Shown here one piece after another: positions 1-64,000 of a stretch of 64,000 bases of DNA. This stretch comes from a virus: the IMG/VR virus record IMGVR_UViG_3300050343_000265, positions 1 to 64,000 of that record. The stretch is one strand, 5' to 3'. Made by a program: the position numbers and the translations under genes. Under the pieces are notes generated by a model, which was not told where the DNA came from, did not search any database, and saw nothing but the letters and a program-made list of their open reading frames with translations. Positions within the stretch are counted from its first letter, which is position 1; each line of letters begins with the position of its first letter.

Positions 1-16
1 CTAATGTTACGCACAA

Positions 17-237
17 GTTCTAACGTAAGTTATGAACGACAGTTATCCAACTGAAGTAACTGGTGCTTACAAATGTGAACGCAAGACGAGAACGAACACA
101 ACACAATAGTTAACATTAAGTGTTGAACTAAAGATATTGTGTGAGTTCTACTTGCGTGAACAGAAGAATAAACGTGAGCTCAATTGCGTAAGCAATTACG
201 AGCGAACTACAGTAGTAATGAGCGAGCGAAGCGAGCG
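17..237. other. Non-coding hairpin-rich region (ssDNA or RNA structure)
   Basis: GTAA-loop hairpins at 17-37 and 178-203, a long interrupted stem at 79-157, and GAGCGAGCGAAGCGAGCG at 220-237; no ORF. Confidence 0.5.
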
Positions 238-487
238 GGTGAAACCCTTGTGCTCTACTAGTTTATTTTTTTTGTTCCACCGGCCGATCGGGAACAGAGG
301 GTATTAAACATGTCTAAAATTTTGTATCATTTTTAGCCCCCTATAGAGGTTTTTCCCTGCCGATGTATAGATAGACTTTATATTTTAGTTTTCCACAATC
401 ACTACAACTACGTTGTATGGCTGTGTGACGTATTGACAAATTACTGAAAAGTCTGCGTGGTTCTGCCTGCTTTGGAGTCGAGCAGCA

Positions 488-612
488 AAGCTACACAAAC
501 TACCGTGGTTTCCTATATACCTTCTTTTTAATTCCTTAGCCCTCTCCTCCTATGTAATTTATTCAGAAAGGGTTAGATAGAACCGTAGCTAGCGTAGTTT
601 TGTAGTTTGTAG
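488..612. repeat. Inverted CTAC/GTAG iteron element, copy A (putative origin)
   Basis: Arms are 41/48 and 23/27 nt identical to the copy at 41406-41520. Confidence 0.7.
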
Positions 613-641
613 AATGGTCAAAGATTACAAATATTAGAAAG

Positions 642-3600
642 ATGCCACAACAACCTGGTTGGTATAACGTAGCTGGTAAAGGTGAACGTTATTGGGACGG
701 TAAAAATTATAGATTTTATGGACCCAGTGGCACTGCTGCTTCTAAAGGTCAGGGCAAGATAAGCTCAGACGTTGGTGGAATGTTTAATAATATTGTTGAT
801 GCTTTTGGTAGAACTACTTCTGATCCATCAAAAGTTGGACAACAACGTTGGCAGCAGCAAGGTTATAAATCAATGGCTGACTACCAAAAAGCTATGACGA
901 AAGCAAGAGAAACTTCTGGACAAACAGGAAGTAATATGTGGCGTTTTCCTTGGGCTAAAGATCAAGTGAAACCATCGACACCAACACCAGTAGACAAAAG
1001 AACTGGAAGTGTAGATAGTCCTACTAAATATCCAACTAGAGCTGAGTTAGAAACTATAAAACCTAGCCGAGACTACCAACAAGAAAGGGATGAGGACTCA
1101 GGTAATATCAATGGTGTAATGCAGAAAGGGCGAGATCTATCTGCAATTAATTCCGCATACGCAGATCTGTTTGAGGGTATGACATACAACGGTAAAACTA
1201 TCTACAATAGCAATAGGTTTGTAGATAGTATTGTGAGCACACTTGAATTTAATGGTGGTCTTAATAATCGCCGTATTGTTACTACTGGGAACATCACTGC
1301 TAGTAATGATCCGGCTCAATTAAAGCATGATCTAAATGAGCAGCTAATTAAAGGTGCTGAGGTGCTTGCTGCAGGTGATCTTCTCGGAATGCCTAAGGAT
1401 GAGGCTATGGAGAAGTATAGAGAGAAGCAAAGAGATGAATATCTGCAAAAGACGATGGGACGAGAGGCATATCTGAAATATAAGGGTAAAGATTTCGCTG
1501 TCAACGTAGAGGATGATGAACTAGTACGCGATTCAAGGAATTATGAGCGTGGATTCCAAAAGGAAATGCCACAACGGGAGGCAGATGTCTTTTCAGATGC
1601 AGAATACGGTTCAAATGAAGCAGATCTTCAGCAAGTAAGTTCAGATCGTATTGAAAGCATCCAACAACAGGACCAATCTGGGTTAGGTCGTCAGATCGTG
1701 TCGATAAGAAGTTCCGTGGAGCACGAAGAGACAATTCACCTTACAAAGTCAATGTCAATCTGGATGATTCGTTTGAATTAGATGGAACACCACGTGGATT
1801 CGTTCAAGGAGACGTTCAACCAGGACAAATTGTCCCAAGAGAGCTGCGTGAAGCTGCAATTTTGCAGGATGCAGAGCTGACAGATCAGAAGCGCTCCCTG
1901 CCTATGTATCAGTCATACAGAAAGGCCCAAGTAGGCGTAATTTTGGAACAGTATTGAAAGATGGTAATGATGACGTAGTTAAAGAGCGGTTATCACGGGT
2001 TAAGCGTGCTCGACCTGCTGGTCAGACGTTAAATCCTGAAGACGTCATCTCAGTTGACAAATTTGAGACCGCAAGGCGAGGTCGCGAACGTGGAATCGGT
2101 AATGACGGTCCTGAAGAGATGCGTCGTGTTCGTAATGCTCCGTCTCGTGCACAGATTGGACCCGGTAGTGCTTATGACCGTCTGGTAAAAGGAATTGAGA
2201 ACGGAACAGTCGCACCGACTGACGAAAACTTCCGTTTGTTGGATCGAATGCTTGAATCTGCTGATCCTCAGACAGCTGCTCGTAATGCAAGGATCCGTGG
2301 TCGTAAATTAGTACGAGAATCACGTCCTGTTGGTCTTGAGTCTTCTGAACGTCAGGCACGCAGTCGTAAACAGGCTGAAAAGGATATCGTAAGTCAATTA
2401 ATTGCAAGTCAGGGTAGTACTCCTGAAATGATTGGTGAAACAGTCATGTCTGATGAGGCTTGGAAGGCTAAGGCACAGAAAGTCATTCCATCACTGCCTA
2501 TTCGATCCCAAGCTGACAACATCAGTGATAGACCTGTCTACCAGATGGTGAATCAGTCTGGTCAAGTAGTTGGACACAGTGACGGTACGAGTTTCTTGGG
2601 TGAAGTGAATGATCCAACCAATTCACAGATGCTGAATGCTCCGACACCAGCAGATAAGAGTTTGATGAGCTTCATAAGTGAGAACCTTGAATCCAGATTC
2701 GAAGGGTGGTGATTTTCAAGTCAATATTACTGATGCAACAAGCACGTTTACTGATCGTGCACGTGGATTGACAATTGGCACGCTTTGGTCGTGAGTTAAA
2801 AGCTCTTCCACCAGGAATTCGCAGCTTTACTGATGCAAGTCAGGCTGATGGCTCGAATTATTCAAGAAGGTCAGGAATCAAGACACTTCATTCAGTAGCT
2901 TCAATCCTGAAATCCAACTCAACCGAAAAAGTCCCACCAGGTGTAGGCACCAACTGTTAGTGACTTGATGAGCACTATGAATATTGATAAGAAAGAGCAA
3001 AAGAATCTTGCTAATGCTTTGTACATGATGTCTTTGGCAGAAGGCCAAGATGTAAACCAAGAAGGTAAGCAAAGGTTTGCTGAACGACGTGGTTCTTACC
3101 AACCTGTCTATCGTCCTAATGCACAACGGGGAAGTGTCAATCTAGATCTACGTAGGCAAGGGAATTGCAGCAGTAGATCTGCCTAGATCAGAACATCACT
3201 TTTGATAGTCCAGCTGGACGTTTCTACGACGGTGCTGAGTTGCATATCTTCCGAATTCAAAGCGGCAAAATGATGGATAAAAGCAGATTTACTGTCCAAG
3301 CAGCTCTACGAGAATCATATCAAGGAGATCTTAGATCCTGAGACTCGTGCCCCATTCATTGGTGCTACAAAAGAAGCCGGTGAAGGTCCTGCATGGTATT
3401 TAGAAAAGGTTTCAATAGAGAAGGGTAAAGATGGTATCTCATTGAAGAAGGATATTCGAAGCAAATGGAAAGAGACCGTAATAAGAAGTCAGGTCGCAAA
3501 GGTATGACCAACGGAAAGTAGACTTTGATATTGCCAGAGCACGTGGTGTCGAGGAACGTACAGAACGGATGTACGAAGATCAAATGGTTCGTCAGATCAT

Positions 3601-4127
3601 GCAGGAAGTAGATAGCCGTAAAGCTGATGAACGCTTTAGCGCAAGATGTGAATATGAGCTTCGAGCGTGAACGTATGGAAGAGCGAGTCCTAAAACAAGG
3701 ACTTGCTGGTGGCAATGCATTGAACACTGATATCCAGTCAATCAAACCTGCACCTGTACAACGTTCAATCGCTCCTGACCCTTGGGCACAGCCAGGTCCA
3801 AACAGTCAACCAATGGTTAGTGCAGGAGGTGGTATGGGAGGACAACCTCCACGTCGTCCAGTAGCTGCACTGCCTTATGGATTCTCAGACGGAGATGAGC
3901 AAGGTCCTGATCTAGAACGTAAGCGCGGTCCAGGATATAAAACAACCGCAGGTCCAGGTAATGCACAAGGTCGAGTAGAACGTCGCCTCCGTCAAATGGA
4001 AAACCTGCGTACCAATCCTAAGTATCAACGTGGACGCCGTATTGCTTATGGAGTTGGAGGTGCTACTGCATTAGGTAGTATCCTAGGTATAGGCAATGAT
4101 GACGAACGTGAGGAACGTTACCAATGA
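642..4127 (+). CDS. Large putative internal virion protein, broken by several frameshifts (pieces 642-1781, 1954-2712, 2775-2960, 2965-3186, 3627-4127)
   Basis: Continuous coding-like composition across frame changes; TAGAAT at 610; hydrophobic Gly-rich C-terminus. Confidence 0.5.
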
Positions 4128-4438
4128 AGTTCTCAAGAGAAAACATTAAACAGGGACTATTAAATCAACAAGCCTCTATTGAAACGCCCGATAGCTTTGC
4201 CACTATTGATGGTGCGACAGTTCCTGGCCAAAGCATGGAACTCTCCAGTGCACATCAACGGATGGCTGGTCAGCAAGGTGCAAGGGCATTGGCAATGATG
4301 AATAACCCAGAAGAGCAAGCACGCACTGAAGGTTGGATGAATATGTTCAGGCTAAGTAATCAAGGTGCAGAGTTCGATCGTGCTAGACAAATGGCCATGG
4401 CACCACCTCCACCACCTGGAAGTGAAGGTATGGTTTAA
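4124..4438 (+). CDS. Hypothetical protein (RMAG motif)
   Basis: ATGA overlap with the upstream ORF. Confidence 0.7.
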   Translation: MKFSRENIKQGLLNQQASIETPDSFATIDGATVPGQSMELSSAHQRMAGQQGARALAMMNNPEEQARTEGWMNMFRLSNQGAEFDRARQMAMAPPPPPGSEGMV

Positions 4439-4498
4439 GACAAATATTTAACCAAGCTAAAATAAAAAGAGCTTCTGTAATTTACGGATAAATACATC

Positions 4499-5080
4499 AT
4501 GATAGGACTATTAGCCAGAGCAATTGCAGCTGCAAAAGGTTTAAAAGCTGGGGCTGCCGTTAGCAAAGCAGTAGGCGGAGCTCGATTTGCTGGAACAAAA
4601 CTTGCAGAAAAACTTGGTCCTAACTTTGCAAAAGCATTCCCTAAAGAAATTAATGGTGTGCCGTTACGTGGTCGTGGAATTGTTGGATCAGTTTTACCTG
4701 ACATCGGTTTTGGGGTAATGTCTGGAATGCAGCAACCAGGTGATCTAGGAGATAAAATGATTGCTGGTGGAACGGATATGATTCTTGGAGCAGGACTGAC
4801 TGGAGGATTACGTGGAGTACTTGGTGCTCGTCCTGGATCAGCACTAAGTAACACAATCGAGATGGCTGGTGGTTACGGATCTGGAATGGCTTCATATCCG
4901 CTTTCAGAACAATTGCTACGAATTAAAGGTGGAGGACAAAGCCCCTATGACAAATTACAGACAGAACAATATGCAGAAATGGAGCAACAGATTAAAGACG
5001 ATCTATATGCACAAATGATGGGCGGTAATCGCACACCATATATACAAGATCCATTCCTTTCAGCCAACGGGTTAGCGTAA
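4499..5080 (+). CDS. Putative internal virion/ejection protein
   Basis: Gly/Ala-rich hydrophobic segments; TAAAAT at 4458. Confidence 0.6.
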   Translation: MIGLLARAIAAAKGLKAGAAVSKAVGGARFAGTKLAEKLGPNFAKAFPKEINGVPLRGRGIVGSVLPDIGFGVMSGMQQPGDLGDKMIAGGTDMILGAGLTGGLRGVLGARPGSALSNTIEMAGGYGSGMASYPLSEQLLRIKGGGQSPYDKLQTEQYAEMEQQIKDDLYAQMMGGNRTPYIQDPFLSANGLA

Positions 5081-6246
5081 TGAGAGAAGGACGTATTAAA
5101 AATATTCTTGAGACTCTTCAGCGAGTTAAGGCAGGTGCAACGTCAGCATTCGGTGAAGGTAGGGAAGATCATCGTGCTGCACTAAAGCAGGGCTTGAAAG
5201 CACAAGGTATTGAAACTGATTCCACAATGTGGGAACAGATGATGGGCTCCAACGCCACAGTCACTAGAGCACGTGAACTGATGGGTATGGCAGACCCTGC
5301 ACAGGTACAAGCACGTAAGAACATGGGCCTAGGGCTCTCAGAAGACAAGGCAACACGGATTGGACAAGTTCTGGGGACGCTTGGTTCTGATGTGGTCCAA
5401 GACCGTGGAAGGAGCATCTGGTGGCTACTCAATGCACCACAGGCAACAGCACAAGTCCTACAAGATCTTGCACTCAAGAAGCACGCACCAAACTTATATA
5501 AGGCTGACGTAGTTCCAGGGGTCAACACTTTTAAAACTGCTGTCCGAGAAGGTCTAGTTGATGCCGAAAGTGGAATGGAGAAAAAAGGCGTTTCTACACG
5601 GAAAGTACAAGTTGGTAAAACCAAAGGTGGTGAGCCTAAGTTCCGTACCGAATATAGAAAGCGTCGTTACGAACCAGGCTTTGTGGATGTACTTGCTTTC
5701 CCAGCTGGACTTGCAGTGAACAGTTCAATCGGTTTAATGAATCCGTTTGGTGGACAGGAAGGTTATAAGGCAGTATTCGAGAGTGAAGAAGATGCAAGTA
5801 AGACTTCAAATGTACTTGGAGAAGTAGCAGCTAAGTATGTCCTAGGTAAGACTGGTAACTTGCTCCCATGGGATGAGTTTAAGAAAGTACGTCCAGACGT
5901 ATCGAAGGGTGAGTACATGGCGTACAAAGCATTCAAGTTTGACAACGACGCTGACCTCAATCCATTAGATGGAGATCTTGTGGGACCAGCTGGTGTGATC
6001 AAGTACACCGATGAAGGCATTCACGGACCTGAGGTTCAGTTCCTTGGTCGTAGCCTTCCAATCGCTACTGGCATCATGCCAACTGCAGCAGCAATTGCAG
6101 GTACTGCATATGGAGCACGTCGTGGACCTGGTCGTGGGTTAGCAACAGGATTACTTTCCTCAGGAGCAGCGATGCTCACAGGAAACATTATCGAAGGTGA
6201 ACGCCGTCGTCGCAATGCTGAATCAAACGGTATTGATACAATTTAA
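5080..6246 (+). CDS. Putative internal virion protein
   Basis: 388 aa, coupled by TAATG, hydrophobic C-terminal hairpin. Confidence 0.65.
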   Translation: MREGRIKNILETLQRVKAGATSAFGEGREDHRAALKQGLKAQGIETDSTMWEQMMGSNATVTRARELMGMADPAQVQARKNMGLGLSEDKATRIGQVLGTLGSDVVQDRGRSIWWLLNAPQATAQVLQDLALKKHAPNLYKADVVPGVNTFKTAVREGLVDAESGMEKKGVSTRKVQVGKTKGGEPKFRTEYRKRRYEPGFVDVLAFPAGLAVNSSIGLMNPFGGQEGYKAVFESEEDASKTSNVLGEVAAKYVLGKTGNLLPWDEFKKVRPDVSKGEYMAYKAFKFDNDADLNPLDGDLVGPAGVIKYTDEGIHGPEVQFLGRSLPIATGIMPTAAAIAGTAYGARRGPGRGLATGLLSSGAAMLTGNIIEGERRRRNAESNGIDTI

Positions 6247-6263
6247 AGATAAGGATTAATAAA

Positions 6264-6605
6264 ATGACTGCATACGCTGGCGGCCCACAAATTCAAAACT
6301 ATTTAGATCCCGAAAGGCCAGACTATGGGGCTATACTTTTATCAGGAGCAGAGTCAACAAGTGCATTGGAGCAAGCTTTAATGAAATTAAATTCAGAAGT
6401 ACAAGGTACCGAAACAATATTTGATGCACGAGTAAAGGCAGCAAAGATGGGAGCTGCTGATGCTTCAAACCTTGCGGGCGCAGAGACGTTTGCAGCAGGC
6501 TTGGGAGCAGGAGCTAAAGCAATTAGTGCAGGAATTGGTGCTATTCCAACTGGTGGTGGTGGTGGTAATGAAGGTTTAGGGATACAGGCAACAGATATAC
6601 TATAG
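6264..6605 (+). CDS. Ala/Gly-rich putative ejection protein (3' end possibly frameshifted)
   Basis: ORF and composition. Confidence 0.55.
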   Translation: MTAYAGGPQIQNYLDPERPDYGAILLSGAESTSALEQALMKLNSEVQGTETIFDARVKAAKMGAADASNLAGAETFAAGLGAGAKAISAGIGAIPTGGGGGNEGLGIQATDIL

Positions 6606-6757
6606 ATCACAGCACAGTGGGGCTGGATCAGCGCTAGGTGAAGCTTAATAGGAATGACTGGCTACAGGTGGTACTTTATGGAATTCAGATATGACCAGTA
6701 ATCTATTTTAAGAGAAATTTTCCAAGTTAAACTAAATAAAGGAATTACCGTAGAAAC

Positions 6758-7462
6758 ATGGCACGTCAAGCTCCTAGTATTTTTGGCTTTACAGGTAAAA
6801 GTCGGTGACTATAAAGTACCTGAATTTTGGGGACTCGGCACAGCTCGTACTACAACAAGTGCAGGTAGTGCAGCAGACACTGTAAGTGTTGGTTCTATAT
6901 ACGGAGGACTTAGAGAAAACTCACCAGATCACGAAGATATTGTCAAGAGAATGGAACGCATGCGGATGGAAGAAAATATAGCAGCACAAACAGCTAGTGC
7001 ATTCATGGAGAAAGCTAGGCATTGAAGCTGACGCAACAAAGGATATTGCAAAGTTTGAATCGAAAGCTGCTAAGGATCAAGCAGATGCAACCAAAAAGGG
7101 TAGTATCTTTAGTGCAATTGGAAGCATCGCTTCTGCAGCAGCACCATTACTTGCTAGCGTCAGACGAAGATACTAAACATACAATCGATAAGTTAGAAAA
7201 CGCATGTGAAACACTGCGTCAATTAAAGCCTGTCACCTTCTTCTACAAAGAAGAGTACAGCCAACATCCAGAGCGTATGCACTATGGATTTATTGCACAG
7301 GAATATCAGAAGGTAATGCCTGATGCAACCTATACAGATTCAACGACTGGCAAGCTTTGCATTGATCCTATTGAACTGATCGGACTACTCGTACGTGCTA
7401 ATCAAGAGCTAGAAGTACGTGTTACGCGGATGGAAGCAAAACAAGCATTAGCAACTGTGTAA
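6758..7462 (+). CDS. Virion protein with C-terminal peptidase S74 chaperone domain (frameshifted)
   Basis: SDEDTKH..LKPVTFFYK..GFIAQE..IDPIELIGLLV motif; N-terminus split across frames. Confidence 0.7.
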
Positions 7463-7507
7463 AATAGTAAAAGATCAGCAGAAGATGAAAGAGTTTCCTA
7501 TTACAGT

Positions 7508-7756
7508 TTAGGTAATCGAGAAGAACGTAGAGCTACTGCAGAAGCCCGTAATGACAATTTACTCCTGCGTGCTCAACAGCGTGCCGATGCGAACGAAAGT
7601 CGTTTAGATGAATTGGGTTATCTCAGGTCACGCGATAATAAAGAAGATCTCCGTTATAACGAAAGGATGGAACGTGAAAACAAGAAAGACAGACGTGCAG
7701 CTATTTCTTCAACAGTTGCAGGTCTTGTTGCCCTTGGTGCAGCTTTTGCAGTTTAA
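7508..7756 (+). pseudogene. 5'-truncated ORF (coiled coil plus C-terminal TM helix)
   Basis: Reads ..RRAAISSTVAGLVALGAAFAV*; no in-frame start near the 5' end. Confidence 0.45.
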
Positions 7757-7759
7757 GAA

Positions 7760-8273
7760 TTACTGGCCATAATTGTAACCAGCAATGAAGGCATTGTTCT
7801 TGGCGATGCCCCCTGCAACATCTGCGGGAATCTCCCATTTACGTAAGAAATATTCAGATGCGGCTTGTGGTGTTTGGAAAGTAGTATTTAAAAAATCATT
7901 AGTAACCTTGTTGTATTCAGGCAATTGATTTTGTGACAACGCATGATCTAATTGACCTTTCCAATTGGTATTAAGCTACAGCAAGTGCTCCAGCCTTACG
8001 TTTAGCTGATTTAAGCTTCGATGCAGAATCAATTTGCATCTTCTTGGCTTTTACATCTGCGTCAGCAGTAAGACGTGTTGCAGCTACCTCAGCCTGGTTT
8101 TTAATAGTAGCTAGCTTTTCTTTCTTCTTCAACTCTGCATTCGTCAGAGCAATTTCACCCATGTTCGGTGAGTTTCTACGTGCTGCTAAGAATGCACGAA
8201 GAGTATCGTCAGCAACTGCCTTACCTGCCTGTGAGTAATTACCTTGTGCACCGATACCTTGAAACTTGATCAT
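7760..8273 (-). pseudogene. Internal virion protein with tail-lysozyme-like C-terminal fragment; middle missing or frameshifted
   Basis: ORF 8273-7971, then in another frame NWKGQLDHAL..FQTPQAASEYFLRKWEIP, resembling the Phage_lysozyme2 C-terminal half. Confidence 0.5.
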
Positions 8274-8340
8274 ATTGATTAATCATGCGATATGGCTATT
8301 CTAACTTTTGTAGAATATAGAAAATGTGTGTTAAATAAGA

Positions 8341-9547
8341 ATGGCTTCAGTAGATCCAAAATACATGAAAAAAACTGTTACTGGCACAACCAGAGGGGAA
8401 TTGCAAGGGTCATCTCCACAGGGCGGACGTAAAATTAATCCTCCTGTAGCTCCAACAATTGCTGGTGCTAGCTATGGAACTGGCAGTCAAAAATCAACTA
8501 CTAATAACCCCCTACCACCAACAGCGTCTACTCCTACCCCTACGCAGGAACTAAAACCCTCCCCGGTCAACCAACCCTCCCCCCGGAACACAAAAAGGAT
8601 CTTTTGATTTTAAAAAAATCATGGATTCGTTTTATAATTACAAACCTAAGGAAGATGGTGATGCCACTGATTTGCAGAAGCAGGCATATCAAGGAAATAT
8701 GGTTCAATCGATTCTTGATAGCCAATTAGCACAGCAGCTGGGTCAATACAATGCAGGCTTAGCTCAAGATAATATGACGCATCAAGCTGATCTTGAGCAA
8801 CGTAATCAGACTGGCCTAATGGCTGAGGAGTTTAATTATGGAATGGCTGGAATGGATGCGCAGTTCAAGTACGGAGAACAAGGAGCACAGAATCAACATG
8901 AACGTGATATCGGAATGCTATCGGCAACTGGTGAAGAGCAGCGGCTTAATCTTTCAGCACAAGGTGATCAAGATCGTCTGGGTCAAATCGTAAAGGGTGA
9001 ACAAGATCGTATGACCAACGATCTAAATAACCAATCCTCCGAAGCAATTGCTTCTGGACGATATTCCGCTGATACAACAATTGCATCAACACAAGCCGAT
9101 GCTAGTAAGTACGGATCTAAAGAAGCTGCCGACGCGAGTAAGTATGGTTCTCAGGCTAGTAAAGATGCAAGCATTTACGGTTCGGATCGATCGGCTCAAT
9201 CGAGTATGTATGGATCTGACAAATCAGCTGAAGCAAGTATCTATGGATCTCAAGCAGCTAAAGATTCAAGTATCTTTGGTTCACAAGCATCAAAGGACGC
9301 AAGTACTTATGGATCTGATAAATCAGCTCAAGCTAGTATGTATGGATCTGACAGATCAGCTCAAGCCAGTATGTATGGAGCAGATAAATCTCTTGAAGGA
9401 TCTAAATATGGTACAGATGGAGTTATCCGTAACACTCGTGCAACAGGAGATGAAACTCGTAAGACCATGGATACTGAGCAACAGCTAAAAGCAAAAGAGC
9501 GGGCAGGGATGCATAAGTATGCACGTGGTACAGCGAGGGCTATGTAG
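8341..9547 (+). CDS. Putative DNA pilot/ejection protein with 11-aa repeats (one frameshift near 8590)
   Basis: The 8621 frame is open upstream (GSFDFKKIMDS); about 10 ASxYGSxxxxx repeats. Confidence 0.6.
9100..9412 (+). repeat. 33-bp tandem coding repeat
   Basis: Units such as ASKYGSQASKD and ASMYGSDRSAQ. Confidence 0.9.
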
Positions 9548-10086
9548 TGTCAACCACGAAGGCTAAAACAGGTAAGGTCTATTTAAATACAGTTGACCAA
9601 TGGTTGGATAATATCCCTGCATCTGATAGTGAGGACTTCAAAGAATTTGCTGAGGTAACTCCATCCATCATTGAGATTTGGGTATATTCAGGAATCGTTG
9701 GATATGAAGGTACATTCAATGATCTTAGTCGATGGGTCAAAATGAAATATAAGAAGCTGGATCGTCGTGGAATTCTTAACAGTGAAATTAGTGCCCTTCA
9801 TTCCGATATACAGGAACTTAGAATGGCTATTACCTCAGGAGAAATCAAAGGAGATAACGGTGCTGCCAGGTTGGCGGCCCTGGAAAAAGAGCTTCGTTCT
9901 CACATTGAAGTCTCCGAACGAATCAATAAGTCTACTGATAAACGCGGGCTCGTCTTGGCCGGTGCAGACAGAGTGATGCGTGAAATGACAAGTATTTTCA
10001 AAGATGATCCTCAATTTGCTGAACCCATTGAAAATGCTATAAATGCAGTATGGGCAAAAGTCTATAGTGAGGTTAGTAATGCATGA
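9547..10086 (+). CDS. Helical protein, candidate terminase small subunit
   Basis: Size and position upstream of TerL only. Confidence 0.45.
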   Translation: MSTTKAKTGKVYLNTVDQWLDNIPASDSEDFKEFAEVTPSIIEIWVYSGIVGYEGTFNDLSRWVKMKYKKLDRRGILNSEISALHSDIQELRMAITSGEIKGDNGAARLAALEKELRSHIEVSERINKSTDKRGLVLAGADRVMREMTSIFKDDPQFAEPIENAINAVWAKVYSEVSNA

Positions 10087-10354
10087 TCTTAGTCTGCCAG
10101 AACTTCCTGGTTATATTCCTAGTGTTGATATTCAAGAGCTGCGTCGTCAGGAGTATTTAGATAACCGATTGCCATCGATGCCTGGTGTAAGTATTGAAAA
10201 GTACTTTATGACTGATAGGCAAGCAGAAGCAGCAGCATTGGCACAAGCTATTGGCATCGCATACGAAGAAGATAGACAGCGTGCAATTATTATGCGAGCA
10301 AAGATGAGAGCTGAAGAAAGAATTGCTCAAAGATATGCTGAGGGTGAATATTAA
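10079..10354 (+). CDS. Hypothetical protein
   Basis: ORF; probable start MHDLSL. Confidence 0.6.
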   Translation: MHDLSLPELPGYIPSVDIQELRRQEYLDNRLPSMPGVSIEKYFMTDRQAEAAALAQAIGIAYEEDRQRAIIMRAKMRAEERIAQRYAEGEY

Positions 10355-10381
10355 AAGCTAGACTGATAGAAAAGTATCAGT

Positions 10382-11920
10382 ATGGCAATTGCAAGTTCTT
10401 CATTAGCATTTAAACGAGCTGCCTTGATGACAGCTACGAAGGTTACATCAAAACCCCCAACACCAGAGGTACTAAGAGCACGCGACGATTTCAAGGACTT
10501 TTGTGTAGCAATGGGAAAAGCTCCAGCACATCACATGTTGGAGTGGCATACGGAGTTATGTACCGGTAAAGATAGCGAGTGCCTACTTGGAATAGCGGGT
10601 CCTAATACTTCAATTTTGGCACCACGAGGATCAGCCAAAAGTACCGTGCTTGGTTTATTCGCAGCTTGGATGATTGGACGTCACACAGCTGCTAAAAAAA
10701 TGTTGAGGATCTTGTATATCGCATATATGGTAGACATCAGTAGAGCCAAGTCTGCAACTATTAAAGGGATTCTTACTAGTAACAAGTACAGAGAAATCTT
10801 TCCAATGGTGAGATTAAGTAAAATAAAACGTTCGGATGAATATTGGTCAATTGATTATGATTTTGCAGGTATTGATACAGCAGGTGAAGAAGCTTTTACA
10901 ATTGCGTGTGGTGGTCTCAAAGGTGCAATCACCTCTAAACGATCACAGCTGGTGCTTATTGATGACCCTATTAAATCTGCCGCTTCGATCAACAACCCAG
11001 ACATTCGCCGTGAGATGGAGCAAACGTGGTCTAACGTTATCGCACCAACGATGTTCCAAGGTGCACGGGCTATCTGTTTGGGAACCCGCTTCCACTTTGA
11101 CGATGTTCACGCAACTCTGTTTACTCCCAAGCACAACTGGAAACAGATAGTCCAAAAGGCTGTAATTACAGATGCTGAAGGTAGACAACGTTCATACTGG
11201 CCAGAATTCTGGTCTATGAAATATCTCAACGAAAGAAAGCTTGAAAACCGTACCGCATTTGCATATCAGTATTTGAATACAGCTGTCCGTAATACAGATG
11301 TAGGCATCTCACCTGAATTGATTGTTCGTTCTGAAGTGCCTGAAGACTATGACTGTCTTGGTGTAGGAATTGACTTGAGTGCAGGATTATCAGAAAAGAA
11401 TGACTGGACTGTATTTACACTTGGTGGAATTAAAGAAGGCAAGATTTATTTAATTGATCAACGTCGTGAGCGGACCATGGGAAACATGGACAAGATGGAC
11501 ACGCTTTGTGAAATGCTTGCAGATTGGAACATCCTTGTAGAAAACGATGAAGGTCAGTTCTTTCCAACAATGTCACCTTGCATAATCTGGCCTGAAGCTG
11601 TTGCGTACCAAACTTCTTTTGAAGGTGACTTCAAACGAATCATGCATGAAAATCGTGCTCTATACAATCTGACAGTTTCTCCAGTCAAAGGTTTTAAGGG
11701 AGACAAATTAGCGAGATTACGCGGAGTTCTAGGTTTATATGAAAATCGAAGAGTTGTTTGGAACAAGTGGAGAAAGTGGAATGTACTTGAAGAAGAGCTC
11801 TTAAACTTTGGTCATTCACAACATGATGATGCTGTTGACAGTATGGTTTTAGTTATGGGTGGACTACTTAGAAGAGGTAGTTTACAAATTGACTACAATA
11901 GTGACAGCTTTAGTTTATAA
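10382..11920 (+). CDS. terL: Terminase large subunit
   Basis: Walker A APRGSAKST, Walker B LVLIDD, GTR coupling motif, RNase H-like GIDL..HDDAVD. Confidence 0.95.
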   Translation: MAIASSSLAFKRAALMTATKVTSKPPTPEVLRARDDFKDFCVAMGKAPAHHMLEWHTELCTGKDSECLLGIAGPNTSILAPRGSAKSTVLGLFAAWMIGRHTAAKKMLRILYIAYMVDISRAKSATIKGILTSNKYREIFPMVRLSKIKRSDEYWSIDYDFAGIDTAGEEAFTIACGGLKGAITSKRSQLVLIDDPIKSAASINNPDIRREMEQTWSNVIAPTMFQGARAICLGTRFHFDDVHATLFTPKHNWKQIVQKAVITDAEGRQRSYWPEFWSMKYLNERKLENRTAFAYQYLNTAVRNTDVGISPELIVRSEVPEDYDCLGVGIDLSAGLSEKNDWTVFTLGGIKEGKIYLIDQRRERTMGNMDKMDTLCEMLADWNILVENDEGQFFPTMSPCIIWPEAVAYQTSFEGDFKRIMHENRALYNLTVSPVKGFKGDKLARLRGVLGLYENRRVVWNKWRKWNVLEEELLNFGHSQHDDAVDSMVLVMGGLLRRGSLQIDYNSDSFSL

Positions 11921-11926
11921 AGAGGC

Positions 11927-12511
11927 ATGTCAAAACTAAAAAAAAGAATGGCTGGGAAAAAGCTTGATGAACGTTTTGGTGAAGGGTTCACAGATCGCGT
12001 AAAAGGCGATGGAATGCAGGAACCTACTAAACAGGGTTATTCCAAACGAGAATTGCTTGCTGAATTTCGCGGACGTCCAGATGGTGTAAGTATCGATGAA
12101 GGTGAAGGAAACTTAGTTGATAAATACCAAGGTCTTGTAGACTCAGGCAAAAGATTCAATAATCAAGCTGAGGACTATCTAAAAAGCCATGGTGTGATTT
12201 TTAATCAGCCTGAAGAGATTGTTATCAAAGATGAGCCTGAAGAAATCGATCTTATTACTGATGAGCCTACAGTTGAATATACTCCAGCACCTGTAACATT
12301 TTCCTCAGCACCAATTCAATCAATCGTGAGTAGTGGAGACGGTGGAATGAATATTAACCAGGACAATGATATTAGTAATATGATCTACGGCAATGATAAT
12401 AATGTTTCGAACTATCAAGATAATTCCATAGGCAATATTGGGGATGAATTATATGCCCAACGAAATCCCATGGATTTCAAAAATATGTTCATGCAAAATC
12501 TATTTAGCTGA
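11927..12511 (+). CDS. Hypothetical protein with Asn/Asp-rich NINQDND motif
   Basis: Motif shared with the next gene; N-terminal RMAG. Confidence 0.7.
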   Translation: MSKLKKRMAGKKLDERFGEGFTDRVKGDGMQEPTKQGYSKRELLAEFRGRPDGVSIDEGEGNLVDKYQGLVDSGKRFNNQAEDYLKSHGVIFNQPEEIVIKDEPEEIDLITDEPTVEYTPAPVTFSSAPIQSIVSSGDGGMNINQDNDISNMIYGNDNNVSNYQDNSIGNIGDELYAQRNPMDFKNMFMQNLFS

Positions 12512-12521
12512 GGACTGAACC

Positions 12522-14047
12522 ATGGCAAGAAGGAATCAAGGTAAAGGAAACAAAGGCGGTGGAAACCGAGGTGGTGGAAACCGAGGTGGTGGAAACAAAG
12601 GTGGTGGAAATAGAGGTGGTGCCAATAATCCGGGGTGGTGGAGGCGGTAGAAGTCAGCCTGCAGCACAGAGTGGAAGAGGTGGCGGCGGTAGAAGTCAGC
12701 CTGCATCCAGTCCTTCACCACAGCCAGCTCAAGCTAAAGCGCAAAGTCAGCTTAGAACTAAAGTCCAAGGACTCCGCGCTAAAGCCAGGGAAGCTACTAA
12801 ATCTGGTAACGATACTCGTGCAAGCCAAATTCGTGCAAAGATTGGCAATAAGAGAATTAAAAATACACGTAATAAACTTGCTACAGCTCAAGCTGCGGGC
12901 AATACAAAGCGTGCTGGACGTGTTGGTAATCGTCTAGAGAATTTAAAAACAAAGAGAAACGATAGACGTCAAAAATCTTTTAACTCACAGCAGAATGTCA
13001 ACAGTGCGGCAGATTTTGATTTTGCAAAACATTCTAAAGGGAGAGTCGGCGTAAGGGAGCTCGGGTATCTCAAACGTGATAAAGGTTTCTCTAGAGATGA
13101 AATTGCTGCAGCCGCCAACAATAGTGGATTAAAAATTGGCAAGCGAGCTCAGAATCGCCTTAATAGGTGGGCTTCCGCTAAAGATAAAGCTAATGGCACT
13201 CCTGTACCTGAAGGTAGTCAAACAATTATAAATGAAGAGCAACCTCCAAAATTTGACCAACCGTTGACTACTATGCCTGTACCTCAACCATCTCCTTCTC
13301 CTTCTCCTTCACCTTCACCTTCACCTTCACCTTCACCTTCTCCTTCTCCTTCTCCTGATAAGCCGATCACAGTTGTTAACCCCCAACCAAATCCATACGT
13401 TACTCCTAACCCGACCATCGTCACTCCTCAACCTACCGTTCAACCTTACTCAGCCAAATCCTTATATAACTGATATTGATGATAGCTTCAATGATTTTGA
13501 TGATAGCTTCAACAATAACAACGACCAAGATGTTGACTACACTCAGACGTTAAATGTTAATCAAGACAATGACATCAACAATAATGTTACTGGTGACGGC
13601 AACTACATAAATAATCAGCAAGATAATTCCATTCGTAACTACGGTGGGGATCAGCGCGTCTTTAATTATCAAAGCAATGGTTATGGTGGCACAGGCAGAG
13701 GTGTAGATAGTCCTGCATCTGCTGCAACAATGGCCGGTTTCTATTCACCTAGTGATAGTCATGCCGCTAACGCTGCTCGTCTTGATCGACGCATAACTCA
13801 AGGAAACGATTATGCGAAGAACAATATGAATACAAGTAATATTGCACAGGGTGCAATGATGATGGCAAAACAAAATAGAAGCATTGATCCAGCTCTCATG
13901 GATCAGCGTGTTCAAGGACGAGGTGCTGCAAGTAAAGCTCAGGCTTACATGATGGGTAACTCTATTTATGGTGACCTTGCTGGCTTTAGGCCCCAGTGGA
14001 ATCAACCACAGTCCCCTAAGCCACCTCAAATGCCCAATTTCGGTTAG
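12522..14047 (+). CDS. Low-complexity protein (GGGNR repeats, (SP)n linker, Asn-rich C-terminus); frameshifts near 12628 and 13460
   Basis: Start MARRNQGKGNKGGG at 12522; architecture like 47176-48936. Confidence 0.6.
13288..13356 (+). repeat. 6-bp microsatellite encoding (PS)n
   Basis: (CCTTC[TA])n. Confidence 0.9.
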
Positions 14048-14096
14048 TACATTAAATAAGAATTAATCGATAGACTAATAGTAAAGAGAACATAGT

Positions 14097-16379
14097 ATGA
14101 ATCAATCAGGAGATAACGGATTCAATCAAATCCTCACTGCTGCCAAGGAGCGGCGTGGGGACTTGTCCGTTGACACAATGATTGTTAGTTCTCATCTATC
14201 ACAGATGAGAATGTTCATGCTACGTCGGGGTGTTGAGTTCTATGCTGAACAAGATAGCTACGGCTATCGAAAAGAGTTTCTTTCAAAAGTCTGCGAGCAA
14301 AATATGCTCGACATGAAACTAGATAGTATTGTTGATTATTTCTTATGTGACGGACAGGGTTTATTCTACTTCCGTCCATCTGGTGATGATTATCAACTTC
14401 TTTACTTTCCAAAAGAAAACTATAGAGCCTATAGAGATCAGGAAGGTAATTTAAGTAGTGTTATATTACGCTATACCTTTAACGTACAAGAAAACAAAGG
14501 CTTTGACAACTATCCCACCAACACTCAACGTGGTGGAAAGAAAAAATATATCAAACTTCAAGTCTATAAAGATCGAATCGAGCAAACAATTTCTGATGAA
14601 AAAATTGAATTCGAGAATTCACTAGGGGGACCACAAGTTTCATTACCGGGTCAAGTTGAAACACTCACTAATAGTCTTGGTTTTATTCCAGCAGTAGAAA
14701 TCTATAACTACATGGACTGTACCGGTGAAGCTGCTGGTAATGGTGAGTTTGAATGGTTGTCCAACCAAATCATGTATCACAATGAATTGGTTCAGAATGT
14801 TCGTAAGAACTTGAAGTTCTTCGGCAATCCTACGTTGATTTCTAGTCGTCCTAAGCAGGATATTATTGAAAGTGGTGATGAAAATACTTTCCGTCCAACA
14901 ATAAGTTCACAAGCTGGCTTCAGTGCTATTGGACGTTCTAGTACACGTGTAAGTGAACCGTTTGGCGGTGCTTCCATGCTGGACGGACAAATCAGAGTCC
15001 CGAGAGTTATTGCAAACCTAGAACCAACGGATCGTATTAGCTATCTAACGCCTGACAGCGTTAGTGGTGATCAAAACATGTATGTCAAGCAATACCGTCA
15101 AGAGATTCGTCTAGCACTTGGTGGTGTGGATGATCTTGACTTCCAAGCTGCTGGTACTGCATATGAAATTAAAACTCTGTATGGACGTGTAGCAGCGACT
15201 GCTGAAAAGAAAGCACGTGCCATGTTTACGTATGGTCTTTGCCGCTTATTTTCATTAATGATCTCTCATGAAGAACGTATGTTTAATGAGAGCTTTAGCG
15301 TAGCAATTGGATTGGAAAAGCCTGTAATTCCACTCATAGAAGATTATCCAAACCCCGAAGATTATCAAAAGCAGAATGAAAAGTATAGAAAGAACTTTGC
15401 TAAGTATGAACGCTTAAAGAATGAAGCACTGAACGCTATACTTGAGGGAGGCGAAATGCCCCCTGGTGTAACTGGACTTATTCCAGATGGAAGCACACAA
15501 GTTGACTGGCGTTGGATGGGTGAAGTTTTTGAAGATAGCTCTGATGAGATCCTTCAAAACTCTATCGTTGTCCGAAACCTGCAAGAAGCAGGCGTTGGTT
15601 CAATTGAAGCACTGAAGTACCTCTTCCCAAGTAAAACTGACGAAGAACGTTCAGCAATGTTAAGTGGATTTCCATTCAGAGTAGTCCAACAAACACAACA
15701 AAGTATTTCTCAATTCATTGGATTACTTGGCAATTTATATCAGTTGCCACATCCACAAACACCGGATAAGCCTTTGGCATCCGACCCGAACCTAGATATC
15801 ACTGGGTTCTTATACAGATCACTAGATTATTTACGTAAGGAGTTAAGTTACAGTGGAAAGTACAAACCAAGTAGCAACGACACAAGCATCAGTAAGCTCT
15901 CCGATGCAGACATCCGCCGCTCCGGTCTCGGCAGGACAGTACGCGACGAGCGCACCCCAGACATTCCAGGGCTCACCGATGGGCCAGGCACCTCAGGCTC
16001 CGGTCTACCAGGCGCAGGCCCCGGTAGCGCAGGCTTCGGCACCAGCGCAGGCCAGCAATCCGTGGCAGGAGGCGTTCCAGGCGCTGAGCGCAAGTTTGAA
16101 TACAAGCAGCCCCTCCCAGGCCCAGGTTCCATCCTCGGCGTATCAGACGCCAACACCTCAGGCACTTATCCAGGCTCCGCTGGCTTCGGTTCCCCAAACC
16201 CAGCAACAAGCCCAGTATTCGGATCACCGGACTTACAGTCCCCAAGCTTCAACCCAGGCTTATCAGCAGCAGGCTTACCAGCAGCAGCTGGCCGCTCAGG
16301 AGGCGTACCAGGCGCAGCAAATGCAGGCTCCGCAGGTAAACGACGGGTACCTAAGTCAAATCAGCGACGAAAGTCTTGA
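14097..16379 (+). CDS. Portal protein with long Gly/Pro-rich tail
   Basis: Position after TerL, size, portal-like segments (GFIPAVEIYN, FFGNPTL). Confidence 0.75.
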   Translation: MNQSGDNGFNQILTAAKERRGDLSVDTMIVSSHLSQMRMFMLRRGVEFYAEQDSYGYRKEFLSKVCEQNMLDMKLDSIVDYFLCDGQGLFYFRPSGDDYQLLYFPKENYRAYRDQEGNLSSVILRYTFNVQENKGFDNYPTNTQRGGKKKYIKLQVYKDRIEQTISDEKIEFENSLGGPQVSLPGQVETLTNSLGFIPAVEIYNYMDCTGEAAGNGEFEWLSNQIMYHNELVQNVRKNLKFFGNPTLISSRPKQDIIESGDENTFRPTISSQAGFSAIGRSSTRVSEPFGGASMLDGQIRVPRVIANLEPTDRISYLTPDSVSGDQNMYVKQYRQEIRLALGGVDDLDFQAAGTAYEIKTLYGRVAATAEKKARAMFTYGLCRLFSLMISHEERMFNESFSVAIGLEKPVIPLIEDYPNPEDYQKQNEKYRKNFAKYERLKNEALNAILEGGEMPPGVTGLIPDGSTQVDWRWMGEVFEDSSDEILQNSIVVRNLQEAGVGSIEALKYLFPSKTDEERSAMLSGFPFRVVQQTQQSISQFIGLLGNLYQLPHPQTPDKPLASDPNLDITGFLYRSLDYLRKELSYSGKYKPSSNDTSISKLSDADIRRSGLGRTVRDERTPDIPGLTDGPGTSGSGLPGAGPGSAGFGTSAGQQSVAGGVPGAERKFEYKQPLPGPGSILGVSDANTSGTYPGSAGFGSPNPATSPVFGSPDLQSPSFNPGLSAAGLPAAAGRSGGVPGAANAGSAGKRRVPKSNQRRKS

Positions 16380-16875
16380 AGTCCTTGAGCACTTTGGTGC
16401 TGAAGCCCCTTCCCTTCTGAACACCTATGCCTGTGCCGTTGAGGATGCCCTCATCGAGCAAGTACAGCGTGGTCAGTCCCAGTCACTCATGCTTGAGGCA
16501 GCTGGTGAAGAGCGTGCAGCTATGAACCTCATGCTCACCGACCCAGACGTTCTTGCTGATTACGTCAACGATTTCTACGGCCCTGAAGGTCCATATCCAA
16601 CTGAGACTCCTCAAGAGGCATATGACCGTGAGCAGTACGAAGCTTACGAACAGTTTGAAGCTGAAATCGAAGCACAAGAAATGGGTCAAGTCCCTGCTTC
16701 CTTCCAGCGTCCACAAATGGACATGCCAGTTCCCGGTCGCCAGCAGAACCCTGCTAATGACTTCTGGGGTGGCTTTAGCCAGATGATGGATCAGAACCCT
16801 GAGAACGCTTGGCAGTACCTTTCCCAGGCACAGCCCGGCATGCTCTCTACGAAGATGCTTGTTCAGGACACCTGA
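15853..16875 (+). CDS. Putative capsid scaffolding protein
   Basis: GTG with AAGGAG RBS, Gln/Ala-rich and acidic, codon bias like MCP, followed by a hairpin. Confidence 0.65.
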   Translation: MESTNQVATTQASVSSPMQTSAAPVSAGQYATSAPQTFQGSPMGQAPQAPVYQAQAPVAQASAPAQASNPWQEAFQALSASLNTSSPSQAQVPSSAYQTPTPQALIQAPLASVPQTQQQAQYSDHRTYSPQASTQAYQQQAYQQQLAAQEAYQAQQMQAPQVNDGYLSQISDESLEVLEHFGAEAPSLLNTYACAVEDALIEQVQRGQSQSLMLEAAGEERAAMNLMLTDPDVLADYVNDFYGPEGPYPTETPQEAYDREQYEAYEQFEAEIEAQEMGQVPASFQRPQMDMPVPGRQQNPANDFWGGFSQMMDQNPENAWQYLSQAQPGMLSTKMLVQDT

Positions 16876-16887
16876 TAAGTAACAGTA

Positions 16888-16911
16888 AGGGGGTACTTAG
16901 ATGTATCCCCT
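16888..16911 (+). terminator. Stem-loop after the scaffold gene
   Basis: AGGGGGTAC..GTATCCCCT. Confidence 0.5.
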
Positions 16912-16940
16912 ACAATATAAGTATTAGTTAGTAATTGAAA

Positions 16941-17429
16941 ATGCAAAGAATTTCTCCTTTTACTATTGCAGAAGAGATGGTTGCTAATGCATCAGCTCAA
17001 AATGGTCAACGTGGAATGCTTCGTACTTCAGCACCACTAGGCCCACAAGCAATGGCTGCTCCTAGTCCGTACACTGATGTACGTGCTGCTGATGACGCGC
17101 AGGCTTACAACAACTCCAGAATGATGGAGCAAAACATCAATCAAAATACTTTTACTGCCATGCAGCAGGCAGGCGCTAATGCAAAGCGTGGTGTTCAAAA
17201 ACAACAGCTTGCAATGGACAATCAGGAATATAAAGCAAATGCACTCCTTACACAGCGCACAGGTGAAGTTCTCAGCATGATGAATTCGCCAGCCACGTTA
17301 GCAATGGGCAATATGTCGCCACCACAAATGGCAGCATTCCGAGCTGACATTGCAACTGGCAAAGCAATGGCAATGGGAGTTAATCCAGATTTGGTTATGA
17401 ATCAAGTTAACGAACAACGTTACGGTTAA
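16941..17429 (+). CDS. Hypothetical Met/Gln-rich protein
   Basis: ORF with TACAAT at 16911. Confidence 0.7.
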   Translation: MQRISPFTIAEEMVANASAQNGQRGMLRTSAPLGPQAMAAPSPYTDVRAADDAQAYNNSRMMEQNINQNTFTAMQQAGANAKRGVQKQQLAMDNQEYKANALLTQRTGEVLSMMNSPATLAMGNMSPPQMAAFRADIATGKAMAMGVNPDLVMNQVNEQRYG

Positions 17430-17466
17430 TTTATTAGAATAAAGAGAGTTGTTGTAGATAGTTATT

Positions 17467-17757
17467 GTGCGCTTAGCAGGACAAGAAACACAACACGATC
17501 CTGAGGTATTCCAAACTATTTGGAAACACCTTAAAAGTGATGGCGTGCCAGATCAAGCCGCCAATCAAATGACAGCAGAGATGCTGACTCATGGAGAAGA
17601 TTTTGAAAGCAGTGTAGAAAGATATCAACAGTTCGAAGATAACTATCGATCAAAAGGATTTAACGAACATGCTGCACAAGCAATGGCAGTCGAAGCATTA
17701 GAAGGAAGAGAAGAAGCCCCGAAGGAAAGTATTAGATTTGCTCGCACACATGCTTGA
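17467..17757 (+). CDS. Hypothetical protein with internal helical repeat
   Basis: KSDGVPDQAANQM / RSKGFNEHAAQAM; starts MRLAG. Confidence 0.7.
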   Translation: MRLAGQETQHDPEVFQTIWKHLKSDGVPDQAANQMTAEMLTHGEDFESSVERYQQFEDNYRSKGFNEHAAQAMAVEALEGREEAPKESIRFARTHA

Positions 17758-17782
17758 CTAAATATAGAATAAGGGCTAGATT
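17754..17782 (+). promoter_or_regulatory. Sigma70-type promoter of the phage sigma gene
   Basis: TTGACT-N17-TAGATT. Confidence 0.55.
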
Positions 17783-17805
17783 TAATATATAGACAAGAAA
17801 ACAAT

Positions 17806-18744
17806 ATGTCAGCAAAAATTTCAGGTGATTCCGTACGTTCTTACCTTCGAGATATCGGACGCATTCCACTACTAGAGCATGACGAAGAAATCATACTTGG
17901 TCGTCAAGTTCAACGAATGATGGAAATCAAAGCATGTGAAGATCTACTAAATAAGCCAAGTCAAGAGGACCTAGCTGTATCACTTGGTATTACTACAAAA
18001 GAACTAAAACGTGATATGCGTGATGGTAAAAGAGCCAAAGACAAAATGGTTACGGCAAATCTGCGATTAGTTGTGTCAGTTGCCAAGAAATATACAAAAC
18101 GGAATATGGAATTGCTTGATATTATTCAAGAAGGAACAATTGGATTGGTAAGAGGTGTTGAAAAGTTTGATCCTGGCCGTGGTTACAAGTTCAGTACTTA
18201 TGCATATTGGTGGATTAGACAAGGTATTACTAGGGCAATTGCGGAGAAGTCACGCGCAATACGCTTGCCGATCCACGTCACTGAGAATCTCAACAAGCTT
18301 AAGAAAGCACAGCGGGAGCTAAGTCAGTTAAATGGGGAACTACCAAATGTATTTCAGCTAGCTGACTATCTAGGCTTATCAGTTGAAGAGATCAAAGACC
18401 TGATGTGTAAGGCTAGACAACCTACTTCGCTCGAAATCAAGATTGGTGAAAATCGAGATACTGCATTGATTGATCTACTAGAAGACGAAAGTCAACTGCC
18501 TGACATGTTAATTGAACGTCAGTTCATTAAAGAAGATATTAGAGATTTAATTAAAGACCTGCCTGAGATGCAAGCTGCTGTAATCTCTATGCGCTACGGC
18601 ATAGGTGAAGATATCTTGGAACCAATGTCTATGACAGCTATTGGTCAAGTTTTAAATATGAGCCGTGATCGCGTGCGTACTCTTGAGCAAAAAGCAGTAA
18701 GAGGACTCAGAGAACATAACCAGCAAATTAGTAATTATCTCTAA
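17806..18744 (+). CDS. RpoD-like (cyanobacterial group 2-type) RNA polymerase sigma factor
   Basis: Regions 1.2 (DSVRSYLRDIG), 2 (NLRLVVSVAKKY, GYKFSTYAYWWIRQ), 3 and 4 (SRDRVRTLE). Confidence 0.96.
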   Translation: MSAKISGDSVRSYLRDIGRIPLLEHDEEIILGRQVQRMMEIKACEDLLNKPSQEDLAVSLGITTKELKRDMRDGKRAKDKMVTANLRLVVSVAKKYTKRNMELLDIIQEGTIGLVRGVEKFDPGRGYKFSTYAYWWIRQGITRAIAEKSRAIRLPIHVTENLNKLKKAQRELSQLNGELPNVFQLADYLGLSVEEIKDLMCKARQPTSLEIKIGENRDTALIDLLEDESQLPDMLIERQFIKEDIRDLIKDLPEMQAAVISMRYGIGEDILEPMSMTAIGQVLNMSRDRVRTLEQKAVRGLREHNQQISNYL

Positions 18745-18777
18745 TTACAATAAGAGTAGGTACCAAGACCACATGCG

Positions 18778-19461
18778 ATGAATGTCACACAACAGGTTAT
18801 AAATATTGAGCAAAGCTACGGTGGGGCTCCTAAAGCAAATCCCGAGTATTATTCAACAAACAAAACACTGGATTATGCGAAAGGATCTAATAGCTTATTA
18901 AATGCTCGATCTGAAATCATAACTTCTGTACCTACAACCTTTGCCTACAAAGACTCGGTTGGTTTGTTTGGTGCAGAGAATGTTTTTATCAAAGTTGATT
19001 TAGATATACAGAGTGGAAAAGGATTTTACCAAAACGTCCCATCTCTTCTTGACAACGGATATTACAGTATATATGTAAATACCACCGATCCTGATATTGA
19101 TTTTTTCTTTGACCCAGCAGAGATGGATTTCGCTCGTGAGTTCTTTCCTGAAAATAGTTTTGAACCTACAACATTAAATGACAACCTTGATAACATTAGA
19201 CATCCGGTAGTAAGTGTATCTATAAATAATTTAAAGACAGGAAACAAATTTGTCGATGCTTGGTTCGATGTTCGGTTGTACACCAAAGATCGTATTGAGC
19301 ACCCGTACGACACTTTATATATTGATCCAAAGAGTTATTTTTATATTGGTTTCCATGCAAGAAACACAAGAAGACTGCCATACAACGTGAGTATGACAGT
19401 CGGTGATTCTTATATTGCAGAACAAGATTTAACTAGTGAGCAAAGACGCTACCTAGTTTAG
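18778..19461 (+). CDS. Hypothetical, probably structural protein
   Basis: 227-aa ORF; TACAAT at 18746. Confidence 0.7.
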   Translation: MNVTQQVINIEQSYGGAPKANPEYYSTNKTLDYAKGSNSLLNARSEIITSVPTTFAYKDSVGLFGAENVFIKVDLDIQSGKGFYQNVPSLLDNGYYSIYVNTTDPDIDFFFDPAEMDFAREFFPENSFEPTTLNDNLDNIRHPVVSVSINNLKTGNKFVDAWFDVRLYTKDRIEHPYDTLYIDPKSYFYIGFHARNTRRLPYNVSMTVGDSYIAEQDLTSEQRRYLV

Positions 19462-19916
19462 ATATCCTCTTCGTCTGCGTCCTCAACAACCTCAGGTTCG
19501 GGCTCAGGTGCAGGCACAGGTGGAGTAGGCAAAGGATTGATAGAGCGTTTTAGTACACTACCTCCAGAGATTTTAGAGAACTGATACTCAACCAAAAGGT
19601 CATTGCTGCCTTCACCAAAGACAGCTACACGATCAATAGCTCCTTTGCTGTTCTGTGGGAAGGAGAAATTACCATAGCCATCATGGCGAATTTCCATCGT
19701 CACGGGACCAATGTAAGGAACAACCAAACGTACAGATTCGCCGTTATCCAAAGCTACATTGAAGATCGCTGCTTCGATATATTGAATTGATCCCTTTTTA
19801 TTCCACCAACGTGGAAAGCGATGCACCGATCCACGATTAGGCAGAACCAGCTGCATCTCTGTACCAGTGTGATTGACAACGTCAGTGCCACCCTTGTAAA
19901 CAAGTTTATCGGCCAT
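19458..19916 (-). CDS. Hypothetical protein
   Basis: 152-aa ORF with acidic tail. Confidence 0.7.
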   Translation of the reverse strand: MADKLVYKGGTDVVNHTGTEMQLVLPNRGSVHRFPRWWNKKGSIQYIEAAIFNVALDNGESVRLVVPYIGPVTMEIRHDGYGNFSFPQNSKGAIDRVAVFGEGSNDLLVEYQFSKISGGSVLKRSINPLPTPPVPAPEPEPEVVEDADEEDI

Positions 19917-19925
19917 TAGTTTTAC

Positions 19926-20312
19926 TTAAATACCTTCTTCTATTTTAGTCATCTTTTCATCAGCACGTTTTGACCATTGAAGATTATCTGCACGGCAATC
20001 TTTTTTGTTGCTGTTGATATGTTTAACAACGCTACAACCTTTAAGTCGCCCATATGGAGTTGGGGGTAATCCAAGAAAAGCAAATGCAACAAGAGTATGC
20101 ACAGGAATAGTTATTAACTTACGGCGTCCAATGCGTTGAGTTAAGTTTACGACTGGGTAACCACCCTTACTTATTTTCTGCTTAAGAATCCTTTCGATCC
20201 TTCCCTTAGTACTTTTAATAAGACCTTTTTGGTTTACATAGTACTCAATGCAGCACTCAAAACCCGGCAATGTATGCACAGGGATCCATTCATTATTGTC
20301 TATAAAGTCCAT
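19926..20312 (-). CDS. NUMOD4-HNH family protein (degenerate HNH)
   Basis: EWIPV..YYVNQKGLIKS..GYPVVNL..VHTLVAFAF..HINSNKKDCRADNLQW. Confidence 0.75.
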   Translation of the reverse strand: MDFIDNNEWIPVHTLPGFECCIEYYVNQKGLIKSTKGRIERILKQKISKGGYPVVNLTQRIGRRKLITIPVHTLVAFAFLGLPPTPYGRLKGCSVVKHINSNKKDCRADNLQWSKRADEKMTKIEEGI

Positions 20313-20426
20313 ATAACCAAGTATTCTGGGGTATCTAAATAATATTATAGCGGTAACTATTAACATCAGTATATGTGACTAGTCGAAGTCACTTATAAAC
20401 CTTTTAGCTTACGGAGTTAGAAATCC

Positions 20427-21575
20427 ATGTGGATTGATAATGACTTTCCTAAGCTCCTTGGTGCAGAGCTTTACCGCCCTCACCCTGCCTACATCATTGA
20501 GATGGCAGTTGAGCCGGTAGTTGTCCACGATTTCAGCAAGCAACCCGGCCAGACCGTACAGCTTGATCGTTATCGTTTCTGGGGCAAGCCTGGCACTAAG
20601 GAGTCCCGTGAGCGGACCGCCGATCAAACCCTCGGCACCGCTTCAGCTCGCAACATCGTCAAGGACAAGGTCCTTGTGACTCTGCGTGAGTACACCGGCC
20701 CAGCCGATACCCGCGACACAGCACAGCCTTCTACCTTCAAAGTTGCTCGCGAAACCCTGATCACCGCTCAGCGTTTGCTGCTTGATACTGGCAACCTGAA
20801 TGTGTTCCACCAGTCGATCGGTAGCTTGACGCTGCTTGACGACTATCGCCGTTGGCGCGATCGCGTCTTTGCTAACGAACTGCTGAAAGCAGAAGCAAAT
20901 GGCAAAGCTGACAAAGAGCAAGGTGGCTACTACCTTCCTGGCGACAAAGTCAAAGGCGCATCTGGCGGCACCTTGGGTGTTACCTATGCAACTGGCGAGT
21001 CTGCCAAGTTTGATGTAACTACTGACCTTCTCGAAGTTGTTAAGGACATGCGTAAGCGCAACGTCCCAACTTTCGCTGATGGTTACTACCGCTGCATCGT
21101 GGATCCAACTGCAATGATGCACCTGCGTCAGAACAGCGACTTCCGCGAAATCGCACGTTATCCAGGCACTGGCATGGTCAACCCCATGTCACCCAACCAG
21201 GCACCCAACGCAAACTTCTACCAAGGAATGGGTCCTGCTTACGGCCAAGCTGGCTTTGTTGCTGGTCAACCCGTAATGCCTACTGGCTTCCTCTTTGAGG
21301 GTGTCCGTTGGTTCGAGTCCACCAACCTGCCCGAGACCTCTTACAACCTTGTTGTTACCGATGCTGCTGCTGGCGCTGCTGATTACACAGCTTCCCAGTT
21401 GATCTTCTTCGGTCCTCAAGCTGTGGGTGTGGGTATTGGTGGTAACAATGCGCAGATTCTGTTGAACAACAACGACGACTTCAGTCGTTTCATCATCATG
21501 ATCTGGAGCTTGTTCGCCGGTTTTGAAGTACTTAATAAGGACTTCATCACGGTTGGTTACTCTTTCGTATATTGA
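20427..21575 (+). CDS. Major capsid protein
   Basis: 382 aa, GGAG RBS, strong codon bias, capsid-like motifs (PGQTVQL, YRCIVDP, GVRWFES). Confidence 0.85.
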   Translation: MWIDNDFPKLLGAELYRPHPAYIIEMAVEPVVVHDFSKQPGQTVQLDRYRFWGKPGTKESRERTADQTLGTASARNIVKDKVLVTLREYTGPADTRDTAQPSTFKVARETLITAQRLLLDTGNLNVFHQSIGSLTLLDDYRRWRDRVFANELLKAEANGKADKEQGGYYLPGDKVKGASGGTLGVTYATGESAKFDVTTDLLEVVKDMRKRNVPTFADGYYRCIVDPTAMMHLRQNSDFREIARYPGTGMVNPMSPNQAPNANFYQGMGPAYGQAGFVAGQPVMPTGFLFEGVRWFESTNLPETSYNLVVTDAAAGAADYTASQLIFFGPQAVGVGIGGNNAQILLNNNDDFSRFIIMIWSLFAGFEVLNKDFITVGYSFVY

Positions 21576-21591
21576 TAGGAGCTAACTAACT

Positions 21592-22161
21592 ATGTCCGTA
21601 ATTTTTCCCGGTAATTATGTCGCACACTTGAACGCTTATCGCGATCAAGGTGTGTTTGCACTTCCAGGCGTTGAGTTTTATCAGGTCGTCGGTGCTGCAA
21701 TTGTTGATGCCAACATTGCAAGCTCCGGTACCCTCACGCCTCAAGTCCAGTCACCTGACCTCCGTCAGGATGACAAGCCACGCTTGAACAAGTCAGTGAC
21801 TGTTCCTGCTGGTGCTGTCGTGTATCGCACGGCTATTAACACTGTCAACCTGTCCTCTACAGGCACCTCTACGGTTGCTGTTGATGGCTTGACAACCGCT
21901 GGCCTGGAAGCATCCTTGGCAGCTGTTGGTGGTGTTTATCCCGCCGCTGGTGGCAAGACAACATTCGATGGTTTCGCAACGACTTCTAGTGAGTCTTCTG
22001 CTGCCACGATCACTATCGCTCACTCAGGTGCTTTGAGCCTGATTGATACTGATAGCTGCGCCGCTGTGATTGTTGAAGTCTGCTACTACTTGTCTGCAGA
22101 CGGCCCTGATTCAGACGACCTTTCCCTCCCTTATAAGACGGAAGCTGGACAAGGTTATTGA
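21592..22161 (+). CDS. Capsid decoration/minor capsid protein
   Basis: AGGAG RBS, co-transcribed with MCP, beta-rich. Confidence 0.6.
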   Translation: MSVIFPGNYVAHLNAYRDQGVFALPGVEFYQVVGAAIVDANIASSGTLTPQVQSPDLRQDDKPRLNKSVTVPAGAVVYRTAINTVNLSSTGTSTVAVDGLTTAGLEASLAAVGGVYPAAGGKTTFDGFATTSSESSAATITIAHSGALSLIDTDSCAAVIVEVCYYLSADGPDSDDLSLPYKTEAGQGY

Positions 22162-22180
22162 TAACTTAGTCCGACATTAT

Positions 22181-22207
22181 AAGCGTCTCTTAGGGGGCGC
22201 TTTTTTT
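22181..22207 (+). terminator. Rho-independent terminator
   Basis: AAGCGTCTC-TTAG-GGGGCGCTT followed by a T run. Confidence 0.85.
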
Positions 22208-22241
22208 GTGTCTATAATAATGGGGTACGGTATAAATAGTA

Positions 22242-22673
22242 ATGAGTAATCTTTTTCAGGATCAAAAAACAGGCAAGCTTGTTGAGTTTATTAATAAGCA
22301 CGACAAAGAATATGCAATGGTCAGAGACGCTGGAGGCAATATTGCTTATGTATGTCTTGATTCATTAGTTCCTTATGACAAGGACAAAGGTCGTCTAACT
22401 AAAGTAGCTGCACCACAAATTCAACCTGAGCCTGAAGAAGAGCTGCCAGTGCCTGTCGTACCTATTGAAGATACACGCTTAAATCTAAACATGGCACCAG
22501 CAGAACAGATTGCAAAAAGGTTGCCAGGTGTTGGCTATGCCACAGCAAAACGTATTGTCGAACTACGGATGTCACTAAGTGGTGAGCGGTTTAACAACCT
22601 TAAGCAGCTAGAAAATATTCCTCGTGTCAACTGGGACCAGCTCATTGAAGAAGACTTAATCTTTATTAGTTAA
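22242..22673 (+). CDS. Helix-hairpin-helix (ComEA-like) DNA-binding protein
   Basis: LNLNMAPAEQI..LPGVGYATAKRIV..F..LKQLENIP. Confidence 0.8.
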   Translation: MSNLFQDQKTGKLVEFINKHDKEYAMVRDAGGNIAYVCLDSLVPYDKDKGRLTKVAAPQIQPEPEEELPVPVVPIEDTRLNLNMAPAEQIAKRLPGVGYATAKRIVELRMSLSGERFNNLKQLENIPRVNWDQLIEEDLIFIS

Positions 22674-22701
22674 ACTAGGGTTAGTATTATTGAGGAGATA
22701 A

Positions 22702-23100
22702 ATGCTAACAGTACAAGAAGCACTTTTGTTCCAAGCTGCTAAAGATGAGCAGGATCGAATTGATGCGCAAGGAACTGCTGGTGTTATTGGAGGCATGACC
22801 GGTGCTGTTCTTGGAACTACCGGTGGAATGATTCCTCATAGTATTGGCAAACAGATTAATAAGGCAAGAGGACGTACACCAGCGCGATTTAAAGCGGGTC
22901 CACGTATGGCAGGTGGACTGACGGGCCTAATCCTTGGAGGAGTTTTAGGCGCAGGCACAGCAGCAGTAATGAAGCAAGATAACCCTGCTGCAAACATACT
23001 TGCCAAGATTCAAGCTAAAGGTGAACTAACCGAATACGACGAGTACGCTCTTCAGCAAGTGCTTCGTGACATCTACAGCAATCAATCGAGGATGGCGTAA
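22702..23100 (+). CDS. Glycine-zipper membrane/virion protein
   Basis: Two GxxxG hydrophobic segments. Confidence 0.65.
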   Translation: MLTVQEALLFQAAKDEQDRIDAQGTAGVIGGMTGAVLGTTGGMIPHSIGKQINKARGRTPARFKAGPRMAGGLTGLILGGVLGAGTAAVMKQDNPAANILAKIQAKGELTEYDEYALQQVLRDIYSNQSRMA

Positions 23101-23597
23101 TGGAATTAGATGATTATCTAAAATCTAAAACTAGGTTTCATCTGGGATATAACTCAGGTGCACAGCTTCCAGCTGGAGATCGTTCAAGGCTTGAAGAAGC
23201 AATGGCGCTTGTGCCAGATGAGCTTTGGTATAACGAGATTGTTTATCACATCAAACGTTGCGATAACGCTTGGAAGGTAAGTGCATACCTGCCTGATGAC
23301 ATCCTAGATCCAAGTGGTCAAGGCATCGTCAACTTCTCACGTCAAGAAATCATTTCAGGAGATGTGCAACGAACCATCTCGCAATCAGATCCATTAAAAG
23401 GTGATGAGTATTTCCGTGAAATCTATTTACGAGAATGCGATCGATTGGCTGAAACTTTGTATGTAGCTAATTACCGTCGTCCTGAAGTACGGCGCTATGC
23501 CTTTGATCGTTCTGGTGCTGAGTTTATTCTGGCTGTACCTGGCCCTGCAGACACTGCAGTAGGTTCAAGAATTGTTTTACATAATACTTGGCGATAA
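23100..23597 (+). CDS. Putative head-tail adaptor
   Basis: Position and size only. Confidence 0.45.
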   Translation: MELDDYLKSKTRFHLGYNSGAQLPAGDRSRLEEAMALVPDELWYNEIVYHIKRCDNAWKVSAYLPDDILDPSGQGIVNFSRQEIISGDVQRTISQSDPLKGDEYFREIYLRECDRLAETLYVANYRRPEVRRYAFDRSGAEFILAVPGPADTAVGSRIVLHNTWR

Positions 23598-23632
23598 AGT
23601 AGAATATATCTAGGATATATAGCAAGAAAGTT

Positions 23633-23983
23633 ATGACACAAAAAATCACGATGGGTCGTGATAGGCGACAAGATGCTATCGATGCTCAAAATGCAATGCG
23701 TCAGTACGGTGGATACAATCCTAATGCTGGTGATATCCCCGCAGTGATGCCATCTGCACCATCATCAACAGCAAATGCACCTGCTGATGATCCTATGGAT
23801 CGAACAGGTAGTGTTGCTCTAGGTACATCAGGTACAGAGGAACCTAATCAATCTTCTGAACAATTCCAATCATCTGCTCTTAATGATCGCCTGGCGAACA
23901 TTCAAAGAGGTATTGAACGGAGTGAAGGTAATGCATATAACTCTGGCTATAACAATCGTTCTGTCACTGGGAGCCTAAGCTAA
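23633..23983 (+). CDS. Hypothetical protein
   Basis: ORF; TAGAAT at 23600. Confidence 0.7.
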   Translation: MTQKITMGRDRRQDAIDAQNAMRQYGGYNPNAGDIPAVMPSAPSSTANAPADDPMDRTGSVALGTSGTEEPNQSSEQFQSSALNDRLANIQRGIERSEGNAYNSGYNNRSVTGSLS

Positions 23984-24501
23984 TGAGTAGACGCGCAAAC
24001 TCTAAAAATCTAGATCCAATGCGCTTTGCACCTGAAGCAAAGTCACTATCCAATCTGCCTGGTTCACCGGAGAATACAAATCCAATGAACATGCGAACTG
24101 CAGGTCAAGAAGCTACTCCTCCAATTGGTGGAACAAGTATTTATAACGACTCAAACCAAAATGGTGTCTACCCACAGATGGGATCTGCAGTACTTAATCC
24201 AATGCAGTACACGCCAACTCAGATGCATAATATGCCAGTAGGACAAAAGCTGAACGCTGGATTTAACTACGGTCTTCAACCACAACCGTCAGCAAATGCT
24301 GGTGACCCACTGGAAGGAAAGCGTTTAGGTGAAAATGCATCCATGAAAGGTCTGATGGCGCATCCTTTTCTAGGAATGACAGGATCACCTGCACTTATTC
24401 CTGGAGCATTCCCTGGGAATATGGCCCAAGGTCAACCGTTGATGCAACCCATGATCACAGTAGACGGACAAAACAATTCTAAGAAAGGAGCTAAAGCGTA
24501 A
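23983..24501 (+). CDS. Hypothetical Pro/Met-rich protein
   Basis: Translationally coupled. Confidence 0.7.
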   Translation: MSRRANSKNLDPMRFAPEAKSLSNLPGSPENTNPMNMRTAGQEATPPIGGTSIYNDSNQNGVYPQMGSAVLNPMQYTPTQMHNMPVGQKLNAGFNYGLQPQPSANAGDPLEGKRLGENASMKGLMAHPFLGMTGSPALIPGAFPGNMAQGQPLMQPMITVDGQNNSKKGAKA

Positions 24502-24989
24502 TGGCTACTACAGCAACTAATAAACAACCATTGCTTGTTGATCGGGTATTTCATAAAGCGGTCAGTGCTATGTCATTGGCATCTGGTTCGGCAACATCAC
24601 TAGACATTGAAGGAACTAATCAGTCAGCAGTGCTGGTGGACTGCAGTGCTAACGATGGGGCTGTGGTGGAAGATCTATATGTAATCGCACGAACAAGTAC
24701 ATCCACGGCCTATACAGCTCTCTTTTATTTGAGTTCTGCTGTTGATTACTTGCGTCCCACAGAAGGTGTATATGTAGGTAAGTTGACAAGCTCAACGACT
24801 AGCGCTGATAAAACATCATCTGCTGATCTTCCAAAAGTTCTGGCACCTCTTGCACATGTTGGATCTAATCCACAAGTACGTGCACTGTATGTTCCCAAAG
24901 GAAATGTACTGTGGTGCACACTACAGCTAGCAGGCTCAGTAAACACAACTGATACGCCAATTATTGCAGCACAGGGCGGATTCTATTAA
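24501..24989 (+). CDS. Putative structural protein
   Basis: AGGAG RBS, beta-rich. Confidence 0.65.
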   Translation: MATTATNKQPLLVDRVFHKAVSAMSLASGSATSLDIEGTNQSAVLVDCSANDGAVVEDLYVIARTSTSTAYTALFYLSSAVDYLRPTEGVYVGKLTSSTTSADKTSSADLPKVLAPLAHVGSNPQVRALYVPKGNVLWCTLQLAGSVNTTDTPIIAAQGGFY

Positions 24990-24993
24990 GGCG

Positions 24994-26757
24994 ATGCCTA
25001 GGAAGAAGAATGGATATGGAAACTTTAATGTCAATGATATAAAGGGTGTAAACAGTTCGTTTGACAAAGGTAAAGGATCAACCTCTGCAGGTAACTACCC
25101 TGCAGTACGGTCGTTCGGATCAACCTTAACCAGAAGTGCTATTGAGCAATACGACTTAGAAAGCACATGGAGTAGATGGAGACGTGGACTTGAATATTAT
25201 TATCAAGGTGCATACCTAGACTTCACACAAACAGATGCAGTGCTTTATCAGGGAACAAATTTTGAAGTTCCTGTGACTTTTATTGGTCAACGCTTTGCAA
25301 CAAAGAATGCTGACAGTAGAACTCATTACGCAATCCGACGTGAGGTTGATCAAAATCAACAGCTAGGTGTCATTGTCCAAAGGTATAACGATGAATATGC
25401 ATATCCAGAATACAGACGTGACAAAGAAATTTGGTTAAAGGTAGACACATCAGCAGGATATTCAGATGACCTGCTACTGCGTTCAGTAGGTGAGCGAGTA
25501 ACTGACGGAGTCACTGCTGCAAATATTTCATGGGTACTTACATCTGCTAAGCATCCTGCTGTGTACTTAGGTAAATCACAAGCAGAGGGAGTGGTGGCAG
25601 TAACAACTGTCTCACTGAGTGAAGTATTAGCAACTGAGTTTATCACTAACAACAATGGAGATATTCAGTCCCTAGTTGGCGAAGCAGTCAATATGCCTGA
25701 CTTCTATCAGAACAGGACGATCAGTGCATTAGATAAATTTACAGATTATCCACATGACTTCCGTGTGAATCTTACAGAAACAATTACTAGTACCACAATT
25801 CAAATACTAGATACAAGTACAGGACTACCTCCAACTCTAGGTGAGATAAACACTGCAGATCAAATCTTTAGCACGACTACTGCAACCAGTACGTTGGAAG
25901 GAGACTTCGTCTACGAGAAAGAACGATACCAGCGGTTTTTTGGACAGCAATATCTGACTGCTGATTTGGTTAGATCCGAACTTACACAACTTGCATACGG
26001 AATACTACCTTGGAGCATTCAATCAGTAAAAGCAGACGTTACAAATAATGAGCTGACTATTACTTCAGAACCATTCCAAAGCAGTCTTCAACTATATACA
26101 CCAAGTGAAACATACCGATATATCATATTCCCTGAAAAAGGATTTACAACTAAAACACCAGATGTAGATGCAGATGGTAATTACAAGCATGCACCGCCAG
26201 TGCCAGGTGAGAAATTATGGGAGAAAATTAATTTAGATATAGACCCATGGATTGATGAAATATTTTCAAACAACCAGCCATTGTCTATATCAGAGATCTA
26301 TACCTGTAGTTGCCCTGCGTATCTGCATGCTGTGCTGAGAAACCCAGAATCTACAGACGATGATGGTAAAAAAATTAATAGACAACAACGTCTCCCCACA
26401 CCTACTGCAAAAGGGGCCTCTACATATGAAGCCAATGGTTTGCTTAAAACAGTAGGCATTGCAGAGTCTTGGGCCACTGATGAATACAAGAAAAGTTTTA
26501 AAGTCTGCAAGCACACGATTGCTGCAATGTTTATAGATAAAGTACGAGTAATGGAACCGAATACTTTTCCGAGTGCTGATGCACGTGAAAAGTTCGAAGA
26601 AAAATTAGCCAAAGATATACAAGAAGTTGCTGAGGAATTTACAGCACAGCTTAGACGTTCAGAAATGACTCAGATAGAAGTTATATATGCGCTAGCAGAA
26701 GCTCTTAATCTTGATGATGTTGAAATTGGCTATGTGCTATTAACAAGTAAATTCTAA
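24994..26757 (+). CDS. Large protein with C-terminal SWIM-like zinc finger
   Basis: YTCSCPAY...VCKH. Confidence 0.7.
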   Translation: MPRKKNGYGNFNVNDIKGVNSSFDKGKGSTSAGNYPAVRSFGSTLTRSAIEQYDLESTWSRWRRGLEYYYQGAYLDFTQTDAVLYQGTNFEVPVTFIGQRFATKNADSRTHYAIRREVDQNQQLGVIVQRYNDEYAYPEYRRDKEIWLKVDTSAGYSDDLLLRSVGERVTDGVTAANISWVLTSAKHPAVYLGKSQAEGVVAVTTVSLSEVLATEFITNNNGDIQSLVGEAVNMPDFYQNRTISALDKFTDYPHDFRVNLTETITSTTIQILDTSTGLPPTLGEINTADQIFSTTTATSTLEGDFVYEKERYQRFFGQQYLTADLVRSELTQLAYGILPWSIQSVKADVTNNELTITSEPFQSSLQLYTPSETYRYIIFPEKGFTTKTPDVDADGNYKHAPPVPGEKLWEKINLDIDPWIDEIFSNNQPLSISEIYTCSCPAYLHAVLRNPESTDDDGKKINRQQRLPTPTAKGASTYEANGLLKTVGIAESWATDEYKKSFKVCKHTIAAMFIDKVRVMEPNTFPSADAREKFEEKLAKDIQEVAEEFTAQLRRSEMTQIEVIYALAEALNLDDVEIGYVLLTSKF

Positions 26758-26782
26758 TCAAATACAATAGATAAAGAAACAT

Positions 26783-28570
26783 GTGAGTGTAGTTGTGACC
26801 TCAAGTAATGAAAACTACCAAGGTGTATTGGATGCAATTAATGAATTACGTGCACGTAATGGCGAGTCTGCTCAAAACAATCCACCAAACTGGAAAGGTA
26901 TTATTAACGCCTTACAGTCACTAAACAAATGGGGACAGGTAGAAAACGGAGATACTCCACCAGGTTATACACCTGATTATGATTCAAGTGGCAACATAAC
27001 TGGCAGTCACTACAATCCACAACCTGATAATGGTCGTCTATGGTTTGATATCCGATCAGGTCGTTTGCTTATTTGGCAAGACGATGGTTGGTATCAAACA
27101 AATGGTGCGGACGGTTTGCCCTTCTTTGCTACGGCAGCTCCAGGATCGGAAGTCCCAGGCGCACTTTGGTTTAATACGGCAAACTTAAATCTGTATATTT
27201 ATGATGGTTCAAACTGGATTTTAGTATCAAGTCCTACAGGTGCAACAACGACAACAGCACTACCACTAACAAGTGCAGAAAGTAATTTGTTCCCTGTACC
27301 AGGCAATGTTCAAACACAAAATCAAGCCAATACTTACTTTATTAACGCTGTCACAACACTACAAACTGATGTAACAACGCTGGAAACAGAACAAGCTGCT
27401 CCTATTTCAGCTACAGCTCCTAGTGCAGCAACAGCAGGTGAGTTCTGGTTTAACAGCACGACGTTAGAACTAAGAGTCTCCTACGGAGGTGCATGGGTAC
27501 CTGCATCTCTTCCATTGACAGACGACACAGATTTTGTAGCTTTAAGCAATACAGTTACTAACAACTACACGACAACAACTAACTTAATTACTGCATCTAA
27601 TGTTCGTATCACGGCACTAGAAAATGCACCACTACGTACGTTGACGCTTGCAGTAGACACCAATGAAAAGTCAATTGTCCTAAATGATAGTGCTGCAACT
27701 AATACTCAAGTAAAGTTTTTGGGTACAAATGGAATTGGTATAGCAGTTACAGCAACGGACATAACGATCGATGCTGCTGGTGTACTTACCTCTGCTAGTG
27801 CCTTAATTGCAGCAACTGGATGGGGAACAGCAATCACGAACCTAACCACTAGGACTACAACACTAGAAACGGATGTGACTGCCTTGCAGAACACACCGGT
27901 TGTTTCAGTAAGTGCATTCAATACTCTAAGCACTACCGTTAGCGGCTTGCCTACAACAGCTGACCTTAACCTGAAGGTTGACAAAAGTAGTCCATCATTC
28001 ACAACCGACGTTGACTTCAACAACAATCGCCTACTTCAAGTAGGTACAGCTACTGCATCTACAGATGGCGTAAACAAAGCGTATGCAGATGCAATTAAAA
28101 CATATGCAGATAATACTTTTATTACTCAGACGACGAGTACATTAGGCAACTTAATCATTAGTCGAACAAATCTCAGTGCCCCTGCTCTTGACTTCTCAGG
28201 TTCTCATACTAATAGTTATGAAGCATTGAAGTTTAAAACTTATGGTGGAGCAGGTAGCGTTACATTTGGTGTAACTACTTATACCAATGAATATGCCTAT
28301 ACATTTACTGGCGATGAAGAGTTCTCTTGGATTGGAGCTAGTGGTAAAACAGCATTCATAGATGATACTGGGATTACTACTGAAGCATTAACTATTGCGG
28401 ACATCAGTAGAAACGCAGGTGGGACACAAGTCTTGTCCAACACAATTGATGTGAAGGAACGCATTTCTACGTACCAGACTGCATTGATTGGAGTCAGGAC
28501 TGCATTAAATACCTCTTCTGATTACGCCAGCTTTAAGACAGCTGCACTGACCGCATTAGCCAACATCTAA
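26783..28570 (+). CDS. Tail fibre-like protein
   Basis: Repeated G.LWF..+..L.+Y.G..W modules, coiled coils, DGVNKAYAD. Confidence 0.75.
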   Translation: MSVVVTSSNENYQGVLDAINELRARNGESAQNNPPNWKGIINALQSLNKWGQVENGDTPPGYTPDYDSSGNITGSHYNPQPDNGRLWFDIRSGRLLIWQDDGWYQTNGADGLPFFATAAPGSEVPGALWFNTANLNLYIYDGSNWILVSSPTGATTTTALPLTSAESNLFPVPGNVQTQNQANTYFINAVTTLQTDVTTLETEQAAPISATAPSAATAGEFWFNSTTLELRVSYGGAWVPASLPLTDDTDFVALSNTVTNNYTTTTNLITASNVRITALENAPLRTLTLAVDTNEKSIVLNDSAATNTQVKFLGTNGIGIAVTATDITIDAAGVLTSASALIAATGWGTAITNLTTRTTTLETDVTALQNTPVVSVSAFNTLSTTVSGLPTTADLNLKVDKSSPSFTTDVDFNNNRLLQVGTATASTDGVNKAYADAIKTYADNTFITQTTSTLGNLIISRTNLSAPALDFSGSHTNSYEALKFKTYGGAGSVTFGVTTYTNEYAYTFTGDEEFSWIGASGKTAFIDDTGITTEALTIADISRNAGGTQVLSNTIDVKERISTYQTALIGVRTALNTSSDYASFKTAALTALANI

Positions 28571-28572
28571 TT

Positions 28573-28767
28573 ATGCCTTCATTCAACTTTCCATCAAACC
28601 CAACAAATGGGATGATCGTTAAAAACGATACAACAGGGGTTTCGTATTCTTGGGAAAAGACATCTAATTCATGGAACATTGTACGTACAAACGTGAATGA
28701 TGCTCTCGATAATGTGACGACAGCGTTAGTATCATTAACAGGTCCGATGGGTAATAAAAATGTTTAA
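28573..28767 (+). CDS. Small fibre N-terminal-module protein
   Basis: FNFPSNPTNG..YSW..W motif. Confidence 0.55.
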   Translation: MPSFNFPSNPTNGMIVKNDTTGVSYSWEKTSNSWNIVRTNVNDALDNVTTALVSLTGPMGNKNV

Positions 28768-28963
28768 GCCAGAAGATTTTCACTTGTCAATGGAGAAAGA
28801 ACTTAAGAAGCGAGTAATCTTCGATGATATTAATTCTTGCGATAATGTTGAGACATTGCAAAATAGTCTTCGTCAAGTTACTGATCAATTGATGAAGTAC
28901 CAACAGCTACTAGATGCCACACTGCGACAGCTGTTAGACATGGAGCTAACAAAGTTAGAATAG
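28760..28963 (+). CDS. Small helical protein
   Basis: ORF. Confidence 0.65.
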   Translation: MFKPEDFHLSMEKELKKRVIFDDINSCDNVETLQNSLRQVTDQLMKYQQLLDATLRQLLDMELTKLE

Positions 28964-28987
28964 ATAGAGAACGCTACTGGATGACAG

Positions 28988-29530
28988 ATGCCTAATGTTG
29001 GAGACACTAAAGCAAGATTTGGTCGTCAGTATATCTATTTAAATCCGGCCCCTAATGGTACAGGAACAATAGGTGAGTGGCGTTTGCGTATTGATGATAA
29101 TGGACAACCACCTATCACACCAGGTGGTAGTACTGATTTGGGTTATCAAGCAGTTGTTGCAACTGGTCAGCCTACTATTGTTGCAGGCAACCTTGTTTAC
29201 CTAGATTCAGCAGGAGAAGCAAAACTTGCAGATGCCTCAACTATCGCTGAATCTGTAGTTGTTGGTATGGCAACTACACAGGCAAGTGCTGGTGCTTTGG
29301 TTGAATTTACAAGGAATGAAATCAAGACAATCTTTAATGTATCAGCAGTTGTTGAAGGTGCACCTGCAGCATTGGTACCAGGATCTGTGTATTACTTAAG
29401 TACTGTTGCTGGAAAATGGACTACAACTCCAAATGCAACAACAGCTGGTTCAGTGATTAGATCCTGTGGCACAGCAGTTGATACAGACAAAATGTCCATT
29501 GAAATTCAAATTGTTACTTCTGCAATCTAA
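28988..29530 (+). CDS. Structural (cement/fibre-base-like) protein
   Basis: LVYLD..KLADA..VGMA..PGSVYYLS..G pattern. Confidence 0.65.
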   Translation: MPNVGDTKARFGRQYIYLNPAPNGTGTIGEWRLRIDDNGQPPITPGGSTDLGYQAVVATGQPTIVAGNLVYLDSAGEAKLADASTIAESVVVGMATTQASAGALVEFTRNEIKTIFNVSAVVEGAPAALVPGSVYYLSTVAGKWTTTPNATTAGSVIRSCGTAVDTDKMSIEIQIVTSAI

Positions 29531-29979
29531 TGGCAAATCGTAAAATCACAGTCCTTAATCCAACAGGGTATCAAGAGCTATTTCAATCAGGTGACGTCCT
29601 GGTTTTAGATGGAAGTGTAGATCTTCAATCAAATGGCATTACAGGCATTCCTGATCCAACAGCAAATTTAGATTGCTCTAACAAAAAGTACGTAGATGAC
29701 ACTAAAGCCTTGCTTGACAGTGACATCGCAACAATAAACACTAATATTACCAACCTAACAAACAGTATTGGCAACGGTACTGTTAGCTTCAGTGCCTCAC
29801 AGAACATGACTGTTTCTGGGAGTCTTACCACAAACCAAGCTGGTAATTCCACAATTACATTGACAGGTCCTGATCTAACAAACTTATTGCCAAAACCATC
29901 TGCTGATGGTGTGTATGTCGTCAATAAAACAGGAGTCAATGTCACTTACGTAGAAGTGATTGACGGCGGTTCATATTGA
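29530..29979 (+). CDS. Short tail fibre protein
   Basis: DCSNKKYVD motif; IDGGSY end. Confidence 0.65.
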   Translation: MANRKITVLNPTGYQELFQSGDVLVLDGSVDLQSNGITGIPDPTANLDCSNKKYVDDTKALLDSDIATINTNITNLTNSIGNGTVSFSASQNMTVSGSLTTNQAGNSTITLTGPDLTNLLPKPSADGVYVVNKTGVNVTYVEVIDGGSY

Positions 29980-30029
29980 TAGAATGAATACAACAGTTAT
30001 TACTGTTGTTATATTGCTTATTAGTCAAA

Positions 30030-32654
30030 ATGAAGCTACAATTAAAGCGCAGTAATGTTCTAGTTAGCGGTGGTGCAAAAGAACCAACAGCAGCACAACT
30101 AGATTACGGCGAATTAGCAATTAACTACAGTGCTGGAGATGCTGCTATCTTCCTGAAGGATAGTACAAATAATGTTATTCGAATCGCTGGCGTACATAAT
30201 ATTGCCGATGATGGTCTAACAAACGTTCCTACTACCACAAGTCCTCCAACATCTCCGACACCAGAAGCTGGAAACCTTTGGTATAACTCTGAAGATGGCC
30301 GTTTATATATTTACTACGTAGATGACAATAGCTCACAGTGGGTTGATGCAAGTCCAGATACTTGGCAAACAACAGTAATTCCAGATACAACTAATCCTGC
30401 TCATCAGGCAGGGACGTTAGACGATCGCTACGTCAATATCAATGGCGACACCCTTACAGGTGCTCTGCTGCTGGATAACGCTGCAACTTCTACAGCACCA
30501 GACCTTGCTTTTGATGGTGATACAAATACAGGCATTTACTCCCCTGGTGCTGATCAATTATCAATCGCTACTGTTGGAGTACAGCGCGTCACAGTTGATG
30601 GATCGGGCAATGTTGGAATTGGGACATCGTCGCCAGCAAAATCCTTAGAGATTTTTAGAGACAGTTTCCCATGTTTGATGTTAAATGACGGTGGTCAATA
30701 TAAATCTTATATGCAGCTAGGGGGTAACGATCTAGAGATTCGTGGTAGTTCTGGCTCAATGGAGTTTTATACAGGTTCAGCTGATGGTTTGTCATCAACC
30801 GAGCGGATGCGAATCGACAGCTCGGGCAATGTTGGGATTGGTACGCCGTCGCCTAGCTCTGCTCTTGACGTTTCTGGTGCTATTTCACTTAGTGCTGTAG
30901 CCATACCTTCTGCGGGAAAAGCAAGGATTTATTCACGAAACACTAATAACGCTCTTTATCTGCAGCCTGAAGGGGACCAAATTGCCTTTTTAGATGGATC
31001 TCAAAATACCATGGGGCTTTTTGAGCCAGATAAAATAAGATTTTTTACAAGCAATACCGAGAAGCTGCGAATCGACAACTCGGGAAATGTTGCTATTGGT
31101 GCAGCAAGCTCTACATCAAGGCTACGTGTTATTGGCAACGAAATTCGGTTTAGCAATAGTTCCAATGCTTCGTACTACGGAACAATTACACACGATGCAG
31201 GTACTACAGGCGCGAACATTTACAACAACGTTGATGGTACAACTGCATCCCATATTTTGCAGCACAACGGCACCGAAACGATGCGACTCGACAGCTCGGG
31301 CAATGTCAATATAGGCGGAAAAGGCTTAACTACACATAGCAGCACTATAGATTCTTTACAGATTGGATATTCATTAAATCTATACGAAGATTCCTACTCA
31401 GGCGGTAATAGCAACTATGTAGTTCTTGCACACAACATTAACTACAACGCTGGCAATCTATATATGCGTAGCGAAGCTGCATCAAGAATAATGCAAAATG
31501 GAGGTATCATTACTTTTTCAAATGCACCAGCAGGGACAGCTGGTAGTGCTGTCGCATTGAATGAGCGGATGCGAATCTACGCCGATGGTGGCGTATCTTT
31601 AAAAAAATATCTTGAGTTTAGAGACGGAGGCGACACAACTTGGGCTGGTTACTTGGGAAGTTCAAATCATCTAATTTCTGGTACCGCTAATACTGATTTT
31701 ACACTTAGAGCTGAAGCAAACTTACTCTTTGCTTCAGGTGGCAACAACGAGCGGATGCGAATCTCCAGCGTGGGCAGAGTACATATTGGTACCACAAGCG
31801 GTACCTCTAAACTAAATATTTATCCAGGAACTGGTGCTTCATCTAGGGGTTATTGGCAACATTGTGGCCTTAGTATTGGCAACTCTACTCTTGTTGGTGA
31901 CTATTCACAAATTGGTTTAGGGTATTTTAATTTAGGAAATTATGCTCCTAGTTACATGGGGTTTCTTTCCACCAGTCAAGCAGCGTATGGGAAAGGAGCT
32001 CTTGTATTTGGAACACGCGATGTAACTACTGATGGCCAAGCAGACGAGCGGATGCGAATCAACGCTAATGGCAGGGTTGATATTGGAGATGAATTAGGTA
32101 CAGCTCATGCTGGTGAATTCCAAGTCATTAATACAAGTGGCGGTCAACAAGACAATGACGCATTAGCATTCTTTGAAACTAATTCTCCAGACTGGATTAT
32201 AATGACAAATTATAATGCTAGTGGTACTCATTACCACATGCGTTTTATGCAGCAAGGTGGTGTGAGAGGGTCAATATCTGGAAGCTCAGGTGCCGGCGTT
32301 ACTTATACTGGCAGTTCTGACTATAGATTGAAGGAAAATATTGTTGAGATAACTGGTCCTCAAGGCATTGATATATGTAAAAAGTTAAAGCCAAGTTATT
32401 TCAACTGGATTAATAATAGAATAGAAACAGGAGAGACCAACACAGTCGATGGTTTTATTGCTCATGAAGTTCAGGAGGCAGGTGTATTAGCGTCTGTTAT
32501 TGGTGAGAAAGATGCAGTAAATGAAGATGGAAGTATTGCTGAACAAATGATGGATTATGGAAAGATGACTCCTGTTCTTTCTGCTGCAATTAAAGGATTA
32601 ATTGATAAAGTTGAAACTCTAGAAGCCAAAGTTGCAGCACTTGAAGCTGGTTGA
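30030..32654 (+). CDS. Tail fibre with C-terminal S74 chaperone
   Basis: KLQLKRS..GELAIN N-terminus, ERMRIDSSGNVGIG modules, SDYRLKENI..GFIAHE. Confidence 0.9.
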   Translation: MKLQLKRSNVLVSGGAKEPTAAQLDYGELAINYSAGDAAIFLKDSTNNVIRIAGVHNIADDGLTNVPTTTSPPTSPTPEAGNLWYNSEDGRLYIYYVDDNSSQWVDASPDTWQTTVIPDTTNPAHQAGTLDDRYVNINGDTLTGALLLDNAATSTAPDLAFDGDTNTGIYSPGADQLSIATVGVQRVTVDGSGNVGIGTSSPAKSLEIFRDSFPCLMLNDGGQYKSYMQLGGNDLEIRGSSGSMEFYTGSADGLSSTERMRIDSSGNVGIGTPSPSSALDVSGAISLSAVAIPSAGKARIYSRNTNNALYLQPEGDQIAFLDGSQNTMGLFEPDKIRFFTSNTEKLRIDNSGNVAIGAASSTSRLRVIGNEIRFSNSSNASYYGTITHDAGTTGANIYNNVDGTTASHILQHNGTETMRLDSSGNVNIGGKGLTTHSSTIDSLQIGYSLNLYEDSYSGGNSNYVVLAHNINYNAGNLYMRSEAASRIMQNGGIITFSNAPAGTAGSAVALNERMRIYADGGVSLKKYLEFRDGGDTTWAGYLGSSNHLISGTANTDFTLRAEANLLFASGGNNERMRISSVGRVHIGTTSGTSKLNIYPGTGASSRGYWQHCGLSIGNSTLVGDYSQIGLGYFNLGNYAPSYMGFLSTSQAAYGKGALVFGTRDVTTDGQADERMRINANGRVDIGDELGTAHAGEFQVINTSGGQQDNDALAFFETNSPDWIIMTNYNASGTHYHMRFMQQGGVRGSISGSSGAGVTYTGSSDYRLKENIVEITGPQGIDICKKLKPSYFNWINNRIETGETNTVDGFIAHEVQEAGVLASVIGEKDAVNEDGSIAEQMMDYGKMTPVLSAAIKGLIDKVETLEAKVAALEAG

Positions 32655-32737
32655 CAGTAAACCGCCCCGTGGCAACGCGGTGTATTAATATCTAATCATC
32701 GACAATTGTTAGAATAAATAATATCGACAACAATAAA

Positions 32738-33091
32738 ATGGCCGACACTTATAGCTGGAAAGTATCAACACTAGATCGCGAGATTTCTAACGGTACTGTA
32801 TTTACAGTTCACTATACAGTTTCTGCTTCACGGACTAACCCTGGAGAAGGTGAGAACGATTACACAGCTGGTTCATATGGCACTGTAGGTGTTACTGCAG
32901 ATCCTACTTCCAAGAGCTTTATTGCTTATGAAGATCTCACGGAAGACAATTGTATCGATTGGGTCAAAGCAGATCTTGGTAGTGAATCAGTAGATGCTAT
33001 TGAAGCTTCTATCTCAAGTGATTTAGATAATCAAGTGAATCCTATTGATGCAGCTGGTGTACCTTGGGCTACGGAAACTACTACTGATTAA
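32738..33091 (+). CDS. Tail-fibre-associated protein
   Basis: FIAYEDLTE..WV..GVPW motif. Confidence 0.7.
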   Translation: MADTYSWKVSTLDREISNGTVFTVHYTVSASRTNPGEGENDYTAGSYGTVGVTADPTSKSFIAYEDLTEDNCIDWVKADLGSESVDAIEASISSDLDNQVNPIDAAGVPWATETTTD

Positions 33092-33144
33092 TCTCACAAA
33101 ATAATAGTTAATAGCTAGAATAAAACCTGAGTCTAATACTTAAT

Positions 33145-33333
33145 ATGGCCTGTAAAAAATCAGAGTTGGTAGGAGCTATCAACTCGTTTGCGACTGCACG
33201 TGTAAGTGGTGATAATGCGCTACAGCAAATGTCAGCACAGTTGTTGCAAAATACAATCGAGACACTTGAGTTTGAACCCGAAGAAGTTGCCGAAGACACT
33301 ACTGAAGCAGAAGAAGAAGAAACTTCTAATTAG
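33145..33333 (+). CDS. Small hypothetical protein
   Basis: ORF; TAGAAT at 33116. Confidence 0.65.
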   Translation: MACKKSELVGAINSFATARVSGDNALQQMSAQLLQNTIETLEFEPEEVAEDTTEAEEEETSN

Positions 33334-33370
33334 TAACCGTTAAAATAGGACTATTACAAGTCTCTGAATA

Positions 33371-35860
33371 ATGGCTAAGTTAGATTTTCCTGATGCTTCT
33401 TACTCTCCTTGGGTTGCTCCAAACAATGTAATCTATACTTACATTGGAACATCACCAAACGGGTATTGGGAAGCTAACACTGCCAATGCTGCGACAAACT
33501 TAACAGCTGTCTTTGTCGAACGCACAGGCAGTACAATGACTGGTCCGTTGATATCTGGACTTTCTGGTGCTGGTTATGGATATCAATTAAACAATGGGAG
33601 TACAAACCTAGGAGGATTATATAGAGATACAGGATCCTCAAGACTAATACTAGGAGATGGTTCTACTACAAAGATTGATCTACAAGGATCATCAGGAGCC
33701 GCCGAATTTGCAGCAGGTTCTTTTGTTATTGAAAGCGATGGTGACATCTCTACAAATATTAGAGGTCACGGCCATATAGAGCTTGACTCTAGTGGATCTT
33801 TTAGTAGCCCTAAGATAAAATTATTTTCTACTACAGGAGCCGCCACATTTGCTGGTGATATCACAAGCGAACTAAATGCCAATTACAAGTCCGTCATCGC
33901 AGCAAACGGTAGCATTGCTCTTTATGGTGCTGGAAATTTAGTAACTTACCTGAATAACGATGGATCCGGCTCATTTGCGGCTGATGTAATTATTGGCGAA
34001 GGAGGTTATGCTGCTCAAGACAAAACCGGAATATATCTAGCCGCCAGTGCTGGTTTCGCTAATGTATATCATTCAGCAGCCGCTACAGCAGACTTCTTAT
34101 CATTCACCAAATATGACCCAAATACTGCTCCTTATTTTAGTGTTAAGGCATCTATTACAGACTCAGGAAATGCCACATTTGCGGGTGACGCAACCATTAA
34201 CGGGCTGACTGTTGGCAAAGGTGCGGGTAATATTTCAACCAATACGACGGCTGGAGCTTATGCACTTAATAACAACACCTCTGGTAGTGGCAACACAGGT
34301 ATTGGATCTTATGTTCTTTATAGCAATACTTCTGGGACTCTAAATACAGGATTAGGGTATCAAGCTCTTTATTCCAACACTACTGGTGTTGAAAACACAG
34401 CTATCGGAGTAAACACTCTAGTTTTTAACACTACTGGTCTTCAAAATACGGCTACAGGGTATCGAACTTTATACAATAATACCACTGGTTCTTATAACAC
34501 GGCATCAGGTAAAGATTCTCTTTTTTACAATACTACAGGTAGTAATAATACAGCTATTGGTTATCAGGCAAGTATATCTAACACTACAGGTGGTGGCAAC
34601 ACAAGTGTTGGACAAGATGCTTTATATAATAACTCTACTGGTAACTCAAACACAGCTATGGGCTACCGAGCCCTTACTAGTAATACAACTGCTAATCAAA
34701 ATACAGCAATTGGTTTTGAGTGTTTGAAAGCTAACACTACAGGCGGCAATAATGTAGCGCTTGGGTTGCATTCATCATATGGAAATTCTACAGGTACCAA
34801 TAACGTCAGCGTAGGCGTTAACGCTAGTAAAAACAATACAAGTGGTGGAGAAAATACTGCAGTAGGTTATAAAGCAAGTGAAGGCAATAGTTCAGGTAAC
34901 TACAACACATCCTTGGGAGCTACTGCCCTTATAAGTTCGACCTCTAGTTACAATACGGTCGTCGGTTGGCGAGCTCTTTATGGTCAGACCACTGGTTCGA
35001 TAAACACAGCCTTTGGTGCCGAGTGTATGTATAGCAATACAGGTGGTAATTATAATAGTGCTTTTGGCTATGGAACCTTGAGACAGAGCACTACAGGGGA
35101 TAGAAATGTAGCTCTAGGGTATCAGGCTTTGTACTCAAATACTGTTGGAGGATATTCCACAGCTGTGGGTATGTACGCTAACTATTACAACACCACTGGT
35201 AATGGTAATGACTCTTTCGGCTACACTGCTCTACATTACAACACTACTGGCCTTTACAATTCAGCAATCGGCTATCAAAGTTTGTATCACAATACTAGTG
35301 GCAGCCGCAACACGGCTTGTGGACTAAATACTCTATATTACAACACTACTGGCATCCATAATGTTGGGTTAGGACACAATGGCCTCTATAACAACACTAC
35401 TGGATCTGGGAATATTGGTATAGGTTTTACTACTAGTGCTGGGACATATTCCCCAGTCTTTAACCCATCAAGCCAGGACAATCGTCTGGTTTTAGGTCAT
35501 AATTCAATCACAAATGCCTATGTTAGAGTCTCTTGGACTGTCACATCTGACGAGCGCGATAAGATGAACTTTGCTCCAGTGCCTTATGGTCTGGACTTTG
35601 TTAATCAACTCAAGCCAACTGCCTATCAGTTCAAGGTAGATCGTGACACTGAAACACCCAATGGTGATGTACGTTATGGCTTCAAAGCGCAAGACATTCT
35701 TGCATTAGAAGGTGAGAATCCTGTCATCATTGACATTGAAGATCCAGATCACCTCAAGTATAAAGGTGAGCATCTCGTTCCTGTTCTAGTCAATGCAGTA
35801 CAAGAACTAACTACAATGGTTAAAGAACTACAATCTGAACTTAAAACACTTAAAGGTTAA
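33371..35860 (+). CDS. Tail fibre/spike with 24-aa beta-solenoid repeats and S74 chaperone
   Basis: About 16 NTTGxxNTAxGYxAL repeats; SDERDK..GFKAQD. Confidence 0.9.
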   Translation: MAKLDFPDASYSPWVAPNNVIYTYIGTSPNGYWEANTANAATNLTAVFVERTGSTMTGPLISGLSGAGYGYQLNNGSTNLGGLYRDTGSSRLILGDGSTTKIDLQGSSGAAEFAAGSFVIESDGDISTNIRGHGHIELDSSGSFSSPKIKLFSTTGAATFAGDITSELNANYKSVIAANGSIALYGAGNLVTYLNNDGSGSFAADVIIGEGGYAAQDKTGIYLAASAGFANVYHSAAATADFLSFTKYDPNTAPYFSVKASITDSGNATFAGDATINGLTVGKGAGNISTNTTAGAYALNNNTSGSGNTGIGSYVLYSNTSGTLNTGLGYQALYSNTTGVENTAIGVNTLVFNTTGLQNTATGYRTLYNNTTGSYNTASGKDSLFYNTTGSNNTAIGYQASISNTTGGGNTSVGQDALYNNSTGNSNTAMGYRALTSNTTANQNTAIGFECLKANTTGGNNVALGLHSSYGNSTGTNNVSVGVNASKNNTSGGENTAVGYKASEGNSSGNYNTSLGATALISSTSSYNTVVGWRALYGQTTGSINTAFGAECMYSNTGGNYNSAFGYGTLRQSTTGDRNVALGYQALYSNTVGGYSTAVGMYANYYNTTGNGNDSFGYTALHYNTTGLYNSAIGYQSLYHNTSGSRNTACGLNTLYYNTTGIHNVGLGHNGLYNNTTGSGNIGIGFTTSAGTYSPVFNPSSQDNRLVLGHNSITNAYVRVSWTVTSDERDKMNFAPVPYGLDFVNQLKPTAYQFKVDRDTETPNGDVRYGFKAQDILALEGENPVIIDIEDPDHLKYKGEHLVPVLVNAVQELTTMVKELQSELKTLKG

Positions 35861-35862
35861 TT

Positions 35863-36090
35863 ATGGATATTCTTACTATTACTCCTGAACAAATCGCAAA
35901 CAACTACACTGCTGCTCTCGATAGCGTCACAGTAATCAATGAGCTAATGGCTCTAGATTCCCGCGATGACGCTCAGACATATACAGTTGCTCGTAATGTT
36001 GAGCACCTTGAGTTGATGGTTGCTAAGGACTACTGGACTACTGAAGACCTGAGTCCTTTTAATGATGCCATTACAGCTGGTAAGGCATGA
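35863..36090 (+). CDS. Small tail-fibre-associated protein
   Basis: RNVEHLELM..WTTEDL. Confidence 0.65.
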   Translation: MDILTITPEQIANNYTAALDSVTVINELMALDSRDDAQTYTVARNVEHLELMVAKDYWTTEDLSPFNDAITAGKA

Positions 36091-36095
36091 TCGTT

Positions 36096-36118
36096 ACCCC
36101 GTAGTAACGCGGGGTTTT
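36096..36118. terminator. Hairpin between convergent genes; related copy at 32666-32681
   Basis: ACCCCGTAGTAACGCGGGGTTTT. Confidence 0.65.
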
Positions 36119-36120
36119 AC

Positions 36121-36828
36121 TTAAACCATATATTGCTTACAGATCTTGTACTTAGCAAGTCTGTCGTTATAACCATTCCAGCCACCATTGATACGGAGAC
36201 AACAGGCATCAAAGCCTTCTGTCAGGCATATATTTAATAGATCATTCTCTTCTATCCAGATGCGTGCTGATGTAAATGGGTAGGTGGTAGACACATAGTC
36301 AACACCATCCATAACCTTTGGATCATTAATACCTTCGGCTAGACGAGAGTAGTTGTATTTTCCAGTTAACTGGAGTACTCCTGCCCCTTTCCAAACCTCC
36401 CCCTCGTCTGGACCATGGCCTAAGTCAGTCCTACCACGTAAGTACATACCGTCTGATATCTCTTTCATATAAACAAAATTACAAGTCTCATGCATCATGT
36501 TTGCCATGAGCATCTGTGCTGCATCAATGTGCTCTATAAACCCTGTGTCACCATACAAGCGATTGCAATCATTTATAAAGACTTTATCAAATGCAGATGA
36601 TGGATAACCAGTTAACTGCTCCATCAGCAGAGGTGTCACCAGTTTTTTAAACTTCTTGACGTCAGCTGTTTTTCTATAAGTCTTTACCCAGTTCGCATCT
36701 TCATTGAGCTGATCACAGTTGCATTCCTGTAAGCCTTTATATAGCTCTTCTACAGCTGCTTGTTGATGAGACTCCCCTCCGTAATACTTAAAGAAATTCT
36801 TGAACGATTCTATTGATAACGTACTCAT
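36121..36828 (-). CDS. GH19 chitinase-like endolysin
   Basis: HET, GRTDLG, KGAGVLQLTGKYNY, RINGGWNG. Confidence 0.9.
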   Translation of the reverse strand: MSTLSIESFKNFFKYYGGESHQQAAVEELYKGLQECNCDQLNEDANWVKTYRKTADVKKFKKLVTPLLMEQLTGYPSSAFDKVFINDCNRLYGDTGFIEHIDAAQMLMANMMHETCNFVYMKEISDGMYLRGRTDLGHGPDEGEVWKGAGVLQLTGKYNYSRLAEGINDPKVMDGVDYVSTTYPFTSARIWIEENDLLNICLTEGFDACCLRINGGWNGYNDRLAKYKICKQYMV

Positions 36829-36893
36829 AAGAACTTATATTCAATACTGTTAATTCTAACTAGTAAAATATAATTAGTCTCATTATTATATGT

Positions 36894-37172
36894 ATGACAA
36901 TTAAAGAACGTGCAGCTTTTTGGGAGGCTATTGAAAGTGGCAATAGTCCTCTGTTATCTGTAATGCATACACTCGTTGAGAAGTGGGGATTACCTGCAAT
37001 CATCATGTGTCTTGGTGATATCGGAAACGTATTATCAGAAGACGCGGAGACAGCTGCAGACCTTTCACCAAACCAGCGCGGTTTAATCCTTGGTGCATGT
37101 GCACAAGTATGCAATTTGAGTGATCAGATGCATGCAGAAATGGATCACCTTGCGGCTACTGAAAATGGATAA
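36894..37172 (+). CDS. Hypothetical protein
   Basis: ORF; TAAAAT at 36864. Confidence 0.7.
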   Translation: MTIKERAAFWEAIESGNSPLLSVMHTLVEKWGLPAIIMCLGDIGNVLSEDAETAADLSPNQRGLILGACAQVCNLSDQMHAEMDHLAATENG

Positions 37173-37293
37173 GCAAGAAAAAGAGAACTGGAAAAAAATT
37201 AAAGAGGCTTTAGAAGAAGCCGATAAAACTGACTGCTACTTCTACAAAAGAGCAGTGGCCATCTGTGATGGTAAATCAGATCCCTTAAAATAA
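37165..37293 (+). CDS. 42-aa cyanophage small protein
   Basis: MDKQEKENWKKIKEALEEADKTDCYFYKRAVAICDGKSDPLK. Confidence 0.7.
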   Translation: MDKQEKENWKKIKEALEEADKTDCYFYKRAVAICDGKSDPLK

Positions 37294-37327
37294 ATTAGTT
37301 AAAATTAATATAGGTCGCATCTAATGT

Positions 37328-37594
37328 ATGTCTATACGAAAGGCTGGTGAAGTTTTTGCTGGTGAGGACAAACCTAAAAGGACACCAAATCATCCAACAA
37401 AATCACATGCTGTTGTGCATGCTGATAAGTTAATTCGTTTTGGTGAGAAAGGAGCAAAGACTGCTGGCGAACCAAAGGCTGGTGAAAGTGACAAGATGAA
37501 AAATAAACGTGCATCTTTCAAGGCACGTCACGGTAAAAATATTGCCAAAGGTAAAACCAGTGCTGCTTATTGGGCTGACAAGGTGAAATGGTGA
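37328..37594 (+). CDS. Basic small protein (DUF6321-like)
   Basis: IRFG..RASFKARH..SAAYWA..W. Confidence 0.7.
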   Translation: MSIRKAGEVFAGEDKPKRTPNHPTKSHAVVHADKLIRFGEKGAKTAGEPKAGESDKMKNKRASFKARHGKNIAKGKTSAAYWADKVKW

Positions 37595-37749
37595 TGGATA
37601 ACGATTTTCCGACACGTATGGCAGGTCAAGCGCTACAGCCTTATGTCAACACAGGCGAAGGGTGCGCAAAAATGCCAGAAAAATATCCTGCCAAACCACG
37701 TGGTGGCATGAGTCACGGACCGGCATTATTAGGACAAAGAAATGGCTAA
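37594..37749 (+). CDS. 51-aa hypothetical protein (RMAG motif)
   Basis: Coupled TGATG start; MDNDFPTRMAGQ. Confidence 0.55.
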   Translation: MDNDFPTRMAGQALQPYVNTGEGCAKMPEKYPAKPRGGMSHGPALLGQRNG

Positions 37750-38113
37750 AGGTATTGCAACAAAAAAAGATCCCAAGAAATGGGCAGCGTGTAAGTCAAA
37801 AGCCAAAGCGCGTATGGGTGGTAAACACAGTGCACGAGCAATGCAGCTAGCAACTAAGTGCTACAAAGCTGCAGGTGGTAAGTACGAAGGGAAGAAACCA
37901 TCAGCAAAAAATAATAAGATGAAACAGTGGACCAAACAAGATTGGGGTACTAAGTCAGGTAAAAATAGCGTTTTAGGTAAGGATGCTACAGGTGAACGTT
38001 ATGCACCAAGAAAGAGACGCGAGGCTATGTCAAAAGCGGATTACAAAAAAACCAGCGATAAGAAACGCCGTGATACAGCTAAAGGAAAACAATATAGTAA
38101 GCAGCCTAAGTAG
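37742..38113 (+). CDS. Basic protein (DUF5872-like)
   Basis: HSARAMQL..YKAAGGKY..WTKQDW..TGERY. Confidence 0.75.
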   Translation: MAKGIATKKDPKKWAACKSKAKARMGGKHSARAMQLATKCYKAAGGKYEGKKPSAKNNKMKQWTKQDWGTKSGKNSVLGKDATGERYAPRKRREAMSKADYKKTSDKKRRDTAKGKQYSKQPK

Positions 38114-38142
38114 TTAAACTATTAGTAATTACAGCAATAACT

Positions 38143-38328
38143 ATGGACAGACGTAAAAAAGGCAAGCGGATTACTCTCAACAATAATATCCCCGGACTGC
38201 CTGGTAATGCACCATTTAATCCTACAAATGGTGCAGGTCCTGGACGACTTGATCCACGGTCAGCTGGGCATGATGGTCAAGCCTACATAGATCGCAATCG
38301 CTTTAACCGTAATGAACCCCTTCGATAG
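38143..38328 (+). CDS. Hypothetical protein
   Basis: ORF; TAAACT at 38115. Confidence 0.55.
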   Translation: MDRRKKGKRITLNNNIPGLPGNAPFNPTNGAGPGRLDPRSAGHDGQAYIDRNRFNRNEPLR

Positions 38329-38914
38329 AAAAAGACAAGATTTAATTGTTAGTTATGAAGGATATGACCCTAATGCTTATCAGCTGCATGGTGAAGATTT
38401 TCATACCATTGGTTATGGAAGCACTGAGTATGAAGATGGTTCTCCTATCGGAAGTACCGACACAGTATCTAAAGCTCGTGCTCAAGAGTTACTAAGCCAT
38501 CATATTGATCGAGCCAGAAGTGAAGTCAGCAAACTTAAGGGTTATCAGCAGTTACCAATTAATGCTCAAATTGCTGTTGACTCGTTTGCCTATAACAGTG
38601 GTCCTAATTTTATCAACGATCCTATTGGTTATGGAACTATCAATAAGGCTATTAGAGCAGGAAATGCGGCAGGTGTTGCAAAAGCACTGCCTCTTTATGA
38701 CAACGGTGGCCTAGCAGGTTTAGTTAGACGTCGAGCCGAAGAAGCAAATTTAGCCGTCACACCGGCATTTGATCCTATTGATTCGACCTTACGAAATGAT
38801 CTCTCCCGTACTTTTGGGACAGAAGCTATTTTAAAAGGAGCTCCTGTCAAATGGGGTGGTAAAAATTATGGATGGCAGTCGCCTGAAAGTTTTAGCTCAA
38901 TAGTTCCAAATTAA
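38312..38914 (+). CDS. GH24 lysozyme
   Basis: YEG..AY..TIGYG, SFAYN, GLVRRRAEE. Confidence 0.9.
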   Translation: MNPFDRKRQDLIVSYEGYDPNAYQLHGEDFHTIGYGSTEYEDGSPIGSTDTVSKARAQELLSHHIDRARSEVSKLKGYQQLPINAQIAVDSFAYNSGPNFINDPIGYGTINKAIRAGNAAGVAKALPLYDNGGLAGLVRRRAEEANLAVTPAFDPIDSTLRNDLSRTFGTEAILKGAPVKWGGKNYGWQSPESFSSIVPN

Positions 38915-38917
38915 GGA

Positions 38918-39214
38918 ATGAAAACCTTATATCTATATAGAAGTGGTGATAACACCTGTGTGTCCCATGACAGCTATATACAAATGGGTGCGATGTCCCA
39001 TTCGGTTGAACATCACATCAAACTAAACCCAACGATCAACTGGATAGAAACCTACTGGTTGCCTGATGTTTTCATGCATCGTTATAAACGTGCAACATTT
39101 CAAGCACACGAACGAGTGTCTGGTGGCAAAGACAGCATCGAAACCCGGCCACGTGACTTTCCCGACGAAGGAGCATCAAGGGGCTTACTGAGTGGCAAGC
39201 CTGTGGGAGAGTAA
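38918..39214 (+). CDS. Hypothetical protein
   Basis: ORF. Confidence 0.6.
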   Translation: MKTLYLYRSGDNTCVSHDSYIQMGAMSHSVEHHIKLNPTINWIETYWLPDVFMHRYKRATFQAHERVSGGKDSIETRPRDFPDEGASRGLLSGKPVGE

Positions 39215-39268
39215 CATAGGTCGTAGTTTTCGTTAGTTAAAATAGTTATATTGCCGAGGATAAAGTAA

Positions 39269-40324
39269 ATGCTTAACAATGAAAATAAAAGGCTAGGGTA
39301 CACCGAAGTTTATTACAATTATAAAGCTGACAAATTTTTCACAGAAGACTTTGGCAATCAATTCAAAGGATTAGATATTACGTTATCCAATGGCGGTGGT
39401 GGAGGAAGTGGTATTCAGGCTGGAGATAATATTAGTCAACTTACAAACGATGCAAACTATGTTGTTTCAGGAGCAAATATTAGTACTTTAGTAAATAATG
39501 TAGGATTTTTGACGTCCTACAGCATTCCATCTGCAGCCAGCCTACCAACTGCAAATTTAAGCTTTGGTAATCTTGCTGCGTTATCTACAGATAACAATCC
39601 ATATTTTTATGATGGTACAGCTTGGCGAAGAATCTTCTTAGCAGATGTTCCACCTCAAGCAGGAGATCCTGATACTGATTGGGACAAAGTTATTCTTCGA
39701 GTACCATTCAATACAAATACTACTGACGTTAAAATTCCTCTCTCATCTAGTACTAATGGTTCTCAAGCAGTTATTACTGGTAGTCCAAGAAAATTTGGAG
39801 CTGGTGCACTTAAAGTCCAAAACTCAAGCTATATTGTCTACAGTGGTAATAGTCTTGGCGCATTTTTAGATAACGATTTCACAATAGAATTTTGGCTCTA
39901 TATAGATTCATTTAATGCCCAAGATCAAGATACAGGTATATTACGCAAAGGCACTACTTATTTCTATTTTGATTTCGTTGGAAATAATCAGATGATCTTT
40001 AAAATACACCTATCGAATGTAGGTGTAACGACACCCGATCTCGTCTATAACATCGTAGGTAACATGCCAACTGGCGGTTGGCATCATATTGCTTACTGTC
40101 GAAATGCGACGTCTGGTTTGTGTCAATTGTTTGTTGATGGTACGTCAAAAGGAACTGTTAATCTCAACAACATGGTTGATTCAACTAGTTATGATTTATT
40201 TATTGGTGACCTAATGAATTCTCAAGCGGATATGGTTATGGATGATTTAAGAATATCTAACTTTGAACGATATACGTCTAATTTCACAGCACCAACTGCA
40301 GAGCTGCCTACAAGTGGCAGTTAA
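39269..40324 (+). CDS. LamG/concanavalin-like domain virion protein
   Basis: KFG, DFTIEFW, WHHIA, LFVDG, DDLRIS..RYTSNFTAP. Confidence 0.85.
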   Translation: MLNNENKRLGYTEVYYNYKADKFFTEDFGNQFKGLDITLSNGGGGGSGIQAGDNISQLTNDANYVVSGANISTLVNNVGFLTSYSIPSAASLPTANLSFGNLAALSTDNNPYFYDGTAWRRIFLADVPPQAGDPDTDWDKVILRVPFNTNTTDVKIPLSSSTNGSQAVITGSPRKFGAGALKVQNSSYIVYSGNSLGAFLDNDFTIEFWLYIDSFNAQDQDTGILRKGTTYFYFDFVGNNQMIFKIHLSNVGVTTPDLVYNIVGNMPTGGWHHIAYCRNATSGLCQLFVDGTSKGTVNLNNMVDSTSYDLFIGDLMNSQADMVMDDLRISNFERYTSNFTAPTAELPTSGS

Positions 40325-40482
40325 AACAGATATGTCATCCTGGCTAGAATCAGATATTGAAAAATCCTAGTCAGTGACAGGGTTTTGACCCTGTGGAAAA
40401 CTTTGGCCTCGATTGATAAGCAGAGCTGATTGGTTTTAGCCATATTTCGTGGGTATATTTCAGCCAACACCAAATACCGATG

Positions 40483-40503
40483 GAGCGAATCCCTCGCTCT
40501 CCG
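40483..40503 (+). mobile_element. Putative attP core (3' end of a tRNA-Ser-like gene)
   Basis: CGAATCCCTCGCTCTCCG; GAGCG-7bp-CGCTC symmetry; next to the integrase. Confidence 0.7.
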
Positions 40504-40515
40504 TCACCTAACACT

Positions 40516-40541
40516 TAACCCCTCATCTGGGGGGTTATTTT
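40516..40541 (+). terminator. Terminator after the attP tRNA fragment
   Basis: TAACCCC..GGGGTTA-TTTT. Confidence 0.7.
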
Positions 40542-40583
40542 GCTAGATATGTATTGGTGTTGCTTATAACCCAGAAAGATCAC

Positions 40584-41399
40584 ATGAATTACAAACAACT
40601 GATGGAATCAGTCCGCGAAACGCAGGACATTCGAGACAGCACATACAAATGTTGGTGGCAGGCTATTCGGCCTATCGCTGATGTTCCGGTGTCAGCGACG
40701 GACAAAATGTTTGTCACTCGATACTGGAAGTCGCAGCTACAGCCAATTGGCAACTGCTCTCCCGAGACACTACGACGTCGGTTGAGCCTGCTGTCAGGCA
40801 TCTGGGCTATGGCAAATGAGGAGGAGATTCTTAAGGAGCAAGCCAACTACTGGTATCACTCCAGTAAGAAGATCAAGGTCAATCGTGATCTAAATGCAGA
40901 GCGCATGGGAATGGAGTATCCCGTACGACCTTTTGAGTTCTACAAGCCGTATCACCAAGATCCGATCTTCCTTGCAATCTGGTATCACGGGTTTCGGATT
41001 GGAGAGATCGCAGGGCTACTTAACCGGGAAATCGTTTTTAAAAATGCTATTCCGTTCTTTCAGATCAAAGATAATGACAACAGGCTCATAAAGCGCCTAG
41101 CGACAAGGCAAGTGCCTATTCATCCAGAGTTCTATCCATGGGTAGGAATGCTGACGACTGACTTCACTCGCTACCCAGGCAAGAACTGGTCAGAGAAATT
41201 TCATGAAGACATGAAGTTGCCACCTAAAGAAGCGGCACACAGCCTTCGTCATAACTGGAGCACCCGAGCAAGAGATGCTGGATTACAAGATTCGATGATT
41301 TCTAAAATCATGGGACATAAGGTTTCCGGCATGACCGCTCGCTATGGCTCATGGACCCTTGAAAACAAATTCGAGGCAATTAAAAAGGTCCGTCGTTAG
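40584..41399 (+). CDS. int: Tyrosine recombinase/integrase
   Basis: GFRIGE, HSLRH, MGH, ARYG catalytic set. Confidence 0.92.
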   Translation: MNYKQLMESVRETQDIRDSTYKCWWQAIRPIADVPVSATDKMFVTRYWKSQLQPIGNCSPETLRRRLSLLSGIWAMANEEEILKEQANYWYHSSKKIKVNRDLNAERMGMEYPVRPFEFYKPYHQDPIFLAIWYHGFRIGEIAGLLNREIVFKNAIPFFQIKDNDNRLIKRLATRQVPIHPEFYPWVGMLTTDFTRYPGKNWSEKFHEDMKLPPKEAAHSLRHNWSTRARDAGLQDSMISKIMGHKVSGMTARYGSWTLENKFEAIKKVRR

Positions 41400-41520
41400 C
41401 TACAGAAGCTACGTTAACTACCGTAGTTTTCTATATACCTGCTTTTTAATCCCCTGTGGCTCTTCGCTATAGGGGTATTTTTTTATCAGTATATAGATAG
41501 CAGCGTAGTTAGCGTAGCTT
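41400..41520. repeat. Inverted CTAC/GTAG iteron element, copy B (contains the integrase terminator at 41451-41484)
   Basis: CTAC at 41400, 41409, 41418; GTAG at 41505, 41514. Confidence 0.7.
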
Positions 41521-41568
41521 CAGTGTTAAATAGTTAGAATATATTTAGTTAAGTAAAATCGGACAACT

Positions 41569-41709
41569 ATGGCTATCTTAGAATCGGCTATCTTCTGGAT
41601 CGTGCTTGCTGCTGCAAGTGAAATTATTGCGTTGACTCCACTTAAGTCAAACAGCATGATTCAGCTTGCGTTGTCGGCGCTGAATTCGTTAAAGCCAAAA
41701 AAAAGTTGA
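41569..41709 (+). CDS. 46-aa membrane protein (holin-like)
   Basis: MAILESAIFWIVLAAASEIIALTPLKSNSMIQL. Confidence 0.65.
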   Translation: MAILESAIFWIVLAAASEIIALTPLKSNSMIQLALSALNSLKPKKS

Positions 41710-41960
41710 GCAATATTCCCGGTGATGGGAAATGGCTCTGGCAATTTGACACTCGTTCAGACTTCGAACGAGCTCAACGCTACATTCAAAAAAAGAAGTT
41801 CTACACCACCCTTACTAATAAGCTTGACCAGGCTGAGGCAGAGTGGAATCAAACGCAGCCAACTGAGGAACCTACGTGGGAGATCTCAGAAAAAGGGACG
41901 TTTGGCACAGACGGATGGTCCATTTCAACCCGTTATAAACATCTACGAACAGATGATTGA
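41706..41960 (+). CDS. Hypothetical protein
   Basis: Coupled ORF. Confidence 0.55.
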   Translation: MSNIPGDGKWLWQFDTRSDFERAQRYIQKKKFYTTLTNKLDQAEAEWNQTQPTEEPTWEISEKGTFGTDGWSISTRYKHLRTDD

Positions 41961-42192
41961 AGCCGCCATCCCTGTCGTTATTGCTATTGTTACTGGCACA
42001 GCCGTGCTTTTTAACAAAGTCAACAATCGAGTTACCACATTAGATACAAGGGTAGACCGATTGGAGTTAAAACTAGCTGAGTCTTATACATCGAAGCAGG
42101 AATTTACAGCGGCCATGGGACGGATGGAAGATCATTTAATTCGCATTGAAGACAAGATGGATATGCTGGTTACCATTAATCGCACTACATAA
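41953..42192 (+). CDS. TM plus coiled-coil protein (holin-like)
   Basis: MIEAAIPVVIAIVTG..RIEDKMD. Confidence 0.7.
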   Translation: MIEAAIPVVIAIVTGTAVLFNKVNNRVTTLDTRVDRLELKLAESYTSKQEFTAAMGRMEDHLIRIEDKMDMLVTINRTT

Positions 42193-42246
42193 TTACAGAA
42201 GAGACAAGTCTTAAGTAAAGTAAAGGCAGTTGCGAAAAACAACTAC

Positions 42247-42698
42247 ATGGGAATTGCTGAAGACTGGAAGGACCTAATGTTCGACCTCACTTGCTTATCT
42301 AAGCAGAGTGCCAAGCGCAGATTTAAAAAGTCAATTAAGTATGGATGGGGTGGCCTCTGCGGATATTGCAGATGCAATCGAGCAACCACACTGGACCACA
42401 TAAAGCCAAAATCCAAAGGCGGAGATAGCCGAAGAGGGAATCTTCTACCTGCTGCCTTGAGTGTAATCACTCCAAAGGAAGTGAACCTTGGTTAGTATGG
42501 TTTCAAAGGCAGTCTTTTTATAATGAAACTGCGAAAGAACTAATTGAAGAATGGATCTCAAACAAACGTTTTATAGAGGAAGAGTTAGCTGATGGAAGCA
42601 CTAACAGTCGAACAACGGTTTGCCTTAACAAGAGCTCGTTACGAGGTATCTCGGATGAGCCGTCCAGCCTTAGAAAAGACTGCCTTGCGACTGCTTAA
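42247..42698 (+). CDS. HNH endonuclease with a 1-nt frameshift near 42452
   Basis: CGYC..TLDHIKPKSKGG..NLLP; the alternate frame continues CLECNHSKGS. Confidence 0.75.
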
Positions 42699-42915
42699 GT
42701 CTCGCATGGAGCTTAAGAACGGCACACAAAATACACTACTTAAAGCAGGGATCATGTTCAAAATTGATGAGCATCAGGCTGGTTTGCCTGAGATCATTAG
42801 TGAAGAAACCTTCATGGAACTCCTGCTAAGAGCAGACAATGATCTTCCTACAAGTATCGACGATCAAGAATATGAGAATGATGATCTCGATGATGATGGT
42901 CTTATGATTGGTTAA
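42592..42915 (+). CDS. Hypothetical protein
   Basis: ORF with acidic tail. Confidence 0.65.
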   Translation: MEALTVEQRFALTRARYEVSRMSRPALEKTALRLLKSRMELKNGTQNTLLKAGIMFKIDEHQAGLPEIISEETFMELLLRADNDLPTSIDDQEYENDDLDDDGLMIG

Positions 42916-42949
42916 AGTTAGCTAGACTTCGACTAGTTAATATTTACAT

Positions 42950-43174
42950 ATGGAATATATTTTAGGGCCAGTATTAGCTGTTGCTTTGAGTATTAAATTT
43001 ACAGCTGAGAGAAGCAAGCTTATGGAAAAGCGTATTGCTGCTTTGGAAGCCAATGTAGAGCTTGTGCAGAGTTCTTCTACAACGATGGAAACAGAAATCC
43101 CGAAACGCATGCTTGCAACAATTGTTCCTCTTGCACAGGCAGTAAAGAAATTAAATGAGCAAGTTGGTATATGA
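42950..43174 (+). CDS. TM plus coiled-coil protein
   Basis: N-terminal hydrophobic helix; TAGACT at 42923. Confidence 0.7.
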   Translation: MEYILGPVLAVALSIKFTAERSKLMEKRIAALEANVELVQSSSTTMETEIPKRMLATIVPLAQAVKKLNEQVGI

Positions 43175-43368
43175 ACGTAGGGCAAGCTAAAAAGGTTGCA
43201 TTTGGAAGCCAGCCATCGAATAACTTGCAAGAATATTTTGATGCATGGCAGTGGCTATATGACAACAAGATCGAGCTAAAAGAACCAGATCATGATTACC
43301 TTGACAAACTGATCTGTGATGGCTCAGTGATCCCTAGAGAAGGATACTTCGATATACTAGACAAGTAG
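43171..43368 (+). CDS. Hypothetical protein
   Basis: ATGA-coupled. Confidence 0.65.
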   Translation: MNVGQAKKVAFGSQPSNNLQEYFDAWQWLYDNKIELKEPDHDYLDKLICDGSVIPREGYFDILDK

Positions 43369-43381
43369 TCGTAAAGATACT

Positions 43382-43714
43382 GTGAAAAGTGCTGGCTTAA
43401 GAAATAAACCGCTTGATCGGCGCTACTTACGTGATGACGAACGTGAAGCTTATGACGCAAGTGGTGATTATGGTGCACGTGCGCAGGCATTAAAAAGAAC
43501 AAAGGCATACAAAGGTCAAATGGCCTATGAGCAGAATCGTCCGATCAGGACTGTTACAACACGTCCTGGTACAGGTGGTCAGAACTCAGGCATTGGTATC
43601 CAACGTCAGCGCAAAGTCAATCAAGCAATGGCTAACGAACGCTCAGCTGATTTACGTCCAGAAATGGATAGCACACCCAATATTTATAAACAGCTTGATA
43701 CACGCTACGGATAA
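43382..43714 (+). CDS. Basic hypothetical protein
   Basis: ORF. Confidence 0.65.
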   Translation: MKSAGLRNKPLDRRYLRDDEREAYDASGDYGARAQALKRTKAYKGQMAYEQNRPIRTVTTRPGTGGQNSGIGIQRQRKVNQAMANERSADLRPEMDSTPNIYKQLDTRYG

Positions 43715-43774
43715 ACAATAAAAAACCTCCGCGTTAGCGAAGGCTTAAGACTCTTCCTTAGATCAGCTTAGCGA

Positions 43775-44146
43775 TCAGAAGCGGTAGGTAGCACCAATCT
43801 TGGTACCCAGTGAGAGGGTATCCACGTCAAACTCTTGGTCTTCTGTGATGAATGCAACTTCTCCGTAGAGTTCAAATGATTCTGAGACATCGGCAATAAC
43901 ACCAAACTTACCAGACACTTCAGTCTCAAGCTCTTCATCTTCAATGGAGATAAAAGCAGGACCTGCCTGTACATAAAGGCTAACATTTTCGCTAGCTTCA
44001 AACTCATAGCCAGCGTGGACTTCAGTCACTGCACCTTCAAAGTCATTGCCAACCCAGCCTGCATTGTTCTCAACGTTGGCGTAGGGTCCAGCAAATGCAG
44101 GAGCTGACAGTACAGATAAAGCTGCAATAGTAATAATAGATTTCAT
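43775..44146 (-). CDS. Small outer-membrane beta-barrel protein
   Basis: Signal peptide ending APAFA, amphipathic strands, terminal YRF. Confidence 0.8.
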   Translation of the reverse strand: MKSIITIAALSVLSAPAFAGPYANVENNAGWVGNDFEGAVTEVHAGYEFEASENVSLYVQAGPAFISIEDEELETEVSGKFGVIADVSESFELYGEVAFITEDQEFDVDTLSLGTKIGATYRF

Positions 44147-44213
44147 AATTAAACTAACTAGTATGGATAGCGATTTATACTTATCGCTCTCAATATTATA
44201 TGTACTAAATAAA

Positions 44214-44244
44214 CAAAAAAAGACCCCCGCTGTTAAGCGAGGGA
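44214..44244 (-). terminator. Rho-independent terminator (a similar one lies at 43718-43746)
   Basis: GC hairpin plus T run on the - strand. Confidence 0.65.
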
Positions 44245-44264
44245 CAGATAATTAATTGTATAAA

Positions 44265-44447
44265 TTAGTGGCAGTAACTAACACCACGGTATGTAAAACA
44301 ACCATGCCGTTCTTTTGTAGCAGTGGCTTTGATAGTTGGGACACCACGGTAGCGTGTCTCAGACAGGCGATGAACACGTAGTTCGTTCTGTGCACGAAGG
44401 TACTCTTTGCGAGCATTTTCGACAGCACGTGCTTGTAATTGGGTCAT
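44265..44447 (-). CDS. DUF4278 small protein
   Basis: Two YRGV motifs; GGAG RBS. Confidence 0.85.
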   Translation of the reverse strand: MTQLQARAVENARKEYLRAQNELRVHRLSETRYRGVPTIKATATKERHGCFTYRGVSYCH

Positions 44448-44474
44448 TGGAAACTCCATAGTGAGGTGTAGTTT

Positions 44475-44534
44475 CCCGTTCCTTCCCTCCATTCGTGAGG
44501 TACTTGCGTCTGCTAAATGTCAGCAGATGAACGT
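44475..44534 (-). ncRNA. Glutamine-II (Downstream-peptide) riboswitch
   Basis: CGUUCAUC-hairpin-GACGCAAG...GAAGGAACGGG upstream of DUF4278; TAGAAT 6 nt upstream. Confidence 0.88.
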
Positions 44535-44543
44535 ATTTATATT

Positions 44544-46052
44544 CTAGCGGCCTTGGAATAGTTCTGTCAATCCAAACTCAAATTTACTAGGATTAAATCT
44601 ATCTCCAGCTAATCGTAGACGATGTGCTAAATCAGGAAAAGGTGCATCTTTAACAAGCCCCCTACGAATTTGTACAGGATTAGTACCAGCACGTTGAATA
44701 ACAGGTGGGTTATCTACTCGTGCAGCTTCACTAGCAATTTGTTCTTTCAGTGAACTACCAGGAGTTGAATATCCAGTGCGTTCTTCAGTACCTATCGCTT
44801 GACGTGCTTTGGATAGTAGCGTTTCCCCTGTAGTAGCTCTTGACAACTCATTGAGAGATCTCGCGCCTTCCGTCAGTAAAAATCCGCCTGCAACACCAGG
44901 CATGACAGGAGCGATAGCAGGGACAGCTTGAGTTACTAAACCTGCTCCAGCTGCTACAGGCAGGCCCATTAAAGCCTCACCAGCAAATTGACGGGCACCT
45001 GCACCTATTCCTTCTCTTTCAGTAGCTCGGATAGTTTCTGCAGATGGAATTAAATCCGGTAAACCAAGTGATGCGCCTTGAGCAAATGCAGCGCGGGGTG
45101 AAATTTTGGGAGGTGTAAGTTTTTGTTGCTTAAAATCTTTTATCAAGCTAGTGAGTCCGTCTGCATAAATACCTTTTGAAGCTTTTGATTTCCAATCTCT
45201 TGGACCTTGTTTAGTTACTACAGTTGCTTCAGCATCAGCACGAGGAATATCTTGATTACGTTCAGTCCAATTAACTGGATCAATGCGTTGATCAGTCATA
45301 TCAACTACATCTTCACCCTGTTGTATTAAATCAGTTAAAGCAGTTTGGGATTCAACTATTGCGTCTACATTACCATTCGCTATTGCAGTGTTTTTCTCTA
45401 TAAGAAGTCTGTCTGATTCTTCTTGAAAGAGTTCGAGCATGTCAATGTTGCCAGATGCTTTTAAACCCTGAGCAATATTATTAAGACGAACCGGATTAGT
45501 GTTGGCACCAGAATAACGAACCCCCTTATTATCCTTAGCTAAGCCATAATCTAAAACAACTGTTTTATTAGTTTTAGGATTAAATTTAATATTACCTCCG
45601 TGTCGATCATTATGATAAACACCCCCCTTTCTGTATAAGTCAGAAAGAGCTTTTGATTTTGATAAGCTTCTGGTTCTACTAGGTTCAGTTTCTGCAAAAT
45701 CTGCTTTATCCATTTCAATAAAGCTTAAGCCTTGTGTATCACCAGCAGGTGCTTTAACACCAGAATCAGGATTAATCCACCGGTCATTTTCAGGAACAGC
45801 TTTGTCTGGGAAGAAACCTGTTTCTCCTAATTTAGGAACTTCAACGTTATCACCCGCATCAAGAAACGCACGAAATTGCTTATCAATTTCATTGTCATAA
45901 ATTGAGTAATCACCTTGTTGAATCTTGACAACTTTGCCGGGATTAAGCGGAGATTCGTAAACACCACCAAATGCTGATGGATCTCCAATACGCTTCCAAT
46001 CTTTATTTTTACCTGACTTAATAGCCTTAAGCTGTTCTTTAGTAAAATTCAC
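44544..46052 (-). CDS. Protein kinase-like domain fused to a hydrophobic C-terminal region
   Basis: SAFGGVY, VVK, IEMD, YHNDRHGGN, LDYGLA. Confidence 0.82.
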   Translation of the reverse strand: MNFTKEQLKAIKSGKNKDWKRIGDPSAFGGVYESPLNPGKVVKIQQGDYSIYDNEIDKQFRAFLDAGDNVEVPKLGETGFFPDKAVPENDRWINPDSGVKAPAGDTQGLSFIEMDKADFAETEPSRTRSLSKSKALSDLYRKGGVYHNDRHGGNIKFNPKTNKTVVLDYGLAKDNKGVRYSGANTNPVRLNNIAQGLKASGNIDMLELFQEESDRLLIEKNTAIANGNVDAIVESQTALTDLIQQGEDVVDMTDQRIDPVNWTERNQDIPRADAEATVVTKQGPRDWKSKASKGIYADGLTSLIKDFKQQKLTPPKISPRAAFAQGASLGLPDLIPSAETIRATEREGIGAGARQFAGEALMGLPVAAGAGLVTQAVPAIAPVMPGVAGGFLLTEGARSLNELSRATTGETLLSKARQAIGTEERTGYSTPGSSLKEQIASEAARVDNPPVIQRAGTNPVQIRRGLVKDAPFPDLAHRLRLAGDRFNPSKFEFGLTELFQGR

Positions 46053-46110
46053 TATAAATATAAACTTGTTATATTTATATGTTATCGATTAATGAATTTA
46101 GTTAATTACA

Positions 46111-46980
46111 CTATTTAAATGCCAAGCGCTTTAGAAAATCATATCCTTCGTTTAACTTTGATAAGCCAGGGCTAATATTGCTGGTCACTCGTTCTTCAAA
46201 CGAAGCTTCTCTGGGCGTTATATCTTGCCAGTGGTTTGGTGAAATTGTTTTATCAATATTGATAGGCTCATAAGTGCCTAAACCCTTGGCAACACTAGCA
46301 ATGATAGAAGGGATATTTCCACCTTCAACTAAGTCAATTTTACGATCAAAAGTATCTTTTGATTTAGAGCTAATTCCTGCACTCTTGTCAGCGGCTACAG
46401 TAGCTGCATCATCAATCTTCCATTGATCTTGTATATTCATTCCACCTTCTGGAGTAGGTCGCATAGATAAACCACCAAAAGTCATTTTTAGATCACGCCC
46501 ATAACCACTGTGATTAGAGTTGTTTTCAGCGTAGGTAGTTATATAAGGTGAATTAAATTTCGCAAGTCTATCGTTATCATGAGCTCGATAGTTTTTATTA
46601 AAAAAGTCTATCTCTGCTTTTTGCTGTTCAGGTGAAAGATCATAGAAAGATCCACCATCATTTGTTGTAAATCTATCTGGCTCAAACTCTCGAACGATTG
46701 GGGTTCGTGTAGGAGCCTTTTGAATAGAATAAGCTTGCTTTAATCTTGCTAGTTGATCATCATTAAGTTCAATACCTCCAGCTGTAACGGTGTCTCCACC
46801 TGTCATAGCTTTAATAAAAGTACGCTCTGGTAAACCAATGCCAGGTGTATTATCAACTACCGCATTACGGAGGTTTTGAAACGGTCCAGAACGTACTAAT
46901 CCACCTAAGACTGCTTTAGAACCTTGAATAAAAGGATTCTGCGCAATAGCATTGGTTGCAAATCTGGATATATCACTCAT
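46111..46980 (-). CDS. Hypothetical protein
   Basis: 289-aa ORF; TAAAAT at 47009-47004. Confidence 0.75.
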   Translation of the reverse strand: MSDISRFATNAIAQNPFIQGSKAVLGGLVRSGPFQNLRNAVVDNTPGIGLPERTFIKAMTGGDTVTAGGIELNDDQLARLKQAYSIQKAPTRTPIVREFEPDRFTTNDGGSFYDLSPEQQKAEIDFFNKNYRAHDNDRLAKFNSPYITTYAENNSNHSGYGRDLKMTFGGLSMRPTPEGGMNIQDQWKIDDAATVAADKSAGISSKSKDTFDRKIDLVEGGNIPSIIASVAKGLGTYEPINIDKTISPNHWQDITPREASFEERVTSNISPGLSKLNEGYDFLKRLAFK

Positions 46981-47021
46981 AACTAAATATCAAGCTTGTA
47001 ACTATTTTAACTATTTATCAA

Positions 47022-47124
47022 GGGACTTCCCCACAAATCGCAGGGAAGAGTAATTACTCAGAGAGAAGCAGCAGAAATCTCTGAAACCTAAAGTGCACCC
47101 TGACGCTGCTCTTCTTCAGGTGCA
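47022..47124 (-). ncRNA. Candidate three-hairpin ncRNA
   Basis: Three stems; TAGACT 5 nt upstream; complementary loops. Confidence 0.55.
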
Positions 47125-47175
47125 TATTTAGTCTAATAAATTTAATAGAATAGTAAGAGATTTAGTATTAAACAG

Positions 47176-48936
47176 ATGGGCAAGAAGAACAAAGGTGGAA
47201 ATAAAGGCGGTGGGAGAAAGGGAGGCTCATCACCTAAGCCATCACCTAAGCCGTCACGGAGTCCTTCACCTAAGCCGTCACCTAAGCCGTCACGTAGTCC
47301 ATCACGCAATCCTTCACCGAGTCCTTCACGCAATCCTTCACCAAGCCCAGCACCAGCTAGGCAGCAAGCTAAAGCAGTAGCTCAAATGAGCGTTAAAGAT
47401 CGTAGGGCAGGTGCAAAAGCTGCTGGTGTAACTCTTAAGGACTTTAAACAAGGCAACACTGGATCAAAGGCTGTAGCAAGAAAAACTGCTCAAGTAAATA
47501 AAAATACTGGCGGTGGAAATACTGGCGGTGGAAATACTGGCGGTGGAAATACTGGCGGTGGATCTAGTATTAATTACAACCCCGCTGCTCGTGGAGGAGC
47601 AGCATTTGGCAATGAAGATTATAATCATTTAAAATCTCAAGGCCATAATGATCAGCAGATTAATAGCTATCTTGGTACATTAAACAACAGTCAAGTATCA
47701 AATAAATATAAAGCACAAGGGGGATTTACTCCTAATCCTACGAACACATCTACAGGCGGCGGCATAGACTATTCAGATAAATACGACACTAGTAGTCCTA
47801 ATTTTCACAGTAGTTATAAATCATTGATGGGTAATTATGATCCTGCATCACGTGGAGGAGCAGCATTTGGCAATGAAGATTATGACTACTTAAGATCTCA
47901 AGGACATACTGAAAGCAGTATTAATTCGTATCTTGGCGAATTAGATACTTCACAAGTATCTAATAAATATAAAACCAGAGGTGGTCATACACCTAATGCC
48001 AGTATAAATAGTGGTAGAGACAGTAGTGATGGTCTGTATCAAGATAGATATTCCGTAGGTAAAGGCGGCGAAGATGATAAAGGTGATATGTATTTAAGCC
48101 AAGGCGCTCTTGGAAATATAAATAGTTATTTTAATATTTCAGGTAATACACAAGAAGACGTTGTAAATAGTTGGAATGCAAATGATTTTGAAAGGTCATA
48201 CACTTCTTGGAAAGATACAGGGAATAGTGAAGTAGGAAAAGGGCACGGTGGATATGCTGGCGATGTTTTAAAAATGATTGATCAAAATAATTTTAAAGTT
48301 ACTGACGAGCAGTATAATCGTCTTGTTAATGACGCTAAAAATCATAACTGGAACTCTCAAATGTCGTCGGATGGTACGCAGGCTGGCAGGTCACACGCAG
48401 ACTTTGATGCAAGTGGTATGTATGACGCCAGACTTGGTGGGACGATGGAAAGTCAAGGCAATATGAATGATGTAACAGGCGCAAAATATGCTGATTGGAC
48501 TAACTCAGAATACTATAGTGGTGCATCTGTAGACGCAAGGAACAACAGAAGGCAGCAAGTTAATGACTCTATGGATGCAGCTGCTTTTCAGAAAAGTCTG
48601 CACGGGGGAAACGCAGATGTTTCTCATATGCATCGTGAGATGGAGCAATACAAACCAGCAGGTTTTCAGTATGACCCGTGGAGTGGAGCCACAAATCAAC
48701 AAACAATGGGGGATAATAACTTCCAAAACTTTGGAAGTCAGGAGTCAGACTTTGAAGCTCCGACTCAAGCTGCTAGTAATTTTGACATGCCTAATGTTCA
48801 ACAAAGTATGGGGCCACAGTATCAAGGCTGGCAGGAACAGATGGGGAATGCAACCCAAAGTCCATATACTTCTAGAAGTAAGTCTAGTAATATGAACTTT
48901 AATTTTAACCCCTACAAATTTCAGCAAGGGCAGTAG
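47176..48936 (+). CDS. Low-complexity protein (SP repeats, GGGNT x4, duplicated ~55-aa domain)
   Basis: Y[ND]PA[AS]RGGAAFGNEDY occurs twice. Confidence 0.8.
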   Translation: MGKKNKGGNKGGGRKGGSSPKPSPKPSRSPSPKPSPKPSRSPSRNPSPSPSRNPSPSPAPARQQAKAVAQMSVKDRRAGAKAAGVTLKDFKQGNTGSKAVARKTAQVNKNTGGGNTGGGNTGGGNTGGGSSINYNPAARGGAAFGNEDYNHLKSQGHNDQQINSYLGTLNNSQVSNKYKAQGGFTPNPTNTSTGGGIDYSDKYDTSSPNFHSSYKSLMGNYDPASRGGAAFGNEDYDYLRSQGHTESSINSYLGELDTSQVSNKYKTRGGHTPNASINSGRDSSDGLYQDRYSVGKGGEDDKGDMYLSQGALGNINSYFNISGNTQEDVVNSWNANDFERSYTSWKDTGNSEVGKGHGGYAGDVLKMIDQNNFKVTDEQYNRLVNDAKNHNWNSQMSSDGTQAGRSHADFDASGMYDARLGGTMESQGNMNDVTGAKYADWTNSEYYSGASVDARNNRRQQVNDSMDAAAFQKSLHGGNADVSHMHREMEQYKPAGFQYDPWSGATNQQTMGDNNFQNFGSQESDFEAPTQAASNFDMPNVQQSMGPQYQGWQEQMGNATQSPYTSRSKSSNMNFNFNPYKFQQGQ

Positions 48937-49122
48937 TTATTTAGATTTACGTCCAAAGTCAAATTCAAATATAGCTCCTTGTAGAAATGGCTTAAGACAG
49001 AAGAGTTCTTCTTGATCCATTTCTCCTTGACCAGTCCATTTTTCTAATGTATATGACACAGCTGAATGGAGCGCACGAATAGCGCGCTCATCAAATACAC
49101 ATGAGACTGATGGTTCATCCAT
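48937..49122 (-). CDS. Hypothetical protein
   Basis: ORF. Confidence 0.6.
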   Translation of the reverse strand: MDEPSVSCVFDERAIRALHSAVSYTLEKWTGQGEMDQEELFCLKPFLQGAIFEFDFGRKSK

Positions 49123-49136
49123 AGATAATATTATAT

Positions 49137-50441
49137 CTAGTGAGTAGCAGCCCAGTTTTCACCATGATCAGCTGATGCAGCCATAGGTACTCGCAGGTTG
49201 TAGTACTTACCAGCCTCAGGTGCTGCTGCTTCTAACAACCGTTTCATTCGATCAACCTCAGCAGGTACTACAGACATCTGAACTTCATCGTGTACGTAAG
49301 CGCAGCGAGTGTAGTCACGGTCATAGGTAAGTCCCGCATCGTCTAACATCTGCTGTCCAATTACCACCCATCGCTTGGAGATGATTGCTCCGGCAGACTG
49401 AAGTAAGAAGTTGGGACTACTGTGCTCAGCACGACAGAATATAGGACGCCCATCAAGGCCCCTAAGACGACCAGTTGAGCGAACTTTAAGTTTAACTGCA
49501 TCTACTAATGGCTCCAATCCAGGGATAGCGTCAAGGAATTTGCGGCGGAGTTCACCGCCAAGTGTTTTCTTCTGTGCATCTGATAGCTCAGGCTGCAGAC
49601 TATGGCCAAGCTTTACATCACCTGCTCCATAAATGAATGCGTAGGTCAGCGTCTTGACTTGTGTACGTGTACATCCCACACGATCAGCATTTTGCTGGTG
49701 AATGTCACCGTTGACGACAACTTCAGCGAAGGAGCCCTGGTCAAAGGCGGCCAAGTAGTGCCCTAATAGGCGTAATTCCAGGCCTTCAAGGTCAGCTCCG
49801 ACCATTACATGACCAGGGTGAGGTACAAATAGTTCACGTGCCCATGGTGCAGATACAACCTGGCCCAAGTTGGGACCACGATGAATATTTCTAGATGTTT
49901 GAGTAGCAAGAATGCAGCTGTGGTGGATACAACCATCGTCTTCCATAGAGTTGAACCATGAATTGGTTCCCTCCGACAGCTGACCTAACCACTTCTGCAA
50001 GGTCAACAAACGAATAAACATCTCACATTCGTCATGCAGTTTTTGGTTACCAGCAGACAATGCAATGTCTCTTACTTCAGAGAGAGTTGCCTCATCAACT
50101 TTTGGCTTACCAGTCTCAGTAACTTTAGTGAAGCGTGCACCACGGAATGTTTGCAAAGCCCAAACAATATTTAGGCGTGACGTAGGGTTAAAGTCAGTCA
50201 AGCGCGTCATAGAAGCACCTGCTACATAGCCTTTCTTTTTATCAGCACGCTTTGGAGTAAATACTTTACCAGGTACGTACAGATAAATTGATTTGATTTT
50301 ATCTGTTAAATCATCAAACTCTTGCTGCAGTTTCGTACGTACACGTACAGCAGCCTCAGTGTCAAATCTAAATCCACTTGCTTCCTGCTGAGCCATAAGC
50401 TCGGCCATCCGCATTTCAAGAGCAACGTAATCAGGCATCAT
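49137..50441 (-). CDS. polA: DNA polymerase family A, polymerase domain only
   Basis: Motif A DLEGLELR, motif B KTLTYAFIYG, motif C HDE. Confidence 0.95.
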   Translation of the reverse strand: MMPDYVALEMRMAELMAQQEASGFRFDTEAAVRVRTKLQQEFDDLTDKIKSIYLYVPGKVFTPKRADKKKGYVAGASMTRLTDFNPTSRLNIVWALQTFRGARFTKVTETGKPKVDEATLSEVRDIALSAGNQKLHDECEMFIRLLTLQKWLGQLSEGTNSWFNSMEDDGCIHHSCILATQTSRNIHRGPNLGQVVSAPWARELFVPHPGHVMVGADLEGLELRLLGHYLAAFDQGSFAEVVVNGDIHQQNADRVGCTRTQVKTLTYAFIYGAGDVKLGHSLQPELSDAQKKTLGGELRRKFLDAIPGLEPLVDAVKLKVRSTGRLRGLDGRPIFCRAEHSSPNFLLQSAGAIISKRWVVIGQQMLDDAGLTYDRDYTRCAYVHDEVQMSVVPAEVDRMKRLLEAAAPEAGKYYNLRVPMAASADHGENWAATH

Positions 50442-50670
50442 TATTTTTTAGCTGGTTGAATCCAAAGTTGAGATCTTTCTCTTTAGCCGCCCTGTCTGCT
50501 CGATTCTTATGACCAAGCTTTGCTACAGACTCCATAACCTTTAAGCAGTCCTCTGTAGTAGCTCCTTCTGGCATACGCGAGTGAACGATATTAAATAGCG
50601 GAAAGAAAATCTCCGCTGCCTCTGTCATTTCTTCAGAGTTGAGTGGATCTGATTTCTTAGGAATAGTCAT
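50431..50670 (-). CDS. Hypothetical protein between the PolA halves
   Basis: AGGAG RBS; overlaps both neighbours. Confidence 0.7.
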   Translation of the reverse strand: MTIPKKSDPLNSEEMTEAAEIFFPLFNIVHSRMPEGATTEDCLKVMESVAKLGHKNRADRAAKEKDLNFGFNQLKNNDA

Positions 50671-51187
50671 TCATTCTCCTTTGCAATAGTTCGTATAGCT
50701 TTACTGTTACTTTTGTATCTTGGATGCAATAGTCAAGCATCTCAGGAGTGTAAGTAGACCAGTCATTACTGGTGTTCTTAGCAAAGTCTCCTTTGAAGCA
50801 CTTTAATCTATAGCCCCATGCCTCTAGGCTATGTGAGCCGTAGAGCCTTTGTGGCATTCCAATAGGTCTTCTTTCATAATCTCGCTCACTAATGTGAGGA
50901 TAATACAAGCGAGACAGAGTAAGTGTGTCAAGGTAAGAACCTCTTGGTGCAAACTCTGGAAACTGTTCTTTAAGAAGTGGTACATCGTATCCCAGAATAT
51001 TGTGGCCAATAAGAACATCAGCACGCTCAAGGGCTTTTACACCTTGAATGACTGCACGTTCTGGTTTGCAGTCAAAAACTTCTGCTTCTTCTACATTAGC
51101 GATATCACGAATCACAATACAGTGAATTGTAGAACCGACACGCAGTAAGCCAGTACTTTCAATATCAAATAATAGTTCAGTTGTCAT
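50657..51187 (-). CDS. Stand-alone 3'-5' exonuclease domain of a T7-like PolA
   Basis: DIES, HNILGYD, SLEAWGYRL, YCIQD. Confidence 0.93.
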   Translation of the reverse strand: MTTELLFDIESTGLLRVGSTIHCIVIRDIANVEEAEVFDCKPERAVIQGVKALERADVLIGHNILGYDVPLLKEQFPEFAPRGSYLDTLTLSRLYYPHISERDYERRPIGMPQRLYGSHSLEAWGYRLKCFKGDFAKNTSNDWSTYTPEMLDYCIQDTKVTVKLYELLQRRMNDYS

Positions 51188-51707
51188 AGATGGTTTCTAC
51201 CGCTGGTTTGTCTGGGGATGGGTCTGGATATAATTTTTTATCAATTTTACGATTGGCATGTTTGTTGACTGAGAGCCTCGGGTCTTCGTCTTCGAAGTGA
51301 GGTTCAATAGCAATGTCTAATTCGCGTGCTAGGCGTGCAGCTCTACGGAATTCATCCTTGTAGTAGGGCTCCCAGTCAGATGCAAGAACAACAATCTTTC
51401 GAATACCCATGATGTGTGCTTGAAAGACAGAGGCAGAAAAGGGATATCGCGTTGAGTAAATAGTTGCACCAGTCATAGGTGTGCCTCGCTTGCATGCGCC
51501 AGCAATGGCATAGCAAACGGGATCAATCTCTACCTGAGAGTCAGTTAGCAACGAGCGTCCATCGCCCATGATCTCTCGATCACGCACAATTACACACCCG
51601 CCAGGGCATGACGGATGAGTTGAGGCAGCTCCAACAGCTTTAGCAATATCAATAAAATGTTGCTCCTTATTTTTTATATAAGTGGGATCACCTTTAGGTG
51701 CTGTCAT
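51177..51707 (-). CDS. dCMP deaminase homologue lacking Zn ligands
   Basis: GCVIV, GATIYST, GIRKIV present; HAE and PCxxC replaced. Confidence 0.8.
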   Translation of the reverse strand: MTAPKGDPTYIKNKEQHFIDIAKAVGAASTHPSCPGGCVIVRDREIMGDGRSLLTDSQVEIDPVCYAIAGACKRGTPMTGATIYSTRYPFSASVFQAHIMGIRKIVVLASDWEPYYKDEFRRAARLARELDIAIEPHFEDEDPRLSVNKHANRKIDKKLYPDPSPDKPAVETIYDN

Positions 51708-51765
51708 ATCACATTTGGGAGTGGTTACTCTTATATTAGGTAGTGAAACACATGATTGCGGATAC

Positions 51766-52086
51766 ATGGATTACATCAAATTCACTAAAGACATGGAAGA
51801 ATATAATGATTGGAATCGTCTCGATGGACCGCACTCAGTAAACGATGCGTGGTTAGATTTTGGTACGACTGATCGTGTGCATAGCCCAAGCCATTACACA
51901 TCAGGTAAGCAGGAAGTGATTGATGTTATCGAAGACACAATCAAGAATGCACCTGACGTGACGCAAGGAATGCTTCAAGGACAAGTGATGAAATATCTGA
52001 TGCGACTATGGCTTAAGGACAACCCAGCTGAAGATGCTAAGAAAGCACGGTGGTATCTCGATCGCCTGATTAGCAAGATGAGTTAG
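51766..52086 (+). CDS. DUF3310 protein
   Basis: VHSPSHY..EVIDVI..KY..R..EDAKKARWYL. Confidence 0.88.
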   Translation: MDYIKFTKDMEEYNDWNRLDGPHSVNDAWLDFGTTDRVHSPSHYTSGKQEVIDVIEDTIKNAPDVTQGMLQGQVMKYLMRLWLKDNPAEDAKKARWYLDRLISKMS

Positions 52087-52496
52087 CACCTTACAAATCT
52101 GAATAAACCATTTTCACAAGTAAGAGTCTCATGCTCTTGCTTGTGCTCTAGTAGTTTGTTGAAGATATGATCAGAAGCAATAGAAGTGTGCTTGAACTCA
52201 ACTGTAATGCCTTGATCAAACCCTGGCAACTCTGGGTCATACCATTTAACAGGACGTAAATATTCCCATGGGTCCAAGCCCTGAGAGACCCATGCATTCA
52301 ACTCTTCTAATCGTTGTGCAGTCTTAATGATATGAGCTTCGTGAGCAATTTCAATAGGCAAGGACTTGAATTCATTATTGCTTAGCAATGCATGCTTCCA
52401 CATCAATGAACCATCCTTGTGGATCAAACGACATGGATGAACACGACTGCCAGATGGCATTGTATAGAAAGCTTCAGGAGATATATGCCTACTCAT
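52083..52496 (-). CDS. Degenerate peptidase M15A-like protein
   Basis: IIKTAQRLEE..WYDP..GITVEF; SxH..D absent. Confidence 0.5.
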   Translation of the reverse strand: MSRHISPEAFYTMPSGSRVHPCRLIHKDGSLMWKHALLSNNEFKSLPIEIAHEAHIIKTAQRLEELNAWVSQGLDPWEYLRPVKWYDPELPGFDQGITVEFKHTSIASDHIFNKLLEHKQEHETLTCENGLFRFVRC

Positions 52497-53167
52497 TACA
52501 CGTCTCCCCTGTGCTCTTCGTAATGTTCTAGGTCTTTGAACCAGTTATCACCAGCATACTCATTGTATATAATCCTACCGATGTCACGGAAGGTGTTATG
52601 GAATAAAGTGACCTTATCAATATCACTAATGGTTGCATCCAAAGGTGGGCCATAGATTAATACATTCCAGGTTGAAGGGCAAACTGATTCAAAGCCCTTA
52701 GAAGTAGCTCGAAGTTGTTTAATGCGACGAAAAGGAATACAAACAGGATAATCCCATATAACCGGAGTCGCTCTGACGATTTCTGATGCACTAGTAAAAA
52801 ATACAAAACTGTTTATATGGTTATTGCGATACTCATTAATAGTTTTGTTTAACCACACACGAGTGTTTCGCACTGCACCCTTAGGTGCTACCCAGACATT
52901 TCCATGCCAGTGTTCCTGGAGTGGGTTTGTCTCCAACGATGGAACAGACGTTGCATCTACCAATACCTGCTGAACAGGATCAGATGTTGGGTCATAGTCG
53001 ATAGAGCCCATGACTTGACGAGCTCTTTCGATTAATTGCGGCGTTGGATAAAGAGGTAGTTTTAAACCACTCTCTTTAAGCTTAGCTTGTAAATTCTGCT
53101 GCGAGCGCTCGGAAGCCTTCTTGGCTCCCACCTGCTTCGACTGCAAATGTTCTTGTTCCAGCATCAC
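52496..53167 (-). CDS. Phage N6-adenine methyltransferase homologue with altered catalytic motif
   Basis: YPTP..IDYDP..WHGNVWVAPKG in place of VWLNPPY. Confidence 0.72.
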   Translation of the reverse strand: MMLEQEHLQSKQVGAKKASERSQQNLQAKLKESGLKLPLYPTPQLIERARQVMGSIDYDPTSDPVQQVLVDATSVPSLETNPLQEHWHGNVWVAPKGAVRNTRVWLNKTINEYRNNHINSFVFFTSASEIVRATPVIWDYPVCIPFRRIKQLRATSKGFESVCPSTWNVLIYGPPLDATISDIDKVTLFHNTFRDIGRIIYNEYAGDNWFKDLEHYEEHRGDV

Positions 53168-53504
53168 TGATCAAGGTAATTAGTACATTTTTTGACCAGT
53201 CATTCTCATCAATTTCTTCCAGCAGTTTACGCAGGAACTCAACTACATCGGTGTCTTCATTCGCTTCTGCAGCATTAATATCTGCTTCCAGTGAAGTGCC
53301 TGACATAAAAGTAGTAGAGTCGTTGCACAGATTAATTACCAGTGACCCTGCACCTTCTGCAAGCACTCCATTTGAAGCGATATTAATTAGATCAGTAAGA
53401 ATCAGTTCAGCAGTAGCAGCAAGAAACTTTTGCTCTTGCTCCTTCTCTTCTCCGAATTTGTCTGAATGAATTAATTGCTGAAGTAGATCTGTACGTCTAG
53501 ACAT
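53082..53504 (-). CDS. Acidic hypothetical protein
   Basis: ORF. Confidence 0.7.
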   Translation of the reverse strand: MSRRTDLLQQLIHSDKFGEEKEQEQKFLAATAELILTDLINIASNGVLAEGAGSLVINLCNDSTTFMSGTSLEADINAAEANEDTDVVEFLRKLLEEIDENDWSKNVLITLISDAGTRTFAVEAGGSQEGFRALAAEFTS

Positions 53505-53536
53505 AATGTAATGACTCTTTCAATAGGATAAGTTAA

Positions 53537-54352
53537 TTAAAACTCTGATGTGGGATCTTCATCATTAGTTTCGTGATCTTCTGGTTGTTCAAACAAGCCT
53601 GGAGAATCTGGTTTCGTCTGACTGATGTGACGTCCGTTAAGCATATCTACCATGACAGCTTCAAAACGTTCATCAAACATTGAGTTTGGATTAAGTATGA
53701 GATCTTCCCGTTGATCCAACCCTTCAGACATAGCAATCTTCTCCTGTTCTTTTACTGCTTGCTGGATCATATACTCAGCAATCTGTTGCCTTAGTGTATG
53801 CAACTCACATGCAAGTTCAAAACTTTCTAGATAGCTATCGTGGTCTACAAATACCCCAATATTTTGAGGAATAAGATGGAAGGGATTGCAACAATACTTG
53901 TTCCCACAAGTAGTTTTAACACCAGTGAATCCAAGATCACCCCATGTAAACCACATCGCAACACGTTGAGGATGGTGCTGTGTCGATGATGAGATGCCAT
54001 GCCTTCTCCATGCAAATTGAGGTTGCTTAGTTCTTTTATTTATGCATCCGTTCCATTCCCAGCATTCATCTGGATCAGCCATGTCTACTAATGACCAGAA
54101 CCTAAGAGCTTTTACTCGATTCTTTTTTAGTAACTTTGATATATCAAAGGACATTCGCCCTTCACGTGCACCGGCTACGCAGCGAACACAAGCCTGGTGG
54201 CTGTCATAGCGCATGCTGTGGGAAGAGAATCTCCCAAGGGAATGTCCTGAGTAAAGGCAAAGCTCTCCCTCCTCAGCTGTATTAGACATCTGTTTGACGC
54301 GCCTGCCATAAGCATGACCGCCAACTTTTTTAGAAGGTTGAGCCTCAGCCAT
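53537..54352 (-). CDS. HNH (zinc-loop) endonuclease homologue lacking catalytic His
   Basis: ECWEWNG..PQR..KTTCGNKYCCNPFHL. Confidence 0.75.
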   Translation of the reverse strand: MAEAQPSKKVGGHAYGRRVKQMSNTAEEGELCLYSGHSLGRFSSHSMRYDSHQACVRCVAGAREGRMSFDISKLLKKNRVKALRFWSLVDMADPDECWEWNGCINKRTKQPQFAWRRHGISSSTQHHPQRVAMWFTWGDLGFTGVKTTCGNKYCCNPFHLIPQNIGVFVDHDSYLESFELACELHTLRQQIAEYMIQQAVKEQEKIAMSEGLDQREDLILNPNSMFDERFEAVMVDMLNGRHISQTKPDSPGLFEQPEDHETNDEDPTSEF

Positions 54353-54588
54353 TAGAAAGATCCCTCAGGTTTTACATATGTCCCACCATGAGGTGGGTAT
54401 TGATCTTCAGTGTCGAGTGATTCGAGTTGATTATTAATCATGTACTCGTAACGAGTGGAGTTCTCGTATTTGATTCGAACTAATTTTGAGCTTGGGGTGT
54501 AATACTCTGGTCGTCCAACAACCAAAGCATTCATCCCATTAGTTTGCACACGGACACGCAGCCCAATTTTGATATCGGAAGCAAGCAT
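54352..54588 (-). CDS. Small SH3-like beta protein
   Basis: IKIGLRVRV..LVRIKY pattern. Confidence 0.6.
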   Translation of the reverse strand: MLASDIKIGLRVRVQTNGMNALVVGRPEYYTPSSKLVRIKYENSTRYEYMINNQLESLDTEDQYPPHGGTYVKPEGSF

Positions 54589-54617
54589 ATTAATACCTTA
54601 TATATTGTTTAGTTTAA

Positions 54618-56852
54618 TTAGAAGTCGTTCAAGATATGGGATTCATCTAAAGGATCATCCTTTGGACGTTGCCAAATACGAATCGATTTAGATTTACCAT
54701 TAGCGTCTTTCCTGCTTGTTACCAAACGACGCCACCCCATTGACTGAAGTACATCAGCAACACGGCGTCCTTCACGACGTGACTGGTTGCGAGGGTCAAG
54801 CTCCAGTGCATGTGTAAGCACATCGGCTGCAGTGACCTCTTGCTTGATTGAAACGTAAGCTCCAATCTTGTCTAACCAAGGATCTGGATCACCAAACTCT
54901 TGGATGTATTCCGAGATTGCAGCAATCTCACCACTGTTGAATTCATATCCAACGCCGCTACGGTAAGCATGTACCGCCGCTGCCCATAGACTATCTCGTT
55001 CTTGCTCTAATTGCTTCCAAGGAATCTGAAATCCTCCTGCAATTTCTAGTGGAACGAATCGTCTATTGCCAGTACTGTCAACAAGAAATTGATTCCTATT
55101 GGTAGTACCAATCATCACAAAGCGACGTGGCAACTTCGATGGGAGTGATGCATATGGATAACGAACCTCATCTACCCGACTTGTGATTAGGTTCTTAAAG
55201 TTCTCAATGTTCCTGACATTGAAGTAGTTATCAATCTCAGGTAGCTCAAGCAGCCATGCCATATGCAGGCGGTACTGCTCTTTCATCAGAGTCTCCAAGG
55301 GAATGGTGATCTCTGCGAACAGGGCATCAGGTACCAAGTTCCTTGCGAACATGGACTTACCTACACCCTGAGCACCCACAAGAATGGGTAGCCAGGACAT
55401 GGATGCACCTGGGTTGTAGGCACGAGCTACTGCACCAATCATCATGCGTTGCATGGCAAGAGTTGCTAGCTGATGCTTGTTACCTAGGAAGACTTCTCCA
55501 ATACGGTCCCAATCTTTATGTGGGATCGCATGTGCTGCACAACTATCGAGGTACCGAGTGATCGGGCAGTAACCGTTTTTACCTGCTGCGTACTGAATAG
55601 CTGACTTGATACGCGGCTCAGGAATGAAGACCCCGTACTCACAAGCAAGCTTGGTAGTCATGATGTCTAGGTCATTACCTTCGAGCTGAACAACTTTCCC
55701 GTTGGGGTCGTCATACTCAATGGCATTCGTAAGTCTGTTCTTACGTAGACCAGTCAAGATTGCTTTGACTTTATCTACGTCAGCCTCACGTTCTTTGGCA
55801 GCATCATCACTGCTTTTCTTTGGTCGTCCACGTTTGGCAACCTTTTTGGAATCCGGTAAGGGTTCCGGTTCAAACTGCATAGTTTCTCCTTTTGCTTGTC
55901 GTATAACCTCTTCAAAACTGACCAAAGGATCAGTCTCTGTATAACCAACTGCTCCACCAGATGCACCAAAGCGCACATCACGGGGAAGCTTACTAGTCCA
56001 ATTAGGATCTTGCTTTTTTGCAAGCGAATACAGTTTAGTATGCCCAGCATATTTGCCGAGACCTTTCCACTTAAACGCACGAATGTTTTCTTCTTTGTGA
56101 CCGTGGTGGCCACGAATGACCCAGTCAACCCAGTCATCAAATAGAACGCCACCTACGCCAGCACAAGCTGCCATGACAGGCACGTAGTAAGACTCGTACT
56201 CATCGTCATCAGATGGACGCAGGAACTCTCGAAGGAGCCACTGACATCGTCTTACGTCAATATCCTCACAGTCTGAATGTACAAACTCTGTAGGTTCGTC
56301 GTAATCAATGTCAGTCAGTAGGAATTCAGGAACCAATGCACCATCATTAAGACGATGACGGGTAGCTGTATTGCCATACCAAAGGCGCTCAGGCTTTTGT
56401 CCGCAGTTATCTTTGAGATCATCGAGCTGCAGATCGGCAAGCAAACGGTTAACGATTAACCAGTAAGCACCACGATGCTGTCTAGAAGATTCAAGATCAA
56501 TTTCTAATGCAAAGATTGCACGGAATCTGTGCTCTTCTTCTGTGTGACTTGCAGAAGTATAAGTAGCAAGGCACCACTCTTTAGCAGTTGTGGTTTCCCA
56601 AAACTTATCAAGAGTAGTGTCGCCATCAAAGTCAATGACAATGATGTTGCTACCAGCTGCATTATCTGCACGCCTGTGTCGATCAATAAAATGAGTGGCG
56701 CACCAGCCGTAGCCATGCTCCACCCATCCAAGTAGCCAGTCAATGCTGACTAATACATTTGACCAACCACGAGCAACCAGTTGTGGGTTGCTTTTATTTT
56801 GGCAGTTCTTATTGACTGCTATCTTCAGTATCTTTTGCACTCTCCATCTCAT
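54618..56852 (-). CDS. Primase-helicase (prim-pol, PriCT-2-like, VapE/VirE P-loop ATPase)
   Basis: IDFD, YTSASH, HRFR; GAQGVGKS; GTTN..DSTGNRRF. Confidence 0.9.
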   Translation of the reverse strand: MRWRVQKILKIAVNKNCQNKSNPQLVARGWSNVLVSIDWLLGWVEHGYGWCATHFIDRHRRADNAAGSNIIVIDFDGDTTLDKFWETTTAKEWCLATYTSASHTEEEHRFRAIFALEIDLESSRQHRGAYWLIVNRLLADLQLDDLKDNCGQKPERLWYGNTATRHRLNDGALVPEFLLTDIDYDEPTEFVHSDCEDIDVRRCQWLLREFLRPSDDDEYESYYVPVMAACAGVGGVLFDDWVDWVIRGHHGHKEENIRAFKWKGLGKYAGHTKLYSLAKKQDPNWTSKLPRDVRFGASGGAVGYTETDPLVSFEEVIRQAKGETMQFEPEPLPDSKKVAKRGRPKKSSDDAAKEREADVDKVKAILTGLRKNRLTNAIEYDDPNGKVVQLEGNDLDIMTTKLACEYGVFIPEPRIKSAIQYAAGKNGYCPITRYLDSCAAHAIPHKDWDRIGEVFLGNKHQLATLAMQRMMIGAVARAYNPGASMSWLPILVGAQGVGKSMFARNLVPDALFAEITIPLETLMKEQYRLHMAWLLELPEIDNYFNVRNIENFKNLITSRVDEVRYPYASLPSKLPRRFVMIGTTNRNQFLVDSTGNRRFVPLEIAGGFQIPWKQLEQERDSLWAAAVHAYRSGVGYEFNSGEIAAISEYIQEFGDPDPWLDKIGAYVSIKQEVTAADVLTHALELDPRNQSRREGRRVADVLQSMGWRRLVTSRKDANGKSKSIRIWQRPKDDPLDESHILNDF

Positions 56853-57561
56853 GAAATTGTTGGGCTCTTTTCAAAAACTTTGCTTCGAATCTGTCCAGCT
56901 GATCGGTATCTATAAAGATACCTTGAGAGGTTTCTGGAGTAGAGACAATAATCAAAGCTACATCACATTTATATCCTGTTCGTTCAGCTAACGCGAGGCG
57001 GTAAGCCGCCATTTGCTGAGCGCACTTTTGATACTTCCTAAATCCACCAAAACCTAAGCGGTCTCCTTTCTCAGGAAACACAGCAGAGTAAGGAGCGTTA
57101 CTGGTTTTAAAGTCAGCAATTATCTTTACCCCACCTATCTCTCCGATCAAGTCAGGACAACCAGCGTACAAATGTTCTGTTGACCAGACATATGCAACTT
57201 CGCGGTCATCGCTTCTGAGGTGATTCCAGTCAGGACGCAAAGGACGTTCCGACCAATGAAGTGTATCAAACCAATCTAGGTATGGTGTGATTCCATTCCA
57301 GAAGTCTTGATATTCTTCAGAAACTCCGGGATCTAATCCACGGAGATAGTTTTCACAACCAAGGTGAATAGCAGAGCCACGAGTTGAGGCTGCTTCTAAT
57401 GCACCAGGGTTGTTCTTCTGCCAGTTACGTAAGCCAGCCTTAGCCTTTTCAGTTTCTGTAGCAGACAGGACTGTTGTAACCGAAGGCATATACAGACCTG
57501 AACAAAGGTACTTTCTATAGCCGCTCGGAGTTTGTATCCGATACGGCTTATCAGTAGTCAC
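56809..57561 (-). CDS. PD-(D/E)XK exonuclease
   Basis: PSVTTVL, RGSAIH, AGCPD..IADFKTS, Q..AY. Confidence 0.88.
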   Translation of the reverse strand: MTTDKPYRIQTPSGYRKYLCSGLYMPSVTTVLSATETEKAKAGLRNWQKNNPGALEAASTRGSAIHLGCENYLRGLDPGVSEEYQDFWNGITPYLDWFDTLHWSERPLRPDWNHLRSDDREVAYVWSTEHLYAGCPDLIGEIGGVKIIADFKTSNAPYSAVFPEKGDRLGFGGFRKYQKCAQQMAAYRLALAERTGYKCDVALIIVSTPETSQGIFIDTDQLDRFEAKFLKRAQQFHEMESAKDTEDSSQ

Positions 57562-57928
57562 CCTCTTCTACCTGCTCTTGAAAGTTCTGCGAATACGTTG
57601 CGCCTGTATCTGTAACAGTGGTTTGCTCCTGAAACATGGCATACAGTTGCCCCACTGCGTTACCTACTGCTTCTGTTACCTGTCCAATTGCTTCAACACG
57701 CTGAGTCATAAACGAAACTTCGTTCCTCATATCTGCAACTTCTTGACGCAATGCAATGGTGTGATCCATCAGGGAAGGCACTTTTGGAAGGGGCCTTGTT
57801 GCTAGTGGTCGTTGCGGAGCATCGGGTACAACGGGTTCAGCAGGAACGGTTGCTTGTGCTCCTGCGATGATCTGTGCAATGCGTGCCTGCATTTCAGGTG
57901 GCAAGTTATCCATATTTGAATTAGTCAT
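57551..57928 (-). CDS. Coiled-coil hypothetical protein
   Basis: ORF. Confidence 0.7.
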   Translation of the reverse strand: MTNSNMDNLPPEMQARIAQIIAGAQATVPAEPVVPDAPQRPLATRPLPKVPSLMDHTIALRQEVADMRNEVSFMTQRVEAIGQVTEAVGNAVGQLYAMFQEQTTVTDTGATYSQNFQEQVEEGDY

Positions 57929-58668
57929 TAGAATTCAGTTTCCTCTTCTACTTTTTTAGTTGCAGTTGTTGTCCCTACATGGGCTCCACGTTTGTCGGTT
58001 CCACCAGCAGGAAGACCTTTCTCATCGACTTGTTTGCCATCGAAAGGATCCTTGCCTTCAAAGAAATTAGGAAGCCAGATGGTGTCCTTCTCTTTGTCCC
58101 AAGTTGACTTAATTTTATCTGGCACCTTACGGACCTTCGGTAGGATGCTGTATGTAGTTTCCAGACCGGCTCCCTTGCGGCTAATCTTAATTGAAAAATT
58201 AGCAAGTCCGTCTTCTGTCCAAGTGTAGTCTTCAATTTCTTGAAGAATTTCTGTGAGCTGTTCTCTAAGTGATTTTTGTTCAATGAAAAGTACCTCTAAA
58301 CGACCGCGAGCTGCACTAGTGCCAACCCAAGCGAGGAATCGCCGGGGCTTGACATAAGTTCCATCGATTTTTGGTCGATCGGGCTTGGACCAATCGGTCT
58401 CTCGTGCGATGTCTTCGGGCTGCCCAGGATGAGTGCGAGTAACAACGTAGCCGTTGAAACGCAAATCACCAGTCTTAGCATCACGGCATTCGGATGCGTA
58501 CTGCCAACCCACGATTGCGTGACCTGTTTCGTAGCAGCCGAGTAGCCGGAACTCTTCTGACTCTCCGTCTTTAAGACTGCTTGGTTTCCAATAAGGTTGT
58601 GGTTCTCTTGTTTCAATTTTATCTTGGTTTTTCTCCAGCATTTCTGGAGGTAGGACTTGTAGCGCCAT
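57928..58668 (-). CDS. Putative ssDNA-binding/recombination protein
   Basis: KISRKGAGLETTYSILP, acidic tail ending in F, context. Confidence 0.65.
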   Translation of the reverse strand: MALQVLPPEMLEKNQDKIETREPQPYWKPSSLKDGESEEFRLLGCYETGHAIVGWQYASECRDAKTGDLRFNGYVVTRTHPGQPEDIARETDWSKPDRPKIDGTYVKPRRFLAWVGTSAARGRLEVLFIEQKSLREQLTEILQEIEDYTWTEDGLANFSIKISRKGAGLETTYSILPKVRKVPDKIKSTWDKEKDTIWLPNFFEGKDPFDGKQVDEKGLPAGGTDKRGAHVGTTTATKKVEEETEF

Positions 58669-58721
58669 ATTGATGTTATTTAGACTCTACAAATATAAGT
58701 AATACAAAGGATAAATGTGAG

Positions 58722-59342
58722 CTATGAAGCTAATACTTTGTGTCCATACCAGACAACTAAACTATACCGATTACCTTCTCTAAGCATATTGACTCGGTGC
58801 TCACATTTAGAAGGGAAGACCACGAAGTCTCCGTATTTCATTTTGAATACGCGGATATTAGAATCACTACCGTCTTTAATAAATAATTCAGCACCGTCAT
58901 ACATCTCAGAAGAACTCAGGCATACACTGATGCTTAGCTCCCTAACAAAATCAGTAACGTCATCATCATAATAGTCTTGATGCCAGTCATAATGATCGGT
59001 GACTTCATCGTAGATAGTAAATTGATATTCCCTAGCTGAGTCGGAGATATTTAAATTAAAGTATCCTACGTTGATTTCTTGAACCAGCTTGTCAATAAGA
59101 TCAGTAGCTTCTTGAGATTTTTTTAGCCAATGTAATTTTCCTTTTCTTATAGTTAGATCAAGATCATCACCAGACTCATCATCTTCAGAGTCGCCTATAC
59201 AAGCCAGGGACAGTTCGTCAACTTCAATAACTTCTTTAGCAATTATCTCATCAATTAGTTGTGCAGTATCAAGAGATAGCCGTCCACTAACAATGTTATC
59301 TGTAACTAAATCAATATCAAAGGCAGGGTAATTGGTAAACAT
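58722..59342 (-). CDS. 2OG-Fe(II) oxygenase
   Basis: WHQD, LSISV, VFPS..HRV..RYSLV. Confidence 0.9.
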   Translation of the reverse strand: MFTNYPAFDIDLVTDNIVSGRLSLDTAQLIDEIIAKEVIEVDELSLACIGDSEDDESGDDLDLTIRKGKLHWLKKSQEATDLIDKLVQEINVGYFNLNISDSAREYQFTIYDEVTDHYDWHQDYYDDDVTDFVRELSISVCLSSSEMYDGAELFIKDGSDSNIRVFKMKYGDFVVFPSKCEHRVNMLREGNRYSLVVWYGHKVLAS

Positions 59343-59407
59343 AAGTGTCCATTTTTTAGCATTAAAAAAGGTCTCACGTGAGACCATTTTGGGTATATTC
59401 AGTTCGC

Positions 59408-59707
59408 TTAGAAAACGAATGCATTACATACAGCTTGATAGTTAACTTCTCCGCCAAAGACTTCGTCAATAGCAGTCTTCGATTCACGCTCAAGTTTGCT
59501 GTCAACTTTTGACAATGCAAAGCCATAACAAGCTTCTGCAATCTGACCTGCATAATTATTTCTGATTTCAATTGCAGCAGCACTGCCTTGCAAATTTTGT
59601 GAAGCTGTAGTTGCAGAATTGATGAGACCACTGGTAGAGAAAGCAAGTGGTACACCGACAGCAGCAATAGCAGCGGAGCGGACGAGGTTGTTAATGTCTA
59701 GGTTCAT
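59408..59707 (-). CDS. Exported/membrane small protein
   Basis: N-terminal hydrophobic helix. Confidence 0.65.
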   Translation of the reverse strand: MNLDINNLVRSAAIAAVGVPLAFSTSGLINSATTASQNLQGSAAAIEIRNNYAGQIAEACYGFALSKVDSKLERESKTAIDEVFGGEVNYQAVCNAFVF

Positions 59708-59742
59708 AATAAAAATAAATAAATGTGTTTGTGTTTAGATAA

Positions 59743-60402
59743 TCAATAGTCAGGTACAGGGTCTACTTCGCCGTAGCCCTTTGCTTGGCCCGTTGTTCGA
59801 GCTTGAGAATTAGATCTCTCCTTTTCTTTGCGAGTAGTGAAGTCGTTTGCAACGATTGCACGGTAAGGGCTTGCGTCACCTTCCTTGCGGTATTCACGGA
59901 GATAGCCATGGACGCATATGCCACGTCCACTACGGATTCGATCGCTAAGTTTGGACTTCCTGCTTTCATGGAGTTCCATAAAGAGCCAGGTAGTGACGTC
60001 AGCGTTATCCAGGGTAGTCCCAATTTTGGTTGCGATTTGTCCATTCTTGCGTTCCTTAATGTCGTTAGATCCAAAGAATGCATTACCTAGGACAACCTGA
60101 TTGCAATACATATCCTGTGGAATGTTGAACTCGACAGTGGTTACCATCAGATCCAATGGCTGTGCTGTGTCCTCAGAGAAAACAAGATAGCCAGTGATCA
60201 GTGCACGATTACCTTTCTTCCATTCGAGGAACGAGTCGAGCTTGGGACCGGATCTGTCGTAACAGAGAACTCGGAGTTTGACCTCGTTGTCACCACTGCC
60301 AGCGGGGATAACAGCATCAGCCCCGCGATAGTCCAACCCATAAGCATTGATCGGATCTGAAATAATGGATCTGAGTTCAACTGTGGCTGCGATAAAATTC
60401 AT
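59743..60402 (-). CDS. Tandem OB-fold SSB-like protein
   Basis: KKGNRALITGYL / RSGRGICVHGYL repeats. Confidence 0.65.
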   Translation of the reverse strand: MNFIAATVELRSIISDPINAYGLDYRGADAVIPAGSGDNEVKLRVLCYDRSGPKLDSFLEWKKGNRALITGYLVFSEDTAQPLDLMVTTVEFNIPQDMYCNQVVLGNAFFGSNDIKERKNGQIATKIGTTLDNADVTTWLFMELHESRKSKLSDRIRSGRGICVHGYLREYRKEGDASPYRAIVANDFTTRKEKERSNSQARTTGQAKGYGEVDPVPDY

Positions 60403-60438
60403 TATTGCCTATATATTTATCAGTCTTTAATATAAGCA

Positions 60439-61062
60439 TTAAGACCACATGGCGCGAGATATAGTTGGTAATTCTGTGTCAAGAATCTCTCCGATCTGTC
60501 TAGCAATTTGTGAGTGCTCGACTTGAGTCCCATGACTGGCTCGCAGATCAATATAGTGCAGCCAACTTCGTATAGTGCCTGACATATACATCCTAGTTTT
60601 GGTACTTAGAGGAAGGACGTTACGTGCACATTCTTTAGCAACACCATAAGCGAGCAGCTTTTTGTATAAAGAGTTTGACTTATTGTTATGCAAAGTGATC
60701 ATATCCTGTAATTCTTCTGATAGCTCTTCAGGAAAATCATCAATAGAATTTTGGCGATTATCTAAGTCCTGTCTACGAAGTTGGGGTACTTCTATTTCAG
60801 TGACTTCTGCATAGCGCTGAGAGAACTCTTGAAATGAGAACGATCTGTGCCTGAGGATTTGCGCTCCAATAGCTCTTGTAGTCTGAATCTCGACGCACAT
60901 GGACGCCATTTCGAATGGACTCCAGTGCTTGTGCTTGATGAGATATTTGATGAGACGTTCGACATTGGGATTATCCTCGTTAGCTGGATTGGATACTCGG
61001 GCAAGTTTGCCGATTAATCTTTCGGCATCAGGTGTTACCCATACCAGTTTAGCTGTGTGCAT
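60439..61062 (-). CDS. thyX: Flavin-dependent thymidylate synthase
   Basis: HWSPFE, RHRSFSFQEFSQRY. Confidence 0.97.
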   Translation of the reverse strand: MHTAKLVWVTPDAERLIGKLARVSNPANEDNPNVERLIKYLIKHKHWSPFEMASMCVEIQTTRAIGAQILRHRSFSFQEFSQRYAEVTEIEVPQLRRQDLDNRQNSIDDFPEELSEELQDMITLHNNKSNSLYKKLLAYGVAKECARNVLPLSTKTRMYMSGTIRSWLHYIDLRASHGTQVEHSQIARQIGEILDTELPTISRAMWS

Positions 61063-61145
61063 GTATTGCTAGGAGTTGACGTAATTGTTTGACAGTTAAT
61101 TTATTTGCACGCTCTCTGACGTAGAGACAGAGATCGTCTATGTAA

Positions 61146-61433
61146 TCACTCTTCAGTTTTGATTTTGCCATATAAATTTGGTCGTATCTTTCCGTAGCCA
61201 GATTGAATCTTTAGCAATTCACCCTTACCTTTGAGCTTATCGTAATAAGCATCAAAGATATCGGCCATTGTGTATGCACGAACTACATCATAAGCAAGAT
61301 TGCCATCAATACTATAAGAAACGATATGGCAATCAGATGGTAAGTGGCTGTCTGCAAAGGTCTTAGGATTAATCTCTTGGTCTACGATTTGAATTTTAAT
61401 CTTTTCTTTTACAGTAAATTCAAGGGGAGGCAT
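61146..61433 (-). CDS. Hypothetical cyanophage protein
   Basis: ORF. Confidence 0.7.
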   Translation of the reverse strand: MPPLEFTVKEKIKIQIVDQEINPKTFADSHLPSDCHIVSYSIDGNLAYDVVRAYTMADIFDAYYDKLKGKGELLKIQSGYGKIRPNLYGKIKTEE

Positions 61434-62165
61434 TTATGCGTATTGCGGTAGATTTTGATTAGCGGTTTCAAAGAAAGCAGGCATACGTGATGCACGAGTA
61501 TCAATTAATCCCTCTGCTTTACCTCTGGAGTAGAGCGAATCTGAATTCGCCAGCCAGAAGTTTGACGACAGATGCTTATGCTCTGCTTCCCCTTTGAGGG
61601 ATTGAAGGCACCAAGCAACCGTAGCTCGCCTAAGGTTATTGAGGGTTTTGTCAGACTTAAGTCCAAGCGCTTCACACACGAGTGTGTTCGCCGCGACATG
61701 GGTCTGTTCGTCTCTTGAGATGTCGGCGGATGTTGTGCGTAATCCTGTATCTCCCAGTCGTCGGAAGATGGGCAGTAAGACGAAGAAGACTGATCTCTCA
61801 AGTACCACAGCTTTGAGAACAGGATGGCGGTCCAACTCAAGCCAGGTTTTACAAATGTGTGCAGCTTCTTTCTCAAACCGAGGGGAGACTCCGTGTGCAG
61901 CAGCTGCGAAATTAAGGGCAATGTCATGTTTCTCTTCATCAACAACGTTAGAAGCAAGTAGTTCCTTACAGCCTTTAACGTCAGGCAGATCGCCCTTCAT
62001 AGCGTCAGCAATAAAATCACCAACGGGAATCTCAAGACAACGTAGCGCTAATGCACGTTGAATGACTTCTTCGCCACCATCAAGTAGCTGACCAGCTGAT
62101 ACTTGAACTGGAGTCCAGGTACGCTTGCGCTGGTGAAGATGAATGTAAGGAGTTTCTGCTTTCAT
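61434..62165 (-). CDS. nrdB: Ribonucleotide reductase small (ferritin-like) subunit
   Basis: E..DEEKH..E..DEQTH dimetal ligands; adjacent to the large subunit. Confidence 0.8.
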   Translation of the reverse strand: MKAETPYIHLHQRKRTWTPVQVSAGQLLDGGEEVIQRALALRCLEIPVGDFIADAMKGDLPDVKGCKELLASNVVDEEKHDIALNFAAAAHGVSPRFEKEAAHICKTWLELDRHPVLKAVVLERSVFFVLLPIFRRLGDTGLRTTSADISRDEQTHVAANTLVCEALGLKSDKTLNNLRRATVAWCLQSLKGEAEHKHLSSNFWLANSDSLYSRGKAEGLIDTRASRMPAFFETANQNLPQYA

Positions 62166-62182
62166 TGGATTGGGTATAGGGT

Positions 62183-63607
62183 TTATTCAGCGCAGCCAAC
62201 ACAGGCTGCAGGGTCATTAAAGATGTTGATAATGCCGTCATCATCGTCGTCACCGTCGTTGAATCCGAACATAGTTCCAAAATCACCGTCTAGTGCAGCA
62301 AGTGCATCATCTTTTGCCTGGGTATTCTGCATAACTTGCAAGCTGTAGTACAGCGAAGTTTGGGGAGAATCAAGCCAAGCTTCAATAAAGTCATCGTCGT
62401 ATTGAACAACGTCGCTCCATGAATTGAAACTATAGCCATGCGCCAGGCCGGTGCGTTTAAGCATTTCCATAATGCCATCGACTACACGTTTGTAGTTGTC
62501 CCAGCCAACTGAATCGGCTGTTTCAACTTCTCCGTAATCGAATGTTTCGACACCGAATGTAGAGCTGTCCCTATCCACTGTGCGTCCGATTGGCGGTGCA
62601 ATTTCGGGGGCCGTGGTATAGCCAGCTCGGTCTGTGTAACGGTAACTACATGAGGCAGTTGGAGCAATAGCAAAGCAGCGATCCATATTGGCCCGTTCTG
62701 CAATAGCTGCTGCTGAATCAACACCTAGCTGAAGTTCTTTAACTATCTTACGTGCTTCTGGAGTCGTAATGTAATCACCTTCGGGATACAAATGCGCAGT
62801 AAGTGCTTCGCCAAACTGTTCGTAAGTGACGTTCTCCAGAGCCAATAGATTTGCTAGTCCAAGCATTCCAAGTCCTACCTGACGATCCTCCTTTTGAGTG
62901 AGATACTCACCAGTCTTTTCAACACCAGTTTTTGAATGCAGATCAATAAGCTCTGACATCCCTGCAATAAATGCGGATGGAATATCTTCAGGACGACAAG
63001 CGCCCAAGTTTATATGTTCCAAAAGACAAGTGCCACGGCTCTTGAGAAAAACCTCAAGGCAAACGTTGGCATAAATACGCTCACCATGCTGATCGCTGCG
63101 GATCTTGGCAAGCCAGATGTCACCACGAGCAATGCCTTTGAGGATTGCATCTTTGACTGCAGGCTTGGCCATGTCCCACATGACGTTAGACAAGTTAATG
63201 CAACGCTTAGCCCAAGGGATTTCATGCCTAGGCATGTTTACAAACTCAAGAATATCCCGATGATTGCAATCTAGGTGGAGCACAACAGCGCCGTTCTTGT
63301 AGACCCCACCTCTACGTAGTTGCTCATTCAAACAGCTATAGATTTTGCCAAATGAGCAAGGCCCCGAACTTACTAGCCCTTTACCGTTGTCATGCCCGGC
63401 AGGACGGATCTTAGAAAGATGTACAGCAACGCCTGCTCCAAAACGTAGTCCATGACTCACGTAGCGCCAGCTGGCCTCAATTCCATTAGGTCCTTCCATG
63501 CTGTCTTCGACAACAAATACTGTGCAGCTGACAGGGAGGCGACTGGCTGGATCATCAATCCAATTTTGTACACGACCAGTTCGTGCAATTACCTGATTAT
63601 TTTCCAT
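62183..63607 (-). CDS. nrdA: Ribonucleotide reductase large subunit (minimal cyanophage type)
   Basis: VSC, NVCLE, APTAS, TSLYY, C-terminal CVGC. Confidence 0.92.
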   Translation of the reverse strand: MENNQVIARTGRVQNWIDDPASRLPVSCTVFVVEDSMEGPNGIEASWRYVSHGLRFGAGVAVHLSKIRPAGHDNGKGLVSSGPCSFGKIYSCLNEQLRRGGVYKNGAVVLHLDCNHRDILEFVNMPRHEIPWAKRCINLSNVMWDMAKPAVKDAILKGIARGDIWLAKIRSDQHGERIYANVCLEVFLKSRGTCLLEHINLGACRPEDIPSAFIAGMSELIDLHSKTGVEKTGEYLTQKEDRQVGLGMLGLANLLALENVTYEQFGEALTAHLYPEGDYITTPEARKIVKELQLGVDSAAAIAERANMDRCFAIAPTASCSYRYTDRAGYTTAPEIAPPIGRTVDRDSSTFGVETFDYGEVETADSVGWDNYKRVVDGIMEMLKRTGLAHGYSFNSWSDVVQYDDDFIEAWLDSPQTSLYYSLQVMQNTQAKDDALAALDGDFGTMFGFNDGDDDDDGIINIFNDPAACVGCAE

Positions 63608-64000
63608 TGGTGTCGTAGTAATTAAGTTGAGGTTTTGGTAAACAGTCAGCCAGATCAGGCGGTAAATACGATGGACCTTTAAGGACCTTTCCGTCTTCTC
63701 TATAAATTGGCTTTCCTTGTTCATCTAGTTTACTGAGATTAGACTCATAAACGAGTTGCATAGCCTTATCTAAATCGATGCCATAAGTAGCAGCAAATTG
63801 ATAGCAAACAAAGACAAGGTCTGATAGTTCCTTTACAAGTTCTTCTCTACGATTTGTATTTTCAGGATCAGCAAAGCATTCATCCGCAGCAGTCATAAAC
63901 TCCTGGCCTTCTTCAGCTATTAATCGTAGCTGCATATCCCATAAATTCTTTTTAATAAATCCAAACCTAGAGATATTGTCAAGAGTTTCTTGATTAAAGA
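63597..64000 (-). CDS. MazG-like NTP pyrophosphohydrolase (5' partial)
   Basis: EEGQE..KELSD..SNLSK..REDGKVLKG. Confidence 0.85.
   Translation of the reverse strand, partial: FNQETLDNISRFGFIKKNLWDMQLRLIAEEGQEFMTAADECFADPENTNRREELVKELSDLVFVCYQFAATYGIDLDKAMQLVYESNLSKLDEQGKPIYREDGKVLKGPSYLPPDLADCLPKPQLNYYDTNGK

Follow-up and report, generated by a model that had tools for sequence, protein, structure and literature searches.

Four genes in the replication/nucleotide-metabolism module of an uncultured ~84-kb marine cyanophage encode proteins derived from a dCMP deaminase (ORF1), an M15/LAS zinc peptidase (ORF2), a phage Dam N6-adenine methyltransferase (ORF3) and an HNH_3 homing-type nuclease (ORF4). 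Each is recognisable by fold or homology, each has lost catalytic or ligand residues in a manner that is fixed among its relatives, and all are held under purifying selection in a conserved gene order, with losses that differ in age. Residues needed by the enzymes are absent from all four and binding or accessory roles are therefore probable. We consider it likely that the four proteins are functional and non-catalytic for the ancestral reaction; the individual roles suggested below are each tentative.

Genomic context of the four genes

The window, the whole stretch of 64,000 nucleotides analysed, comes from a complete viral record of 83,953 bp with direct terminal repeats. The same genome carries a marine cyanophage gene set (psbA, ThyX, RNR, sigma-70 and integrase), and a separate lysozyme gene is present. 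The cyanophage carrying the cluster is widespread and marine. As a sequence-only reading of this DNA had reported, four uninterrupted ORFs lie on one strand, the minus strand (Table 1). The interval holds two genes beyond those listed in that reading: the DUF3310 gene, on the opposite strand within the module and with conserved synteny, and the gene for an acidic 140-aa protein. The polymerase flanking the module is split into an exonuclease (50657-51187), a small ORF (50431-50670) and the polymerase proper (49137-50441). Its PHROG matches are to DNA polymerase and exonuclease subunit, and the polymerase is 45% identical to those of T7-like cyanophages.

Table 1. Genes of the replication module, with positions in the window.
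Feature	Position	Strand	Description
Split family-A DNA polymerase	49137..51187	-	downstream module flank; PF00476 E 4e-26; PHROG matches
ORF1, pseudo-dCMP-deaminase	51177..51707	-	176 aa, cytidine-deaminase fold
DUF3310 gene	51766..52086	+	106 aa; PF11753 E 4e-16; PHROGs label 'nucleotide kinase'
ORF2, LAS/M15-peptidase-like	52083..52496	-	137 aa, fold from model
ORF3, Dam (PF05869)-like pseudo-methyltransferase	52496..53164	-	222 aa
Acidic protein, no known family	53082..53504	-	140 aa, pI 4.2
ORF4, degenerate HNH_3 His-Me finger protein	53537..54352	-	271 aa
g78, unknown family	54352..54588	-	78 aa; directly upstream of ORF4
Primase / VapE-type helicase	54618..56852	-	upstream module flank; PF05272 E 1.5e-49; PHROG DNA helicase/primase

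Folds and lost residues

PF00383 scored 21.6 bits against ORF1, under the Pfam GA of 25. A profile of ORF1 matched the RibD deaminase domain in the PDB (E 3e-5), and hhalign aligned it with the intact dCMP deaminases of sister cyanophages (97%, E 7e-11, 34% identity). The latter belong clearly to PF00383 (E 1e-17 to 1e-20) and retain GYNGLP, TVHAE and TCSQC; they have in common with ORF1 the fold, the location in the replication module, an N-terminal hairpin (STHP..PGGCVVVRDREI-G) and a C-terminal helix region. Unlike them, ORF1 is missing ~15 residues ahead of HAE as well as the His and both Cys, and its gene has moved beside the polymerase exonuclease, the start of which is overlapped by the ORF1 stop (11 nt). 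The hhalign alignment also shows the CxxC loop to be deleted and the GYNG motif lost. Among 58 unique homologues, the His-ligand column is K, Q or N in 57 and H in one (Q in the phage studied, K in most relatives), and the Cys-ligand columns are F in 58/58 and S in 57/58, which bears out the degenerate PCxxC first read from the sequence. The companion claim that HAE is absent holds for the His ligand but not for the Glu (Glu60, catalytic-type), which is kept in all 58. Tad3/ADAT3-type inactive deaminase subunits have lost the Glu and kept the zinc, the opposite pattern to that of ORF1, which keeps only the Glu. The start originally assigned to ORF1 (51767) required correction to Met21 (51707), where conservation begins, because relatives have stop codons within the first ~20 codons.

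No family match was found for ORF2 at the sequence level in Pfam, PHROG or NCBIfam. Its AF2 model (pLDDT 82.8) matched (VIA) the S. albus DD-peptidase 1lbu (Z 6.8 over 105 aligned residues), ShhN (Z 6.5-6.7) and further LAS-type proteins (DacB, Ply500, LysB4, MepA, VanY, VanX and T5 endolysin). In BFVD the match was to 'Peptidase M15A C-terminal domain' (prob 1.0, TM 0.52-0.59), LAS-fold enzymes being the recurring best matches in these two independent libraries. The M15A-like assignment, originally offered as the weakest of the four, is supported by these results. The model has the long helix and antiparallel sheet of LAS / MEROPS M15 zinc peptidases and the Hedgehog N-terminal domain, and supports a predicted LAS/M15 (Hedgehog/DD-peptidase) fold without the His-Asp-His zinc ligands. 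The conserved His-x6-Asp...His of M15 peptidases is absent, as first read: the expected ligand columns hold L/F, Y/E and F with no conserved His or Asp, in a register that is approximate, being inferred from alignment end-points and the motif frame and not from coordinates. ORF2 also lies in a replication module, unlike the M15 peptidases of lysis modules, with an overlap (TAATG) between its start and the stop of ORF3. Its clade-invariant residues (H20, C22, H55, H103 and C137) are not conserved in sister lineages; they could form a new site.

ORF3 has 3160 relatives at E<=1e-3 and is itself below Pfam detection, with PF05869 matched by 33 of 54 aligned relatives. Against NPPY-bearing relatives hhalign gave 99.9% (E 3.8e-33, 30% identity over 164 columns), and in direct profile alignment NVWVAPKG of ORF3 lies on their NVWLNPPY, confirming the proposed change of NPPY to APKG. 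The resulting [A/S]PKG is fixed, K and G being found in 66/66 homologues. The whole domain is common to ORF3 and phage-type Dam N6-adenine methyltransferases (PF05869), including an N-terminal xYTP, an I-D-L-D-P-A-S-type motif, W-x-G-N-V-W before motif IV and C-[IF]-x-x-x-R-[IL]. ORF3 keeps a motif-I-like I-D-[YF]-D-P-T-S, with DPTS invariant, and many invariant polar residues; its AF2 model has a pLDDT of 41. It is set apart from PF05869 Dam by [A/S]PKG in place of NPPY, by its separate branch and by its acidic partner gene. In a tree of 128 sequences this non-NPPY branch (21/128, split support 96) occurs solely on related 65-94-kb phage contigs, always after the acidic partner gene. Motif IV of the ORF3-like group differs among lineages (APKG, GAPTG, AAPPS, HPHPN and others), and a motif survey found a large NPPGG subgroup in the Dam family. 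The acidic protein (26 D+E vs 10 K+R) had no match in family-database searches. Its gene is directly upstream of the ORF3-like gene in the phage's own clade, in sister lineages and in phage S-EIVl, and overlaps the first ~28 codons of ORF3 in a different frame. METTL14, a methyltransferase-fold partner without catalytic activity, resembles ORF3 by analogy alone.

ORF4, under the Pfam threshold, matches PHROG HNH families (E 2.6e-9 to 1.8e-6). It comprises a conserved Cys/His region at the N-terminus (C32, H37, C55, C58), a His-Me finger (~85-163) and a helical acidic C-terminal tail. The scaffold C-W-x-W, W-G-D and C-x-N-x-x-C-x-N-P-x-H-L is found in HNH_3 / zf-His_Me_endon homing endonucleases (I-HmuI group); the N-terminal region, an insertion in place of the GYG motif and the long tail set ORF4 apart from them. 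On alignment with Pfam-verified HNH_3 phage proteins, aHR is replaced by PQR (67/67) and HxC by TTC (T in 64/67), whilst C97, C149, C154, N156, P157 and H159 are invariant, so both the substitutions and the retention of structural Cys stand as first described. Invariant H126-H127 lie just upstream of the metal-ligand-type N156/H159. The S-EIVl homologue has the same His losses; across ORF4-like proteins the HxC position is H/T/A/P/N/S/R, and the His is kept in some sister lineages. The g78 gene invariably sits directly before the ORF4-like gene, and its stop overlaps the ORF4 start (TAATG). The Smad MH1 domain is a degraded His-Me finger that lost the catalytic His and retained DNA binding (PMC5714182). 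Like ORF4, it lacks the catalytic His and keeps a zinc-stabilised scaffold; however, the two belong to no common sequence family and DNA binding by ORF4 is a candidate function.

Selection, synteny and age of the losses

The dN/dS values of ORF1 to ORF4 were 0.13, 0.20, 0.08 and 0.10, compared with 0.10 for polA, 0.08 for exo, 0.22 for DUF3310 and 0.17 for the acidic protein. The motif substitutions are fixed across 58-75 unique homologues, no internal stops occur in the four ORFs across dozens of genomes, and module synteny is kept in about 45 long loci. Fixation together with such dN/dS is more than chance, and values similar to that of the polymerase therefore indicate functional pseudoenzymes and not decaying genes, as the domestication proposed in the sequence-only reading would have it. 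Distant sister lineages also have the module genes together, with acidic protein-ORF3 and g78-ORF4 as fixed pairs, and genes like ORF3 and ORF4 belong to the core of a very broad superclade of phages, a freshwater polar phage among them. The genes are also present in metatranscriptome contigs, although such presence is not proof of transcription.

In sister lineages (65-94 kb) the ORF2-, ORF3- and ORF4-like genes are already degenerate, as are the ORF3- and ORF4-like genes of S-EIVl, whereas the dCMP deaminase in the same sister module is intact (GYNG, HAE, CxxC). Homologues within the clade have lost the catalytic or ligand residues, and for ORF1 those of sister phages have kept them, so the loss of its zinc site is confined to its own clade. 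From these comparisons, the losses in ORF2, ORF3 and ORF4 are old and that in ORF1 is recent and clade-specific. The cluster is therefore not the product of one coordinated event, contrary to the single targeted loss first suggested.

Possible functions

The four proteins would most likely function through binding, as accessories to the replication and nucleotide machinery of the phage. ORF4 may be a DNA-binding protein working with its coupled partner g78, possibly at an origin or promoter, through a His-Me finger scaffold that, as in the Smad MH1 domain, is zinc-stabilised but has no general-base His. ORF3 could be a pseudo-methyltransferase that binds DNA or SAM and acts jointly with the acidic protein always encoded next to it. 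ORF1 may derive from the lineage's own dCMP deaminase as a non-catalytic remnant, retained for an oligomeric, scaffolding or regulatory role, its gene presumably in translational coupling with that of the polymerase exonuclease, and ORF2 may be a LAS domain that binds a ligand or protein and is coupled to ORF3.

The retained Glu of ORF1, DPTS and the invariant polar residues of ORF3, and N156/H159 and H126-H127 of ORF4 would allow residual or new chemistry. It seems unlikely, nonetheless, that at least one of the four is still catalytic via other residues or in a different reaction, although ORF3 might methylate or bind another substrate via motif I, ORF4 might nick via H126/H127 and ORF2 might have a new His/Cys metal site. 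Many polar residues are under strong purifying selection, motif IV tolerates change, as the NPPGG subgroup shows, and the HxC His persists in some sisters of ORF4. However, ORF1 has neither the CxxC loop nor any of its three zinc ligands, and the invariant His/Cys of ORF2 do not extend beyond its clade. Motif IV in the ORF3-like group is variable between lineages and not merely substituted, and so speaks against conservation of a catalytic loop, and free variation at HxC in ORF4-like proteins would be expected were selection acting on something other than catalysis.

Less probable still is that the proteins are anti-defence decoys or inhibitors, as the sequence-only reading suggested, a role for which pseudoenzymes, being well suited to dominant-negative action, are plausible. 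That reading also put forward nucleotide sponges and a regulatory complex as tentative candidates. The partner of ORF3 is very acidic, recalling DNA-mimic anti-restriction proteins; with it, the dead Dam would block restriction-modification or sequester SAM, while nuclease targets would be taken up by the dead HNH. Genes for anti-defence tend to vary and to be accessory; these instead lie among the core replication genes, with which they are translationally coupled, and are as conserved as the polymerase, and those like ORF3 and ORF4 are core across the superclade. PADLOC gave no match. Deaminase-based defence does exist (AvcD; PMC10511110), and the dead deaminase would then poison or mimic such host enzymes. 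Chance fold resemblance in fast-evolving phage ORFs, or decaying pseudogenes, might be suggested by the lack of significant Pfam matches and the middling Z-scores of ORF2, but is effectively refuted by the hhalign alignments of ORF1 and ORF3, the PHROG and motif-by-motif matches of ORF4, the recurrence of one fold family for ORF2, the dN/dS values and the intact frames; all four fold assignments hold.

The replication block of this phage thus maintains four dead-enzyme folds under purifying selection matching that on its DNA polymerase, probably as non-catalytic accessory factors.

Organisation of the replication module

The viral record, rated complete, is a single contig with direct terminal repeats; the window covers the first 64 kb of its 83,953 bp. 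A family scan covered 114 further genome ORFs, with the replication-module genes scanned separately. The gene set is that of a cyanophage, with psbA, ThyX, a class I ribonucleotide reductase, a sigma-70 factor, an integrase, endonuclease VII and a lysozyme, together with a cyanophage outer-membrane-protein-like barrel and a canonical HNH_3+NUMOD4 homing endonuclease. Among cultured phages, no near relative at the DNA level was found by blastn or tblastn, and the polymerase is ~45% identical to T7-like cyanophage polymerases. The order of the module is given in the table. The DUF3310 gene runs on the strand opposite to the module; it converges on ORF2, overlapping it by 4 nt, and diverges from ORF1, and its synteny is kept throughout the clade.

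Genes of the replication module, in order, followed by two further located genes of the same genome
Feature	Position	Strand	Description
g250		-	PD-(D/E)XK-like
Primase/VapE helicase	54618-56852	-	
g78	54352-54588	-	78-aa gene directly upstream of ORF4
ORF4		-	HNH_3-like putative pseudoenzyme
acidic140	53082-53504	-	acidic 140-aa gene directly upstream of ORF3
ORF3		-	Dam-like putative pseudoenzyme
ORF2		-	LAS/M15-like putative pseudoenzyme
DUF3310 gene	51766-52086	+	PF11753, E 4e-16; PHROGs label 'nucleotide kinase'
ORF1	51177-51707	-	dCMP-deaminase-like putative pseudoenzyme; start at Met21 of the annotated gene
Polymerase exonuclease		-	
Small ORF		-	
Polymerase		-	
ThyX	60439-61062	-	
HNH_3 (+NUMOD4)	19926-20366	-	canonical homing-type endonuclease, above Pfam cut-off; within plus-strand late region

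The sequence TAATG forms the junctions of g78 with ORF4 and of ORF3 with ORF2, and ORF1 overlaps the exonuclease gene by 11 nt. The acidic140 and ORF3 genes share a dual-coding overlap of 83 nt (53082-53164), in which the first ~28 codons of ORF3 lie over the 3′ end of acidic140 in a different frame; both frames are conserved. Sister lineages, which are related phage contigs, lack this N-terminal extension of ORF3, and the overlap there is only ~4 nt or is replaced by a small gap. The ESM Atlas gave no usable match for the acidic140 protein. Contigs from a seawater metatranscriptome (one sample) span most of the module, which is compatible with its expression, contigs from an RNA library being unable to show transcription, strand or level. 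Across four runs of one sample these contigs total 3-7 times the depth of neighbouring bins at 53018-53304 (short piece 53090-53165). The extra depth likely means that the dual-coding stretch is the best conserved among co-occurring strains; it may also reflect a small RNA.

Conservation and selection

The four uninterrupted ORFs described in the sequence-only reading are all real genes. Relatives were searched on IMG/VR viral contigs, yielding 169 for ORF3 and 44 for ORF1. That reading had looked to homologues for synteny and a dN/dS below 1, and both were found. Gene order is kept across the whole module in about 45 long loci, where polymerase identity ranges from 60 to 99%. Median dN/dS values (pairwise Nei-Gojobori) were 0.13 for ORF1, 0.20 for ORF2, 0.08 for ORF3 and 0.10 for ORF4, against benchmarks of 0.10 for the polymerase and 0.08 for the exonuclease. 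Because these values lie near those of the polymerase and exonuclease, the four genes are under selection and are not decaying. The proposal of domesticated pseudoenzymes rather than decay is thus well supported, by fixed motif losses as well as by these ratios.

Gene decay was also rejected as the cause of in-frame stops, those of ORF1 lying upstream of its true start and those of ORF3 being confined to one contig; the same two explanations led a recoded genetic code to be dropped. The contig concerned (L106:4480-5145) carries a copy of ORF3 with four in-frame stops at codons 107-128. The near-identical contig L107 is intact, so these stops probably represent a local assembly or frameshift error.

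Loss of catalytic residues

The first 20 annotated codons of ORF1 are non-coding, with stops there in many relatives and conservation beginning at Met21. With Met21 as the true start, the overlap with the DUF3310 gene disappears. The Pfam profile dCMP_cyt_deam_1 (PF00383) matched ORF1 at 21.6 bits, under its GA of 25, NCBIfam returned weak RibD/ComEB matches and nothing else, and tblastn against cultured phages found nothing. Homology to the cytidine-deaminase fold was established with the family profile, which matched the RibD deaminase domain in the PDB (E 3e-5; other deaminases weaker) and aligned by hhalign with intact phage dCMP deaminases (97%, E 7e-11, 34% identity). The zinc ligands, a His and two Cys, are not kept. 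Among 58 sequences the HAE His position is K in 46, Q in 9, N in 2 and H in 1. The HAE motif had been called absent, which holds for the zinc-ligand His (K/Q-V-E in the family) but not for the catalytic-type Glu, invariant in 58/58 and paired with the HAE Glu of intact deaminases by hhalign. The reported change of PCxxC to PFSAS was confirmed, with F in 58/58 and S in 57/58 at the Cys positions and the P also invariant or nearly so. Compared with the dCMP deaminases of sister lineages, the CxxC loop is deleted in the hhalign alignment, and the GYNG motif is lost, ORF1 reading GDGRS where the sisters have GYNGLP, followed by deletion of the next segment.

Neither single-sequence nor profile searches of the PDB gave anything credible for ORF2, ORF3 or ORF4; the matches returned (FlgI, gasdermin, HNF4 and an NRC2a coiled-coil on the ORF4 tail) were rejected as noise. 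ORF3 found nothing in Pfam (no match at E<=1), PHROGs, NCBIfam or PDB sequence searches, a six-frame search of the genome with PF05869 was empty, leaving ORF3 under the Pfam gathering threshold, and an AF2 model from a 22-sequence alignment reached a pLDDT of 41. An exhaustive HMMER profile search recovered 3160 relatives sharing a common layout (xYTP, G-x-I-D-L-D-P-A-S, W-x-G-x-V-W-h-N-P-P-[YG]-G, C-h-x-x-x-R-h), and 33 of 54 aligned relatives belong to the PF05869 Dam family. Homology extends over the whole domain, as the ORF3 family aligns with NPPY relatives by hhalign (99.9%, E 3.8e-33), NVWVAPKG falling over NVWLNPPY. This alignment bears out the reading of NPPY as APKG: the catalytic motif IV, (D/N)PP(Y/F/W), is [A/S]-P-K-G in the clade, with K and G in 66/66. 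The motif-I-like region, a putative SAM pocket, is retained as I-D-[YF]-D-P-T-S, invariant or nearly so.

A motif survey divided the relatives into three groups: canonical NPPY, a large NPPGG group, and those with a degenerate motif IV, including ORF3. In a quick maximum-likelihood tree of 128 sequences, the 21 non-NPPY sequences were split from the 107 NPPY/NPPG sequences (SH-aLRT 96); the tree being unrooted, a single old loss of motif IV is consistent with this split and not proven by it. The ORF3 group makes up a non-NPPY Dam branch not named before, with an obligate acidic partner. NPPGG replaces NPPY in ~46 of the 128 relatives, forming a nearly pure clade (46/47 sequences, SH-aLRT 86). 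This large and apparently uncharacterised subfamily has no aromatic residue in motif IV.

ORF4 itself has no Pfam match. Its residues 77-162 match several PHROG HNH families (E 2.6e-9 to 1.8e-6), and tblastn found annotated HNH genes of actinophages, haloviruses and a Sphingopyxis phage, which Pfam assigns to HNH_3 / zf-His_Me_endon (PF13392, PF05551). Verified HNH_3 proteins read A-H-R-V-A and x-H-x-C-D-N-x-x-C-V-N-P-x-H-L, whereas ORF4 reads P-Q-R-V-A and T-T-C-G-N-K-Y-C-C-N-P-F-H-L. The noted changes of AHR to PQR and HxC to TTC, with the structural Cys kept, therefore stand. Across 67 sequences the 'aHR' His is always Q, and the 'xHxC' His column holds T in 64, S in 2 and N in 1, while the structural C97, C149, C154 and C155 and, in the N-P-x-H-L metal/scaffold motif, N156, P157 and H159 are invariant. 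By analogy with I-HmuI, we take the 'xHxC' ('vdH') His to be the catalytic general base. In the classification of His-Me fingers, loss of the catalytic His marks lost nuclease function, and the Smad MH1 domain is a degraded endonuclease that retained DNA binding (PMC5714182). Conserved Cys and His residues near the N-terminus (C32, H37, C55, C58) possibly form a zinc finger, and the tail is acidic and helical. Given the canonical gene in the late region, an apparently active HNH_3 accompanies the degenerate ORF4 in this phage.

The M15A-like frame without Zn ligands, read for ORF2, had been the weakest assignment. No family was found for ORF2 by Pfam, PHROG, NCBIfam, PDB sequence or profile search, or tblastn against cultured phages, a PF08291 search of the genome returned nothing, placing ORF2 outside the M15 sequence family, and the ESM Atlas held no usable match. 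AF2 gave a good model (pLDDT 82.8). In VIA, a Foldseek-independent scan of 48,161 PDB chains, the best match was the zinc DD-peptidase of S. albus (1lbu, Z 6.8, 105 residues), followed by Hedgehog N-domains, VldE, DacB, Ply500, LysB4, MepA, LdcB, T5 endolysin, VanXY, VanY and VanX; besides 1lbu, at least 10 LAS enzymes fell within the top 30. The top BFVD matches were viral proteins labelled 'Peptidase M15A C-terminal domain' (prob 1.0, TM 0.52-0.59). Foldseek on the PDB gave Hedgehog matches at E ~0.05 and nothing better, which were accepted because VIA and BFVD agreed. The predicted structure has the Hedgehog/DD-peptidase (LAS) fold; as the Z-scores are middling, this is a similarity of fold, with common descent not proven. 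The ligand numbering that we assume for 1lbu and ShhN puts His-x6-Asp...His near ORF2 residues 93, 100 and 134. Using a register fixed by alignment end-points (model 137 = 1lbu 201 = ShhN 186) and the motif frame, approximate to ~1 residue, the expected columns hold L/F, Y/E/F and F in place of this pattern, and the ORF2-like proteins of sister lineages have no H/D/H pattern either. The assignment is thus supported at the level of fold.

Ages of the losses

A scan with the nearest non-NPPY relatives of ORF3 found about 46 loci on other viral contigs of 65-94 kb. HMM searches of these sister loci gave the order primase-helicase, ORF1-like, g78, ORF4-like, 2-3 kb of other genes, acidic140-like, ORF3-like and often ORF2-like; the acidic140-ORF3 and g78-ORF4 pairs are always adjacent. 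The motifs GYNGLP, T-V-H-A-E and T-C-S-Q-C show the ORF1-like protein of the sisters to be an intact dCMP deaminase (PF00383 E 1e-17 to 1e-20). In their ORF4-like proteins the 'aHR' His is never present and the 'HxC' His occurs in some lineages only. In S-EIVl, a cultured polar cyanophage of Synechococcus, an acidic ORF precedes an ORF3-like gene, which adjoins a dUTPase-fold dCTP deaminase, and a 225-aa ORF4-like gene has lost the same His residues (V-Q-K, S-R-T-C); no ORF1- or ORF2-like gene was detectable in this phage. This ORF4 homologue (KJ410740.1 7027-7704, complement) is annotated as a shorter 146-aa protein and two tiny opposite-strand ORFs, and its N-terminal half appears to be absent from the public annotation.

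Since the sisters are degenerate at ORF2, ORF3 and ORF4 and intact at ORF1, the first three were degenerate long before the clade, and the zinc-site loss of ORF1 is recent. A coordinated, targeted loss, as first proposed, is not borne out, the loss in ORF1 being clade-specific as well as recent. The cassette built up in the course of time, in a module that normally houses such enzymes. Sister lineages have an intact dCMP deaminase as module partner and S-EIVl a dCTP deaminase, and neither is found in this genome, searches of which for PF05869, PF08291, PF00383, DCD and dUTPase were empty. The phage has ThyX but no dUMP-making enzyme of its own, as it encodes neither a dCTP deaminase nor a dUTPase nor an active dCMP deaminase; dUMP would thus have to come from the host.

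Possible functions

Our best guess is that the four proteins serve the replication machinery as accessory or binding factors. DNA binding like that of MH1 is proposed for ORF4, and binding of DNA or SAM for ORF3 together with the acidic140 protein; ORF1 would have been kept as a structural or regulatory subunit, and ORF2 would be a LAS domain that binds a ligand. The TAATG and overlap junctions, together with the deep adjacency, suggest functional pairs. An improbable extension is that acidic140-ORF3(-ORF2), g78-ORF4 and possibly ORF1, by the polymerase and ThyX, form dedicated non-catalytic complexes with a superclade-specific regulatory or counter-defence role. For example, the dead Dam might read or shield host-type methylation sites on replicating phage DNA, or the dead dCMP deaminase might co-assemble with and inactivate a deaminase-type defence of the host; in that case ORF1 would represent a rare enzyme-to-pseudoenzyme switch datable between living sister lineages. 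That any of the four proteins keeps residual catalysis, or has gained a new one, is unlikely. An anti-defence role is also unlikely, as PADLOC shows no similarity to defence families and the core, polymerase-like conservation is unlike that of a typical accessory anti-defence gene.

Automatic annotation would call these genes deaminase, methylase, peptidase or HNH nuclease, thereby ascribing to the phage metabolic and DNA-modifying capacities that it probably does not have. Marine viromes are rich in this lineage, with hundreds of 90%-identity clusters for ORF3 by itself, besides its relatives on viral contigs. A full-text literature search on pseudoenzymes in bacteriophage returned nothing relevant; viral pseudoenzymes are hardly described and this locus offers four, with a natural control in the intact dCMP deaminase of sister lineages versus the dead one here. 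Any function found for these proteins would have implications for the regulation or protection of cyanophage replication modules.
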